Assembly: GCA_019704295.1 (NCBI GenBank)
Contig: AP024596.1
Coordinates: 1,376,001-1,440,000 of the forward strand
Length of the DNA: 64,000 nucleotides
Source: Sulfolobales archaeon HS-7
GTDB taxonomy: Archaea > Thermoproteota > Thermoprotei_A > Sulfolobales > Sulfolobaceae
Direction: 5' to 3'
Shown piece after piece: positions 1-64,000 of the stretch (positions within the stretch are counted from its first letter, which is position 1; each line of letters opens with the position of its first letter). A program made the translations under genes and the position numbers. The notes below the pieces were generated by a model that ran no database searches, was not told the origin of the DNA, and saw only the letters and a program-made list of their open reading frames with translations.

Positions 1-1
1 G

Positions 2-2248
2 AACTACGTTTTAAAGGAGCATGAACTCAACTACCCGGAAATACCGGATTTTAAGGTAAGGCATGAGTCCTTTGAGCTTTACGTAAAACCGGAGCAGGAG
101 GAAATTGAGGGCGTAGCCGCTATTGACGTTGAATCTAATGGCAAGATCACCCTTGATGCAAACCACTTCGAAATATCAGCTGTGCAAGTTGACGGAAATC
201 CTGCGGAGTGGAAGTACGACGGGAGGAAACTGATAGTCAAGGTATCCGGAAAGAGAAAGGTCACTATTCGCTACAGGGTTAAGGCGTCGCAGGGATTAAG
301 GTTTCTGAAAAGGGGAGAGTTCTATGAAGTGGGATCAACAGGAGAGGTAAACAACGCTCCCAATTGGCTTCCTGTTGTCAACTCTCCGGGAGTGAAATGT
401 ACTACTGAGAAGGTGGTGAGGGTACCGAAACCTTACGTTGCGGTATCCAATGGTTCTCTGGTGAAGCAGTGGGAGGACAACGAAAGTAACTACTTCCATT
501 GGGTCATGGATAAACCTCATTCTGCATACCTGAACAGCCTAGCCGTAGGGGTATTTGATAGGTATCACGATGAGTGGGAGGGAATTTCCCTTGAGTTCTA
601 CCTCCCCAAGGGGTTCGGGGAATTTCATAAAAACCTCTCTGCGACGAAGGACGCTGTCTCCTTTTTCTCCGAGTACACGGGCGTTAAATACCCCTATAAA
701 AAGTACGCTCAGGTTGTACTCTTCGGGATGAGAGGGGGGATGGAGTACATAACCTCAACCCACCTCACCTGGACGACTATGCATGACGAGATTGCGGAAA
801 TGGACTTCTCCAGCGACAGCCTGGTCTCTCACGAATTGGCCCACCAATGGTTCGGAGATCTCGTGACGACAAAGGATTGGTCAAATATATGGTTAAACGA
901 GGCCTTTGCGTCCTACTTTCAGGCGTTGTACTTCCTTCACTCAAAGGGTGAGGACGAGTTCGTATACGACCTTTACAGGAAACTGCAGGATTACCTAGTG
1001 GAATACGCGAAGTACTCCAGACCGATAGTGACGAGGTATTATAAGTTCGGGGAGGAACTTTTCGATAGGCACACCTATCCCAAGGGCGCCCTAGTTGTAC
1101 ATACGCTGAGAAATGTGCTAGGAGATGAGCTATTTAGGAAGGGGATCAAGCACTACTTGAGCAAACATTCCTTTTCATCTGTGGACACCGAGGACTTTAG
1201 GAAGGCGATGGAGGAGGCTTCGGAAAAGGACCTCACGTGGTTTTTTGACAAATACGTGTACTCTGCGAATCACCCTATCTTTAACCTCAACTTTGACGGG
1301 GAAAAGGTCGTCATAGAACAAGTCCAAGATGGGCCGGAATACAATCACACCATTGAGTTGAAGGTGGTGAACAGAGGGGAAAAGAGTATCAAGAAAATCG
1401 AACTGAAAAGGGTTACGGAAGTGAACGTTGAGGGGGATTACGTCTGTCTAGATCCAAAGTTCTCCCACATAGCAGTGGTCAACGATTTACAGGAGGAGGA
1501 AAGGCTACTTGAGGAAGTGAGAGATGAGGACATTAAGTGCGTCATTAACGCGATAAACGGCTTAACGAAGTTCAGAGATGGGAAGGCCATCTCAGCGCTA
1601 AATTCCCTTTTGCTAACCTCGTTCTGGGGCGTTAAATACGAGGCTGCTTTGGCCCTGGGGAAGATAGGTACAAAGGAGGCATTAAAGGCCTTGATGATCA
1701 GAGTAGAACCTTCTAAAGCGATGAGAGGTGTAGTAAAGGCACTAGGGGAATTCAAGTTCTCTAGGGAGGCTGCGGAATTTCTCGTCTCAGTGCTGGAGCA
1801 GGAGAGAAGTTATTACGTAAAGGCAGAGGCAATTACCTCATTGGGGAAAATAGGATTACCGGAATTTAGGGAGAAGATTGCCTCTCATTTCGGAGAGAGG
1901 AGTCACGTTGACGTAATTTCGACCTCCGTGATAGAGGCACTGGCGTATTTAGGAGATGAGGAGTCGTTTAACTTCGTTGTGGAAAAGGGGGTTAAGAGCA
2001 ATAACGAGCTGATAAGGGCGGCATCGGCGAGACATTTAGGTAAATTCGGGAAGAAGGCAATGCATTACCTTAAGAGTCTAGTAAAGGACGAAAGCGCTGC
2101 CGTAAGGGGATCCGCGGTGTCCTCTCTAGGGGAAATGGGTGATAAATCTGTTGTGCCAATCCTTAAAGAAGTAGTCGATAATGAAGATGAGGACGGAAGA
2201 TTAAGGGTTAGTGCTCTGAGGTACTTAAGCACATTAACTCAAACTTAG
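2..2248 (+). CDS. M1 family aminopeptidase with C-terminal HEAT repeats (5' end outside window)
   Basis: GGMEY (GAMEN variant), HELAHQW...NEAFA zinc motif, YPKGA; HEAT-like repeats at the C-terminus; frame is open from position 2. Confidence 0.92.
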   Translation, partial: NYVLKEHELNYPEIPDFKVRHESFELYVKPEQEEIEGVAAIDVESNGKITLDANHFEISAVQVDGNPAEWKYDGRKLIVKVSGKRKVTIRYRVKASQGLRFLKRGEFYEVGSTGEVNNAPNWLPVVNSPGVKCTTEKVVRVPKPYVAVSNGSLVKQWEDNESNYFHWVMDKPHSAYLNSLAVGVFDRYHDEWEGISLEFYLPKGFGEFHKNLSATKDAVSFFSEYTGVKYPYKKYAQVVLFGMRGGMEYITSTHLTWTTMHDEIAEMDFSSDSLVSHELAHQWFGDLVTTKDWSNIWLNEAFASYFQALYFLHSKGEDEFVYDLYRKLQDYLVEYAKYSRPIVTRYYKFGEELFDRHTYPKGALVVHTLRNVLGDELFRKGIKHYLSKHSFSSVDTEDFRKAMEEASEKDLTWFFDKYVYSANHPIFNLNFDGEKVVIEQVQDGPEYNHTIELKVVNRGEKSIKKIELKRVTEVNVEGDYVCLDPKFSHIAVVNDLQEEERLLEEVRDEDIKCVINAINGLTKFRDGKAISALNSLLLTSFWGVKYEAALALGKIGTKEALKALMIRVEPSKAMRGVVKALGEFKFSREAAEFLVSVLEQERSYYVKAEAITSLGKIGLPEFREKIASHFGERSHVDVISTSVIEALAYLGDEESFNFVVEKGVKSNNELIRAASARHLGKFGKKAMHYLKSLVKDESAAVRGSAVSSLGEMGDKSVVPILKEVVDNEDEDGRLRVSALRYLSTLTQT

Positions 2249-2727
2249 TGCATTTACGGTGGTTTGCAAATTTATCGGAAACACGCTCTCTATTCTTGAG
2301 TTCGCTCGTGTCTAAAATTATGAAGACTGAGTGAAATAGGTAAAACCTAGATTCCCACACCCTAATCAAGTGGAGAACTTTTTGACGAATTCCTCATGAA
2401 CCGAGGTTTACGTTGAAAGGGGTTCATACGATGAGAGGGTGGATACTGGATTACCTGCCCTTACTGATAGAGCTTTTTGTGTCCCAGTGTTGATTAAGGG
2501 AGGTCACAGGCAATTAAAATACAATCCAGGGCGCGCGGTGTCCCATCAAGCTGATTAAACATACCGCGAAAACAATCTTCCGCCGTCTTGAAGACTTTAC
2601 AGTACTGTGAACAATGCATTACCTACGTACTCGTAATTTAGAGGTCCATTCCTGTGAGCTCCATGTAGTTAAGACCGTTGTGATGTTTCAAGGGAAAAAC
2701 TCTTTACTCTGTAAGAGAAAAACAGGT

Positions 2728-3213
2728 ATGGAAGTTCAGGAAAAAGTTGAGAAGTGGCTAAGACAGATGAAATTTACAATAAGTAATACCCCAAACGCTA
2801 AGGAATACTACAACGTAACCGTGTCTCCTCCGCCTCCCGCTCAATTTCCCATACTCCAGGTTATCATACCAGAACAGAGCTCACCGTTCGTGTTAATACT
2901 AATGGGAGTGGGAATACATCCTCAACATGTAAAGGGGGTAAAGGACATGAACGATTCTGAGAGAGGAAAGTTCCTTAACGACATAAAGTACACGTTATTG
3001 AGAATGAACGTGGACTTTACCTTCATTCCTCCTCAAGATGTAATTCCACAGGCCATATCTGTATCAAAATCCGTTTACACAGACGGATTGACAATGGACA
3101 GGTTCTTTGACGTCTTTACTCTCGTGAGAAACGCTGGTCTTTACATTATAACGAAGTTTACCGAGCAATTCGGAAATCCGCCACCCCTTCGCGGAGACAT
3201 AAAATACGTTTAG
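2728..3213 (+). CDS. DUF2299-like archaeal protein
   Basis: MEVQEKVEKWL start, GVGIHPQH, typical size; ATG at 2728 preferred over ORF start 2614. Confidence 0.65.
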   Translation: MEVQEKVEKWLRQMKFTISNTPNAKEYYNVTVSPPPPAQFPILQVIIPEQSSPFVLILMGVGIHPQHVKGVKDMNDSERGKFLNDIKYTLLRMNVDFTFIPPQDVIPQAISVSKSVYTDGLTMDRFFDVFTLVRNAGLYIITKFTEQFGNPPPLRGDIKYV

Positions 3214-3830
3214 CCTTTTTCCCATTTAGGGAACTTCTCCGGAAAATCTGTTATAATTCCGTCAACTCCATAGGTTTTAGCTAGGGCAAATGTGGCCTCG
3301 TCATTTACAACGCACGTCGCGAAGTACATTGAGTTCTCCTTTCCGAATTTGATGTCCCTTTTCCTTAAAGCACCTATGAAAGGAAAGAGCGCGTCTAATT
3401 CGTTCTCAATTGCCAGGGAAACTGCCCTTGACGGATTCTCTACGATGCCTGAAGAGAAGTACGATAGTCCTACCGGACAATCAGACCTTGATCTTAACCT
3501 GTAAGCTGTCTCAAAGTTATCCGCTGAAAACATTACTCTTTCCTCAAAACCCATTGTGGCATCAACAATTGGGTCAACATTCCTGGATTTCACGTCGACG
3601 AGGAAAAGGAGTTCCGTAAGTCCTAACGCGTCGTTTAAGGTATACCGAGTTAACTCGTTCTCACTGTGTCCCAGAATGGGCCTACCGTTAATTTCAATCA
3701 CGTCTATCTCAACTATCTTGACACCCCGCTCCTTAGCTGAAATTAGACCCTCAATAGTGTTCTGCATTTCCCTAGATCCCCTGTGAGCTATAACACACCC
3801 TGATTTTAGGCATTCGAGAATTCCATTCAC
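3210..3830 (-). CDS. glycerophosphodiester phosphodiesterase family protein
   Basis: IAHRG, VEIDV, GVDGIITDFP motifs. Confidence 0.88.
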   Translation of the reverse strand: MNGILECLKSGCVIAHRGSREMQNTIEGLISAKERGVKIVEIDVIEINGRPILGHSENELTRYTLNDALGLTELLFLVDVKSRNVDPIVDATMGFEERVMFSADNFETAYRLRSRSDCPVGLSYFSSGIVENPSRAVSLAIENELDALFPFIGALRKRDIKFGKENSMYFATCVVNDEATFALAKTYGVDGIITDFPEKFPKWEKG

Positions 3831-4368
3831 GAGAGAAGGCTATTATTCTGTTATTAAATTTTTTATTATGTGCTCTCTAAAGGCGTGCATACACTTTTAT
3901 CAGCTTTGCTTTTAACAGGTCCGCGTTGGTAGGAGTTTATGAGTAAGAAGAGCTATTCGTAGGGTGATTTAATGTTAAAAGAAAAGTTTAATTAAATATT
4001 TTCACAACTCAACAAGGGTTTTGCGCTAAGCAGTTTACATTAATGTTTTGCCTTATCCACAAATTACAACTACGGAGACACCTAATTGTATGAGAAAGAG
4101 GAGTTCTGAATTTTCCATGCCGGTTAAGAGGATGTATCAGCTGGACTTTTTGCCTAAAGCCTCAAACGTCGGACTCGTAATAGAGATCACTTTTGACCAG
4201 CACTTATGTTTATACTCACTTTGAAGGTGCACTGAGCACATCTTCGCGGAAATGCCGTTCCCAGCTTGATTGTTCCCGTCCTTGCATCAAGAAGTTACTT
4301 AAGGTGGATCCTCTGAGGGCTGTAATTGCCGTGGATAAGGGAGTGCTTGATAATAGCAGAAAAGTTAC

Positions 4369-5250
4369 CTATCCGTTCTGAAGAAGGTAATTCAGGTATA
4401 TCTCGTTTACGAAGTTCCTTGCAAATCTCAACTTACCGAATCCCAGGGATGCTCCCCTCATTTCGTCAAGGCGATAATCAATTACCTCGTAGTCGTTCCT
4501 CAGGTTCATTGATAATAAGAGGTCCTCGTAGCCGTTAATGAAAACCTCATTTAGGACAGGTACCTTTACCCTTGAACGCCTTAATATCATAAATGACCCT
4601 GCGTTTACTACTTCCTCCTTTACTTCCCCCGCAAACCTCCTCATAGGTCCCATCATGGAGTTTATAGCTACCATAGTGTTGAGTTTGAATTTTTCTCGGT
4701 ATTTCAAGTAAAGTTTTCCGGTAATTTCAGCGTAACCTAATTTGAGTACCTTACCGAAGAGCACCATTCCCTTTAAGAAGTTCTCATCAGGTCTTATCAG
4801 GGAAACCTTGTAAGAGTGGTAACCAGAAGGTTTCGCCATAACGAGAGTTTTTGTAGTACGACTAAGATCCTCCATAAGCTTCGTAACGGGTTCTGCATAA
4901 GTGGTATCGTCATTAGCCACAACTATCCATGACGGTTTATACTCCATGACCTTAAGTATTCCAGCATTGACGCTTTTCGCAAAGTTGAACTTCTTACCCT
5001 TACTCTCAACGAGGGTTATACTAGCCCCCTTAAATAGTTCTACTGCTCTTTTCGCGAGTTGTCCATCGGCGTTAGATGTTGGAATTACTACAGCGATCTC
5101 CTCATTTCCTGTAATTTGCCTTATCTCCATTTTCTCTGCCTCCCTATTCTTCATCCAGGAGATTACGCTCTCCCTACTGTAAAGTTCGTAGATCTGCAAT
5201 ACCTTATCCACGCTTTCATCGGTAAATAGTTCCTCTAATTCTTCACCCAA
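4369..5250 (-). CDS. GT2-like glycosyltransferase, probable carotenoid glycosyltransferase
   Basis: AVVIPT, FAKSVNAG, ANDD, GYED motifs; overlaps the lycopene cyclase gene. Confidence 0.7.
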   Translation of the reverse strand: MGEELEELFTDESVDKVLQIYELYSRESVISWMKNREAEKMEIRQITGNEEIAVVIPTSNADGQLAKRAVELFKGASITLVESKGKKFNFAKSVNAGILKVMEYKPSWIVVANDDTTYAEPVTKLMEDLSRTTKTLVMAKPSGYHSYKVSLIRPDENFLKGMVLFGKVLKLGYAEITGKLYLKYREKFKLNTMVAINSMMGPMRRFAGEVKEEVVNAGSFMILRRSRVKVPVLNEVFINGYEDLLLSMNLRNDYEVIDYRLDEMRGASLGFGKLRFARNFVNEIYLNYLLQNG

Positions 5251-5918
5251 ATCCTCCCACCTACCCTATAAAAAGTGGTGTAAAAGTTCATCATCGAAAA
5301 GGAGTATATGGCGTCCTCAATGGGTATAGTACCTATCCTCACCCCCAGAATGGAATGTGGACCGTATATAACCACGGGTAGGGAAGTTAAGAAGTAATCA
5401 AATACGAAGAAGGGAATATAGGTTAAAATCACGAATTCCCAGTATCTTACAGACGTCAGTATTTCAGGAGCTAGGATTTCTGCCGTTAGTAACGACGCCC
5501 CTGCGAAAATTAGGACTATTGAAGTATAGGAGTAGAGGAAAAGGAGGGCAATTCCCAGAGCGATAAGTCCTCCGGAAAGGTAGTATACCTTATCCCCTCG
5601 AAAATTTACGAACCTGTCCCCTTTCAAAAAGTCGTATATCATGAGAGTTGCAAACGGGGTTACAACGAAAAAGAGCACCTCCTCTACTGGAAGGTCGTAG
5701 AGGTACAGACCCAATATCCAATGAGGGTTAAAACTCCACGAGTCATTTGCAGTTGCCACAACGTCCCACGCGATGTAAAGTGGGGATACTATCCCTATAG
5801 AGTAGAGAAGAGCTTTGTAATTCCTCTTAACCTTTAACAGGGATATTATCAACGTGGGTAGAAACATCATTAGATCTATTTCCGCGTAGGCTAAGTGTGG
5901 GAGAAATATGGTAACCAT
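5235..5918 (-). CDS. crtY: fused-type lycopene beta-cyclase (CrtYcd)
   Basis: Two membrane cyclase repeats with WD...WSFNP...LPVEE and IPIED motifs. Confidence 0.88.
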   Translation of the reverse strand: MVTIFLPHLAYAEIDLMMFLPTLIISLLKVKRNYKALLYSIGIVSPLYIAWDVVATANDSWSFNPHWILGLYLYDLPVEEVLFFVVTPFATLMIYDFLKGDRFVNFRGDKVYYLSGGLIALGIALLFLYSYTSIVLIFAGASLLTAEILAPEILTSVRYWEFVILTYIPFFVFDYFLTSLPVVIYGPHSILGVRIGTIPIEDAIYSFSMMNFYTTFYRVGGRIWVKN

Positions 5919-6727
5919 ACCAAAATCCTCATTGCGTTTAATAAACCGCTCGCTATCACCTTACTTCTCCTCGGCTTTACCTTCACTCTGTACACAACGC
6001 AGGGGTCGGAGTAAATTATCTTTCCCGTCCACTTATACATATCTGAAGCTGTCTTTATAGGTATCAAGAATCTGGAGGGTATGAAACGGTATCCTTTCTC
6101 TGCTTCCTTTTGGTATTCCATATACCTATTTACGTTAAGTCTTATGAACTCCTTGAACTCCTTAGTGCAACCCTCTTCAAGGGAGACGCCCATGTCAATC
6201 ATTTCGTCAAAAGGCAAGTACTGTCTACCTAGCCTCTGATCTTCCTGAAAGTCCCTTATGAAGTTGAGGTATTGCATGGCTCTACCTAACATTTTCGCGT
6301 ACTCCTGGGATTTCTCGTCTAGTGAGAGAATTCTCATCATCATTAATCCTACCACCTCAGCAGATCCGTAGATGTAACTTAAGGTCTCATCAATCGTGTG
6401 ATAGATCCCCTTATATATATCACTCTCCATGGAGTTCAAAAAGGCCTCAACCCATTTCTCGTCTATGGACTTCCTTCGCATTAGTTCCACGAAGTTCGAT
6501 ATCACCGGACTACTTGTCTCCCTTCCATAAAGCGCCGAGTAATAAACTTCGCGTAATTCGTAGAATTCCTTCACCCTTTGGGGAATGGAATCCACTAAAT
6601 CATCAAAAACTCTGACGAAAGCGTAAAGCTTAGTAACGTCCTCCTTTACCCTTTTAGGAAATAGGAGAGTACTGTTATAGTACGTTGTACTGCTACGACG
6701 AAAGATCTCCGTAAGTTCCTTTACCAT
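5891..6727 (-). CDS. crtB: phytoene synthase
   Basis: YAFVRVFDDLVD, SAEVVG, QYLNFIRDFQED...GRQYLP. Confidence 0.93.
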   Translation of the reverse strand: MVKELTEIFRRSSTTYYNSTLLFPKRVKEDVTKLYAFVRVFDDLVDSIPQRVKEFYELREVYYSALYGRETSSPVISNFVELMRRKSIDEKWVEAFLNSMESDIYKGIYHTIDETLSYIYGSAEVVGLMMMRILSLDEKSQEYAKMLGRAMQYLNFIRDFQEDQRLGRQYLPFDEMIDMGVSLEEGCTKEFKEFIRLNVNRYMEYQKEAEKGYRFIPSRFLIPIKTASDMYKWTGKIIYSDPCVVYRVKVKPRRSKVIASGLLNAMRILVWLPYFSHT

Positions 6728-6781
6728 TTGAAAATGTTAATATTTGAGAAGGAAAAGAACATATGTAAGAAGTTTTTTTAT

Positions 6782-6828
6782 ACCCTCTTTAAAAGGGTGT
6801 AAAATTAACTGTAATCAACATTTATAAG
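6782..6828. promoter_or_regulatory. divergent crtB/crtZ promoter: near-palindrome ACCCTCTTTAAAAGGGT and TATA box TTTATAA
   Basis: TTTATAA at 6821, 30 nt before the crtZ ATG (leaderless spacing); imperfect palindrome at 6782-6798. Confidence 0.5.
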
Positions 6829-6850
6829 GCGGTGTACAATAAAACGGGTT

Positions 6851-7306
6851 ATGTTACTAACACTTGTGGCTATATCCGTCTTGACTTTCTTTGGAATGGA
6901 GGGCTTGGCGAGACTTATGCATAAGTACGTTATGCACGGATTTATGTGGTTCCTACATGAGGATCACCACAGAGAGACTCAATCTGAGTTCGAGAAGAAC
7001 GACGCCTTTGGAATTATCTTCGCGTTAGTTGCGATATACCTAATTTTCAATGGACTGTTTGATCACAACCTAATTTCCCTGTCGATAGGATTAGGAATAA
7101 CTGCATACGGAGTTGCTTACTTCTTCGTTCACGATATGATAATTCACGACAGACACCTGCACCTGAGGAGTTGGGGGATGAGACATTCTCCCTTCAAGGA
7201 ACTCATACAGGCACATGAGGTACATCATGAACAGGGAGAGGGAAACTGGGGTTTTCTCCTGATCATCCCTGGTCTTGATAAGTACCCTCAGAGGAACAAC
7301 GAATGA
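6851..7306 (+). CDS. crtZ: beta-carotene hydroxylase
   Basis: His boxes HKYVMHG..W.LHEDHH, FEKND, FVHD..IHDR, AHEVHH. Confidence 0.93.
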
Positions 7307-8706
7307 AAGCTGTAGTAGTAGGAAGCGGATTTGGGGGTCTGGCCGCTTCCCTTATCCTCAGCAAGAAAGGGTTTGAAGTTACAGTTCTTGAGAAACAGGA
7401 TCGACCTGGGGGGAGATCTAGGGAATTAACCATTGGGGAATACAGGTTCGACATGGGTCCTTCTTGGTATTTAATGAAAGACGCCTTCAATACCTTCTTT
7501 AACGATGCGTCAATTTCCCCACCTGAAGTAGTTAAGCTAGAGAAATTATACTCTCTAGCAACGGGAAAGTACGGGGAGAAGGGTGAGGTATACGACGTTT
7601 TCTCAGATCTCTCTCCATTTAGCGACCAAATTCACAGCTACTTGTCTACCTTGGAGGAAATGTACGGAATAGCTATGAATAAATTCATATTCAAGGAGAT
7701 GAGGCTCAGGGATTTCCTAGACGCTGATGTGATAAGGAACTTCAGCAGATTACCATTATTTTCTAACCTTAATGAGTTTAATAGGAGATTTTTTCATTCG
7801 GATTGGGAACTAAAGGCTCTGGGTTTTCCAGCCGTGTTTTTAGGAGGATCTCCTTTTAACATTCCGGCAATCTACTCCATTATTAATTACTCCATACTTT
7901 CAGAGGGCGTTTTCTATCCGAAGGGAGGCTTTTCAGGGCTAGTAAACTACCTTTACCAAAAGTGCGTTGAAAGAAAGGTGAGTTTTCACTTTAACGTGAA
8001 TGTCGATAAGATTGAGACGAGGGATAAGAGGATAACCTCAGTGATTTCAGGGGAGAAGAGGTTTGAGGGAGATGTCTTCGTCTTTAATGCGGACTACCGT
8101 TTCATTGATTCCTTACTTCCTTCACAATACTCTTTGGGCAGCCTTTACTGGTCGAAGAGGAAACTTGCCCCCTCGGCGCTTCTCTTCTATCTAGGGGTAG
8201 ACGACCTTGAGTTCCCCCATCATCAGGTCATCGTTAACGGAAATTGGAAAGAACACTTCGATTCAATAGAGAGGGGCACAGCGCCAGCGATTGAAAATAC
8301 GTCATATTACGTTAGCTATAGAGCAGCTACGGATAAGGAGATCCGAGCAAAGGACCTTGTGCTCCTAATCCCCATAGCGCCGGGAGTTAACGTAGAGAGT
8401 CCGGAGTTAATCCTCAAGGGGATCCTGCGGGATTTGAAGCAGAAGACATCGCAGGAAATTACCGTAAAGGAAGCGAAAATCTACACGCCTATGGATTTCT
8501 CTAGAGACTACAACGCATATAACGGTACTGCCTTTGGTATAGCCCACACTCTAGATCAAACGGGACCTTTTAGACCACCGAACTCTCATAGGAAGTTAAA
8601 AAATGCCTTCTTTGTCGGACAATACGCACAGCCCGGCATAGGCGTTCCCATGGTTCTCACCTCTGCTGTGATTACCTCTAGAGAGATAATGAGAAGGTAC
8701 GGATGA
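7303..8706 (+). CDS. crtI: phytoene desaturase
   Basis: GSGFGGLA...[35 protein letters not shown]. Confidence 0.93.
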
Positions 8707-8732
8707 AGTGTTTTGAGGATTTAGATACGTGA

Positions 8733-8893
8733 AGACACTACCTGCTTCGTCTCTGATACAGTTGTGTAAGCAGTGATGCAGAACGTTATCTCCGTGAACG
8801 TTCTGATCCCTGAGGCTTTTACGAGTTAAACCTCTTTAGACCCTGTTAAGAATTACTATCCTGATACCAAGACCCGCGTTTTCCCCTTGAAAT
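8733..8893 (-). mobile_element. degenerate copy of CT-core non-TIR mini-element (IS110-like)
   Basis: Both ends align with the copies at 52970 and 54220 (AGACACTAC...CTTCGTCTC and CGCGTTTTCCCC). Confidence 0.6.
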
Positions 8894-9286
8894 GGGAGTT
8901 CTCAACGCGTAAAAAGCGTAAAGTTATTTGAATGACTAACTCCGCTTAGAAATTCCGTCGTATTCACCTGGTTATCCTATCAGCAGGGGATGAAAGTAGT
9001 GTAAGACCTTTTTCTCGTTGAATTACGTCATTTATTGAAACTACTTAATACCGAGGCTAAACACAACAACCTAGTCTAGAACTCCATTGGTAGCCTACCG
9101 CCATCACCCGTAGTAAACACTGCGTCTAGAAAACAAGGGGTATTGAATTGTAAATTGCCCTCACTCACCACTTTCACTTTGCTAACCGGGTTAATGACGC
9201 TCGATCATCAACACTCCACTCGTTTTAGACCGTATCGTGACCATTCATAAAAATTTTTAAACATACCAGAAGAAAATTCCATAATC

Positions 9287-10855
9287 ATGGACGATGTAGC
9301 TATCTCAGTGAATGACCTGAGGATCACTTACCCTTTTAGAAGTTCCCCCGCATTGGAGGTTGAAAGATTTCAGGTTAGAAATGGAGAGAGCGTGTTGATT
9401 GTAGGTAAATCAGGTTCTGGAAAATCCACGCTTACGTTAGCAATAAACGGGGTAATACCCCACTTAATTCAGGCTGAGGTTAAGGGGGAGGTAATGGTCT
9501 TGGGCAAAAACGTAAGCCAAATCTCCGTTTCAAAGTTATCGCGATTCGTCGGTACCCTTTTGCAGGATCCAGACTCTCAAATATTCAACTACCTAGTTCC
9601 CGATGAGATCGCCTTCGCACTTGAGAACTTCATGGTTCCCCCAGATCAGATATCTTCCATAGTAAGTGAGACAGCAGAGCAAGTCGGAATTACGAAATTG
9701 CTCAACAGGGATACAATCTCATTATCAGGAGGTGAAAAGCAGAGGGTGATGATAGCCTCTATACTTGCAATGAAGCCGGAAATTATCATCCTTGATGAAC
9801 CCACCTCAAGCATAGATCCTAAGGGAACTGCGGAAATACTCTCAACAATAGCCAAACTTAAGGAAAGCGGAAAGACTCTGATTATCGTAGAACACAAAGT
9901 AGAGAGGGTAATTCCTTTCGTAGACAGAGTAGTCCTAATTGACGCGGGGAGGATAGTGGCGGATTTCCCCAAGGAGCACGTAATTGAGTATAGCGAACTC
10001 CTTTCCGAAAAGGGGATAGAGGTACCGGAACACTTTCTCTACATGAAGAGGAAGGGTTTGACATCGATTAACGGTGAGCTTAACGGTTTCTCAATACCTT
10101 CCCCTGCCAGAAATAACTCAAACGATGAGGTTCTTTCCGCCTCAATAGAGGTAAACATTAGCGGAACGAAAATACTGGAAACTAGTATTAGCCTTAAACG
10201 GGGAGAGAGGTTAGCCATTATGGGAAATAACGGAGCGGGTAAGTCCACGCTCTTGAAGGCAATAATGGGGATTCTGGAAAGCGGCGCAAAGTGCAACTTA
10301 AGGTTGTTAGTGGCTGGAAGGGATCTATCCAAATCCAACCTTTACGAGAGGAGCAGATATGTAGCATACCTCCCGCAGAATTTCGAGATAATGTTCACGG
10401 GAAGAAGCGTAATAGACGAAATCAAGGGGGTTATGAAAAGGAGAAAGGTTTATAATGAGGAGTTCCTGCACTCCTTGCTCTCCTCCTTCTCCCTAGAGGG
10501 TATCGCACATGAAAACCCCTTAAATCTCTCCATAGGCCAGAAGAGGAGGGTAGCTCTGGCCACAGTCCTAGCATCAGGGGCTAAAGTGATCATGTTAGAT
10601 GAACCTACAAGCGGTCAGGACTGGTATCACAGGAGAGGACTAGGGGAGGAGGTTTCCAGACTCTCGAAACTCGGTTACTCGTTTATGATAGTTACTCATG
10701 ACTCCAGGTTCGTTTACTGGTACTGTGACAGGGTTGTAGTTATGAGAGACGGGAAAATCACTGACAATGGAACTCCTGAGGAAATCTTCCTGAGAAACGA
10801 GGACGTACTTCCTCCCACAGATTACATTGCGTCTAATAAGGGGGTAATCTCATGA
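9287..10855 (+). CDS. ECF transporter duplicated ATPase (A-A')
   Basis: Two ABC domains: GKSGSGKS/LSGGEKQR/LDEPT and GNNGAGKS/LSIGQKRR/LDEPT; LQDPDSQ. Confidence 0.9.
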   Translation: MDDVAISVNDLRITYPFRSSPALEVERFQVRNGESVLIVGKSGSGKSTLTLAINGVIPHLIQAEVKGEVMVLGKNVSQISVSKLSRFVGTLLQDPDSQIFNYLVPDEIAFALENFMVPPDQISSIVSETAEQVGITKLLNRDTISLSGGEKQRVMIASILAMKPEIIILDEPTSSIDPKGTAEILSTIAKLKESGKTLIIVEHKVERVIPFVDRVVLIDAGRIVADFPKEHVIEYSELLSEKGIEVPEHFLYMKRKGLTSINGELNGFSIPSPARNNSNDEVLSASIEVNISGTKILETSISLKRGERLAIMGNNGAGKSTLLKAIMGILESGAKCNLRLLVAGRDLSKSNLYERSRYVAYLPQNFEIMFTGRSVIDEIKGVMKRRKVYNEEFLHSLLSSFSLEGIAHENPLNLSIGQKRRVALATVLASGAKVIMLDEPTSGQDWYHRRGLGEEVSRLSKLGYSFMIVTHDSRFVYWYCDRVVVMRDGKITDNGTPEEIFLRNEDVLPPTDYIASNKGVIS

Positions 10856-11745
10856 TACCTTTTCCCTTAGAGGTCGTCTTACTTATAGCTGTGTACTTAA
10901 CAGCCCTATGGGTAATAGTGGTAAAAGTGGGTTACGAGGGTTTTAGCAGACTTTTTTCCTACTCAACGAGGAGAACTCTTTTCCATTCCCTTAATCCCAT
11001 GACTAAAATACTACTAGAAATTGCAGTATTTTTATTAGTAACCAAGGGGTATCTCGTCATGAACTTTTGGTTATTCGTTACGACTCTATCCGCCTCTTTA
11101 CTTATCCTAACGTTGACGATTTCGGGTAGAATTAGGCTCTTTCTCCTTTACTTTTTATCGTTCTCACTTCTAGTGTTCTGGTCAACCTTTAACTCGTACA
11201 GAGGCACGGGAATACTATTACTTTATTGGCCAGCGTGGTTCGCAAGAGTCATGGGCTACTCTGTGTACGTTAGGTCATCAACCGTAATTACGGGCCTGAT
11301 CAGCGTACTTTACGATCCCGTAATGTTTATTACGCTTTTAGGTGTAATATTGATCCTCTCCACGAATACTACCGATCTCATTAGGTCCTTTGAGGAGTTA
11401 AGGATCCCCCTGCCCATAACCCTCATATTCGCATCATTCCTCAAAGTTCTACCGTCTGCGTTGAAACTGCTAGATGAGTCCCTAAAAATGCAAATCCTTA
11501 AGGGATTAGGATATGGAAAACCTAGGTTCATACTTCCTATTTACTACTTTTACGGCTCGATCCTTGCCCTTTTCCCCGCTTTCGTTTACCTCATAAGAAA
11601 CGTAAAGAGCTTGGCTATATCCCTCGATACTCGTGGGTTTAGGGCGTTCCCTAGAAGGACTTCAATGAAGAAGGTTGGGATCAATAAAATCGATGCGGGA
11701 ATTATTCTTCTCTCTTTAACAGTTATCGTATTCTTGTTAAGGTGA
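10852..11745 (+). CDS. ECF transporter T component
   Basis: Hydrophobic; LNPMTK, SLDTRGF motif; overlaps the ATPase gene. Confidence 0.85.
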   Translation: MIPFPLEVVLLIAVYLTALWVIVVKVGYEGFSRLFSYSTRRTLFHSLNPMTKILLEIAVFLLVTKGYLVMNFWLFVTTLSASLLILTLTISGRIRLFLLYFLSFSLLVFWSTFNSYRGTGILLLYWPAWFARVMGYSVYVRSSTVITGLISVLYDPVMFITLLGVILILSTNTTDLIRSFEELRIPLPITLIFASFLKVLPSALKLLDESLKMQILKGLGYGKPRFILPIYYFYGSILALFPAFVYLIRNVKSLAISLDTRGFRAFPRRTSMKKVGINKIDAGIILLSLTVIVFLLR

Positions 11746-12157
11746 ATTACGCGCGTGATAAGGGTGTTTGCATCAATGAGTTCCCTCAAATTGAATGTCA
11801 CAACCCCTAGTACCTCCATGAAAGAGGCCTTTACCCCTCTAATCTTTCACTTAACAGCATTAATGATGAAATGACGTGAACAGAGCCTTCCCGAATTTAA
11901 CTTTATGTATGGAGGGGAAAATTGAAGATTATTTCGGCAGGCTCAGCATACCCTCCGTGCGGGTTGTAGAGCACAAGATCGTACTTTAAATGGTAGGATT
12001 AATTTTCATCTCCTCAGAATTACTCCCTGAACAATGTTTATGTGAGGGAGACAAAGGAGGATACATTGTTCTTTATACCCTCAAGGAAGTGAGTTCTCAT
12101 GAAATACATAAGTTATTTCCTTAACAGTTTAAATAAGTGTTTTACTTATATGAAATT

Positions 12158-13084
12158 ATGACAGAGGAGGAAGTTAAGAGAGTTTTAATGAATAATCCAG
12201 AAATAATAGCTGATGCATTGGTAGCAAAGCCCCACGTTCTGTACGAAGTACTCTCAAAACTCACTCCCTGGCAGAACCTAGCTACTAAGGATGATTTGAG
12301 GCGACTTGAGGAGAAGATGGCGACTAAGGACGACTTGAAGAACTTAGTGAGTAAGGATGATGCTAAGAACTTCGCGACTAAGGACGACTTGAAGAACTTA
12401 GTGAGTAAGGATGATGCTAAGAACTTCGCGACTAAGGACGACTTGAAGAACTTAGTGAGTAAGGATGATGCTAAGAACTTCGCGACTAAGGACGACTTGA
12501 AGAACTTAGTGAGTAAGGATGATGCTAAGAACTTCGCGACTAAGGACGACTTGAAGAACTTAGTGAGTAAGGATGATGCTAAGAACTTCGCGACTAAGGA
12601 CGACTTGAAGAACTTAGTGAGTAAGGATGATGCTAAGAACTTCGCGACTAAGGACGAACTGGAACTATCCATCAATAAGGCCGTTAGGAAGCTTGAGAAC
12701 CTAATTACGGCCCTTGGAGCGAGGTGGGGGATAATGAGTGAAGACGCCTTTAGAGAGGGCGTTAGGGAAATTCTTAAGGACACAGGTCTAAATGTAACTA
12801 GGGAGGTTCTCTACGATAGGACAGGTTATGTATTCGGCGATCCCTCTGACATAGAAATTGACGTGGTAGTTAAGAACGGAAAGGTTGTCTTAGTTGAAAT
12901 AATGTCATCATTAAAGAGGGGAGATCTGCCTATCGTCGAGAGAAAAAAGGAATTTTACGAGAGGGAGAGGAATTTGAAGGTCGATTCCCTGATAGTTGTG
13001 ACGCCGTTCATACATGACAAGTATCCAGAAAGGTTGAAGGCGTTTGCTAAGGACAGGGGAATAGAAGTAACTTATCCCGAGTGA
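12158..13084 (+). CDS. DUF3782-like coiled-coil protein with PD-(D/E)XK-type C-terminal domain
   Basis: ALGARWG..SE..FREG, EIDVVV...VEI; TTTAAATA 30 nt upstream of ATG 12158. Confidence 0.8.
   Translation: MTEEEVKRVLMNNPEIIADALVAKPHVLYEVLSKLTPWQNLATKDDLRRLEEKMATKDDLKNLVSKDDAKNFATKDDLKNLVSKDDAKNFATKDDLKNLVSKDDAKNFATKDDLKNLVSKDDAKNFATKDDLKNLVSKDDAKNFATKDDLKNLVSKDDAKNFATKDELELSINKAVRKLENLITALGARWGIMSEDAFREGVREILKDTGLNVTREVLYDRTGYVFGDPSDIEIDVVVKNGKVVLVEIMSSLKRGDLPIVERKKEFYERERNLKVDSLIVVTPFIHDKYPERLKAFAKDRGIEVTYPE
12320..12657 (+). repeat. 6 perfect 54-bp tandem repeats plus a partial copy (ATKDDLKNLVSKDDAKNF)
   Basis: Directly visible; each unit is two related 27-bp subunits. Confidence 0.97.
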
Positions 13085-13138
13085 ATCTGCTCCAGATTCC
13101 AGGTTAACGACTTCCTTATTAAACGTTCTTAAGGAATA

Positions 13139-13258
13139 CTTCCACGGGAAAACCCCTTAAAATAGGGTCGAGATATCTAATCCCACGAGGTAGTACGTGC
13201 TTCGCCTTTACCATGACCATGGAAGCAGCGAGTCTAGAACCGGCTATATCGACATCGC
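13139..13258. mobile_element. two nested fragments of the CT-core mini-element (left end on +, right part on -)
   Basis: CTTCCACGGGAAAAC at 13139; AGGTAGTAC.TGCTTCGCCT...CCATGG from 13188. Confidence 0.55.
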
Positions 13259-13512
13259 AATGAAACGCTATCTTCATTGATAACACAACTTTATTGCTCC
13301 GTAAAGCGTTTAATCGCAAATCGGTATGAGTTGCCAGAGGCTGGAAATATCAGAGATTACAAATTGACGTAGGTTTCTGCACATGTCTCTCCCATAAACG
13401 TGTTATGCGTGATCGGTGTAAGGCCCTAAGGGATAAACACAAACCCTCCCCTTTTGAGGGCCTGTAAATTTGGTATTCTAGAAACCAGTAAAACCTGGTG
13501 ATTATTATACAA

Positions 13513-13977
13513 TTAATCTCGTTTTCTCTTATTTCTTTCTAAGTACTTTGACAAGAGGTAATTACAGCCTTCCACCACGATAACCCCAGTGAGAACAGGG
13601 TGTATTACATAGAGTAACTTAACTTTTTCTATCACTCCAAGAAACGTAGCCAAGATTGCGGGGGGATGTTCGAAATCGAGAAGGGAAGTTATTGTGAAAG
13701 AAACGAAAGAAGCTAGCGTAGCTATTAGTAGACTGTTAAGATTTAAAAGGGTGCTAAAGAGGCTGAAGCATACGGCAACCACAGCGCAAATTACGTATGA
13801 AACTACGATGACTATACTCCTAGTCCTTCTCCAATCGGGATCTGGATACTTTGTAGCTGAAGTTGCCAGAAAAGGGGGAAGTATGAACTCCGTGTTAGTT
13901 AAGATAGTTAAGATTAGTAATATGGATATCGATATAATCAGGTTTAGAATAGCTAAAGCCTTTTTTCGGGTGTACAT
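13513..13977 (-). CDS. HPP family membrane protein
   Basis: PPFLATS and EHPPA motifs, several TM segments. Confidence 0.85.
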   Translation of the reverse strand: MYTRKKALAILNLIISISILLILTILTNTEFILPPFLATSATKYPDPDWRRTRSIVIVVSYVICAVVAVCFSLFSTLLNLNSLLIATLASFVSFTITSLLDFEHPPAILATFLGVIEKVKLLYVIHPVLTGVIVVEGCNYLLSKYLERNKRKRD

Positions 13978-14728
13978 AAAGACATGTCTTAGATATCATA
14001 TAAAAAGCTCAGGGAAATTAAAGGGAGTTAATCAGTTGATTTAACAGTCTACCCTGTGGGACGCAGTGTCAACACCCTGCGAGAAATATGTAACAGGTAA
14101 TTGACGTAAAAAACTATATAAAGTAAAAAGTTATTAAAATATACATCTTAAATCTAGTTTATTTATTATATACTATAATAATACAGAATTAATCTATATC
14201 ATTACAATAAATAATTACTAAATTTTTGGGAAACTGACTATAAGGTCTTTTCAGCTCAGCGAATTTAACGTTATTAAGGTTTCCTAACTCTGGGCATTAT
14301 TTGCGTGGAAGATTAGCTAGGGATTCGATCTCCGGCGATCCATCCTGTAATATCTCGACTAGGTTATTAATACTCGTTTCCGCATAAAATTTAGTTTTTA
14401 AAACAACATTGAACACTATTGCGTAATTTCCTGCCTCTAGGTGTTACCTCATGCCTGTGAAGTCAACTTTAAGCGTTCCTCGACTTTACTCGGTTGTAGA
14501 GAAACTTTAAGATGTGAATCCCCCCTACTGGGATAACTTCATTGTAACTAAATTCAAGTTTGTATCGTCGAGAGTTCTGAGTTTTTCGCGGAGTTAACAC
14601 TTAAGAGCAATAGGCTGAAAGTCCTTAATTACGTCTGCGAAACTTTCTAAAACGCGTCAATATCAGATAAAGCTTCGCAAGTTATGTTCACGGAATTAAC
14701 TGTTTATAGCCCTGTTGATAATAAGATT

Positions 14729-16735
14729 ATGGTTCTTTATTCGGATGAGAATGAGATTAGAGCCGGAGTACCCTTAGGAGGAATCGGCACAGGTAAAATA
14801 GAGATTAACAATAAGGGGAAAATGATAAATGTAACGATATTCAATAATAGGGGATTTCCTATCAGAAAGGTAAGGGGCTTTCACATCCTGATAATACCCG
14901 ATCATGGAGAGCCTTTTTTCCTTGAGAGGGAATTACCGTTTCTCACACTTAATTATGAGCCGAACAGACTTTTATATGAAGGCTCATATCCGTTTTTCAC
15001 ACTGACGGGAGAAAAAGGTAATGTTGTCGCAAAAGTTAGAGGCTTCTCACCGATAATACCTCATAACCTTCACGATTCGACCCTTCCCGCTGTGGGTTTC
15101 AAAGTTGAACTTAATACTCACGGTTCAGTAGCGATATCCTTTCCGAACATAGTCGGTTCCAACCCTATAGGGAGAATTAACGAGTTAAGAGAGGAAAAAG
15201 TGTTGTTTAGAAACCCCAAGGCCTTTGACGTAGATCCGAGAAAGGGGGAGGTGGTCATTATGGGAAAGGCGTCAACCGTAGTTCAGCAATACAATCTTGA
15301 TGTAAGACCGGAGATAGCGTTAAAGAGAAACGTATGGGAGGAAAAGTACGAGTCCGATGACGTTTGGAAGTCGTTATTGAAGAGGGAGGTTCCCAAATCT
15401 AATGTCCATGAAGTCACTGGTTTCTGGGATAGTCCGGCAAGTCTACTCGTATTTAGGTATGAGGGAGAGCCGGTGAAATTCGTCTTATCATGGTATGTTA
15501 CTGGTAAGCACCTTCAATACCCCTACGGGAGTTATTACCATAATAACTTCTCTGATGCATCTGAAGTAGCGGAATACTTTTACGATAATTTCGATAGGTT
15601 AGAATCCGAATCGGGATTTCTTAAATACATCCCCGAGGAGTTACCAGAGTGGTTAAGAGATGCAATAGCTAATTCCGCGTACACCCTGTCCAGTAATACC
15701 GTACTAGATGAAAGAGGGAGGTTCTCAATTTACGAATCACCCGAAAATTGCCCCTACCTCGGTACGATAGCGGCCCTATGCTACGAAGGAGGCTCCCTAC
15801 CGATCCTCTTATTCTATCCCGAATTAGAGAAGTCCTTCCTTAAAATGATGGGTGATACTATGAGAAATGGGTACGTTCCTCACGATTTAGGTCTTCACTC
15901 CTTAGATCACCCAGCTGACGGTACTACCGCCCCACCCCCGTGGAAGGATACAAATCCTACGTTCGTGCTGTTAATCTACAGGTATTATAAGTTTACCAGG
16001 GACTTGAATTTTCTGGCAGAAATGTATCCTAAGATGATCGAGGCAATTCGATGGGAGGCGTCAGCGGGAAGGGAGGGCGTACCTGAACTTGAAGGTCAAG
16101 GAGATACCGGATTTGACGCTATGTCAATCAAGGGATTAGATAGTTACACCACCTCCCTTTACATTGCATCCCTCGAAGCCCTAAAGCAATCTGCTAAGGT
16201 CTTTAATGATGGAGAGACTGAGAAGTGGGTCAGTTCCCTTTTGAAGAAAGCACGGGAGAAGTTCGAACAACTATATAACGGAAATTACTTTAAGCCTTGG
16301 GAGGGGGAACCTAAAGTAGATGGAATTTTCCTCGGTCAGTTCATAGGACAGTGGTGGGCTGAGATCCTAGAACTTGATAGTGTGTCAGATGAGGATAAGA
16401 TCTCCTCATCTCTGGAGTTCGCCCTGAAGATAAGTCATACGTCATCCCCACACTGTACTCCTAATTTGGTTGGAACCGACGGGAAAATACTGGATTTCAG
16501 CGTTCAGGCGTATTCGTCATGGCCTAGATTAGTATTTTCCACCGGCTGGATAGGAAGTAAGAGGAATAAAGCGTGGTTCGACGTGATCAAAAAAGAGTGG
16601 GATAACCTAGTTAAAAGGGGATTAGTGTGGAATCAACCATCAAGAATAAACGGGTTTACAGGCGAACCAGAGTCCCCTAGCTATCTTGATCACTACATCG
16701 GTAATTCATCTATATGGAGCTTCGTAATAATTTGA
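14729..16735 (+). CDS. GH116 beta-glucosidase/xylosidase
   Basis: GVPLGGIGTG, F.IYE, VPHDLG, WKD.NP.F, D..FD motifs; ATG at 14729 follows a TATA box. Confidence 0.9.
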   Translation: MVLYSDENEIRAGVPLGGIGTGKIEINNKGKMINVTIFNNRGFPIRKVRGFHILIIPDHGEPFFLERELPFLTLNYEPNRLLYEGSYPFFTLTGEKGNVVAKVRGFSPIIPHNLHDSTLPAVGFKVELNTHGSVAISFPNIVGSNPIGRINELREEKVLFRNPKAFDVDPRKGEVVIMGKASTVVQQYNLDVRPEIALKRNVWEEKYESDDVWKSLLKREVPKSNVHEVTGFWDSPASLLVFRYEGEPVKFVLSWYVTGKHLQYPYGSYYHNNFSDASEVAEYFYDNFDRLESESGFLKYIPEELPEWLRDAIANSAYTLSSNTVLDERGRFSIYESPENCPYLGTIAALCYEGGSLPILLFYPELEKSFLKMMGDTMRNGYVPHDLGLHSLDHPADGTTAPPPWKDTNPTFVLLIYRYYKFTRDLNFLAEMYPKMIEAIRWEASAGREGVPELEGQGDTGFDAMSIKGLDSYTTSLYIASLEALKQSAKVFNDGETEKWVSSLLKKAREKFEQLYNGNYFKPWEGEPKVDGIFLGQFIGQWWAEILELDSVSDEDKISSSLEFALKISHTSSPHCTPNLVGTDGKILDFSVQAYSSWPRLVFSTGWIGSKRNKAWFDVIKKEWDNLVKRGLVWNQPSRINGFTGEPESPSYLDHYIGNSSIWSFVII

Positions 16736-17479
16736 AGGGAGGTGTAACAACGTTCAATAAACACAACAATCGTAATGTTATACAGTAAAGCTTTCTTGAA
16801 TTTGAGGATTTTAACATATTTTTGTAAATTAATAAAGTATCAATCCTGTCATTATTTTTGGCAATTCACGGAAGTTTTAGAATTTCAATTCGTTTTTACG
16901 AAATTAGGTTATAATTAAACGTTTTGAATAACAGCGGTGGAATGAGCTTAATGGAATATCGTGAAAAACCTGACAACGAGCGTAAAGGTCCTTTACCCTT
17001 CCCTCGACAAAACTAGAACATGTAAAGGCTAAAACGACTTAACAAGGGAATCCTTATCTTTACCTCACCACGTGAAAATTTCTAATAAATAGTTTTAATT
17101 GTCATTGAGATAACTATATAGTTTATATCAATTTTCACTAATAAATGTTAACAGTTCCAGAATCTTTAGCTGCATTCTTTAGTAAGGAAGTACCGACAGC
17201 ACTCAACTCTCATACATAATGTAGTATGCAAGATTATTTATATCTTTTTAATAAATGTTTCCTTTAATACCGGGAAATTCATAAATCCTTTACGATTTTG
17301 ATTAGTTTCTCCGAAAACATATGAGAATAATTGGTTCTATATTTTTAGTAACACTAATAGGGGACAAGTAGGTAGTAGTATAATGGAAAGCATAGCAATA
17401 GACGAGAGAGTGTTCTTCTTCTACAGTTGATCGAGTGATCGCATTGAGAAGCTATAACGTCAAAATGAAAACCTTTGCA

Positions 17480-17970
17480 CTCATCTTCAGGAATTACCCT
17501 AGGATTCATTATTAAATAAACCAGTACGGGGGATCGAGAGGACGGCAATGGAGGATGTCAAGAGGATGAGCCCCAGGTATAAGAGCCGGAGAGAAAAAGG
17601 GAGAAAGGGTTAAGCGAGGTACAGGTTGTTCTAGGGGTCAGGATCGAGATGGAGGAGAGGAGGTTAAGGGCGAGCTCGAGCGGATCTCGGTGAAGCTACC
17701 CGTGTTATATGGTTAGCGAGAGTCAGGGCACAGGTAAAGAAGACTTTCCTAAGAGAGAAGTGGAAGAAGTAAGCTAGCCATAATGTCGATCTACTCGGTG
17801 AGAAAAGTGAGTTAGACGTAAAGCTTCGAATGGATTGAGGAGAGCAGTGACTTAAAGCATCAGTAGGGAACGGAAAGTGAAGTATAAGGGAGGAGAGGAG
17901 GCCTTCTTAGTGACAATTATCGTGACAGAGGAGGGTAAGGGGGTTGTTCTGAATTTTATTCCAGACAGCG
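17480..17970 (+). mobile_element. IS256-family transposase remnant
   Basis: Broken frames read PRYK, VQVVLGVRIE, LERISVKLPVL, FLREKWK, FLV.IIVTEEGK.VVL; boundaries approximate. Confidence 0.6.
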
Positions 17971-18102
17971 GTAGGACGTTATTAGTAATCAATGCTCCTG
18001 GTTAGGTTCTAGGGATCACGCACTTACGATGGATTGCTTAACATTATAAATTACGGGGAGCTTTACTTAACCTACGTGAAATTTAGGAATACCGTGTATT
18101 AA

Positions 18103-18768
18103 TTACAGTATTCTGAAGGAATGAACCGGATCTCCGTCGCTATGCACAATTACCTCGTACTCCTCCAAGATGGCATAAGATTTACACTCCTGAGAACTGT
18201 CTACTCTGAGGTAGTGTGTTCCCCACGGCATTCTAAAATAAGAGAAACAATCACCTGTCATGTGACCATTAACGAATAGTTTGGGAGAAATTTCCCTTAC
18301 TCCCTCCAAGGCTAATATACCGGAATCGTCTTCCCTCATCTTAGGATACACTTCAGGGAGGTAGGGAGGCTGGTGCATCACTAAAATATCTGTACCTTTC
18401 CTCGCTATCCTCTTATAAGCGGCCCTGAATTCGTCTGGAGACAACGAGTATTCACCCTTACCCCCTATTAACCCGTTTATTCCCGCCACCCTCAGGTTTC
18501 CGATCTTATAGATCTTCCCATCACTCATAGCTAATCTCCTTATTACGGGAAAATTTTCGTGATTACCATAAACCGTTAGAAGTTTAACTCGCGTTTCAAT
18601 TTTCAAGAAATCCTCCGAGGACATACCCTCGTCCCAATCTCCCGCGGAAATAAGGTATTCTGGTTTATTATCATCAATCACGTGTAGAAGCCATTCCACA
18701 GCGACCGTTTCATCGACTTTTCTCGGTTTATAGCTCTTGTGAAGATCGCTTATGAGGAGTATTTTCAT
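18103..18768 (-). CDS. calcineurin-like metallophosphoesterase
   Basis: SDLH, AGDWD, GNHE, HQPP, GHM motifs. Confidence 0.9.
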   Translation of the reverse strand: MKILLISDLHKSYKPRKVDETVAVEWLLHVIDDNKPEYLISAGDWDEGMSSEDFLKIETRVKLLTVYGNHENFPVIRRLAMSDGKIYKIGNLRVAGINGLIGGKGEYSLSPDEFRAAYKRIARKGTDILVMHQPPYLPEVYPKMREDDSGILALEGVREISPKLFVNGHMTGDCFSYFRMPWGTHYLRVDSSQECKSYAILEEYEVIVHSDGDPVHSFRIL

Positions 18769-18998
18769 GAATGAAATTTACATTTCTCCTAAAAATAGCT
18801 TACAACACTTTCCTGAGTTTTACGTAATTAACATGGTGTAAAATAACGCCGCTGGAACCGAGGACTAAAACTCGCCTCTTTCCAGATTGGTCTCTGGGAG
18901 AGGTTTCAAGATATGCGGAGTATAATCCACAAAATAGCTTGTGAGAAATGAACGGGGAAATAAGATATAAAAACTTTAACTTCGACTCAACAGGTAAA

Positions 18999-19244
18999 TT
19001 GACTACGATCAGGGAGCAGATTAATAAAATATTATGGTCTGAGAAAGACAAGCTAGGCTTTAAACTAGTTGTAATAGATAGGAAAGCAGCTGAATCCACT
19101 TCACTTATAGACTTTTCCGTAATCGACCAAGTCGATCGGCATTACATATATCTAACTGATGGAAATGTCATACCCCTCCATAGGGTAATCGAAATAAGAA
19201 GGGGTGAAAGTCCTATCTGGAGGAGAAGATCAAATATTTATTGA
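18999..19244 (+). CDS. DUF504/MJ1316 RNA-repair-associated domain protein
   Basis: IRE.INKILW...IDR...IPLHRVIEI...IW.R pattern; TTG start assumed. Confidence 0.78.
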   Translation: MTTIREQINKILWSEKDKLGFKLVVIDRKAAESTSLIDFSVIDQVDRHYIYLTDGNVIPLHRVIEIRRGESPIWRRRSNIY

Positions 19245-19468
19245 AGAGTACATCAAAGAAGATGTCTCCTGCATAGTTGTTTACACTTACGAATTTTACG
19301 TAATTACTGCCCTTCTAAGGATTTAAATAATTGCTAATCCTTTAGTATTTTTAGTAATATTCTTAACTTATGATACTCTTCAAAACATTTACGTAATATT
19401 GCCCTTAAAAACAAGGGATGAACATACAAGTGGTTAACGTTAAATATAAAATATGTATGAGTATACAT

Positions 19469-20527
19469 ATGAATGCCAAGATACTTTATATAGGAGTCCT
19501 TTTGCTCATAGTTGTTGTAGGAATTTTCGTGTATTTTGAGTTTTTGGGACATCATACAGTCACACCTACACATACTCAAGTACCGCTGAATGAAACGTTT
19601 TCAGGACCCCTTACGATCTACGTCGCGGATGCATATACCCAAGAGGCAAGTTTCTTACTCAATGCGTCGGGAATACCGGGAGTGGTAAAGGGAGGAGGCT
19701 CATACTCATTGGCTAGGGAAATCTCTCAGGGAGTACCTGTAAGCGTTTTCATGCCTGTAGCTTCCTCAGCTGCACAGGAGAACTTCCTAGGGGAGCAATA
19801 CCCCGGATGGGTAATAGCCTTTGTAGAAGATCAACTTGTTATAGCCTACTCAAATGCCACCTTGAAGAACCCTACTGCAATGAACATCGTAACACTGTTT
19901 TCTCAGGCGCTCAAGACGAACTCGTCAAAGCTTTACTATTACGCTTTTTCGAACCTCACCAGCGGTAAGGTTAAGATAGGTATATCTGATCCGGCCAGTG
20001 ATCCCGCTGGGGGAAGGGCGTTAGTTGCCTTTGAAATAGCAGGCTACCTTTACGCAAATCACTCCACTAATTACTTTATAAACAACATGATTAAGAACCA
20101 AGCAAATGTAACCGCGTCAAATGCAGCAGAGTTAGTTTCTCCTCTTGAATCAGGCGATATACAATTCCTGTTTATATACAAATCAGCTGCGATAGCTAAG
20201 GGGTTGAATTACATTACACTACCTGCCTGGATCAATCAGGGAGATCAACAGTACTCCTCTTTCTACTCTCAATTTTACTACACGGTGGGCGTAAACAAGA
20301 TATACGGAGCCCCGATCTACTTATATGTAACTATTCCGAAATATCCACTTGACTATGAGGAGGCACTGAACTTCACAGTATTCGTAATAGAGCACGCAAG
20401 TTTGCTCTCGAAGTTCGGTCTTACCCCCCTTAGTCATCCGATACTCTTCGTATATAATAGCTCAGAAGTACCTGGGGAAATAAATAATTTAGTTCAGGAG
20501 GGAGTTCTGACAGAGCAACCAGCGTGA
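19469..20527 (+). CDS. oxyanion (molybdate/tungstate/sulfate-like) solute-binding protein
   Basis: N-terminal membrane anchor, GGS..LAREI, SDPASDPAG, FIYKS.A. Confidence 0.78.
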   Translation: MNAKILYIGVLLLIVVVGIFVYFEFLGHHTVTPTHTQVPLNETFSGPLTIYVADAYTQEASFLLNASGIPGVVKGGGSYSLAREISQGVPVSVFMPVASSAAQENFLGEQYPGWVIAFVEDQLVIAYSNATLKNPTAMNIVTLFSQALKTNSSKLYYYAFSNLTSGKVKIGISDPASDPAGGRALVAFEIAGYLYANHSTNYFINNMIKNQANVTASNAAELVSPLESGDIQFLFIYKSAAIAKGLNYITLPAWINQGDQQYSSFYSQFYYTVGVNKIYGAPIYLYVTIPKYPLDYEEALNFTVFVIEHASLLSKFGLTPLSHPILFVYNSSEVPGEINNLVQEGVLTEQPA

Positions 20528-20847
20528 GGTTTGCGTTAAAGTAAAAAATGAGTTGATATATTCCGCGTAAAGCTATGTATTTCAATTTTGGAACCACTTA
20601 CGGAAAATGGGTGCCCTACTTACGTCAAATAGGAAAGCGTTAGAACTTAGTTTTACTATATATGAGCAGAAAGGATACAATTTACGATCTTTTTGTTAGA
20701 AAGCTTTGTTATATAACACTCCTATATCATGTGTTACAACATCTTAAAAAGATTGAATATTGCAATAAGAATATTAATTATATTAGGAACATATCTTATC
20801 TATAATTCTAACGCAACATTTTTATATTGAGAAAAAATTGAGTGTTT

Positions 20848-23781
20848 ATGAGATCATACGTAATTACAGTTTTATTTCTTTTTCTTATTTCGTTTATTTA
20901 CGTTCCTTCAATAATCCCTAGCGTAGCTGGATTTGCTCCATCGATGGTTTCAGGATACGCCTTTCCTCCTGCTCCCCCCGTGAAAAACGCGAGTGTAGTC
21001 AACCCCTATGAAGCCTATTCAAGCTATCCAGCTCCAATAGGCATATCTTTTCTAGGTCTAGGTCCAAATGGTCCATGTACTGTTCAAACGACACAAGTTA
21101 AGGGTGACGTTTTAGTTTGTGCTCTCCAGGGCATTAGTCATTATCCTAACGGACAGGTATCCGATTGGATAGACTTTCAATTAAACGCTGTCTTAACTTA
21201 CGTTCAGGGGGGAAATACGTATTCGCTATGGATCCAAGATATTGCTATTATTCATACAACGCAAACCGAGATTAGCTTTGATGACAACGTATGGAATTTC
21301 TCCGCTCGAGATGCTAATGTTTCAGGACTTTCTGGAAACGGGAAAATATGTCCAGATCAAAACGATCAAACTTACTATTACTATGAACCTGCAGGATATC
21401 CAGGCTCAAATTACGTTACTTCTACTCCTTACACAATTAAGTTAATGATGAACGTAACTACCAACTCTCTTAATGAACCCGTAATATGCTTCTGGTATAA
21501 CGATGGATTTGGATGGATAAAATATGACACCGTAACGGTGGATTCCCCAAACTCGAGTAACGTTTACATAACAATAACAGGAGAGAATTACACTCCTAGT
21601 GGATACTATTATGACCTGGAATTAGTTATGGCAGGAGGCAACGGTCTTTCATGCGGAGTCTTATCGCAAGCAGAAGCCTTTCTATCTCTTTATTATTATA
21701 ATGGACATAACTTCCAGGAACCGCTAAATACGTATAACTTCGGTGTAAATACGGGAGAAAGAGTAAAGAACGTTAATTCGGTTTCTTGTTATTATCTTAA
21801 TACAGGATGTCTAGTAGCGGGAGTTTTTCTAGGGACAGGAAGTTTAGGGACGCTCTACACTCAAAATCAAGTATCTGAAATAAAGGTACATACTGGTTTC
21901 TCCGAGGGGGATTTAATTGCTTATAACTCCTCACTACCATTAGATAACGCTACGAGTTTATCGGCAATTCCCTATCAGGGAGGTTGTGCTATTCTAGTTC
22001 TTGAACCTATGAGTTACGGTTTCCTCTCCTATGAGTCTGGATCTCTACAGGGAGAAGCGGAGTTAAACGCAAAGCCGGGAGGGGATTACACTATAACCAC
22101 GCCAACGTTTTCCGTAACCGCCTCAACAACCTCCCTCCTCGTTGACCAGGGAACTCAGGGTGAAGTTACGTTAAACGTAGTTGCTTGTGGAGACGTTCAG
22201 ATACAGGTTAGTTCGTCCTTAACAACGAACTTACCGAGTAGTGTTCAAGTAAATGGGGAAACGGAACTAAATCTCGTCATACCTCCTAACACTCCTCTAG
22301 GAAATTACGTAATAACCGTAACGTTAACCCTTCTGCCAGGATTGTCGAAAACGATAGAAATTGACGTTTTAGTTGTGTTACCTAAGATAACTGTAACAGT
22401 GTCAGCTAATTTAGTTGGTAATTCACCATCGTCTCCGCTCAGCGTACTTTTCACTTTCCCTAACGGCACCACTGAAAGCGTTCCCGTTGATACTACCGTA
22501 ACAGTTCCCTCCGGGACGGAATACCAGTTCCTGAATTTGACAATGGGTAACGAAAGGTGGGTAACGCTTGTTTGTTCGGGCGTCCTGGAGTCCTCAGGTA
22601 CTATTACCGCGACATATTACGAGCAGTTCGTCACCACTTTTTCCTACTCAGTACAGGGAGGTCAAGGTTACGGGCAACCTTTCATTGTAGTGTGTTACTT
22701 CGGTTCGCAGGAGAGCGTATCCCCAGGAAGTTACTGGGTGGACGCGTTTTCCAGTTACCACTATCCGAGAGAGCTTCCCGGTTCGGGGAATCAAGAGAGG
22801 TGGATTACCTCTTCGACGCAGGGTGAGGTAAACACGCCGGGACTAACGGTTTCCCCTTACTACGTTAACGAATACTACTTAACCGTTCCCGTGATAATAA
22901 ACGCAACCGTAAACTCAACTTCCACTGAGCTTACCTCTGGGTGGTTTGTACAAGGTACTACCATTCATGTAGACAATAACACTATTTACCTTTCCAAAGT
23001 GGAGAGGGAAGTGATAACTTCCGTAAGCACCGGACTCGACTTTACAGTGGATCAACCCCTAACAGTTCAAGTAAAGACTCTAACTCAGTTTTTGGTTACG
23101 GTCAATTCCCCGATACCTGTGAGAGCTCTGATTAACGGTACCAATACAACCCTCCTTTCGGGTTGGTATAACGCAAACACCACTTTTCACGTACTCAACC
23201 TAACTTACTCCCCCTCCACAGGTACGAGGTACGTTATACTCTCAGCAAAGCCCCTTGAGTTCGTTCTGGATAACGGCGTTAACGTTACAGTTACATACCA
23301 AAAGCAGGAGTACCTAACCGTTAATTCTCCGATTCCCTTAAAGGGGTACTTCAACTCCACCTCATTTAACGTAACGTCAGGATGGTATCCCTATGATTCC
23401 TCAATAACAGTTGCAAACAACACTTACTACGTCAACAACGAAACTAGGTGTGTAATAACCTCCGTAACTCCGGAGACCTTTACCCTCACCTCACCCCAAG
23501 TGCTAACGGTAAATACGGTTAAGCAGTTCCTAACGGATGTAAACGGGGTAAAGAGCTGGGTGAATCAGGGTACGCAGATCAGGTTAACCGCATCCATCCC
23601 AATATACGAAGTTGGAAAGTACGTGGGAACGTATAACGTCTCAGTTAACTCGGTGATAACGGTTAACTCTCCCCTGACGGAAACCCTTGTTTTATCCCCG
23701 AACTTCGCGTTCTACGGAATAGTTGGGGCAATAGTAGCTGCAATAGCGGGTGTAGTAATCTACTTTGAGAGAAAAAGGTAA
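20848..23781 (+). CDS. thermopsin-family (A5) membrane-anchored protease
   Basis: PAPIGI, QLNAVL, WIQD, DNVWNFS, DLELV.AG, FG.NTGE; SGW/QY repeats; C-terminal TM. Confidence 0.9.
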   Translation: MRSYVITVLFLFLISFIYVPSIIPSVAGFAPSMVSGYAFPPAPPVKNASVVNPYEAYSSYPAPIGISFLGLGPNGPCTVQTTQVKGDVLVCALQGISHYPNGQVSDWIDFQLNAVLTYVQGGNTYSLWIQDIAIIHTTQTEISFDDNVWNFSARDANVSGLSGNGKICPDQNDQTYYYYEPAGYPGSNYVTSTPYTIKLMMNVTTNSLNEPVICFWYNDGFGWIKYDTVTVDSPNSSNVYITITGENYTPSGYYYDLELVMAGGNGLSCGVLSQAEAFLSLYYYNGHNFQEPLNTYNFGVNTGERVKNVNSVSCYYLNTGCLVAGVFLGTGSLGTLYTQNQVSEIKVHTGFSEGDLIAYNSSLPLDNATSLSAIPYQGGCAILVLEPMSYGFLSYESGSLQGEAELNAKPGGDYTITTPTFSVTASTTSLLVDQGTQGEVTLNVVACGDVQIQVSSSLTTNLPSSVQVNGETELNLVIPPNTPLGNYVITVTLTLLPGLSKTIEIDVLVVLPKITVTVSANLVGNSPSSPLSVLFTFPNGTTESVPVDTTVTVPSGTEYQFLNLTMGNERWVTLVCSGVLESSGTITATYYEQFVTTFSYSVQGGQGYGQPFIVVCYFGSQESVSPGSYWVDAFSSYHYPRELPGSGNQERWITSSTQGEVNTPGLTVSPYYVNEYYLTVPVIINATVNSTSTELTSGWFVQGTTIHVDNNTIYLSKVEREVITSVSTGLDFTVDQPLTVQVKTLTQFLVTVNSPIPVRALINGTNTTLLSGWYNANTTFHVLNLTYSPSTGTRYVILSAKPLEFVLDNGVNVTVTYQKQEYLTVNSPIPLKGYFNSTSFNVTSGWYPYDSSITVANNTYYVNNETRCVITSVTPETFTLTSPQVLTVNTVKQFLTDVNGVKSWVNQGTQIRLTASIPIYEVGKYVGTYNVSVNSVITVNSPLTETLVLSPNFAFYGIVGAIVAAIAGVVIYFERKR

Positions 23782-24203
23782 ATCTGATTTTTGAGCTCGG
23801 ACTTGATACTGTAAAGTTACTTTTTTTCTTTGAATTAAGAGATTTACTTAGGAATGAGTGGACTTATTTTACGTGAATAAAGCTAATAGTTGTTAGGTTA
23901 TCTAATAGGAATTGAAAGCTTCCTACGACCCTATGCGGAATACACCGAATCTCTGGAAGTTAAGGGCAACACCTCAAAATTTAAGGAGGATCTCCCAAAA
24001 GGAGCGAATATTGTTAACTGTAAATACCGCAATGACGTAAAGCAAGTGACCGGATCTCCTTAATTTCTCTACTACTCCTGAATCCCCGTTTTATAAACCA
24101 ATCTTCTTACCTAAGCTTACCTTTTTAGAGGTGCGTTTTTGATTGCGCTTCTGTATCACACATCTGTCGAAAAAATATTTATACGGTAATTCTACCAATT
24201 CTT

Positions 24204-24542
24204 ATGCGGGGACTGAGGAGGGAGAAATACATCGCCAACAACTGGAGAAAAGTAGCGTTGCAGGTTGTCGAGATAGCAAAGAGATACGGGAATTTGACTA
24301 AGGCCGTAGTGTTTGGCGACGTACCGCTCAACAGCATAGGCCCTTATTCAACCATAGATATCTTGTTGATTTTCGATGAACCGTGTTATAAAATAACTCT
24401 ATGGGATATAAAAATAGCAAGCGAGTTAGGAGACAAATCGGACCTCGTGGATATCAAGGTAATTAGCAAAGATAATGAGGAAAATTACCTTAAGCTTATC
24501 AAGGACTATATTGTAGTGTATCCCAGTGTTCTTATTTCGTGA
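24204..24542 (+). CDS. degenerate minimal nucleotidyltransferase (MNT)-like protein
   Basis: VVFGD...STIDILLI in place of GS...SDIDLLV. Confidence 0.6.
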   Translation: MRGLRREKYIANNWRKVALQVVEIAKRYGNLTKAVVFGDVPLNSIGPYSTIDILLIFDEPCYKITLWDIKIASELGDKSDLVDIKVISKDNEENYLKLIKDYIVVYPSVLIS

Positions 24543-24639
24543 TTCCAAACGCATGTTACAACATGCAAAGTCATACTTGGTTAGGCGGTAAAGATCAAGG
24601 TAGTGCAGTATATGGAATTAGATTGTCTGAGTATATGAT

Positions 24640-24945
24640 TTACTGTTTAACGAAATAAAGTGCGCTATCCACTGTCTCATGTTTATCCTTGACCTTCAGT
24701 GCCTGATTAAGTTTAATTAAGTCGGTGTTTTTATTATCGTGTATTTCTATTCCGTTTACAATTATGTAATCGATTTCTTCAATTCTCACCCGGACTTCCT
24801 GAATAATTACGTTTTCCGGAATTTTACATATCTCACCTGAAATACCTAAATGTTCGTAAATTACCCTTAATGCTCTGGTTACCTCCGGGACAATTACGTT
24901 ATCAGTTATTGCATATATTTTCCCCTTATAAATCTCCTTAACCAT
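24640..24945 (-). CDS. hypothetical protein
   Basis: 101 aa ORF with ATG start and plausible composition. Confidence 0.5.
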   Translation of the reverse strand: MVKEIYKGKIYAITDNVIVPEVTRALRVIYEHLGISGEICKIPENVIIQEVRVRIEEIDYIIVNGIEIHDNKNTDLIKLNQALKVKDKHETVDSALYFVKQ

Positions 24946-25255
24946 TTACTAGTAGTAGTCTCTATATTTTGATTAATTTTTGTAAAAGAAAATGTTTCAG
25001 TTCATAAAGTATATTACTTGTAGGCTTTCCCCGTACTTCAAAACTAAGTACTCTTTCACAAGTCCTCTTCCTTATGAGAAAATTCCCTCCCCCTCCCTTC
25101 GAACTTCTTGCCTGTAACTCATGAAAAGTAATTAGAATTACATAACTGTTATACTCCTTAAGGGGTCAATAAGAACTCATAACACTCTCTGAAAGCGTTA
25201 AAATTATTGCAACTCCCTTAAAAACATCGTTGATGAGGTTTTAATGGTTATCAAG

Positions 25256-26515
25256 TTAATCCTCAAGAACTTGAGAGGTTATTATGACAACTCCTTCTCC
25301 CTCAAGTTGTTCTTTCACGTCTTTCCTGACGTAGTTTGCAACTAAGAATAGCTTTAGAGGTTTGGAATACAGAGCGGAGAAGAGCTTTTTTCTATTGAAA
25401 ATTTGCTCTACTGCACCTTCATCCGCTAAGTTCTTTATTTCGAACACGTATACATAATCGTTAGTTTCGTAAAAGTCTACTTCAAATGACCTCCCCTTTT
25501 CTATTACTCCAACTGTGTCTATTACCTTTCCATGTTGCACCTTTTCGGGGTTAACCCCATGTAGTTCCAGTGCTTTCTTATAAAGTGAGAGCATTGTCCT
25601 CTCCATGTTCAAACCGGCTCTATTAGTGAAGCTTCCGATTTCCGTTGATAGCTTTCTTTGTTCCCAAACCAGCTCCTCTACTGCCTTTTGCAAGGAAGCG
25701 ATGGCCTCACTGTGCTTCTCTATGACCACGGAGTGCTGTTCAACCGTTCTCTGTAAGTTAGTCATTTCCCTTGTGAGGTTCTCGATAGCTACTGAGTGCT
25801 GTTCCACGGACTTTTGCAAGGAAGCGATGGCCTCACTGTGCTTCTCTATGACCACGGAGTGCTGTTCAACCGTTCTCTGTAAGTTAGTCATTTCCCTTGT
25901 GAGGTTCTCGATAGCTACTGAGTGCTGTTCAACCGTTCTCTGTAAGTTAGTCATTTCCCTTGTGAGGTTCTCGATAGCTACTGAGTGCTGTTCCACGGAC
26001 TTTTGCAAGGAAGCGATGGCCTCACTGTGCTTCTCTATGACCACGGAGTGCTGTTCAACCGTTCTCTGTAAGTTAGTCATTTCCCTTGTGAGGTTCTCGA
26101 TAGCTACTGAGTGCTGTTCCACGGACTTTTGCAAGGAAGCGATGGCCTCACTGTGCTTCTCTATGACCACGGAGTGCTGTTCAACCGTTCTCTGTAAGTT
26201 AGTCATTTCCCTTGTGAGGTTCTCGATAGCTACTGAGTGCTGTTCCACGGACTTTTGCAAGGAAGCGATGGCCTCACTGTGCTTCTCTATGACCACGGAG
26301 TGCTGTTCAACCGTTCTCTGTAAGCTTGATAAACTATCCTTAACCTCCTTCATGAATTCTCGAACAGTGTGCTCTAAGCTTATTATCGCTTGAGAGTTCT
26401 CCTCCAGTTTCTTAATTACTACTTCATCCTTTATCTTGTCCTTAACTCTATCCGCTATTATTTCAATTAATTCCGGGTTGTTAATTATCTGCCTAGTAAC
26501 GTCATTAGCTCCCAT
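25256..26515 (-). CDS. long heptad coiled-coil protein with C-terminal PD-(D/E)XK domain (DUF3782-like)
   Basis: GSFTNRAG..ME, EVDFY...VFEIK. Confidence 0.8.
   Translation of the reverse strand: MGANDVTRQIINNPELIEIIADRVKDKIKDEVVIKKLEENSQAIISLEHTVREFMKEVKDSLSSLQRTVEQHSVVIEKHSEAIASLQKSVEQHSVAIENLTREMTNLQRTVEQHSVVIEKHSEAIASLQKSVEQHSVAIENLTREMTNLQRTVEQHSVVIEKHSEAIASLQKSVEQHSVAIENLTREMTNLQRTVEQHSVAIENLTREMTNLQRTVEQHSVVIEKHSEAIASLQKSVEQHSVAIENLTREMTNLQRTVEQHSVVIEKHSEAIASLQKAVEELVWEQRKLSTEIGSFTNRAGLNMERTMLSLYKKALELHGVNPEKVQHGKVIDTVGVIEKGRSFEVDFYETNDYVYVFEIKNLADEGAVEQIFNRKKLFSALYSKPLKLFLVANYVRKDVKEQLEGEGVVIITSQVLED
25685..26324 (-). repeat. 126-bp tandem units (4 full, 1 hybrid 63-bp, 1 partial)
   Basis: Identical units encode LQRTVEQHSVVIEKHSEAIASLQKSVEQHSVAIENLTREMTN. 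Confidence 0.95.
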
Positions 26516-26774
26516 ATAAGAATATTCTTACGACTAAATAATATATTTTCTTTAAGCTGTCCGAGAGTATTTACTATGTTTAATCCCGATTTCCTACTGT
26601 GAATATCGTGATATTCCTCGATTTCTATCCAGGGAGAAGGCGCTCGTCGTATCCCTCCTATTGAAGCAATTAATAATACTTTAATTTTACGTGAATTGCC
26701 TCAAAACCTTTTATAATAATTTTGTTGAAGTTAAAAGGCTCAAGCTACTTTAAACTAAGTGTTACTAAATCCTG

Positions 26775-26937
26775 GGGCGATTCAGATTTGCATTATGAAT
26801 TGTAATTATAGCGGACTGCAATTAAATATGGGAAATTGTTAAGTGCGAATCTCTACATAGTCCATACGATTGGATTTAATTAAATTTATTCTATCTTTGT
26901 AAATAAACTAAATTCGCTATGAACGCGTGAATGGCCC
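26775..26937 (+). mobile_element. 163-bp MITE with GGGC.ATTCA TIRs
   Basis: GGGCGATTCA...TGAATGGCCC; flanks AAATCCTG/AAATCCCG (8-bp TSD, 1 mismatch); inverted homologue at 62503-62663. Confidence 0.8.
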
Positions 26938-27447
26938 AAATCCCGTAAACTTGGGGGCCACGTTATCATCGTAGGAGGATAGAGTATACAAGGTTTAGTA
27001 TTTATTACCAGAATTGATAACCTCCGTCCTAAAACAGTCCTCATAAAGAGCTACCTCGTCCTTATTAGCCAAGCTTTCCGCAATCGTCCCGCATTTTAGA
27101 GGACTTCTTAGGGGCAGTTTGAAACTCGCATTAAACTTAATGTTGGTGTTCCACTCCGGATTACTTCACAAAGTAGTGCTTACTACACTACCCTAACTTT
27201 AAAGTGACGACGGCGCTTACTCATTTGTGAGTTAATTCCTACAGACTATTTTAATGTAAATAGACATATAGGCTACCTCACTAGCTCTCCTTTTGTCAAT
27301 CGGTATTACGACATTAGCACTACGACTCCCTTGTGCTATGGTGTATCCGGGAGGATAGTTTTAAATGGAATGGATAAAACGTTTTCATAATGGAGTACAT
27401 GAGGCACGGAAGTAAAGTAGCGTGTATGAGCGAATCCCCGGAGGTAA

Positions 27448-28317
27448 ATGAAACTCTGGACGGGTGTAGAGCTTACGGACAATTCGTCTCGTAATTTGTC
27501 TAAACTACCTTCGAATAAGGTTCTGCTTTTATACTGGATAGCCTTCGTTATAACCCTAATTTCCTTCTTTTTCTCCTCCAGTCCAACGTTGTTAGCCGAA
27601 GCAGTTCATTCCATGACAGATGCCGTAGTTATTACGATAACGTTTTACGCCCTAACACTTGTAAATAATAGAGATCCATTCTACACTTACGGAATGCATA
27701 GGCTTGAGACGCTAAGTTCAGTGGTGAATATAGGGACTGTTATCCTTGGGAGTATGGCTTCCTTAGCTCTTTCCGTTTCTTTTCTCCTGAACCACATACC
27801 TGATAATCCAGAAGTATTAACGGCAATCTCGTCAGCGGATCTGCTCCTCTCAATATACGCCGTAAGGAATTCCGGAGAGGTAGGAGGGGTAAAGGTCCAT
27901 TCCATCTTAGATAGTACGACGTACACCATGGGGATAGGAGCGGGATTGCTCGTTCTTCTAACTCACGATGTTATCATTGACCCCCTGATGTCTTTCGCAG
28001 TGATTGGAGTCGTGATACTACAGTCGATCTCTCAATTAAGGGATTCGTTTTCAACGCTTATGGAAAGATCTCCCGTTGATGTGAACGACGTAACTTCGGA
28101 ATTGCTATTGATATTCCCAAACGTACACGACGTACACGTATGGAACATATGCTCGCATATGAGAATAGCAACGTGTCACATAATTGAAGACCCTAATCTA
28201 ACGTTAGGGGAACTTGATACGTTGAGAAAAAGAGCTGAAGCCGTGCTGAGAGAGAAGTTCGGAATAGGTCACGTAACAATACAATTCGAGTCGAAGCAAA
28301 ATGAGGAGGACTATTAA
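27448..28317 (+). CDS. cation diffusion facilitator (CzcD-like)
   Basis: LLAEAVHSMTD, YTYGMHRLE, HSILD, VHDVHVW, HVTIQFE. Confidence 0.9.
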   Translation: MKLWTGVELTDNSSRNLSKLPSNKVLLLYWIAFVITLISFFFSSSPTLLAEAVHSMTDAVVITITFYALTLVNNRDPFYTYGMHRLETLSSVVNIGTVILGSMASLALSVSFLLNHIPDNPEVLTAISSADLLLSIYAVRNSGEVGGVKVHSILDSTTYTMGIGAGLLVLLTHDVIIDPLMSFAVIGVVILQSISQLRDSFSTLMERSPVDVNDVTSELLLIFPNVHDVHVWNICSHMRIATCHIIEDPNLTLGELDTLRKRAEAVLREKFGIGHVTIQFESKQNEEDY

Positions 28318-28719
28318 ACGATGTCACCCCCACGAGCTTATCTATTCCTTGAACTACGCAGGCTTTCTCCTAGTTGTTTTCAGGGATTTTAGCATTGCTT
28401 GAAAAGTTTCATAAAGTAGGTTATTTTTCCAGGACGATCAACTTTATTCTCCTCCTGAGGTGATGATCTAGAACCTTGGTCACCCTTATCTTTAATGGAA
28501 TAGGTCCTTGCATTTCGAAACCGGTTTAATCTGTCGTCCTAAGAACCTTTTTATGTCCCAGTGCCTTATTCACCCCTACAAAGACGTTGTGTTCTCACCG
28601 TAACTAGTTACTTTCCACGGGTCGCACATCGGGGTACATTACCCCTCCCGCATTTCTCTCTTTACGATCCCAAGTGTTATCTCTCTTCCCCTATTTACAC
28701 CGCAAGTGAGACGTTATAT

Positions 28720-29280
28720 ACTTGCGCGTAGATTTGGAAAACTTTGATAATCTTCTACATTCCCTTATCGCGCGGTATCCCTTTACCCATGACATAAACG
28801 AACTATTGAGTTCTTCAAAATGTAAAACCCGAATTGCTAGAATTGGAGGACTAGGAATTGATAGCGCTGCTAAAACTATCCTATGGATCAAGACATTTTA
28901 CGAATTCTCCTCATGGAGATGCAGATAATTAGTTTGGTAAAACAATTTTCAGAGGTATAGTCCTTAGCAGCAAAAATAGAGTATTTCAATAAAGGATTTA
29001 CGCTTATGAGATCTGCTCATCGCTGAAGAGGGTACTAGAACACGTAACGATAGTAGTCTTCGGTGCTGTAATCAGCGGGATTTACGTTCTTTAAGCGATA
29101 TAGACGTTCTAATTGAAAGGGATAAGGTTGGGGATTTGTCTGGCAAGCTGAAATGAATCTTTATATATTTTCTAAACTTAAAAGCGGTGTGACTCCTTTC
29201 GAATTTCATTATTCCAACTGAGAAGATTATGAGGATTTTTATAAAGAGTTTTTCAATCTTTGGGTTGAAATCAGATGTTA
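28720..29280 (+). pseudogene. HEPN-MNT pair remnant
   Basis: YPFTHDINELL (HEPN-like), then IVVFGAVI...SDIDVLI (MNT) in broken frames; boundaries approximate. Confidence 0.55.
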
Positions 29281-29629
29281 TTTAAGGAGTACTTCAATAC
29301 TACTATTGAAACGCTATTGTAAATGATCGTAAGCATAAAAGCACCTAGTTCTCGTTACAAAACCTCATCCCGTTAAAATTGGCATTCCTTTCAACCTAAG
29401 TACTCATGATAGACTTTATGAGAGAATCGGTGAAATCTAAGTAGACCTAGAAAACCTGTGACCTAACACGCCCTTACTGGTAGACCCAAAATCGTTTTAT
29501 AAAAAATAATTCTGACTGGCAAGTATAAGCTTAGTGAGAAGTAATAGAATTTATAGCTTTGTTAAGAACTCAAAAAATTGAAGAAAGGTTTATGGTGAGG
29601 AAGCCTGTATTATCACGTAGTGAACGGAG

Positions 29630-29975
29630 ATGGTAATACCGAGTCTCTCAACACAAGAACCTAGAATAAGGTATAAATTACTTTCCGTGTTGAACTTCAA
29701 GGGGAGAAAGGTAGGGGAGTGGTGAATACGCTGGTATAAGCGTGCTTGCGGAATGTGGAGAGAAATTCCTGGGAAAACGAGGTGTCGCCTCAAACCGTGA
29801 GGGACTACGCTGAGGAGCATGGAAATGAGGTGATCGAGAGGCTTCCACGGGGAAAACACGTTGCACCAGGGATGAGGATAGCTATGCCCTACGATGTTGA
29901 TGTAGGTAGCGTTCTGGACTCCCGTTACCATAGCTGTGTTAGAGGCGAAGCGTGTAGTGCCTTATAGAGGTTCGG
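29630..29975 (+). mobile_element. ISH3-family (ISC1225-like) transposase 5' remnant, interrupted by a mini-element
   Basis: YKLLSVLNFKGRK...VSPQTVRDYAEEHGNEVIERL. Confidence 0.7.
29842..29962 (+). mobile_element. 121-bp internally deleted CT-core mini-element
   Basis: CT|TCCACGGGGAAAACACG...GTTAGAGGCGAAGCGTGTAGTGC|CT. Confidence 0.8.
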
Positions 29976-30374
29976 TCTGTTTCACCCGTCGCGGAGGATT
30001 TTGCAAATCGCACGAGCTATCGCGTATAACCTCTCAAACTGTTCTCTCACATCTGTAATAACATTACAGTTACCCTTATTTCTCTTACCACTGGTATATG
30101 TCTGGATTATTTCATATAGAGCTATTCTAATCTAACTAGAATATTACAATTCAGAATGAACACGTTAACGGCTCAAATCCCCATGTGGTCATTATGGTAG
30201 TATTGAATTAAATTTATTACGGTTGTTGAAATAAATCCGCGATGGAGACGTGAATTGCCCCAACAGTTTTACAACGAGAGGATTACAACGCAATCTCTCT
30301 TTATTGAAAAGATTTCAGAGTTCCTTTGACGATGCTATAGTATGGTTTTTAAATATGGCGTAGAGATGTTAATT

Positions 30375-31271
30375 ATGGTAATAACAAAAGTAAACATCGA
30401 CGGATTCAGAGGACTTAAGGTGAACGCTGAGCTCAATAAGGTCAATATAGTAGTAGGGGAGAACGGTACTGGGAAAACTTCCTTTCTTGAAGCAATATTT
30501 TTATCAACTCTTTTCCAATCATATGAGAACGATTCCGACTTTATTACTTCATTCACATACGCAATGAATAGTAGAGGTGACGTACTTTCAGCTTTTTCCA
30601 CACTTTCAGATAGTGTAATAACTATTGATCATACCACGGTTAGTTTTAGGAAAAAAGATCTGTATAACTTAGAAGCGTACGTAAACGAGGATAAAGTTGC
30701 GGAAGTAAATGTGAAAAATGCGTTACTTAGTATGGAGGGACTTTCTGGGCCATTACTATTACCTTTAGTAGTAATCCAGAAAAAAGTGAATAACGGGTAC
30801 TACCCGATATATATTTCAACTTTCTTTGATAATGCCGGCAATCCGGAAAAGATTTTCAGTGTTGCAAAAAGGAAAAATAGGGAGATTAAATCTGAGTTTG
30901 AAATACTACTGGATGAATATGGGCAACCCAGGTTACACTATAACTTATTACCTGCCTACGTCATGGGTAGAGGTATTCTTAAGAAGGAGATGATAAAGTT
31001 CAGCCTTACCGCTTCTAATTTATTGCTTATAGACGAGATCGAGGATTCTTTACACCCTGATTTAGTAATGCAAGTCCTGAACGACATTAAACAAAGTGGT
31101 ATACAAACAATATTTACAACCCATGTAAACGAGGTAATAAAAATGGCTTCTAAGGTATTTGACGAAAATGAGAGCACTATACTTTACTTCACTAGGGGAG
31201 GGTGTAAGACGTATAAATTCTCGGAGGTTTCAGAATTTGATAAGCCCTTAAGTTGGCTCGGATATCTGTGA
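30375..31271 (+). CDS. AAA_15/AAA_21-type ABC-class ATPase
   Basis: IDGFRGL, GENGTGKTS, MGRG, LLIDEIEDSLHP, FTTH. Confidence 0.85.
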   Translation: MVITKVNIDGFRGLKVNAELNKVNIVVGENGTGKTSFLEAIFLSTLFQSYENDSDFITSFTYAMNSRGDVLSAFSTLSDSVITIDHTTVSFRKKDLYNLEAYVNEDKVAEVNVKNALLSMEGLSGPLLLPLVVIQKKVNNGYYPIYISTFFDNAGNPEKIFSVAKRKNREIKSEFEILLDEYGQPRLHYNLLPAYVMGRGILKKEMIKFSLTASNLLLIDEIEDSLHPDLVMQVLNDIKQSGIQTIFTTHVNEVIKMASKVFDENESTILYFTRGGCKTYKFSEVSEFDKPLSWLGYL

Positions 31272-31464
31272 AAGTAAATACTACGATGTAATGTAATTTT
31301 CCTAGAGGGGATTCATGGAAAGTTCTTTTAGAGAGAAAGGATGTTCAGGAAGGGGGCGTTATCACTTCCCTATAATCTTTAGGGGATTTTCGATTAAATA
31401 GCAATTACGGTTTGTCAGAATTTCACATGGTCTACAAGATCGCACTCCCATCTCCTCTGTGTTT

Positions 31465-32705
31465 TTACTCCAAATACCTGTCCGGTGTTAATGTAAACCT
31501 CCATAAGGGAACTACCTTTACCCTTTTCCCGTTTCTCAAAACGTGTTCCCCGTCGTTATCCAACGTTAAGAGCAGGAGATTAAACCCCTTAAATTTTTCC
31601 GAGAACTTCTCCAATGCACCCAACTTCCTTTCCCTTAAACCCTCTAATTCATAGCTTACTTGTATTGCAACGTTCACTTGACCTAGGACTATGAAGTTAA
31701 CCTCAATTTCCCCACTACTATAGTAGACATCGTAAGACTTAGAGTTGTAATACCTGAATCTCAGTAACTCGATCAGAACCGCGTTTTCCATTTTCCTCTC
31801 CATATTTTCTCCGCTGACAAACGAAGAGTAAATGCCGGGATCAATTGTGTAAACCTTCCTCGGTACTTCTCCAACGTCTTACCAGTGAACCTCCTCAACA
31901 GGACGAAGAGGAAGGAGTTCTGTAAGCAGTCGAGGTAGTTGTTTACCGTCTGATGAGATAAGGAAAACGCATTACCTAGCCTTATCGTCGAGACCTCCCT
32001 GTCTATGTTTTCCAGTGAGAACATCGCCAATTCCTTAATATCCCTCCTGGTCTTACATCCTGACCATCACGTCTTTAGTGATGACGTCGTCGAAGAGAGT
32101 TCCTAAATACGCCTTTACGCTCTGCCTATAACTTTCCGGGAAACCTCCAACGTTGAGGTACTCCCTAAGTTTAGACTTTACCTCGCTTATACCCCTAGTA
32201 CTTTCCCTAACATTCACGTCATGGTATTTGAGGAACTCGCGAAAGGAGAAGGGGAGTAGAAGGTAATCTACGTGCCTCCCGGTTAAATAAGTTGCCATCT
32301 CACTGCTCATAAGACTTGCGTTACTGCCCGTAACAATAACGGGCATTAAATCCCTAAGCCTGGACACGAACCTCTCCCAACCCTCTACATTCTGAACTTC
32401 ATCAAGGATTAATACTTGTACGGTACCCTTGACCTGGTAAACGGCCTCTAACACTTTTTTGAGCTCATTGGCCTTCATCCGGGAAAACCTCTCGTCCTCG
32501 AAGTCAACCCTAGCGTACGTCATCCCCTCACTCAGCTGAATTGAGTAAACAGATTTGCCCGTTCTTCTGGGCCCGGTTATTAAATAGGCGTTGTTCGCAT
32601 TAACGCTATAGTCGACTTCCCTCTTTATTTTCTTCTCCTTCTCAAACTTCTCCCCGATCAAATCCTCTTGGTCTAGAATTATCTTCTTAATTCCTCAACT
32701 TCCAT
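31465..32705 (-). pseudogene. AAA_14 + DUF4143 ATPase pseudogene
   Basis: GPRRTGKS, LDEVQ, VTGSN, GGFPE, EN.V..EL; several frameshifts. Confidence 0.85.
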
Positions 32706-32735
32706 AATGAAGTGTTTCCGTAAGCCTTTTTAAAC

Positions 32736-32789
32736 CTGTCAATTGAGAATTGACAGTTCTGCGCGGTATTGTAAATTAGTAATTGACAG
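32736..32789. promoter_or_regulatory. two tandem palindromic operator-like sites CTGTCAATT-N3-AATTGACAG
   Basis: Perfect site at 32736-32756; degenerate site at 32769-32789; 33 bp apart, next to the TATA region of the ATPase pseudogene. Confidence 0.65.
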
Positions 32790-32983
32790 TTCCTGCTCAT
32801 AGGGCTAGTGCCTCTCTCCTAAACTAATCTCCCTTTCCTGGTCAAGAGTCCTTCGTAATTAGGGTACCTACGGGAGAAACTACACTGCTAATTCGCGTCT
32901 GTTCTGAATGTCCTGAAATTCGAGGTGAAACGCTGAGGTCGAAGCGAGTTGGTGTTGACCATTATAACATTGAAAAGTCCATG

Positions 32984-33153
32984 AGGTGCTATATGTATCA
33001 CCTCTTACACAAGTATGGGAAAAGTGGGTTCAGATCACCCTAGATTAATGCCTAGTTTTTGAAGTTCCTAATCTCAGGCACCTTGAATCTCCTCGTTACT
33101 AAACCGTTTCAAAAGTAGTCATCCCCATTCCTACGCGTTTTCCCCGTGGGGAG
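32984..33153 (-). mobile_element. degenerate CT-core mini-element
   Basis: AGGTGCTATATG...CACCTC and ACGCGTTTTCCCCGTGGGGAG ends. Confidence 0.7.
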
Positions 33154-33714
33154 GCCTCTACCTTAAGGGGCACATAGGCGTTATCGATACTTTCGTCTGC
33201 TTGAGGTGCACGATTGTTGATCGAGGAAGGAAGTACCGAATGACGCTGGAACCTCTCGCCGACTTCGTAAATCCCGTCATTAATTGTCGTCAGGTACCCA
33301 TATTAAGGTTTGAACCAGTGATCCCCTTACCCTGATGGGGTAATGTATTAAAAATGATCTTCAGGTGGCTTCTGAATTCTAATTTATCACCTTCACTAGT
33401 CTTACTCAGTGCGTAATATGAGTGAAGGTCCTAGCGTGGTACATCCCCCAAGATATTACCTTTCAATAGTCTCTAATACTCTTTGAAATAAGAATAAGTA
33501 GTGTTAATTGCAAATTACGGTTAGGACAGCTCAAATAAGCTAAACTATAAATCGTAGTCTACCGCTAGCTAAGGATGTTCGATTAGATTTTTTTCGTCTA
33601 AATAAACTAAATTCACAACGGGAACAGCCCGGAATCCACTATTCCCACTTAAGAGAATCTAATCGAAATCGAGGGGAATTCGCTAATGCCCAAATTGCGT
33701 TCGACGGTAAATAT

Positions 33715-33740
33715 TTTAACTAGTTTAACTAGTTTAACTT
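33715..33740 (+). promoter_or_regulatory. 9-bp direct repeat (TTTAACTAG x2 plus partial) with AACTAGTT palindromes
   Basis: Immediately before the ATG of the RHH gene. Confidence 0.65.
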
Positions 33741-33741
33741 C

Positions 33742-34074
33742 ATGAAAGTGCTTGTAAAAGACGTTGATGAAAAGCTTTATAGAATGTTAAAGGCTAAAGC
33801 GTCGATTGAAGGTATCTCCGTAAGTGAGGCAATAAATGAGGCAATAAAACTTTGGTTGTTAAATAAGGATTCGGACAGAATTAAGGTAATAAAGAGCAAG
33901 GACTTTTGGGATACCGTAAATGAAGGAAAGTACGCGTTGTTCTGTGATGGCAATTTCATTGGGGGCTATGAGGACGAGAATGAAATGATAAAGGAGGCTC
34001 GGGAATACACTAAGTGTTACGCTCTAAGCAAAAAGTGGTTGATTGGAGAGGGTGAACTCACTGGAGTGTTTTGA
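33742..34074 (+). CDS. ribbon-helix-helix protein fused to a DUF5678-like domain
   Basis: MKVLVKDVDEKLYRMLKAKA..EG.SVSEAINEAIKLWL; GKYALFCDG.FIG..EDE.E. Confidence 0.7.
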   Translation: MKVLVKDVDEKLYRMLKAKASIEGISVSEAINEAIKLWLLNKDSDRIKVIKSKDFWDTVNEGKYALFCDGNFIGGYEDENEMIKEAREYTKCYALSKKWLIGEGELTGVF

Positions 34075-34423
34075 TGTAAATGAAAAACCTACACTGCACG
34101 TGACAGTGTCTGACCCGGTGAATGGGAAATCTGCTGAAGTGGACGTACTAGTTGACACTGGATTTTCCGGTTGGTTACTCCTCGATTACGAAGTTTACAC
34201 CAAACTTAACTCTCTGGAAATTCCCGTAACAAGGAAATATAGAAGCATTTTAGGTAATATTGAAGTTTACATGTCCAAAGCCAATATTACCGTCAATAGT
34301 ATTAGCGTAGATGGATTTATTGAGTCCTATCCTTACGTAGAAATGAACCTACTAGGTAGAGAAATATTGAAGAAACTGAATATATGCTTTTATAAAATGG
34401 GTAAAGTATGTATTGCATTCTAA
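34043..34423 (+). CDS. clan AA (retropepsin-like) aspartic protease
   Basis: LVDTGFSG catalytic motif and LLGREIL; start uncertain; overlaps the RHH gene. Confidence 0.85.
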   Translation: MERVNSLECFDVNEKPTLHVTVSDPVNGKSAEVDVLVDTGFSGWLLLDYEVYTKLNSLEIPVTRKYRSILGNIEVYMSKANITVNSISVDGFIESYPYVEMNLLGREILKKLNICFYKMGKVCIAF

Positions 34424-34609
34424 TTGAGTTATTCAAAGTTCTCGCAAATTCAGGCTATTTGAAAATGAACGAATTCAATTGAATTCGTGAAACATCGTTG
34501 ATTACGTAATAATCCCTTTCATTACTCGCGAAAAGTCCTTCGCAAAGAACTCTCTAAGATAAAGTACCTTAAGGGAAAAAATTAATACACGCAAAGAAGC
34601 TTTAGCATA

Positions 34610-35668
34610 ATGGACACGGAGAAGTTAAACATTGTACTTAGAATTCTTTGGAAAGGCGGCGTTACCAGAGTTGCGGTAGAAGAAGCTAGAAATATTAACA
34701 GCAGACTGATCGTTTATAGGAACGCTTCTACTCAATACGATCTCTCTGACGTAGACGTTAAAGTCCTTTTCGACAATAAATCAAAGCGGATTTTTACGCT
34801 GTTGACGTCCATTTACGCGGGTCATAGGGGAGAGGAGGCTACGGTAGACTTAGACAGGATCATAAAAGCTAAGGACCTCATTAGGGGACCTGCATTATTT
34901 CACGATCAATTTGCGGGAATAACGGGCTACTTGAGGAAAAGGAAATACGGAGAGGATTACGCGGTATATATTCATGAGACTTCCCTTGATAGTAAGGGAA
35001 AGAAGTGGGCTTTGCCCAGGATCATGGAGAGAAAGGTCTTGGAAAAGAGTAAGGTGATTATCACCAACAGTAATTGGAACAAGGAGATCTTGGGGAGTTG
35101 GGGCTTTAGGGCTGAGGTGGTCTACCCCGGCTGTTATCCCAAGGAGAAGATAAACCTTGACAGGGAGAAAATTGCGCTAACAGTGTCGGTGTGGGACTCA
35201 GGCAGAAGACCGGAGATTTACGGGGAAATCAGCAGGAAAATTAAGGGGAAATTAGTTATGGCCGGTTACTGGACAAGGCAGGACACTTTAACCGAGTTTA
35301 CCAAAAAATACGGGGGAGTGACGGTGACGGGACCTATACCGGAGAGTGAATTGCGAGAGTTGTATGACAAGGCTGCGGTGTTAATACGATTCGGTTTCAA
35401 TGAGAAGGGACCCGGCATGGGAGTTTTAGAGGCCATGGGGGCTGGTATGCCTGTTGTAGTCAATGATGGGCTGGGAAGCAAGGAGTTGATAAAGGATAAC
35501 GGATACGTTGTACGAGATTGGGAGGAGGCAGTTGATAGGGTAAACGAAATACTGGAAGACGAGAATTTAAGGAGGGAGATGAGTAAGAACTCTTGGGAGA
35601 TCGCTAAGAGCTTACACTGGAGCAATCATGCTAGGAGGGTAAGAGAGTTACTATCGAGAGTGTATTAA
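34610..35668 (+). CDS. GT4 glycosyltransferase
   Basis: [28 protein letters not shown]. Confidence 0.9.
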
Positions 35669-36355
35669 TTTGTGGTCATATTGATAAGTTTGAGTTATGC
35701 ACCGTGCTAGCAAAAACCGGTAAGCTATTTAGTAAAAAAGAAAGGGTGGAGTTTACCTTACACTTTATTGCTCCTTTGAGGTAAAAAGGGCGTGGAGTGA
35801 TCAAAGAAAAGTGAAGAACCCTGGGGAAAATGCTTTCAAACAAAATTATTAGAAATGAGGGTCCCATCCTGTGTAAGTGATTACAAAGGGTAGTGTGAAG
35901 GTTTTCATTAAGGTTCGTCTGGTCATATAGGGTCTATGGGTCGTCATCACTTATTGAGTCTATTCAAAGGATTACAATAAATTTGATGAAATTGATTCTC
36001 AATCGAACAGAAATTTACGCTATACATTTTCCTTCTTCCTAGTCCGTACAATTCGTGACTAGGAGCTGATATCCTACCTAGTACAGTATCACCTCTGAAT
36101 AAGGGTAATGATAAGTAAACCATTCCTTTCCCTAGGGTAGGGGAACGTTTCGGGTAAATACGATCCCTTCTCCCTTAAGGGTGTAGAAATAAAAAGGAAT
36201 TTGAGACCTTAACGAGAGAGCTCCTGTATCCCTCTATATGGAAATTACGCGCAGACAATGACCCCTGTACAAGATGTCCTGGTCATTTCCTCTCCTCATC
36301 AATCTGACAAAGTGTATCGAATGTACTTTCCAATTTGAGAGGGAATGGAACCATA

Positions 36356-36517
36356 AGGCGCTATATGCCTCGCCTCCAACATAACTATGGGTACAACTGT
36401 CTCGAACGCTATTTACGTAAACGTCGTCCTTGCCTCTCCTGTCTTGGACAACGTGAGCCTCTCTGACTAGACCGTTGTAGGGATTTGCTATCCCTAGTAG
36501 TGTTTTCCCCGAAGAAT
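36356..36517 (-). mobile_element. degenerate CT-core mini-element
   Basis: AGGCGCTATATGCCTCGCCTCCAAC... and ATCCCTAGT..TGTTTTCCCCG ends. Confidence 0.7.
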
Positions 36518-36569
36518 CCCTCGGTTGTCCTAAACACTATGTTATACCTACTCTTAACAAGGGGAATAT

Positions 36570-37979
36570 TTAGCTTATAATCCTTAAAATGACAGATATG
36601 AAATTGAGACTACGAGGTAGGAATCCCTCAATTATCTTAACGTCCTCTTCTGTGATTATCTTAAATATTTTGAAAATGGCAAGAACAGCTATTATTAGAA
36701 CGAAATCTAGGAAAAGAGGGTCAACTGCTACTTCGTAGAGGCCAATAAGCGGAATCATTGAGAGAACGCCGATTTCCTTCTTTCCTAGAGAGAAAGCAGA
36801 AGTTCTAATAGCGTAAAACAGCACAAAGAGAGAGGAGATTGTTGCTACTGTGATCTGAGATATAGCACCTCCCATTATTCCTATCCTAGGAATTAACAAA
36901 TAGGAAGTGAGTAATACAAGACCGCCGTTTAAAACTGACAGGATAAGAAAAGGTCTCAGATCCCTCTTAAATGCGACAATGAAATTAGTCAAGGAAGATA
37001 CGGAAAATGGAAGGGTTGATGAAATCAAAAGCAGAACGAAAACATCTAGTCCCGTCTTGTACGCCGGAAAGAAGCGGTCAATTACTATTTCGCCTATGGG
37101 AATAGAGACTATTACTGCAAGAAAAGTTATTAGTGATAGGACTCTAAAGGAAAGGGAGGACATCCTCTTCTCATCTTTCCCTAAAGCCTTGTAAAAAGAC
37201 GCTGTTGGCAACAAAACGCCGCTTAAGGCGCCTAAAACCATTGAAGGTACTCCGGCAACTAGAGCTGAAAATTGGTAAATGCCTAAGTAGTAAGAACCTA
37301 GTAAATAAGCTGTAGTTACTCTATCCCCTTGAGAAGAAAAGAAATTTGACGAAGAAGATAGGTAAAGAGGCAAACCTTCCCTGAAATGCTTAAAAAGAAA
37401 TGCGAAATGTGGAGAAGGGAAAATTACTCCAATTTTCCTGCTCAAGAAGGCATAGTTTATGGAAACTGAAAGCATTCCTCCTAAAGTCCAGATCTCAACG
37501 AATAGGTAAATGCTGTGAAAGAGGACGGCTATTATCGATATACCCCATCTTATGATTAGAAATAGGTTCCCCGTTATTGCTAATTCAGTGAACATGTCCA
37601 TCCCTATCATTATCACTGTCATTACGGCATTTAGAAGATAGAGGAAAAGGTAAGGTATTGCCAACTTAACGTAGTTCGGGAAAAGGAGAAGGACTAGGAG
37701 AATAGGAATGGTCATAAAGGGGAATGAAAGAAATTTTTCTACTATACCTTTATTTATCTCTTTATTAGCGTAAAGATAAGATATTTCTCTTGCGATTATT
37801 GCACCAGGGATTAGATAAAAAAAAGTCGATGTAATTACCTCCAGGAGTTGAATTATCGCGACTTTCCCGAAGAACGCCGGATTGGTAATTTTAGCGGTAA
37901 TGATGAAGAATATTAAGGCAACGATGACGTTAGTAGTGGTGACACTAAGGCTCTTCAGTGCATTCTTTATAGGGTTCAT
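36570..37979 (-). CDS. oligosaccharide flippase (Wzx/MOP family)
   Basis: Highly polytopic; QGDRV...LG.Y; GIMGGAI. Confidence 0.88.
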   Translation of the reverse strand: MNPIKNALKSLSVTTTNVIVALIFFIITAKITNPAFFGKVAIIQLLEVITSTFFYLIPGAIIAREISYLYANKEINKGIVEKFLSFPFMTIPILLVLLLFPNYVKLAIPYLFLYLLNAVMTVIMIGMDMFTELAITGNLFLIIRWGISIIAVLFHSIYLFVEIWTLGGMLSVSINYAFLSRKIGVIFPSPHFAFLFKHFREGLPLYLSSSSNFFSSQGDRVTTAYLLGSYYLGIYQFSALVAGVPSMVLGALSGVLLPTASFYKALGKDEKRMSSLSFRVLSLITFLAVIVSIPIGEIVIDRFFPAYKTGLDVFVLLLISSTLPFSVSSLTNFIVAFKRDLRPFLILSVLNGGLVLLTSYLLIPRIGIMGGAISQITVATISSLFVLFYAIRTSAFSLGKKEIGVLSMIPLIGLYEVAVDPLFLDFVLIIAVLAIFKIFKIITEEDVKIIEGFLPRSLNFISVILRIIS

Positions 37980-38025
37980 TCAGTTATCGGCTTTAGAAGT
38001 AAAATAATAAAGCTTTTCCTTATGT

Positions 38026-39025
38026 TGAGTCTGGGACAAAAACTTCAGATATCACTTATTTTATATTACGAATACGTGAATAAGAAGTTAACCCAGAGGG
38101 ACTTCGAGGACTTCAAGAAGTCAATAGAGGACTTGATTACTATACAAGGAGAGTAGGGTCGGTAAGGCGGAAACTGAGGAAAGGGAAGAGGAGAGGTTAA
38201 CTAGGTTAAGGTTCGGTAAAGAGTTAAGGAAGGACATAGATGAAAGGGAAGTTCGTGAAGACATGTAAGAGTAGGGGAGGAAAAGCAAGTTAACCCCACA
38301 AGGCGTACTGGTAAAAGGAATACCTAGGCCAACAGGGGAGTTGTAGAACAGGCGTCACTGCTAACGAAGGAGGAGATAAGCTACAGGACGGTAGAGAGAC
38401 TTATTTGATATCTTCGTTTTCCTTTACAACATGCTCTCAAAGGGCGTAGTGGCCTTCGATCAACGCGGTCATGGACAGGCTATTCCCTAGTGGTAAGCAT
38501 TACTGGATGAAGGGGAGAAGTCTGGGGAAGAGGTGAGGGAAGGGAAGGACTTCTTGTACTCTTCATCTTCGACTTGGGCAGTAACTTGATCGCTTACGGT
38601 TACTCGCTTAAGAGCGAGAGAGGCTTATGAGATGGCCCTCGAGGTCCTGAGGGATCTTGGAGCCCAAGTGGACTCCTTGAGGACTGACAAGTACTACGGC
38701 AAGTCTACACTTGATGACTTCCCTGATTCCAAGGTCTACTTGATACCCAAGTCTAACGCCACGATTAAAGGAGGTGGAGATGATATTGAGGTTCATTGGG
38801 AACCTGCTGGAGTAGTTGGAGGAGTCAAGCGTGAGAAGGTAGAGTCCCTGGTCTCCTCCAAGGAGGACAGAGTGGATCATAAACAAGGTCAGGGAAGAGA
38901 GGATCCGCTTGATGGTCTTAGCGAGGGTCGCGATTCACGACCTACTGTGGTCCAAAGCGTTAGATTAAAAATTATGAAATGATATGTAAATTTAGAACCC
39001 ATTAGACTAACTTGTCCCAGACTCA
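38026..39025 (+). mobile_element. IS5-family (ISC1058-like) degenerate IS
   Basis: Perfect 14-bp TIR TGAGTCTGGGACAA / TTGTCCCAGACTCA; transposase fragment LRTDKYYGKSTLDDFPDSKVYLIPKSN. Confidence 0.75.
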
Positions 39026-39107
39026 ATTTGACCTAAAGATTTATTACTGAACGCCATACTCACTATATCTACAAAAATTTTTAAATGTATTTTTATATTT
39101 TATGTGA

Positions 39108-39747
39108 ATGTGCAATACAGCAGTTATCGAATTTTTTGTAGAAAATATTAATTGTGAAGAATTTCAAGGCAAAAGGGTTATAGAGGTGGGAAGTAAATAT
39201 GTTAATGGTAGTGTTAGGCCTCTTATAGAGAAGTTTTGTAAACCTAGGGAGTATATTGGAGTAGATGTTAAAAAAGGGAAATTTGTCGATGTTGTTCTTC
39301 CTGCAGAGCAGCTTGTTGAGAAATTTGGAGAGGATTCCTTTGACGTGGTGATTTCTACGGAAATGTTAGAACATATCAAAGATTGGAGGACAGTTATAAA
39401 TAATATGAAGCTGATTCTTAAACCGACCGGATATATATATATCGACTAGGTCTTTCGGCTTTCCATATCATGCATATCCTTATGATTTCTGGCGTTATGA
39501 AATTGAAGATATGAAAGAAATTTTCGATGATTTCGAAATAATAAACCTAATGAGAGATCCATTAGAACCAGGTCTGTTCCTCAAGGCTAGAAAACCCTTT
39601 AATTTCAAGCTGAGGGATTTAACGGTTATCGCATTATATTCTATGTTAACTGGAAGAAGAATTAAAAGTGTTCCAGATAAATTGCCTATGAGCAGAAAAA
39701 TATTTCTATTATATCAAAGATTTAAAACTCACACATTCTTCATTTAA
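39108..39747 (+). pseudogene. class I SAM methyltransferase frameshifted at an (AT)6 tract
   Basis: VIEVGS..VNG, FDVVISTEMLEH, LKPTGYIYI; the +1 frame continues [18 protein letters not shown]. Confidence 0.85.
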
Positions 39748-39863
39748 ATATATTCAACTGATAGGGAATTTTTTTATATTTTAAGAAACATTAAAATAAG
39801 TTTATCTAACTTGACTATACTTTAAAAACCTTTAAATATAGTACTTCCAAAAAAAAATGTCAT

Positions 39864-40766
39864 ATGAATAAGCTACTCTACCATTTAATATATCTTGATT
39901 TATTCCTATTACACGGTAAAAGAGGTAAATTCAATAATTATTTTGCATTTTCAAGGAAAAAAGGTAAAGTAATATTTCCTAATGAGTTTAGTATTAAATT
40001 AAATAAAGATAATTTTGATGATGTGTTGAACCTTTATCTTTTCTCTTATAAATACGGTGTGGATATTGGAAATAGTTGGAAATTTGATAACGAGAATAAT
40101 ATTATAATTACTCCAGATGAAATAAAATTCTCTATAAGAGGATTTGATAGCTTAATTTTTGCTGAAACTTTTTTGTATGACACGCATTTCGTGGATTATA
40201 ATCTAGAAAATAGAAAAGTAATTCATGCTGGAGCCTACACTGGCGAGACGGCATTATATTACGCAAAACGGGGAGCTTATGTTTATGCCTTCGAGCCTCA
40301 ACTAGACTGTTATAATATTGCTCTTAATAATCTTAAATTAAATCCTGAAATAGCTAGAAAAATTGTGTTAAAGGATTGGGCGATAGGAGAGAATGGCGAA
40401 ATAGAATTTCCTAACACTAAGTGTAATGGAGGAACTTCTTACCTTCATGAGTATAAAGATAAAATAAAAGTAAGGAGTGTAAGTATTTCTACGATTCTAG
40501 AAGAATTTAGTATTTCTCAACCAGATATTCTTGATTTAGATATAAAAGGAAACGAGTTTCAAGTCATTAATGATAGAGTTATACAAAAATTCCGTACAGT
40601 TAGGATAGAATACCTCACTATAATTAATGGCAAAAAGATAGGAGATATGAACTATGTAATTGAAAAATTGCGAGAGTACGGCTTTACAAAAATAAGGATT
40701 TATAAACAAAACGAGTTACCATTTGATCTTTCAATTAATGGAACAATAATAGCACAAAAACAGTGA
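39864..40766 (+). CDS. FkbM-family methyltransferase
   Basis: VIHAGAYTGETALYYA..GA.VYAFEP, LDLDIKGNE. Confidence 0.85.
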   Translation: MNKLLYHLIYLDLFLLHGKRGKFNNYFAFSRKKGKVIFPNEFSIKLNKDNFDDVLNLYLFSYKYGVDIGNSWKFDNENNIIITPDEIKFSIRGFDSLIFAETFLYDTHFVDYNLENRKVIHAGAYTGETALYYAKRGAYVYAFEPQLDCYNIALNNLKLNPEIARKIVLKDWAIGENGEIEFPNTKCNGGTSYLHEYKDKIKVRSVSISTILEEFSISQPDILDLDIKGNEFQVINDRVIQKFRTVRIEYLTIINGKKIGDMNYVIEKLREYGFTKIRIYKQNELPFDLSINGTIIAQKQ

Positions 40767-40782
40767 TGTTTCATCAATTTTA

Positions 40783-42162
40783 CAGTCATGTTTCGCTAAT
40801 TTTACTAAAAATAAGACAATTTCTAAAACATAGGAAAATTCCGCTCAAAAAATAGAAATTAGCTAAATTTCCGTTGAAGTGGAGAAAGGATAGATTTTTA
40901 TCTTAGAGAAAGGCCCGTAACTTAGTTTTTACACGTATAGTAATACCTTGTGTGTTATCAGGTAGGTAGAAATGAGAACGTTGAAGTTTAAGCGAGCGAT
41001 TTCCTAAATCTAGGTATGAGGATAAGCAAACTAGGACAAGTCCCTCGCTAATGAACTTGTATTGGAGGCGTTCAAGAAGATTTCGTGTAATTCCCGCGAC
41101 GTTATCGGGAGAATTAAATCCCTCCTCCTGGGGAATAGAGGAAAGGACTACATTTCGCTTGTAAGATAAGGGAAAAAGCTAGGGGAACTATTGGGTAGAA
41201 CTTTCGAGTTCTGGGAACTCTGCTTGATCTTCTCTGAGACCGCGCTTGGTTTCGACGGGACCTTCTTGGGATTGGGAGAGAAGGAGACGGAGTAAGTGGG
41301 GGACAAACTCTTCTCGGGAAAGGTTAGATCAGCAGAACTCCTGTCTCCCGTGAGATGTAACGTGGTTACCTAATTCGCGGTTAGAGAGGATCAAAAGCCC
41401 TCTGAGTTTCTTCAAGAGTTCGTCAACAAGGCAACGCAGCACGTCAACTTGGATTACGTTGTTGCGGATGCGGGATTCCTCAACCTGGAGATCCTCAAGG
41501 AGTTACCCGCAAAAACCGTGATTAGGGGGGAGAGAATTTTAAGGGAGTCAAGGAACTCTTTGCTCAGCCCCTTACCGTGAAGTACTACAAGGTTGAGGAT
41601 AGATCTTACGTTGCCTACAGCGTGATAGAGTACAAGGGACTCTACTATTACGACGTGATTTACGTGAAACATAAGGAAAAACCAATGCAGTTCGTTTTCG
41701 TGTCCAACATTAAGGAAGAACCTTACGAGTTGGAGGAGACCTACAGGTTGAGGTGGCAAATAGAGGAGGGATTTAAGACGAGGAAGGCTAGAATAGAACT
41801 CATAAGGAGTTTGTGCAACAAGCTCTACCTGATCTACGCGCTCCTCGACACTTCCTGGAACTTGTACCTCTTCCTCTCATTTAACCTCAAGGCACCTGGA
41901 GAGAAGTCCTAGCGTTTAAACAGTTCGTCAATCTCCTCTAGGTGTTTTTAAGCTTCAGGGTGGACTACGTACCTCGCTTTGACCTCGTGAGATAAATTCA
42001 GAACTTCTTGTGTTTGCTATCATTAACTTGTAAAATATATCAGATTTTGACTAAACATATCTTATTGTTACGTCCATGGAGTTGACTTAATCCTATATTT
42101 TTATATACAAATTACACTAATAATATCTTACAAACATGAGATTTTTTTGTGAAACAAGACTG
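40783..42162 (+). mobile_element. ISH3/IS4-type (ISC1439-like) degenerate IS
   Basis: TIR CAGTCATGTTTCGC / GTGAAACAAGACTG; VVADAGF and YRLRWQIEEGFK fragments. Confidence 0.75.
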
Positions 42163-42299
42163 TCTATATATCTATCTCATTCATAAATTGCTATTCACAA
42201 AAGAATCCTGTATCGCCATACCCTTCTAGGATTCTTAGTTATTGTAACACGGCATTTTCATTATTAAATTAATCTATTATAGTTAATTTTAAAATTAAA

Positions 42300-43358
42300 T
42301 TAAATATTATTATTTTGTATATTTTTGTAATGCCTTATAAGTAAGAATTGAGGCGTTCGTCTTTTACCGAACAATAGTGGCATGGTAATTGCGATTAAAC
42401 TGAAGCTAAATTCTGATATATTCATCTGCGAAATGAGAAGATATTTAATGAATTTAAACAGAAAATTTCCATATGATGGTAGTTTAACTTTGTAAGTACA
42501 ATTAAAATAATTATTATATATATATAAATATTTTTCTAAATTAATTATTAGTATCTCAACAACTCTTCTACAATTATTACAATTCTTCACTAATTTTAAG
42601 ATATTGTAGTAATCTTTCAAATCTCTGTTTGCTTTACAGATCGTCTTATGTTGAAACTCTACGAAATCGTTGTAACTAGAAAATTTTCCAAAGCTTGTAA
42701 TTCCAGAACCTACTCTGAAAAATGTTAATCTTCTGGAAACATGTAAAATATTACCTTCCAATAATGATATAAAAAATAGAGCTAAATCTGGAATATTATC
42801 AATACCTTCAATAAAACTCTTATACTTTATCAGAACATTTTTCCTTATACCCATTGAAGAGGTATTATGATGAATATTTGAATAATGCCTATATATAGAT
42901 AATATATTGTTTGAGTTTATAACCATATCTTCATGAGGTTGTCGTTCGTCCAGGGACTTAGCGTAAAAATTTTCTATTTTATTACCAATAATATCAATGT
43001 ATTGCTGATGATTGTGTATCATTACTATATCGTCATTTTTTTCAAAAATTCTCTTTATATATTCAATCTTATCACTCTTGAACATATCGTCATCTTCTAA
43101 GAAAAACACTATATCTATATCATTATTTAAATAGTCTATAGCAGCGGCGATTTTCTTTCCTATTGATGCATAACCCGCCTCAATAATATTGTAGTTTTGG
43201 AATCCTTTGATTAGTGGTAAGCCTTTTACGAATTCTACATTATCAGTTGTAATAATTACTTGTTCAGGAACAATGGTTTGGTTTAAAAGAGAACTTAATG
43301 CTTGAGCAATATAGTTGTAACGCTTATAAATGGTTACAATTACAGCAGACTTCATCAC
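42300..43358 (-). CDS. GT2 glycosyltransferase
   Basis: ALSSLLNQT, FFLEDDD. Confidence 0.85.
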   Translation of the reverse strand: MMKSAVIVTIYKRYNYIAQALSSLLNQTIVPEQVIITTDNVEFVKGLPLIKGFQNYNIIEAGYASIGKKIAAAIDYLNNDIDIVFFLEDDDMFKSDKIEYIKRIFEKNDDIVMIHNHQQYIDIIGNKIENFYAKSLDERQPHEDMVINSNNILSIYRHYSNIHHNTSSMGIRKNVLIKYKSFIEGIDNIPDLALFFISLLEGNILHVSRRLTFFRVGSGITSFGKFSSYNDFVEFQHKTICKANRDLKDYYNILKLVKNCNNCRRVVEILIINLEKYLYIYNNYFNCTYKVKLPSYGNFLFKFIKYLLISQMNISEFSFSLIAITMPLLFGKRRTPQFLLIRHYKNIQNNNI

Positions 43359-43615
43359 TTATAACATAAGAGTCTAATAGTTATAAGTTTCTTATGTTAA
43401 ACATGTTTGGCGTGCTCACTGTACTATCATTAAGATATCCTTTTTTGCATAACAACAATTACTTTTGGGTAGGAAGCGCTACACACTTAATTTCTAATAA
43501 GACTACTAGAACATCGAGTCCAGTGCACCACATATTTTGTTTTTCTTGAGATCAACATTCTTTCCTATAGGCATACGAGGCACTACTTTATGACGCGCTT
43601 ATAGACGTCTTCCAA

Positions 43616-43877
43616 TAATAAAATGTCTAGTACGTAATTAACGTGAATACCTAGATAAAGTAAAAAGTTATAAAACACCTCTGTTTAAGATTAAATTAGT
43701 TAAATTATGTTAAGGAAAATAACATAAAATTAGTTTATCATGAGTATTTGGAAGATATCTTGAAGTTTTCGAGAATCAAGACTAGAAACGAGTTTTTCTA
43801 GCCTGATTTTAAGTGGAGATTTCAGCGTTTACTAATGGACCCAAACCACTGAGCATTGTAAGGTGGGCCCAAGAGGC
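43616..43877 (-). mobile_element. right-end fragment of ISC1290-like IS
   Basis: Aligns with 57974-58240 (AAGTGGAGATTTCAGCG, TAAAGTAAAAAGTTATAAAACAC). Confidence 0.75.
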
Positions 43878-44024
43878 GTCGCATGCTTCTCCTTTAATAC
43901 GGCTTTGGGAATAATGGGTCCAAAATGACACTTACGACAACGTCACGGTGCTTGACGTTCTTAACCTTGGACAGCTTGTGCTTCTTTATAACTAAACCCT
44001 TATACGCGCGATCTATAATAATAA

Positions 44025-45309
44025 TGTGACAGTGTCTAATATGCAATAAATGTAATCTAGTTTATTAAGTAAATTTTTATGGTAAAAATAAACACCAAGA
44101 ACTTAACTAACGGGATAATACTTAAGGGAAATTACGCCTAGGTTATACCGTGATCTACATTTATTCCGACGTAATCCCCCAAGAGTTGGGTTGGAAGAGT
44201 AAATCCCTTTTGGAGTGCGAGGAAATCCTGAGTAAGTTACAGGACGTAATTGTCAGGGAGTTCAAGGACCGCGAGTTCTCCAAGTACGAACGCGGTGTAC
44301 TTGAAGATGCTGATCGTGAGGGTGCTTTTCGGAGAGTCGTATAGGGGAGTAATTGAGCTAGCGGTTACCAATGAAGTGGTCAAGGTTTTCCTTGGCGTTA
44401 AAGATGTTCCGTCTAAGTCCTCGTTGCACTGGTTTGTGTATGAATACGACGATAGAATTAGGGATCTGCTCCTCAAGGTCTTCAGGAGATTGGAGTCGCG
44501 AGTTAAAGAGGAGCGACTTCCACCATTTCTTAGCTAAGGAGAAGTTCGGAATGCAAAGGTTGATGGACAGCTTTCCCGTGGAGCTTCCTCACGGGGAGAA
44601 GATCGTCGAAACGCACATAGAGAATCTTGTACTGGATCTCAGGGAAATTGATCCAAGAAAGAAACCTCATGAAGTACTTGCGTCTCTCGATGAGAGGAAA
44701 AGGAAGAAACTCTTCTCCCATTTCCCTGGAAATTACACGATAGTGAACACGAGGGTAGCTGGGGAAGAAGTGGGGGAAAAGCCTGTTCGGGGGGAAGTGC
44801 TTCGCCGAGATCTCCTTAAGACCCTCATGGTTTGCAAGGTTAAGATAGTTCCGGCTAAAGTTTCAACTTTAAGTCTCCTATCTGCAACGTGATCACGCTC
44901 GCGGACAGGGGGTTTTCAGAGAGAGGCAAGGTGATCAGAGTCAAGAGGGGCTTGGGAATACTGAGAGGTGGTGTAGAGTTCTTTGACACTTTCCTCAGAA
45001 CGTGAGGCCTTACGCGAGGAGCATGAGGGGATTTAACGTCTTTGCCAGCCTCTTTGGCCTGGCTTACAATATTCAGCGGTTCAGATCCGTTAAAAAGCGC
45101 TAAGATCTCCAGTTAAAACCCCGCTAGAGAAGCTCGTCCCTAGCCTTGATCCTCGAAAGTATAGAGATTAGTTGCTAGTGTACTTAATAAACTGATTTTA
45201 TATTGTTTCTTCACTAGTAATTAAACGAATTTAATTCTAAACTTACGTATTTTATAACTTTTTACTTTATCTAGTTATTCACATTAATTACACATTGGAC
45301 ACTGTCACG
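44025..45309 (+). mobile_element. ~1.28 kb IS (ISC1290-like, IS5 family by inference), frameshifted transposase
   Basis: TIR GTGACAGTGTCTAAT / ATTGGACACTGTCAC; ADRGF-containing fragments; inverted paralogue at 57974-59246. Confidence 0.85.
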
Positions 45310-45448
45310 TGATTTTCCCCTAATTTAGAAATCATCTTATCCCTGGTGAAATTGATAAAACAAGACTACCTTAAAAAAAGAATATTCCTACATTTTCTTG
45401 CTTGTTCTAATTGTTTATATAAAAAATTCCTTATAAACATAGATAATT

Positions 45449-47749
45449 CTAAATTAATTTTAGATTAAATAAGAGTTTTTTATTTTCTATAATTATGACT
45501 AGTATAATTAATACGATAAGCAAAATAGTATAAAAAATAACTAGTATGTCATTTAATGAACTGTAAACATAATCTAGCTTTATATTAGAATTAGTTATAA
45601 CTACGAAACTTTCATTGGAATATACAGGTATAACTTCGTTACTTCCACTTGTTTTTAAGAACCTATTCATATCTTCAATATAGCTATATCTAAATATTAT
45701 AGGAAATTCAAACTTCTTATCAGTATTCTTAGTAATAATGACTTGATTTGATCCAATTTGTTTTATTTTTAAGGAAGGTATATTCTTAACATAAATAACT
45801 GAAATATTCTTTGTAGTAAAAAATATAGAGTAGTTTGTAATACTATTTAGTACTTCTTTCTCATATTTTATTGATAATATTGCTGCTTCAGAATAATTCA
45901 CTCCAGTTATATTCAAGGATCTAGCTAGCAAATTTAGCTTATAGGGATACTCGCCTTGTGGCTGAGGACTCCAGAGAGGCCCTGAAATATTTACAAATAT
46001 AATATATCTAACCGGGCTAGCTTCCTCTTCGTCAGAAAAGTTATATACAATGATCTTACTATTATTAAATATAACTGGATACTTTTGTAAAATCTGTTCG
46101 AATTTATATATTTCTTGGGAAGTAGGATAGGGGTAAAAGTCGTGAGGGATCACATTTTTTGTTAGGATAATGTAGTTTATACCAAGTATTTTCGCTGCAT
46201 TTATAACTGGTTCTAGAGAGGAATTAGGGTTGATAGGATAAATGGTAATAAACCATTCTAGAGAGTTTTTATTATAAGGAAAATAGGAATTATAGACATC
46301 CCCCTTTATTAAGGTGCTCCAAAATCCAGCGCCTACATATTGATTGTTTTGGGAGAAATTATATGCTACATAAACTCCACTTGAAGGAAGAACTAAAATT
46401 TGTGGATTTATGTCGGGTCCTCTATCTACGACTTGAGCTACCTGGTAAAGATAGTTAGGAGGATTCCACGCCTCTGCCTTCGTTATAGAGCCGGTGTAAA
46501 AGGGGTATACCTGAGCAGCAACAATTAACAAAACACATATAATGATAATAATCTTTTTCGGCACATTTAATTTTATATTAACAAAGCTAACTGAAAGTGA
46601 CAGTGTAACACTAAGCACAATGAAAAATGTAAAAGATAACCAAGGTATGTCTAAACTCCATAGGTAAGGAGTATTAGCGTAGATTTGAATGTACTGGGGA
46701 TAAATGTAGGGCAATGCCAACCAAAGATCTAAAAGGAGAAACATGAAACAAGTTATTATTTTAAGTTTATTTGCTTTATAAAATATAAAATCAATAAAAA
46801 TTAATATCTGTATTAGTAAATTTGTATATATAAGAAAATCAGTATTATTATTAAAGAATGTATTCGGATAATACGTAAGAGTAAGTGCGTGAAATATATT
46901 ACCTTGGAATGAGTCGATATATGCTTTCAATACTGCCACATAATACCTTTTTCCAATACTGGAGGGAAATACGTTTAATGCCGATATATATGATGAGAGA
47001 TAACTGAAAACATTAAGAACAATTACTGTAATTACTGACATCATTAATATTTTAAGCTTGGATTTTATGTTTTGTTTTGAGATTAACATAAGTCCGAAAA
47101 AGAAGATGGCAACGACGAGATATGCTACAAGAACAAGGGTTAAAATAGAATCAACCGATATTACGAGCAGGATAGACGCTATAATAACCTTTAGTGATTT
47201 TGTTATAAAATTATAATTATCTATAAATACTGAATAAATAAAATATAGTACCCAAGGAAATAAAGCATGAAAAGGAATAAACGTGCTAGGAAGCAAAAGT
47301 ATATCATAATATAAATTAATTCCAGAATTAAAGAAAACCTCTGCCAAGATCACCAAACAAAAGAAGAACATGTTAGGTTTAGTAGAATTTCTAATTATGT
47401 TATCATACGCTATTAGGGAGATTGCAACGTTTCCGATAAGAGTGGTAATTAGCATACTAGTGATCTCATCGTATTTACCCAGGAATAGAAAAAACATTAA
47501 TGAAAAAATATCGATTATTACGTTGTTACTTATAGAGCCGCCGTTTACGTTTGTGAAGAATAACTGATAGTTGCAAAGGTAGTTAAAGCTTAAGGGGAAA
47601 ATATTATCGCCGTAACTATAAAATATATATCTATGATATAATATTATTATAGTAGCTAAGGATGATAATAATGCCGTAGCTAACACAAACACATATTTTC
47701 TAGTAAGATAAGTCGTTAGCGCCCTGGCACTTAGTGAAGGCATGAACAA
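45449..47749 (-). CDS. large polytopic membrane protein with an extracellular C-terminal half (GT-C-like by inference)
   Basis: Many TM segments, early YGD, then R/QILVLP and LGINYIIL; many N-X-S/T sequons; very AT-rich. Confidence 0.55.
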   Translation of the reverse strand: MFMPSLSARALTTYLTRKYVFVLATALLSSLATIIILYHRYIFYSYGDNIFPLSFNYLCNYQLFFTNVNGGSISNNVIIDIFSLMFFLFLGKYDEITSMLITTLIGNVAISLIAYDNIIRNSTKPNMFFFCLVILAEVFFNSGINLYYDILLLPSTFIPFHALFPWVLYFIYSVFIDNYNFITKSLKVIIASILLVISVDSILTLVLVAYLVVAIFFFGLMLISKQNIKSKLKILMMSVITVIVLNVFSYLSSYISALNVFPSSIGKRYYVAVLKAYIDSFQGNIFHALTLTYYPNTFFNNNTDFLIYTNLLIQILIFIDFIFYKANKLKIITCFMFLLLDLWLALPYIYPQYIQIYANTPYLWSLDIPWLSFTFFIVLSVTLSLSVSFVNIKLNVPKKIIIIICVLLIVAAQVYPFYTGSITKAEAWNPPNYLYQVAQVVDRGPDINPQILVLPSSGVYVAYNFSQNNQYVGAGFWSTLIKGDVYNSYFPYNKNSLEWFITIYPINPNSSLEPVINAAKILGINYIILTKNVIPHDFYPYPTSQEIYKFEQILQKYPVIFNNSKIIVYNFSDEEEASPVRYIIFVNISGPLWSPQPQGEYPYKLNLLARSLNITGVNYSEAAILSIKYEKEVLNSITNYSIFFTTKNISVIYVKNIPSLKIKQIGSNQVIITKNTDKKFEFPIIFRYSYIEDMNRFLKTSGSNEVIPVYSNESFVVITNSNIKLDYVYSSLNDILVIFYTILLIVLIILVIIIENKKLLFNLKLI

Positions 47750-47787
47750 CTTATTAATTTTTTAGTAATAAGCATTTTTAGGGCTGA

Positions 47788-48672
47788 ATGGATATAGCGT
47801 CATGTATAGTCACTTATAATCCTGATTATGAACTCTTAGAATCAACATTACATAAATTGAAAACCTCGGGATGTGTGTCAATAGTAATTGATAATACTGG
47901 GACACATAATAAGAATATCGACTCCGATATATTAATTTATAATTACAAAAACTTCGGTTTAGGAAAGGCTTATAATCAGTGTCTGGAAATAGCAAAAAAA
48001 GATGGGTATGAGTGGCTATTATTATTAGATCAGGACTCAAGACTAAATGACCAATTTAATCCACATGAGCCAGTCCAGAAATTAGCAAAATACCAAGATT
48101 TTTACATAAAAACTGCAATACTTAGTATAAATAAAGATATTTCAACTAAAATCTTAAAATTAAATGATGACTTTTACTTAACTAAATACGTAGTAGGTAG
48201 CGGCTCGATGCTAGAAGTAAATAAGTGTTATTCGGACCCGTTTCTTGAAAACCTTTTTCTCTATAGTATTGACATAGAATATTCAGTTAGAATGAGAAAA
48301 AAGGGATATTTTCTACTTTCATATTCTAAACAGATGATAGATTACACCATGGGCCAAGAAATTAGGATGTTTAAAAGAAGGTTCAACACTCTAACATTTA
48401 AGATACTTAGCAAGTTGTTACATAAAGACTTAACTAGATACCCATATTATAAGAATACTAACAGGTATTATTTAATGCTAAGAAATGATCTATATTTGCT
48501 CCTGAGAAGAAAAGTAGACATTTCATATGTTAGATATATTCCTCTGTTGATAGCATATATAAATGAGACCGACGGATTTTTAAACGGAAATATCAAGGTC
48601 TTAAAGGCGGTTCTCCATTCCATTAAGGGAGATCTTGATAAAGATAACTTAGAAACAACAAGTGCACTTTAG
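47788..48672 (+). CDS. GT2 glycosyltransferase, rhamnosyltransferase-like
   Basis: IVTYNPD, IDN, N.GLGKAYN, LLLDQDS, LFL..ID.EY, RYYLMLRN. Confidence 0.85.
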   Translation: MDIASCIVTYNPDYELLESTLHKLKTSGCVSIVIDNTGTHNKNIDSDILIYNYKNFGLGKAYNQCLEIAKKDGYEWLLLLDQDSRLNDQFNPHEPVQKLAKYQDFYIKTAILSINKDISTKILKLNDDFYLTKYVVGSGSMLEVNKCYSDPFLENLFLYSIDIEYSVRMRKKGYFLLSYSKQMIDYTMGQEIRMFKRRFNTLTFKILSKLLHKDLTRYPYYKNTNRYYLMLRNDLYLLLRRKVDISYVRYIPLLIAYINETDGFLNGNIKVLKAVLHSIKGDLDKDNLETTSAL

Positions 48673-48681
48673 TGTTGTGAA

Positions 48682-49725
48682 ATGATGAAGGTAGTTTTTT
48701 TTAACATACCCCATTTAAGTGTTCAAAGAGGAGGAGAATTCTGGGAAAGAAGAGTTATAGAATATCTCAATTCCTTAGGGGAAATAAAAGCATCGCTAAT
48801 AACAACAGATTGCTGTTTAGTTAGCGAAATAAAACCAAATTTCGATTACGATGTTATAAAATTTAAGAAATTACTCTTTTTTAATTTATATGATTTTAAC
48901 GAGCTTTATCAAAAAATTCAAGATGCAGATATTTTATATTATTTTAATAGTTTTGTAGGAAGTCAGATTCCTCTTCTAATAAACAGAGAGAAGATCAAGG
49001 CTAAGTTAGTATTGGGATATCATGCTAAGAACGATTGGAACTTTTTACAAAGAATGTACTATCGCCTACTAGACTTTAAGATGAAAAATATTGGATATCA
49101 TCACGTATTGACTGAGTATCAGTCAAACTTATTGAAAAAGAGAGGTTATAAAAATGTTTTCATCATACCTAATTTTATAAATTTAAGTGAATTTAATCTA
49201 AATAAAGAAGATAAATCGTTTAGAGAGATAGTTGCGCCGGGGGCTACAACAATAGAGAAAGGGATAGATACATTACTATTTGTATCAAAATATTTTAGCG
49301 ATATAAAATTCTATATCACAGGTAGAGAAATAAGTTACAAATTACCTGATAATGTAATCTTTTCAGGACAATTAAATAGAGAGAAATATATTGAATTGCT
49401 AAAAAGAACCTCGATATGCTTGCTACCTACCAGAGGAGAAACATTTAGTATTTCTCTTTTAGAATGTATGGCCGCTGGGAACCTGATTGTAACCAGAGAC
49501 CTACCTGTGCTTAGAGAAGTATCTAGAAATGCAGAAACAGTTTTCTTTTCGAGAAAGAATCAAGATTTCATAATGAATATTAAAAAAGCTCTTTCCTTAG
49601 CTCACGCTGAGATTCCAGCACAAAAATCAATAGACGTAGCTAAGATGTATGACGAAAATGTAGTATTAAAAAAGCTGTATGAAAAGCTAATTTCTATTGG
49701 AGAGGGACAACAAGCAGGAGGGTAA
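48682..49725 (+). CDS. GT4 glycosyltransferase
   Basis: GGE, IPNF, EKG.D, ETFSISLLECMAAG. Confidence 0.88.
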   Translation: MMKVVFFNIPHLSVQRGGEFWERRVIEYLNSLGEIKASLITTDCCLVSEIKPNFDYDVIKFKKLLFFNLYDFNELYQKIQDADILYYFNSFVGSQIPLLINREKIKAKLVLGYHAKNDWNFLQRMYYRLLDFKMKNIGYHHVLTEYQSNLLKKRGYKNVFIIPNFINLSEFNLNKEDKSFREIVAPGATTIEKGIDTLLFVSKYFSDIKFYITGREISYKLPDNVIFSGQLNREKYIELLKRTSICLLPTRGETFSISLLECMAAGNLIVTRDLPVLREVSRNAETVFFSRKNQDFIMNIKKALSLAHAEIPAQKSIDVAKMYDENVVLKKLYEKLISIGEGQQAGG

Positions 49726-49759
49726 TAATGAAATAGAATTAAAAGTCTATTAGTTTATA

Positions 49760-50659
49760 TTATTTTTGAAATCTTTTATAATTATCCTTTTGTAGATCTC
49801 CTATTACTCCATGTAGAGCACCACTGATAAATAGTTTTACGCCTTCAATACCCATTCTATCATAGATAACAAAGAAATCTCCTATAATTATTTTGACCCA
49901 TGATAAAGGGACTTTTTCTCTTAATAAAAGCCAGATATCATTCCTCACTAATAAATAATACCTTACCTTGTTAGAATAGAAAAGATATGTAAATCGAGTG
50001 TAATCCCAATCCTTGTGTAGAAAAAACAACACTTTTACATAGAGTTTACCTAAAAAAGTCTTGTAACTTTGCCCTCTCTCTCCAGGCTTATGTTTTATCA
50101 TCTGTTCCCGATATACAAGGATTTTAAAGCCTTTCCTTACGCTTCTAAGGCAATATTCACTATCAATTCTGTCCAAAAATAACTCCTCGCAGAAAGGTTC
50201 GGAAATCCCGTAACTAACATTTAATATCATTCCGCTGTTAACAACCATTTTTCCCTCATAAAAATCTTCTTTAATGATATTTTTTATATATACAGAATTT
50301 AACGGATTTATACTTATAATAACAATTTTTTCATCTTTTATTGCCCTAACTTTGTCAATTATCATGTTAGGGTTAAAATTATCTAAAATACCCGTGTCTT
50401 GATCTAAAAACATTATCCATTCTTGGTTTAAGTCCTTAGCCAATTTAATGGCAAAATTATACGCCTTTCCAACACCATAGTTCCTATCAAATTTGAAGAG
50501 ATAATCTATGAGACCTCCTAATTTCTCAATTTCCATCTGATTAGAAGAGTTGTTATCAATAACGGCTATTTTGAGAGAACTGTCTATCCTTTTTATTTTT
50601 GTGACTGTATTTATCAAATCATTCAAATTAGGATTGAAAGTGACTATAGTGATTAGCAT
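49760..50659 (-). CDS. GT2 glycosyltransferase, rhamnosyltransferase-like (paralogue of 47788)
   Basis: IVTFNPN, IDNNS, NYGVGKAYN, FLDQDT, LFLD.ID.EY, RYYLLVRN. Confidence 0.85.
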   Translation of the reverse strand: MLITIVTFNPNLNDLINTVTKIKRIDSSLKIAVIDNNSSNQMEIEKLGGLIDYLFKFDRNYGVGKAYNFAIKLAKDLNQEWIMFLDQDTGILDNFNPNMIIDKVRAIKDEKIVIISINPLNSVYIKNIIKEDFYEGKMVVNSGMILNVSYGISEPFCEELFLDRIDSEYCLRSVRKGFKILVYREQMIKHKPGERGQSYKTFLGKLYVKVLFFLHKDWDYTRFTYLFYSNKVRYYLLVRNDIWLLLREKVPLSWVKIIIGDFFVIYDRMGIEGVKLFISGALHGVIGDLQKDNYKRFQK

Positions 50660-50719
50660 CTCGTAGTTAATAGATGATCGAAATACAAGACTTATAAATT
50701 TTAATAAATGGTTAGACGG

Positions 50720-51079
50720 AGAGACAACGCTCAGCGTATAATAAATGTGAATAACTAAATAAACTAAGAAGTTATAAAATACGTCTTTCTGCTATTAAAT
50801 CGTTCAATTACGAGGAAAGGAGTAATATAAAGTAAGTTTATTAAGCCAACTCGCGAACAATAACGTATTCCTCAAGACAGGAGTTTTGAGCGAGATGAGT
50901 TCAAAGGTTACAAGGAGTAGAGCTGGATACTTTAAGCTTAGGAAGCCAGCAAAGGAGTTTAATCTCTCGTAATTCCCCACACTATTGTCATGATTATATG
51001 TTCTAGATAGATAATTCCTTATATTTTAAAACTCAGTTAATAAAGTAAATTACATCTGTTCCATATTGGACATGCCACA
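50720..51079 (-). mobile_element. ~360-bp MITE derived from the ISC1290-like IS (degenerate)
   Basis: Ends match the IS ends; interior resembles 61190-61554. Confidence 0.7.
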
Positions 51080-51140
51080 AGAATCATCGATTCAAAATAG
51101 TGACGATAAAACTTTTATAATATATAAAAATATCGCTTTT

Positions 51141-51900
51141 ATGGATGAGTCATCCGAGATTTTTACTTATGAGAGAAAAGCCTATGAAGGTACTTTAGAT
51201 GAAGAATTAAAAAATAAATTTGAAATAGATAATAAGCAAATATTATATTATATAATAAAGGAATTAAAATCTTTATTTCCTAATGGTATTAATAATATCT
51301 TAGACGTAGGTGGAGGAATTGACCCAACACTCAATTCTATAACGCAACACGTTAAAATAAATAACGCTTATAGCACAGATTTATATGTGCCACCCGATTA
51401 TATTTAGAAAGTTCTACATAATATAAAATTTATAAATAGTACAGCATATGATTTAAGTAAAATATTTGAAGAAAAATTTTTTCGACGTAGTGCTACTAAT
51501 TGATGTAATAGAATATTTATTTTACACAGATAGAACTTTAAGCGTGTTAAAAGGTATTTTCAAAAAGTCTTAGTAATATCCACTTCTAATCTTTCCTCTT
51601 TTATAAACAGGTTATTATTATTTGGATATCAGCCTCTCGGAACAGAGGTATCTACAAGCAAGCATTATGGAAGACCTCGTAAATATGATTTAAGTGAAGG
51701 AGTAGCTGGACATATCAGAGTGTTTACTTATAAAGCATTAAATGAATTTTTAAGCTACAACGAATTTGAAATCATATACCGCGATAAACAACTGGCCCAG
51801 GGAATATAATTTCTTACATAAAATAGAGAAATTTCTTTTAATTGTCAATAAATCGTTTGGTTCTAGAACTTTAGTCGTTTGTAGAAAGATAAAAGATTAA
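51141..51900 (+). pseudogene. class I SAM methyltransferase pseudogene (paralogue of 57123)
   Basis: ILDVGGG; in-frame TAG at 51405; frameshifts; later IST.NL.S..NR, GYQP, GHIRVFT. Confidence 0.8.
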
Positions 51901-51922
51901 TCCTGAGGAGCAACTAGGGGAG

Positions 51923-52828
51923 CTATGAGTACTTAATCTCGTCAGAGTTTATTAATCCGTCAAGCAATCCATCAAGTACTGCCTTAACTCCTTTCAATCC
52001 CCTTCCTGATTTATTTGCAACGTATAACCAATAAATTACATATATTGGAAGAGAAAAATAAAAGGTAATCCTTTCAGAAGGAGGATCAAGATCTCTGTGG
52101 AGAACGATCTTTGACCTCATTGCATAGTATAACCTCATTTCGTTATATCTTTTCACTCCTTCTTTGGGATCTACATCATGATATACCCTAGCATAGCCTA
52201 ATGTGATGTTTTTATAACCAAGCTTCTTTATTTTATATTGTAAGTATCCATCTTCTCCATTCCAAGGTATTCTTTTCCAAGGTATTAACCCTGCTCTCTT
52301 TACCGCATCCATCTTGAACATATAACTGTTAGCAAATACATCCACTTCTATTACCTTCCCTTCTAGACCCTTACAAGAAAAACCAGTATATAAGGAGACC
52401 GTTCTCCTCATAAACTTAGAGAACACTGCACCGGCATACATAATCTTTTCTGGCATCGTGTAATAGCAAGTGACCGGGGCTACTGTTCCAACATCTTCAT
52501 GCTCTTCAGCATAGTTTAAAAGTTTTTCAATTGTGTTCCCTTCTACTACATTATCATCGTCGATAAAGAAAATGTAATCTCCCTCAGAAGCCTCTATTGC
52601 GTCATTTCTTGATTTAGCTACTAATGTGGGTCTCTCATGCTTTATGTACCTTACCTCTGAAAATTCATTTCTTATCATTTCCTCGGTACCGTCAGTTGAG
52701 GCGTCATCTACAACTATAACTTCAAAGTCCTTAAAGGTGGAGTCCTTAAGGGAATTTAATAGTCTTTTAAGTTTTTCCCTTCTGTTATAGGTAGGAATTG
52801 CTACGCTTACTTTTACCATTAATTTCAC
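51923..52828 (-). CDS. GT2 glycosyltransferase
   Basis: VAIPTYNR, VVDDASTDGT, FIDDDN, GED. Confidence 0.9.
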   Translation of the reverse strand: MKLMVKVSVAIPTYNRREKLKRLLNSLKDSTFKDFEVIVVDDASTDGTEEMIRNEFSEVRYIKHERPTLVAKSRNDAIEASEGDYIFFIDDDNVVEGNTIEKLLNYAEEHEDVGTVAPVTCYYTMPEKIMYAGAVFSKFMRRTVSLYTGFSCKGLEGKVIEVDVFANSYMFKMDAVKRAGLIPWKRIPWNGEDGYLQYKIKKLGYKNITLGYARVYHDVDPKEGVKRYNEMRLYYAMRSKIVLHRDLDPPSERITFYFSLPIYVIYWLYVANKSGRGLKGVKAVLDGLLDGLINSDEIKYS

Positions 52829-52969
52829 ATAAAATTCCAGTTTAATATAATTTTTGTTCTATGTCGTTTTTAACTTTCAAGAATTTTAATTATTCAAATC
52901 TAACCCCAAACCTTATATAAGTTATTCTCAACATCAAGATATTCCATCCTACGAATGTTCCAGCAAGTT

Positions 52970-53148
52970 CTTCCATGGGGAAAACGCGTACCACTAGGGA
53001 TGAGGATAGCCAGTCAATGCAAGCGTTTAGTTGCTAAGAAGTCCAAGTTGCCCAAGGCAAGAAACGCCAAGGACTAAGATGTTGATGCAAGCAGGGTTCT
53101 GGTCTTGATTTTCCCATAGCTGTGTTAGAGGCAAAGAGTGTAATGCCT
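52970..53148 (+). mobile_element. 179-bp CT-core mini-element (IS110-like)
   Basis: CT|TCCATGGGGAAAACGCGT...GTTAGAGGCAAAGAGTGTAATGC|CT. Confidence 0.8.
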
Positions 53149-53168
53149 TGATAGAAAGAAGATATGAG

Positions 53169-53951
53169 TTATAAGGTGTATCCTATTATAAAAGGAACTC
53201 CTCTAGACAGATAGAGCAAGTAAAGGAGGAATCTGTTTCCCTTACAGATATTCCTCTTCTTTCTCGAAACTCTCACGAGGTTGCTATAAGGCGTCCCCTT
53301 CAGCACTTTTAAACTTTTACCGTACCTGTAATACTTCCTAACAATATCCACTAACCTAGCATCACCGTAGTGCATTATTAGCTTATCCTTAAGTGAAGAC
53401 ACGTCTTTGCTCGTCTTACTAGCTTCATAGTATATCAACTCGTGATCTGGGAAGACCACATCGTCAAAATTCTCCTTCAAGTTCTCTCTCAACTTCCCGA
53501 ACGTCCTGTCCAATATCTCTCGTCTGAAGAACCTCGGTAGGGCAAACCCTTTCACCGCCTCAGGAGTATTGCATTCCATTATGTTCTCCTTATCTAAATT
53601 AGCGAGTCTTATCCAGAAGGAGTCACCGATCTCTTCCTCTCCTATTATCGTCATATCGTGATCCTGAGAAGAGAGGAGAGCTAGTGCGTCCTTCCTCAGT
53701 GTCCTAGTTTCGTCCAGTAGAAAGGCATATTCACCTTTTGAGTAGTAATGAGATAAGTACCTTGCCTTAAGTAGCTTCACCTTTTCTTTGATCTCCTTAA
53801 AGCCATATTGTTGTATAATGTCGGAAACATTCTCGTCAGATGAGGAGTTGACAACTATAACTTCGTAGTCTTGGAAGGTTTGGTCTCTTATTGATTCGAA
53901 GAGGTGGTTTAAGTATTTTCCATGTAATACTGGAATTTCTATCGATATCAT
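53169..53951 (-). CDS. GT2 glycosyltransferase
   Basis: ISIEIPV, ESIRDQTFQDYEVIVV, KYYRYG. Confidence 0.88.
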   Translation of the reverse strand: MISIEIPVLHGKYLNHLFESIRDQTFQDYEVIVVNSSSDENVSDIIQQYGFKEIKEKVKLLKARYLSHYYSKGEYAFLLDETRTLRKDALALLSSQDHDMTIIGEEEIGDSFWIRLANLDKENIMECNTPEAVKGFALPRFFRREILDRTFGKLRENLKENFDDVVFPDHELIYYEASKTSKDVSSLKDKLIMHYGDARLVDIVRKYYRYGKSLKVLKGTPYSNLVRVSRKKRNICKGNRFLLYLLYLSRGVPFIIGYTL

Positions 53952-54060
53952 GGTAAATTGTAGACGTGTTATTTAAAAACCCTACGTTTAAGAAAAGGGA
54001 CTTCAGACAAAATTTTTACTACATCATCAATTAAATAACTCTCTATCAAGCTAAAGGACA

Positions 54061-54221
54061 TGAGACAGTATTCAATGTGTAATAAATGTAATCTAGTTTA
54101 TTAAGTAAATTTTAGCGAGAAAAATAAACACCAAGAACTCAACTATAGGGATAATACTTAAGGGGGATTACGCCTAGGTTATACCATGGTCTACATATAC
54201 GATGACGTAATCTCCCAAGAG
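54061..54221 (+). mobile_element. left-end fragment of ISC1290-like IS
   Basis: Matches 44025-44185 up to ...CCCAAGAG. Confidence 0.85.
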
Positions 54222-54397
54222 GCGCTACATTCTTCGCCTCTAACATGTCTACAGGAACAGCCTGTCCAGAACGGTACCTAAATCAACGTTGTATTTCTCC
54301 ACGTTCTTACTCTTGGCAAACTTGCACCTCTTAAGACTAAACCATTATAGGGATTCGCTATCTTCATCCCTAGTGTTACGTGTTTTCCCCGTGGAAG
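54220..54397 (-). mobile_element. 178-bp CT-core mini-element
   Basis: AG|GCGCTACATTCTTCGCCTCTAAC...ACGTGTTTTCCCCGTGGA|AG. Confidence 0.8.
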
Positions 54398-54798
54398 TTC
54401 CCCTAGCTTTTCCCTTGTCTTACAAGGGATATGTAGTTCTTTCCTCTATTTCCCAAGAGGGGGGATTTAATCCTCCTAAAAACGTCAGGAGATTAGAGGA
54501 AATCTTCCTAAACGCTTTCTCCACTATTTGTAAGGGACTTGTCCCTCGTCCTGTTTTCCCGCCTACCAAGATTTGGGAAGTCCCTCGCTTAAACTTTAAC
54601 GTCCTCATTTATACCCACTTGATAGTATAGAAGGTATTACCATGCATGTAAAAACTAGGTAGTTTACCTCTCCCTTAGATAAAGGTCAATCTTTTCCTCG
54701 CTTTAGTCAAAATTTACCTAATTCCTACTCTCTTCAGCGAGATTTTCCCTTGCATTAGAAATTATCTTACTTTTAGTAAAATTGGTAAAACATGACTA
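54396..54798 (-). mobile_element. left-end fragment of ISC1439-like IS
   Basis: Reverse complement aligns with 40783-41190 (MRTLKFKR start, TIR). Confidence 0.8.
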
Positions 54799-55100
54799 TT
54801 TAAAGAGTTATAAAGCATATTTGTCTAGGATTAAATTCTCTTACCCATGTGTAAAGCGATAATATAAAATCAGTTAATTAAGCTTTATAGCAAATAATTG
54901 CTTAATTTTCGAGAATACAGGTTAAGGACGAACTTGATAACGTGATATGTTTGGGTTTACCGAGGGACATAAACCGCCTGACCTCGTAAGCCTAGTTGTC
55001 TAAGGTATTCAATCTCTTGATAATCCCCCAGATATACTCCTATTTGAGTAGTATAAGTAAGTTATTCCCAAAATTTAGTTTTTAAACTATGCTTAGTCAG
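54799..55100 (-). mobile_element. truncated ISC1290-derived MITE
   Basis: AGTTATAAA...TATAAAATCAGTT matches the right-end region; boundaries approximate. Confidence 0.55.
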
Positions 55101-55320
55101 ACCTTGAGAGTCAAAGAGAAATCTCTTGTGGGGTTAATGCATACCACGCTTAACTCTGCGTAAGACCAGGGATCGTACTTGGGATGTGTTATTATATGCA
55201 AACTAATAACCTGGTCTAAGATCAGACAAAGTATAAATCATTACTGCATTAAATACATCTGCTAATGACAGAGAATTCTCTAATCTTTTCTCTTATGTAG
55301 CCTGGGTTCTCTCACAACTT

Positions 55321-55346
55321 TATAACTTGGGAGGGGGTAAGTTATA
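55321..55346. promoter_or_regulatory. inverted repeat TATAACTT-N10-AAGTTATA at the start of the ATPase gene
   Basis: Directly visible between the TATA region and the start codon position. Confidence 0.55.
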
Positions 55347-56429
55347 CGTTATTTAATCCCAGACCTAAAGACAAGCTAAAAGACGTTTTTGATAGAGAAA
55401 AAGAAATAAGTATACTAAGGAATTCGCTTGATTCCCCATTGACTGTCGTTTTGGGCTTAAGGAGAACGGGCAAAACATCGTTAGTTAAATCAGTCCTTAA
55501 CAACGTAAAGGCCACTTACATATTCTTGGATATGAGAAGATTTGAAAATAGGGAATACGTAGTTTACAAGGATTTCCTAGGAGTATTGGAGAGAGAAGTT
55601 AATGCAATTACTAGAAAATATAAGGGATTAGTTGATTATGTGAAGACAGTTAAGGGAGTCAACTTCGCAGGTCTTTCTCTAAGGTTTAGTTGGGGAAAGG
55701 ACAGAGCTCTCCGACGTGCTTTCTTCTTTAAACGATTGGGCTGAGGATAACGGAAATAACGTGATCTTGGTTTTAGACGAAGCTCAGGAGTTGATAAAGG
55801 TTAAAGGATATGACGTACTACCGTTAATAGCTTATGCCTTTGATAATTTAAGGAACTTGAGTTTCGTAGTCACAGGTTCTGAAATAAGGGTAAAATCGAA
55901 GTTCTTGAGGGTTGACAATGAGAACTCCCCACTTTACGGTAGGGCCTACGTTGAAATCAACGTTAATCCCTTTGATAAGGACACGTCAATTAAGTTCGTT
56001 GAAAGAGGTTTTGAGGAATATCTTAAATTCAGTAAGGCGGAGGAGGTTTACGAAGAACTAGGAGGAAACCCCGGGTGGCTAACCTACTATGGTTACGTTT
56101 ATGTCAAGAAGGGGGACATTGACGTATTGGAGCAAACTAAGAGGTACGCTAGGAAGTTGTTGTCTATCGAGTTCTGTAATTTTCTGGTGGAGGGCAATAG
56201 ATTGCAGTCGAAGGAAAGATACCTTAAAGTCCTGGAAACGTGCAAGCTCGGTTGTTCCTGGAAGGACGTAAAGAACGCATTAGAGGCCTTGGAGGGAAGG
56301 GAGATAAATGACGATACTTTGCACACCATACTCCGCAATTTACTGGAGTACTCATTTCTAGTTAAAGAGAACAGAAGATACTTCCTAGCTGATCCTATTT
56401 TAAAGGAGATAGGTAATGTGAAGTGCTAA
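55346..56429 (+). pseudogene. archaeal ATPase (ATPase_2-like, C-terminal wHTH) pseudogene
   Basis: ACG at the start position before LFNPRPK..FDREKE; GLRRTGKTS; frameshift near 55710; LDEAQE, TGSE, PLYGR, GNPGWL. Confidence 0.85.
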
Positions 56430-56653
56430 GCCCTACGGTATGTTTCCGATTTACGGACTTATGGATTTCTACAAGGCGATCTGTTCCTTTGCAATTTGTT
56501 TCTATAGATGAGAGTAGCTGTTTCCACATTTGAATAACACTAATAGGGGATCATGGTAATATCGTGGAAAGTGATTAAATCGACTAGAGAGTCCTTCTTA
56601 GCCGAAGAAGTAAGGGAGGAGCACAGACAAAAGGACAACATTATGTACATCCT

Positions 56654-57017
56654 CAAGATAGCATATAATGTACAATAAATGCTACTTTAAATAAATTTCA
56701 GGATAGGAATGACTCATCCTAAACTGCTTAATTAGGACGACAATATAGCAAATTACCCGAGATCGAACACCCTTGCTGAACTCGTAGCCCTAAGTATATC
56801 CGCCGTTACCCTCAGTAAATGCTAAATTCATAACGCTGAAAACCTCGTTTTTCTCCTTAATCCACAAGATACAAATGGTTATTTGTGAAGATTCTCGATA
56901 AACTAATTTTATATTATTTTACTCATAGGATTAAACAAATTAATTTCAGACGTACATATTCTATAACTTTTTACTTTATTTAGTTATTCTATCAAATATA
57001 CGTTTGACACCCTCACG
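56654..57017 (+). mobile_element. ~364-bp ISC1290-derived MITE (old copy)
   Basis: Right end TTTACTTTATTTAGTTATTCT...GACACCCTCACG; interior resembles 61190-61554. Confidence 0.65.
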
Positions 57018-57122
57018 ACACAATGTGGCCCAAAGTGCTAGGGTAAAAACCTCAAATTGTTATACACTTTGGACCAATGGAACTAATTGTCCCAAAACCG
57101 GAATCACCAAATTTTATAATTT

Positions 57123-57869
57123 ATGCCTTTTATGTCTTTTGTGGAAGACAAAAGAAACCCGATAAAGGATTTTTACGAAGAACATTACGCTAAGCTAGAA
57201 CAGACTTCTCATATGTCAAAAAGGGTGAGATATACAGAAGAAGCTATCAAAAAATTTGGAAAAAAAGAATATATTCTAGAGATAGGCTGTGGAACGGGAG
57301 AAAATTTATCATATTATGCCAAGGAGTTCAACTTTAGTAAAGCCTATTGTGTAGAGGTGGCCTCTCTTACAGAAACCAAAATAAGAGAGAGAGGATTATT
57401 TCCGATTATTTTGGACGTTAATGCTAATAAGATTCCTTTAGATGACTCATCTATCGACGTAATAATTTTCGAGGAGGTTGTAGAGCACCTCTACAATTCT
57501 GACTTGGTAATAGGAGAGATAAAAAGGTTGCTGAAAAGAGAAGGTATACTAATTCTGAGTACACCAAACCTAGCATCCTGGATAAACAGGTTAACTTTAC
57601 TGCTCGGCTATCAGCCCTTTTCTCACGACATATCTTTCCTAGGAGGATTCGGAAGATTAAGGAATAAGACACAGACTAACGGTCACATTAAGTCCTTTAC
57701 GTTAAGGGCAATGATCGAGTATTTAAAATTCTTTAATTTTGAAATCCTAGAGATTAAAGGCATTGAGGCTGACGGTGTTTCTGGACTTCTAAGCAAGATC
57801 GACTTGTTCTTTTCTAAATTTCCAAATTATGCTTCCCATATGTTCATAGTAGCTAGGAATTCTCAATAA
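57123..57869 (+). CDS. class I SAM-dependent methyltransferase
   Basis: ILEIGCGTG, DVIIFEEVVEHL, LSTPN, GHIKSFT. Confidence 0.9.
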   Translation: MPFMSFVEDKRNPIKDFYEEHYAKLEQTSHMSKRVRYTEEAIKKFGKKEYILEIGCGTGENLSYYAKEFNFSKAYCVEVASLTETKIRERGLFPIILDVNANKIPLDDSSIDVIIFEEVVEHLYNSDLVIGEIKRLLKREGILILSTPNLASWINRLTLLLGYQPFSHDISFLGGFGRLRNKTQTNGHIKSFTLRAMIEYLKFFNFEILEIKGIEADGVSGLLSKIDLFFSKFPNYASHMFIVARNSQ

Positions 57870-57973
57870 CATAGTCACTAAACCAATTACATCTTATTAA
57901 TTTTATTGGAAACGGCGCAATTTCAATAAGGGGCGATTCATGAGGGAATTCAGGTTTCCTGTGGGGCCGTTCA

Positions 57974-59246
57974 CGTGACAGTGTCTAATGTGTAATTAAA
58001 GTGAATAACTAAATAAAGTAAAAAGTTATAAAACACGTAAGTCTAGAATTAAATTCGCTTAAGTACCAGTGGAGAAACAATATAAAATCAGTTTATTAAG
58101 ACCACTCGCGACTAATCTCGAAATTTTCCGATAATCAAGGCTAGGGACGAGCTTCTCTAGCGGGGTTTTAAGTGGAGATTTCAGCGCTTTCTAACGGAGC
58201 TAAACCGCTAAATATTGTAAGCCAGGCCGAGGAGGCTGGCAAAGACGTTCAATCCCCTCATGCCCCTCGCGTAAGGCCTCATGTTCTGAGGAAAGTTCCG
58301 AAGAACGCCTCCTCTCAGTATTCCCAAGCCATTCTTGACTCTGATCACCTTGCGTCTCTCGGCAAACCCCCTGTGTACGAGCGTGATCACGTTTGGCTTG
58401 ATAGGAGATTTAAAGTCGGAAACGTTAGCTGGAACTATCTTAGCCTTGCAAACCATGAGGGTCTTAAGGAGAACCCGGCGAAGCACTTGCCCCCGAACCA
58501 ATTCCCCACTTCTTTCCCCAGCTACCCTCATGTTCCCTGAGGGTGTAATTTCTCGGAAATGAGAGAAAAGTTTCTCCCTTTTCCTCTCATCGAGTGTCGC
58601 AAGTACTTCATGAGGTTTCCTCCTTGGATTAATTTCCCTGAGATCCAGTACAAGTTTCTGTGCTTTTCCACGCTCTTCTCCCCGTGAGGAGGCTCCACGG
58701 TAAAGCCATCAACCTTTGCCTTCCGAACTTCTCCTTCGCTAAGAAATGGTGGAAGTCGCTCCTCGTTAACTCGCGACTCCAATCGCCTGAAGACCTTGAG
58801 GAGCAGATCCCTAATTCTATCGTCGTATTCATACACAAACCAGTTCAAGAGGACCTCGAGGGAACCTCTTTTACGCCAAGGAAAACCTTGACCACTTCAT
58901 TGGTAACCGCTAGCACAATCACTCCCCTATACGACTCTTTGAAAAGCACTCTCACGATCATCATCTTCAAGTAGACCACGTTAGTACTTGAAGAACTTGT
59001 GATCCTTGAACTCCCTTTCAATTACGTCCTTTAACTCACTCATGATTTCCTCGCACTCCAAAAGGGATTTACTCTTTCAACCCAACTCTTGGGGGATTAC
59101 GTCGGAATAAATGTAGATCACGGTATAACCTAGGCGTAATCCCCCTTAAGTATTATCCTTCCATGTAAGTTCTTTGAATTTGTCTTTCTCATAAAAATTT
59201 AATTAATAAAGTAGATTACATTTATTGTGCATTGGACACTGTCACG
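57974..59246 (-). mobile_element. ~1.27 kb ISC1290-like IS, frameshifted
   Basis: TIR CGTGACAGTGTCTAATG / CATTGGACACTGTCACG; inverted paralogue of 44025-45309. Confidence 0.85.
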
Positions 59247-59574
59247 ATATTAATCTGTGGGTCCTCATTGTACACCTTATTAAAGATAGGGAATGTATAG
59301 TGGAGCCTCCTGTCCACATACTCTGAGAGGAGTTTAGACGCCAAACGATATTTGGATGTGTGACGCAATCACGGAACATGACCCTGATTTAGCATACATT
59401 GAGAGAGTTTTTTCAACCCGCTTTCACTACCCTAACTTAGTGCAATTCATGGGGAATCGTTAACGATAATAACTCTTCCGAGACCGACGCCATTTTGTAG
59501 TAACTATGATTGATCTTCCGCAGAATCGTTCTCTGATTTCTAAACTTTTTAACCTGGAAGATTTAATACATCAC

Positions 59575-60633
59575 ATGGAAGAAATAAAGAGAAAATCTAG
59601 TGATATAGAAACTAATTACGTTAGGGAAATAGAAGTTCATCACCTCAGAGGTGTCAGTGTAGTAGACCACGACACTCTGGAACCTCCGAGGCTTACCCCA
59701 AGGAAAATAAACGTTATTACCGGCTGTAACGGCTCTTTCAAAACGACATTTCTCGAAGCGTTAACAGTATCGCTATTCATGACTTCAAGAAACGTACTTA
59801 AAGCCAGATCGATTATTAATTTGGCGTCAACTCTAAGAATGGAACCCCTTTGGCAATACTTATTAGCAAGAGACGGGTTTGAAATGATAGTTAATAATCA
59901 GTATAAGGTAAGGAGTGCTACTTTTGACGAGATTATAAAAGTGAATCCAATGCAGCCTGTTAGTACTATGATAAACCCCGTAGGCTTCATACTCCTCAAG
60001 AACGATAAGGAAGTGAGAATATTTAGAGTGGATATTTCTGTTTTACCTGCTTCGGCACAGATCAGCATCTCTATACAAGACAAAGATAGAGACGAGGTCA
60101 AGGAATTATCCGGTTACACATTTATAGCGTTCTCCACGCCAAACCCGATATCTCCAGACTTCGTGAGCAACTTTTCTCCTTTAATGGAATTTTCCAAAAT
60201 CAAGGACTCATTAAGGAAGTTATTGAACTTCGAATTAATGGGCGTGAAAATGGACGAATTCGGTAGATTGACCTTCGTAGTGTCAAACGGTAATAAGGAT
60301 CTTGAAGTACAGTTTTTGGGAAGCGGTTTCGCATCCCTTATTCTGCTAGCTATGGCCTCGAGCAACGATATAGTGATCTTCGACAACATTGAAAACCATT
60401 TACACCCTCAGCTCATGTTAAAGGCAATAGAGCTCATGAAGGAAAGTAATTCTCAGTGGTTCATAACCACCCAAAGTACCGAATTTCTGAATTATTTACT
60501 GCTGGAGAACCCGGAGGAGGTAATGGTTTACGAATTCCTCAAAAGGGAAAATATACATATTAGACAATTGGAGGGGAGTAAAGCTAGTGAGCTGATCAAC
60601 GAACTCTCTGAAGATTTGAGAGGATTATGCTGA
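59575..60633 (+). CDS. ABC-class (AAA_15/21-like) ATPase with atypical motifs
   Basis: GCNGSFKT, LGSGF, VIFDNIENHLHP, ITTQS; ATG 59575 follows a TATA box (ORF could begin at 59506). Confidence 0.8.
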   Translation: MEEIKRKSSDIETNYVREIEVHHLRGVSVVDHDTLEPPRLTPRKINVITGCNGSFKTTFLEALTVSLFMTSRNVLKARSIINLASTLRMEPLWQYLLARDGFEMIVNNQYKVRSATFDEIIKVNPMQPVSTMINPVGFILLKNDKEVRIFRVDISVLPASAQISISIQDKDRDEVKELSGYTFIAFSTPNPISPDFVSNFSPLMEFSKIKDSLRKLLNFELMGVKMDEFGRLTFVVSNGNKDLEVQFLGSGFASLILLAMASSNDIVIFDNIENHLHPQLMLKAIELMKESNSQWFITTQSTEFLNYLLLENPEEVMVYEFLKRENIHIRQLEGSKASELINELSEDLRGLC

Positions 60634-61214
60634 TGAAAGTTATCTTCACGGAGGGAATATCTGACGCTAAATTCATCGCGGGATTACTAGGAATCAGTGA
60701 CTTAGAAAACGCTGAGAAGCACGCTAAAGCAATAGTTTCGAGCTATAGATGCTACAAAGATGACGATCTATTGATTTGCGAAGGAGGTGGTAAGGATAAT
60801 ATTTGTAGAAGGGCTAAAGAATTGAGTGAATTACTCAAATATAAGAAATTAAATTTTGAAATTCTCATCCTTCTAGATGGAGACGCTAAGGGGACTAAAT
60901 GCGACGTTGGTGAAATATTCTATTTAGATAATAAAAACCTAGATGAATTGCTCTTCAACGCTTCAATGCAGATCCTTACGAGCCACGATTACGCAAAACA
61001 ACTACTAGAGCACGAGAAAAACAACGCAGATTCTAAACTAAAGGTTTATTTGGTTATGTATTTATTCAAGAAATTCGTATCATCTGGTGAAAACTGGACT
61101 GATTTGAGTTCGTTCTTTTATTTTGTAGCATGGCATTACAAATCTCAGTTATTGTCACTTGATTCTGGTCTATCAAAAATAATTGAACTCGTGACGGTGT
61201 CCAGTGTGGAATAA
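60633..61214 (+). CDS. TOPRIM-like protein (DUF3226/OLD-TOPRIM-like)
   Basis: FTEGISD, EGGGKDN, LLDGD; TGATG coupling to the ATPase. Confidence 0.72.
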   Translation: MKVIFTEGISDAKFIAGLLGISDLENAEKHAKAIVSSYRCYKDDDLLICEGGGKDNICRRAKELSELLKYKKLNFEILILLDGDAKGTKCDVGEIFYLDNKNLDELLFNASMQILTSHDYAKQLLEHEKNNADSKLKVYLVMYLFKKFVSSGENWTDLSSFFYFVAWHYKSQLLSLDSGLSKIIELVTVSSVE

Positions 61215-61554
61215 ATGTAATCTAGTTTATTAAGTAAATTTTTAGATATAATAATAATTAAATCTACGTTGTATAATAAGGACGATAGTACGGAGGAATT
61301 ACGGGAAGTTAAACCCCATTGCCGACTTCCTAGGCTTAAAAATATCCGGTACCCTCCGCTAACTTTTAACTCGTAGTACTGAGACTCTTTTTAGTCTTGT
61401 TTCTTGAGAAATATGTAATTAATTATGCCTATTCCCAATAAACTTATTTTATACTCCCCTATCGTAATTTAATGGATTTAATTCTAGACAGACGTGTTCA
61501 CAACTTTTTAGTTTATTTAGTTATTCTATTAATTACACATTGGACACCGTCACG
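61190..61554 (+). mobile_element. 365-bp ISC1290-derived MITE
   Basis: TIR CGTGACGGTGTCCA / TGGACACCGTCACG; flanks TGAACT/GGAACT. Confidence 0.88.
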
Positions 61555-61619
61555 GGAACTTTCCACCTAGTTCCCGTAGTATCACCTCCGAGTAATACTC
61601 CCTTGCCCACCCTGAAAAG

Positions 61620-61773
61620 GGTTTACGCCACATTCTATTGATTAATCCTCTTATTCTCTGAAATACTTTCTAGCTAAACCATATCTTTATGCTCTGGATC
61701 CTTTTTTAGCGTTCATTACTACGTCCATAACATCAATACCTTCCTTTTCTGCAATTTTTAATACTTATTCCAT
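61620..61773 (-). pseudogene. PaREP1-like N-terminal remnant
   Basis: ME*VLKIAEKEGIDVMDVV...LARKYF with stops. Confidence 0.4.
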
Positions 61774-61898
61774 ATTTTCCCCTTCTTCCTAGAGGTTATA
61801 AAAGTTGCATATGACGTTAGATATCTTATCATCCTTTTTGGGCTATTGTAAAAAACTAATATTTAAGAAAACTTTTGAGTGGAAAGTAGAAAATATAC

Positions 61899-62111
61899 TA
61901 GGAAGAGAAAGCTACAATAAAAGTAAGTGAAAATACCCTTAAGATGCTTAAAAAACTTAAAGAAGAGAATAACTTCTCATCAATGGATGAGGCTATCGCT
62001 TTGCTATTAAAATTGTATGGAGAGGAGAAGTTAAGGAGAGAGTTTAGAATAGACAAAGGGCGAATTACTCCGTTTGGCAAAGATGATAGAATTGAGGATC
62101 GTAATGAATAG
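61899..62111 (+). pseudogene. VapB-like antitoxin with TAG at the expected start
   Basis: EEKATIKVSENTLKMLKKLKEE..FSSMDEAI...DKGRITPF..DDRIEDR; overlaps the PIN gene. Confidence 0.7.
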
Positions 62112-62496
62112 TTATGCCTGGATAGAGTTCTTTTTAGGAAGTGATAAGGGAAAGAGAGTTTTCGAAATTCTTTCCTCAGTCGATGAAATATTAACACCGG
62201 ATTTAGTGTTAGCCGAAATAGGTAGGAAATACGTTAGAGGAGGAATTCATGAAAAAACTATCATAGAGAGATTGGAATTTATAGAGGAAAATAGCGTAAT
62301 TCTTTGCATTAACTCAGAGTTAAGCGTCGAAGGAGCAATGGCTTACATTAAATTACTAAGTGAGGCTAAAAGTGAGGGAAAGAACAAACCTAGCTTAACA
62401 GATAGTGTACTTTTAGCAATACGTAGGAAGTACTCTGCAAAGATAGTCACTGGAGATGAAATATTTAAGGGAATAAATGAGGTAATGCTTATATGA
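62092..62496 (+). CDS. vapC: PIN-domain VapC-like toxin, first conserved Asp replaced by Asn
   Basis: RIVMNSYAWIEFF, VLAEI, SLTDS, IVTGD..FKG. Confidence 0.8.
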   Translation: MRIVMNSYAWIEFFLGSDKGKRVFEILSSVDEILTPDLVLAEIGRKYVRGGIHEKTIIERLEFIEENSVILCINSELSVEGAMAYIKLLSEAKSEGKNKPSLTDSVLLAIRRKYSAKIVTGDEIFKGINEVMLI

Positions 62497-62502
62497 GTGC
62501 TA

Positions 62503-62663
62503 GGGCCGTTAACGTGTTCATGCAAATTCAGTTTGTTTAGAAAAATAGAATGAATTTAATTGAATGGTATCGTATGGACTGGAAAGGATTCGCACTTAAC
62601 AATTTCCCATATTTACTACTCATTTGTAATAATTACAATTCACATTGGAAACCTGAATTACCC
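62503..62663 (-). mobile_element. 161-bp MITE, same family as 26775-26937
   Basis: Shares ATTCGCACTTAACAATTTCCCATATTTA (reverse complement) and GGGC-type ends. Confidence 0.78.
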
Positions 62664-63679
62664 AATCGGAAATATCAGCACGAATCCCTAGAATAGGGGA
62701 TTAAGCTTTTTGTTTGATCAGTTCCATTTCAGCATCAATTTCTCGCTACAATTTTCAGGGTGTAAACTAGGGAGTTAACTCAATTTTTCCCACCCCCCGA
62801 CTTTAATGGTCTGGCGTCCCTTAATTCCTCAACAGTTTATCAAAACTCGTTGGGAGAAACCAGGATACCTTTTTTTAACACCTTATCACAGGTATCTATC
62901 CATGAAGACTGGGAAGGACGGGAAATACTATTACGTTGAATTAGATAGAGAGGATATATTTAAGCTTAAGGGAATTGTTAAAAAGAAGGGTAAGCACCGT
63001 AAACCCTCTTATGAGATCTCATCTTCCAAATAGAACAGTTTTTTTGTGTCCACACTGTAAAGTATCCCCGGCTACTTCTATTGAAAACTATTACCATACT
63101 TTTCCTTTCCCAACTTCTCTCTGGCGTGTTTGAAGGGATTATCAAGTATGAGTAATTCCTTATCCAGAATAAGCATAACCAATTTATCGCTTTTAAATTC
63201 CTCCAGCAAATATTCCGCTAATTCTTCTGAACTGTTTATTTTCTTGTTGAACATAACCTAGCATTCCGCTTCTCACAGACCGCATTAACATAAAAGGAAA
63301 AACGTATTTAATAATCTTCATTTTCCTTTAATATTATATCAGAAATATTTATAATATTAACAACAACTACGTGTTTTTAGCCGAAGGTTGAACTAAGCAC
63401 CTTGTGCTAAGCTTGCAAGAAAAACTAGAACTTTTCGAGTTGCCCGGTGTTGACTTTAAAATATACGAGATTTTGGCCAAATACAACATGTAGTCACGCT
63501 ACCTAAGTCGACTTAAACCCAGTTTTCATATCCAGATTACTCTAATAATTAGTAATGAGATTTTTTGGTGGGACAGAACGTCCCGACGACTTAGCATTGA
63601 GTTTCATCAGGTCTCACTCGGAATTAAATATCTACTCCTGTACTAACCTGTTGAGGTAATTGAGCGGTGAAAAGGGTTA

Positions 63680-64000
63680 TCAGATCAAATCGGCGACGCA
63701 ATAGAGCATGTAAATCTGATAGGCTTTCAATTTGGCTACCTCCTCAGCTACCTCCTTTCTGTTCGAATCCCCCTTCACTATCATGTCAGAGAATTTCTTG
63801 TAAATGTCCCTGTTCACTTGCTCTGAGAAGATCTCATCGTAAAGCTTTTCCAAGCTAATGGGTCTCTCTCCTCCCAATTTGCTCAGGTAAATTTGGTGCA
63901 CGTCGTAAAATCCCATTACTCGCAGAATGGCAGAGTTAGTTACTCCTAACTTACTCAAGATCTCCGATTGACCAAAGTGGACGATGCTCTCTAAGGAACC
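63680..64000 (-). CDS. C-terminal part of a possible RNase H-like/DEDD exonuclease domain protein
   Basis: Frame open to the window edge; IVHFGQSE, YDVH...SLEKL, LYCVAD (ExoIII-like Y..D). Confidence 0.35.
   Translation of the reverse strand, partial: GSLESIVHFGQSEILSKLGVTNSAILRVMGFYDVHQIYLSKLGGERPISLEKLYDEIFSEQVNRDIYKKFSDMIVKGDSNRKEVAEEVAKLKAYQIYMLYCVADLI

Follow-up and report, generated by a model that had tools for sequence, protein, structure and literature searches.

Guide-less mini-elements in a Sulfolobales genome, very probably derived from an ISC1491-like IS110 element and mobilized in trans

The window analysed here is the whole 64,000-nt stretch from 1,376,001 to 1,440,000 of the 2,151,177-bp genome (39.6% GC). 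The focal mini-element (mini) is intergenic, with GT2 glycosyltransferase genes on either side, and is made up of a left-end remnant, a deletion junction, a recombinase relic and a right end (Table 1). The left-end remnant stops upstream of the bridge-RNA loops of the parental element, and the recombinase relic contains a premature stop in this copy, with coding constraint that is not significant. No other block of the family is as conserved as the right-end 26-mer, from TGTTAGAGGC to CT, which is retained in every derivative found; its AGGC/GCCT is able to fold across the CT core. The reconstructed target of the focal copy is ...CAAGTT-CT-TGATA, for which the genome holds no empty paralogue, and this copy lacks a 1-nt frameshift in the recombinase tail that is common to 17 of the 31 minis scored.

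Table 1. Features of the focal copy and other family members in the window
Feature	Position	Strand	Description
Focal copy	52970..53148	+	~175-bp class; 179 bp including both CT cores
Left-end remnant	52970..53017	+	CT core, right-donor bases and first ~48 nt of parental left end
Deletion junction	53018..53023	+	Decayed TACAAG microhomology, common to parental left end and recombinase Y-K codons
Recombinase relic	53018..53119	+	Last 33 codons and TAG of IS110 recombinase
Right-end 26-mer	53123..53148	+	TGTTAGAGGC through CT core
Mini copy	54220..54397	-	Member of 11-copy subfamily; rearrangement joint
Mini copy	29842..29962	+	~120-bp class (second, shared deletion); in decayed host transposase-like frame
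Outer mini copy	13139..13426	+	~175-bp class, decayed; 171 bp net; interrupted by other mini
Inner mini copy	13188..13306	-	~120-bp class; 119 bp; at reverse-strand CT of outer copy's TACAAG site
Mini copy	8733..8893	-	Decayed; left core AT
Mini copy	32984..33153	-	Decayed
Mini copy	36356..36517	-	Decayed; left core AT
Orphan right end and recombinase tail	43874..44012	-	Left side cut by another IS end

The first-pass annotation had described six end-to-end copies, and all of them were found at the coordinates first claimed (8733, 29842, 32984, 36356, 52970 and 54220). As it had also reported, CT is present at all seven right ends counted, and AT replaces it at the left ends of the copies at 8893 and 36517. 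What had been listed as fragments at 13139 and 13188 are actually two complete copies, one nested in the other. Two independent insertions into another family copy were observed, this one and a second at 1508262-1508460 of the genome; each used the CT on the reverse strand of the TACAAG junction site.

The ends had been described as lacking inverted repeats, which agrees with 6 matches in 25 positions (9/20 at the best offset), and the absence of a longer target-site duplication (TSD) was borne out: external direct repeats measured 0-1 nt for 41 of the 45 insertions. Empty sites, taken from paralogues of the rejoined flanks, carry a single CT for at least eight insertions, as had been proposed, and 14 of the 16 empty host paralogues of the 1431-bp parent show a 2-nt gap, on which grounds a 9-bp direct repeat was rejected as the boundary of this parent. 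Removal of the 29842 copy was said to rejoin a host transposase frame, and the rejoined peptide does align over the junction with multicopy transposase-like ORFs of relatives (~350-380 aa, 53-58% identity, one-residue gap two codons downstream); no empty paralogue of this copy was found at the DNA level. The subterminal repeat CGTGT/ACACG was seen in the 29842 copy as described, and it makes up one of two such 5-mers in the consensus, but relatives lack it and it was rejected as a hallmark of the clade.

Insertion sites showed a biased composition downstream of the core, with a pyrimidine at +1 in 43 of 45 insertions (p=6e-9) and G at +5 in 22 of 45 (p=5e-6), giving the target consensus CT-Y-N-N-N-G. 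When mini flanks were compared with the four right-target guides legible in the genome, they matched at 3.07/5 positions as against 2.62/5 at random CT+Y sites (0/3000), which fits the use of borrowed guides.

Iterated nhmmer searches of the genome gave 64 matches, including about 47 end-to-end minis (~36 of ~175 bp and ~11 of ~120 bp), a family size far beyond chance; three full-length elements and some orphan ends were also among the matches. The family is old and star-like: its members are ~19% decayed from the consensus, with a mean identity of 81% to the consensus and 69% pairwise, and the closest independent pair shares 85%.

In a BLASTN search of the genome, the two ends of the mini were found at a spacing of 1383 bp in two places and of 1431 bp in a third, defining three full-length parents (L001, L002 and L003). 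All three are heavily frameshifted, with many 1-6-nt deletions, and no intact helper was found in the genome. The first-pass annotation had expected a partner with a DEDD recombinase ending in the same peptide as the mini, and this was recovered: the frameshifted parent matches DEDD_Tnp_IS110 (E 2.5e-10) and Transposase_20 (E 6.9e-17), both passing the Pfam cut-offs, and its product ends in the mini peptide. Two of the parents are 98% identical and share identical frameshifts, and therefore the dead full-length form was also copied. Over 78 aa the parent has 73% identity to the first ORF of ISC1491, and it is 68% identical to an intact 386-aa protein of Sulfurisphaera tokodaii str. 7 (from the same family as the genome analysed here), in which the D, E, D, D and QSG motifs are present and whose closest solved relatives are those of IS621 and ISCro4 (IS621 homology, E 1e-19).

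The intact element spans 1484 bp, with ~293 nt before the ATG (nt 294) and 30 nt after the stop. A long left end with a short right end is the layout of the IS110 group (PMC11208160), so that the IS110 part of the IS110/IS1111 hallmarks first invoked was retained, while the IS1111 layout, with a long right end and subterminal inverted repeats of 7-17 bp, was absent (right end ~29 nt). Inverted matches across the junction extend over 5-6 nt in most clade members and 10 nt in one. The right-end pattern was sought in 301 genomes of the class and is present in 15, all of them Sulfolobaceae; the others gave no match. No match was obtained with Rfam on the parent loci, with the right-end pattern in viral contigs or with the full element in plasmids, and a search for related loci in a collection of genome contigs returned just two contig-end fragments. 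Partners that are intact and were active recently do exist, with 15 identical ORFs in G140. The overall proposal of an IS110-derived, non-autonomous element with a CT core and neither terminal inverted repeats (TIR) nor TSD was upheld.

In relatives, the left end folds into two loops that each contain an inner GGGG/CCCC hairpin; in the parental left end, the loops lie at about nt 92-215. Across 30 guide types from the relatives, the right guide matched its own flanks at 3.67/5 positions as compared with 1.65 after shuffling, and the left guide at 3.27/7 as compared with 2.19 (0/5000 shuffles in both cases), values that are inflated by kinship and, for the left guide, refer to the best of five offsets tried. 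In the 1431-bp parent, the guide CTTCAAG and the element's own CT-TGAAG site match exactly. Relatives have the right donor guide in 13/13 cases, and it covaries in three states with the start of the left end, core included. In this genome it is deleted in all six left ends read, namely the five parental ones and that of a guide-only element at ~979,970; the loss (L001-L005 and ~979,970) is a 5-6-nt deletion, probably due to slippage between GAG repeats. A TATA-like TTTTATAAA lies at about nt 65-72 of the left end (L038, L147), ~24 nt before the first bridge-RNA stem, suggesting a putative promoter inside the left end and not across the circle junction; this position is past the breakpoint of the mini. 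A separate ~290-bp repeat family with more than 20 copies (e.g. 1845137-1845426 of the genome) gave no match to an HMM of the IS110 left end, and it is therefore not the bridge RNA of the clade.

The mini consensus tracks the parental left end to about nt 50 and continues directly with the Y-K-G codons near the end of the gene. Because both bridge-RNA loops were lost, the mini carries no guide, contrary to the earlier suggestion that it might carry part of a guide RNA: it breaks off at ~nt 50, before the region of the loops. What it still has of the parent is ~50 nt from the start of the left end, the final 34 codons of the recombinase and a right end of 29 nt. The shared frame ending in TAG, to which the first-pass annotation had drawn attention, does correspond to the C-terminus of the parental recombinase, but without clear coding constraint.

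Our best explanation is that the mini is, very probably, a non-autonomous and guide-less derivative of an ISC1491-like IS110 element of the Sulfolobaceae, which was moved in trans as a mini and then died with its helpers. Its breakpoints lie at two TACAAG microhomologies, one at ~nt 50 of the left end and the other in the Y-K-G codons, between which a single internal deletion would have taken place; what was removed is the recombinase gene together with both bridge-RNA loops. As the cause, a deletion driven by microhomology fits better than cleavage by the recombinase at the CT on the reverse strand of TACAAG, which predicts one junction allele where both occur. With both ends kept, excision could presumably rebuild a right-end/CT/left-end donor on a circle, by analogy with IS621 and ISPpu9/ISPpu10. 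The recombinase and bridge RNA of full-length or guide-only copies would then have inserted the mini in trans at CT sites specified by their guides. A 22-bp IS621 donor is functional with bridge RNA supplied in trans (PMC11208160), and ISPpu10 mobilizes split ends in trans (bioRxiv 10.64898/2026.03.19.712850). Amplification as minis would have been followed by the appearance of the ~120-bp class and finally by extinction together with the helpers. Against this explanation, the parents in the genome are all frameshifted and all five parental left ends lack the right donor guide.

Four characters bear on the order of these events: a junction signature common to the minis and absent from extant parents, the 1-nt frameshift of the recombinase tail, an 11-copy subfamily with 99/93 support in a tree that is mostly unresolved and whose bootstrap had not converged, and a second deletion common to ~11 copies. 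These argue that amplification came after the deletion, as minis, and mobilization in trans is strongly implied. The principal alternative is that the minis are scars formed in place, a full-length IS110 having inserted at each site and collapsed through the same microhomology, so that minis were never mobile. Some observations point that way, since the junction is a natural microhomology of which two lineages made use, one of them showing both crossover alleles, single copies with other junctions exist in the genome (104974 and 895938), and one mini shares its left-flank target site with two full-length copies. However, each of the four derived characters found only in minis would need a parallel origin, and we consider this explanation improbable, all the more so given two observations in relatives: an allele of the G131 minis that is absent from full-length copies, and a 50-bp class in which one spacer type recurs at unrelated sites in several genera.

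The genome G131, the first of these, holds a relative with ~56% identity, seven full-length copies of which were read. It also carries 19 minis of 183-184 bp that are 97% identical and have the same TACAAG junction, 12 of which follow GTGAA (GTGAA-CT site), as predicted by the parental left guide. The allele absent from the seven full-length copies is carried by 12 of 18 minis. At the junction mismatch both alleles occur (10 A, 8 G), so that either the deletion recurred in G131 or copies recombine. The relative made a 184-bp mini independently at the same microhomology, and the layout is convergent in at least two lineages. Twelve further elements of 397-398 bp (L134-L176; e.g. L142, L143, L107, L122) contain a whole bridge RNA and no gene, and both of their target guides differ; they are guide-only helpers with diversified targeting. 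A related guide-only family of 339-347 bp was found in G090, G139, G141 and G152, at the metagenome loci L069/L074 and, in this genome, at ~979,970(-). Tandem arrays with a single core occur in G131 (L134, L128, L174), combining a full element with a mini or a mini with a guide-only element, and junctions of right end, core and left end occur as such tandems. The right flanks of most G131 insertions seem to resemble palindromic ends of the IS200/IS605 type. Extra CTC or CTCCTC units were seen at the left junction of otherwise identical sites (L087 vs L091; L097 vs L098; L154, L164, L034, L007); excision at the left end's second CT and subsequent re-insertion might have left them as footprints.

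Still shorter derivatives were identified, with several forms of ~58 bp in G131 and, across the Sulfolobaceae including S. tokodaii and S. solfataricus, elements of 50-69 bp in which a spacer separates CT and ~7 nt of left-end sequence from the right-end 26-mer (loci L180-L214, L094, L123 and L145; genomes G104, G145, G142, G141, G140, G090, G136 and G131). Some of these lie at guide-matched sites, and a type of 64-69 bp has its own internal hairpin. The 50-bp class is the one whose single spacer type is found at unrelated sites in several genera. We found no description of the 50-69-bp derivatives in the papers searched.

A second alternative is that the mini was kept for a product, either a guide-like RNA or a peptide of ~57 aa that opens only across the circle junction into the recombinase tail. 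In the consensus, the circle-spanning frame is open over 57 aa, and it is open over 59 aa in 18/18 G131 minis; stops are slightly fewer than expected (12 vs 19.6, p about 0.05) and the consensus fold has z = -3.1. However, only 5 of 36 copies are intact, the synonymous fraction (0.276, compared with 0.302 in neutral simulation) indicates substitutions that look neutral, and the variants among G131 minis comprise 6 synonymous and 16 non-synonymous changes. Coding selection on the recombinase tail was rejected (third-position excess, p 0.067; synonymous fraction below neutral), as was a conserved RNA structure in the mini, for which RNAalifold found none in common; the focal copy folds no better than its shuffles. 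Moreover, both guide loops are missing from the mini and the 50-bp forms lack the tail entirely. We therefore regard retention for a product as very improbable, more so than scars formed in place.

The remaining alternative, that the mini is one of the catalogued SM/SMN MITEs of Sulfolobus and that a DDE or Y1 transposase moved it, recommends itself by the size of the mini, which resembles that of SM2 (about 185 bp), but is hardly credible given the lack of TIR and TSD, the DEDD recombinase of the partner and an S. solfataricus genome that yields right-end segments of the clade only and no end-to-end copy; as far as that genome can tell, the family is not such a MITE. SMN1 depends on ISC1733 and SM3A on ISC1058 (PMC3718332).

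Returning to the guide-less IS110 derivative, the recognition of its donor was considered in the bridge RNA of the clade. A left donor guide is present in IS621 (PMC11208158). In the parental clade, the longest matches of this canonical type before the core are 4-7 nt, as compared with ~4.7 in shuffles, i.e. at chance level, and one divergent member (L070) has a bulged near-match. The left strand of the donor loop instead shows complementarity to top-strand bases 26-27 nt inside the right end, in a motif retained by all minis, and compensatory changes between the two were seen at two positions, each in one lineage. Divergence of this motif in the minis is 7.6%, as compared with 17.4% for base-matched positions (p 0.005), whereas no conservation is seen in the bases next to the core (p 0.7-0.9). 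Using a pattern that does not require TGTTAG, we found 21 ultra-short elements in ten genomes; 20 of them keep the ~50-bp length and the TGTTAG motif, some with one or two changes, and the other has an 8-nt deletion. Tentatively, this clade may recognize its donor unlike IS621, without a canonical left guide, and the minis of 50, 120 and 180 bp could then be the minimal donor of a three-party system made up of helpers that bear the gene, guide-only elements whose target guides have diversified and passengers that have no guide. We hold this reading to be doubtful: part of the left strand may merely close an RNA stem, a bulged guide of the canonical kind is another way to read the change in L070, positions 8-9 are broken in the guide-only elements and the search by HMM may be biased towards ends that are conserved. 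Should the odd loop prove real, programmable recombinases of this class would have a new way of recognizing their donor. We rejected a K-turn-like motif at the foot of the loop, as it is not conserved in the G131, G145 and L070 members.

Among known systems, the parent clade is that of ISC1491 and its S. tokodaii relative, IS110 elements of ~1.48 kb with the same ends and CT core, whereas the mini has neither the gene nor the bridge-RNA loops; in a literature search that was incomplete, no description of a bridge RNA or of derivatives of ISC1491 was found. The parent clade resembles IS621 (PMC11208160, PMC11208158) in its CT core, long left end and two-loop RNA. As in that system, the guides for both sides of the target and the guide for the right side of the donor covary with the DNA; a left donor guide of the canonical kind, however, is lacking beside the inner hairpin. 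A functional counterpart is MITEPpu9 of ISPpu9 in Pseudomonas putida, a non-autonomous IS110 module proposed to be mobilized in trans, with which the mini shares parent-like ends, a 2-nt core and tandem placement behind full elements (PMC12288879). MITEPpu9 is bacterial, has an AG core and 8 copies and carries the Ssr9 sRNA gene (PMC12288879), while the family described here is archaeal, has ~47 copies, carries a coding relic alone and is convergent in at least two lineages. The mini is comparable to SM1-SM4 and SMN1 as a short non-autonomous element of the Sulfolobales, and to the orfB-tail MITE-like repeat of A. hospitalis in keeping the 3' end of the parental ORF (PMC3119797). Those elements are, however, of DDE or IS200/IS605 origin; none is IS110-derived and none has a reported insertion at a CT core. 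With its short and non-coding sequence, both ends of the partner and dispersed copies with a common interior, the mini is a MITE-like derivative, although it lacks the TIR and TSD of a classical MITE.

No published description of archaeal IS110 derivatives was found in an incomplete literature search. The family extends MITE-like parasitism to archaeal RNA-guided recombinases and indicates that a passenger can dispense with both the enzyme and the guide RNA. The derivatives, with a floor near 50 bp, amount to a natural series of deletions for a thermoacidophile bridge recombinase, so that the donor requirements are directly testable.

The family is dead in this genome, and its present effect is probably that of marking, and perhaps causing, rearrangement joints. 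About ten minis are flanked by repeats in such a way that the left and right flanks are contiguous in no paralogue. The left flank of the 54220 copy equals a target site in one host IS, and its right flank equals a site in another. Two decayed IS families are joined there (window 54060-54800; 40785-42162; 44019-45312; 57971-59252), and one of these hosts is an IS of ~1.4 kb with a DDE_Tnp_1 remnant and ~15 copies, which was hit by members of this family at four different sites. Such joints could have been made either by the recombinase or by homologous recombination between copies. Apart from these elements, tandem arrays were observed inside ORFs of the window, with a period of 63 nt at 25546-26412 (ORFs 25256-26515/25605-26393) and of 27 nt at 12258-12743 (ORF 12137-13084).
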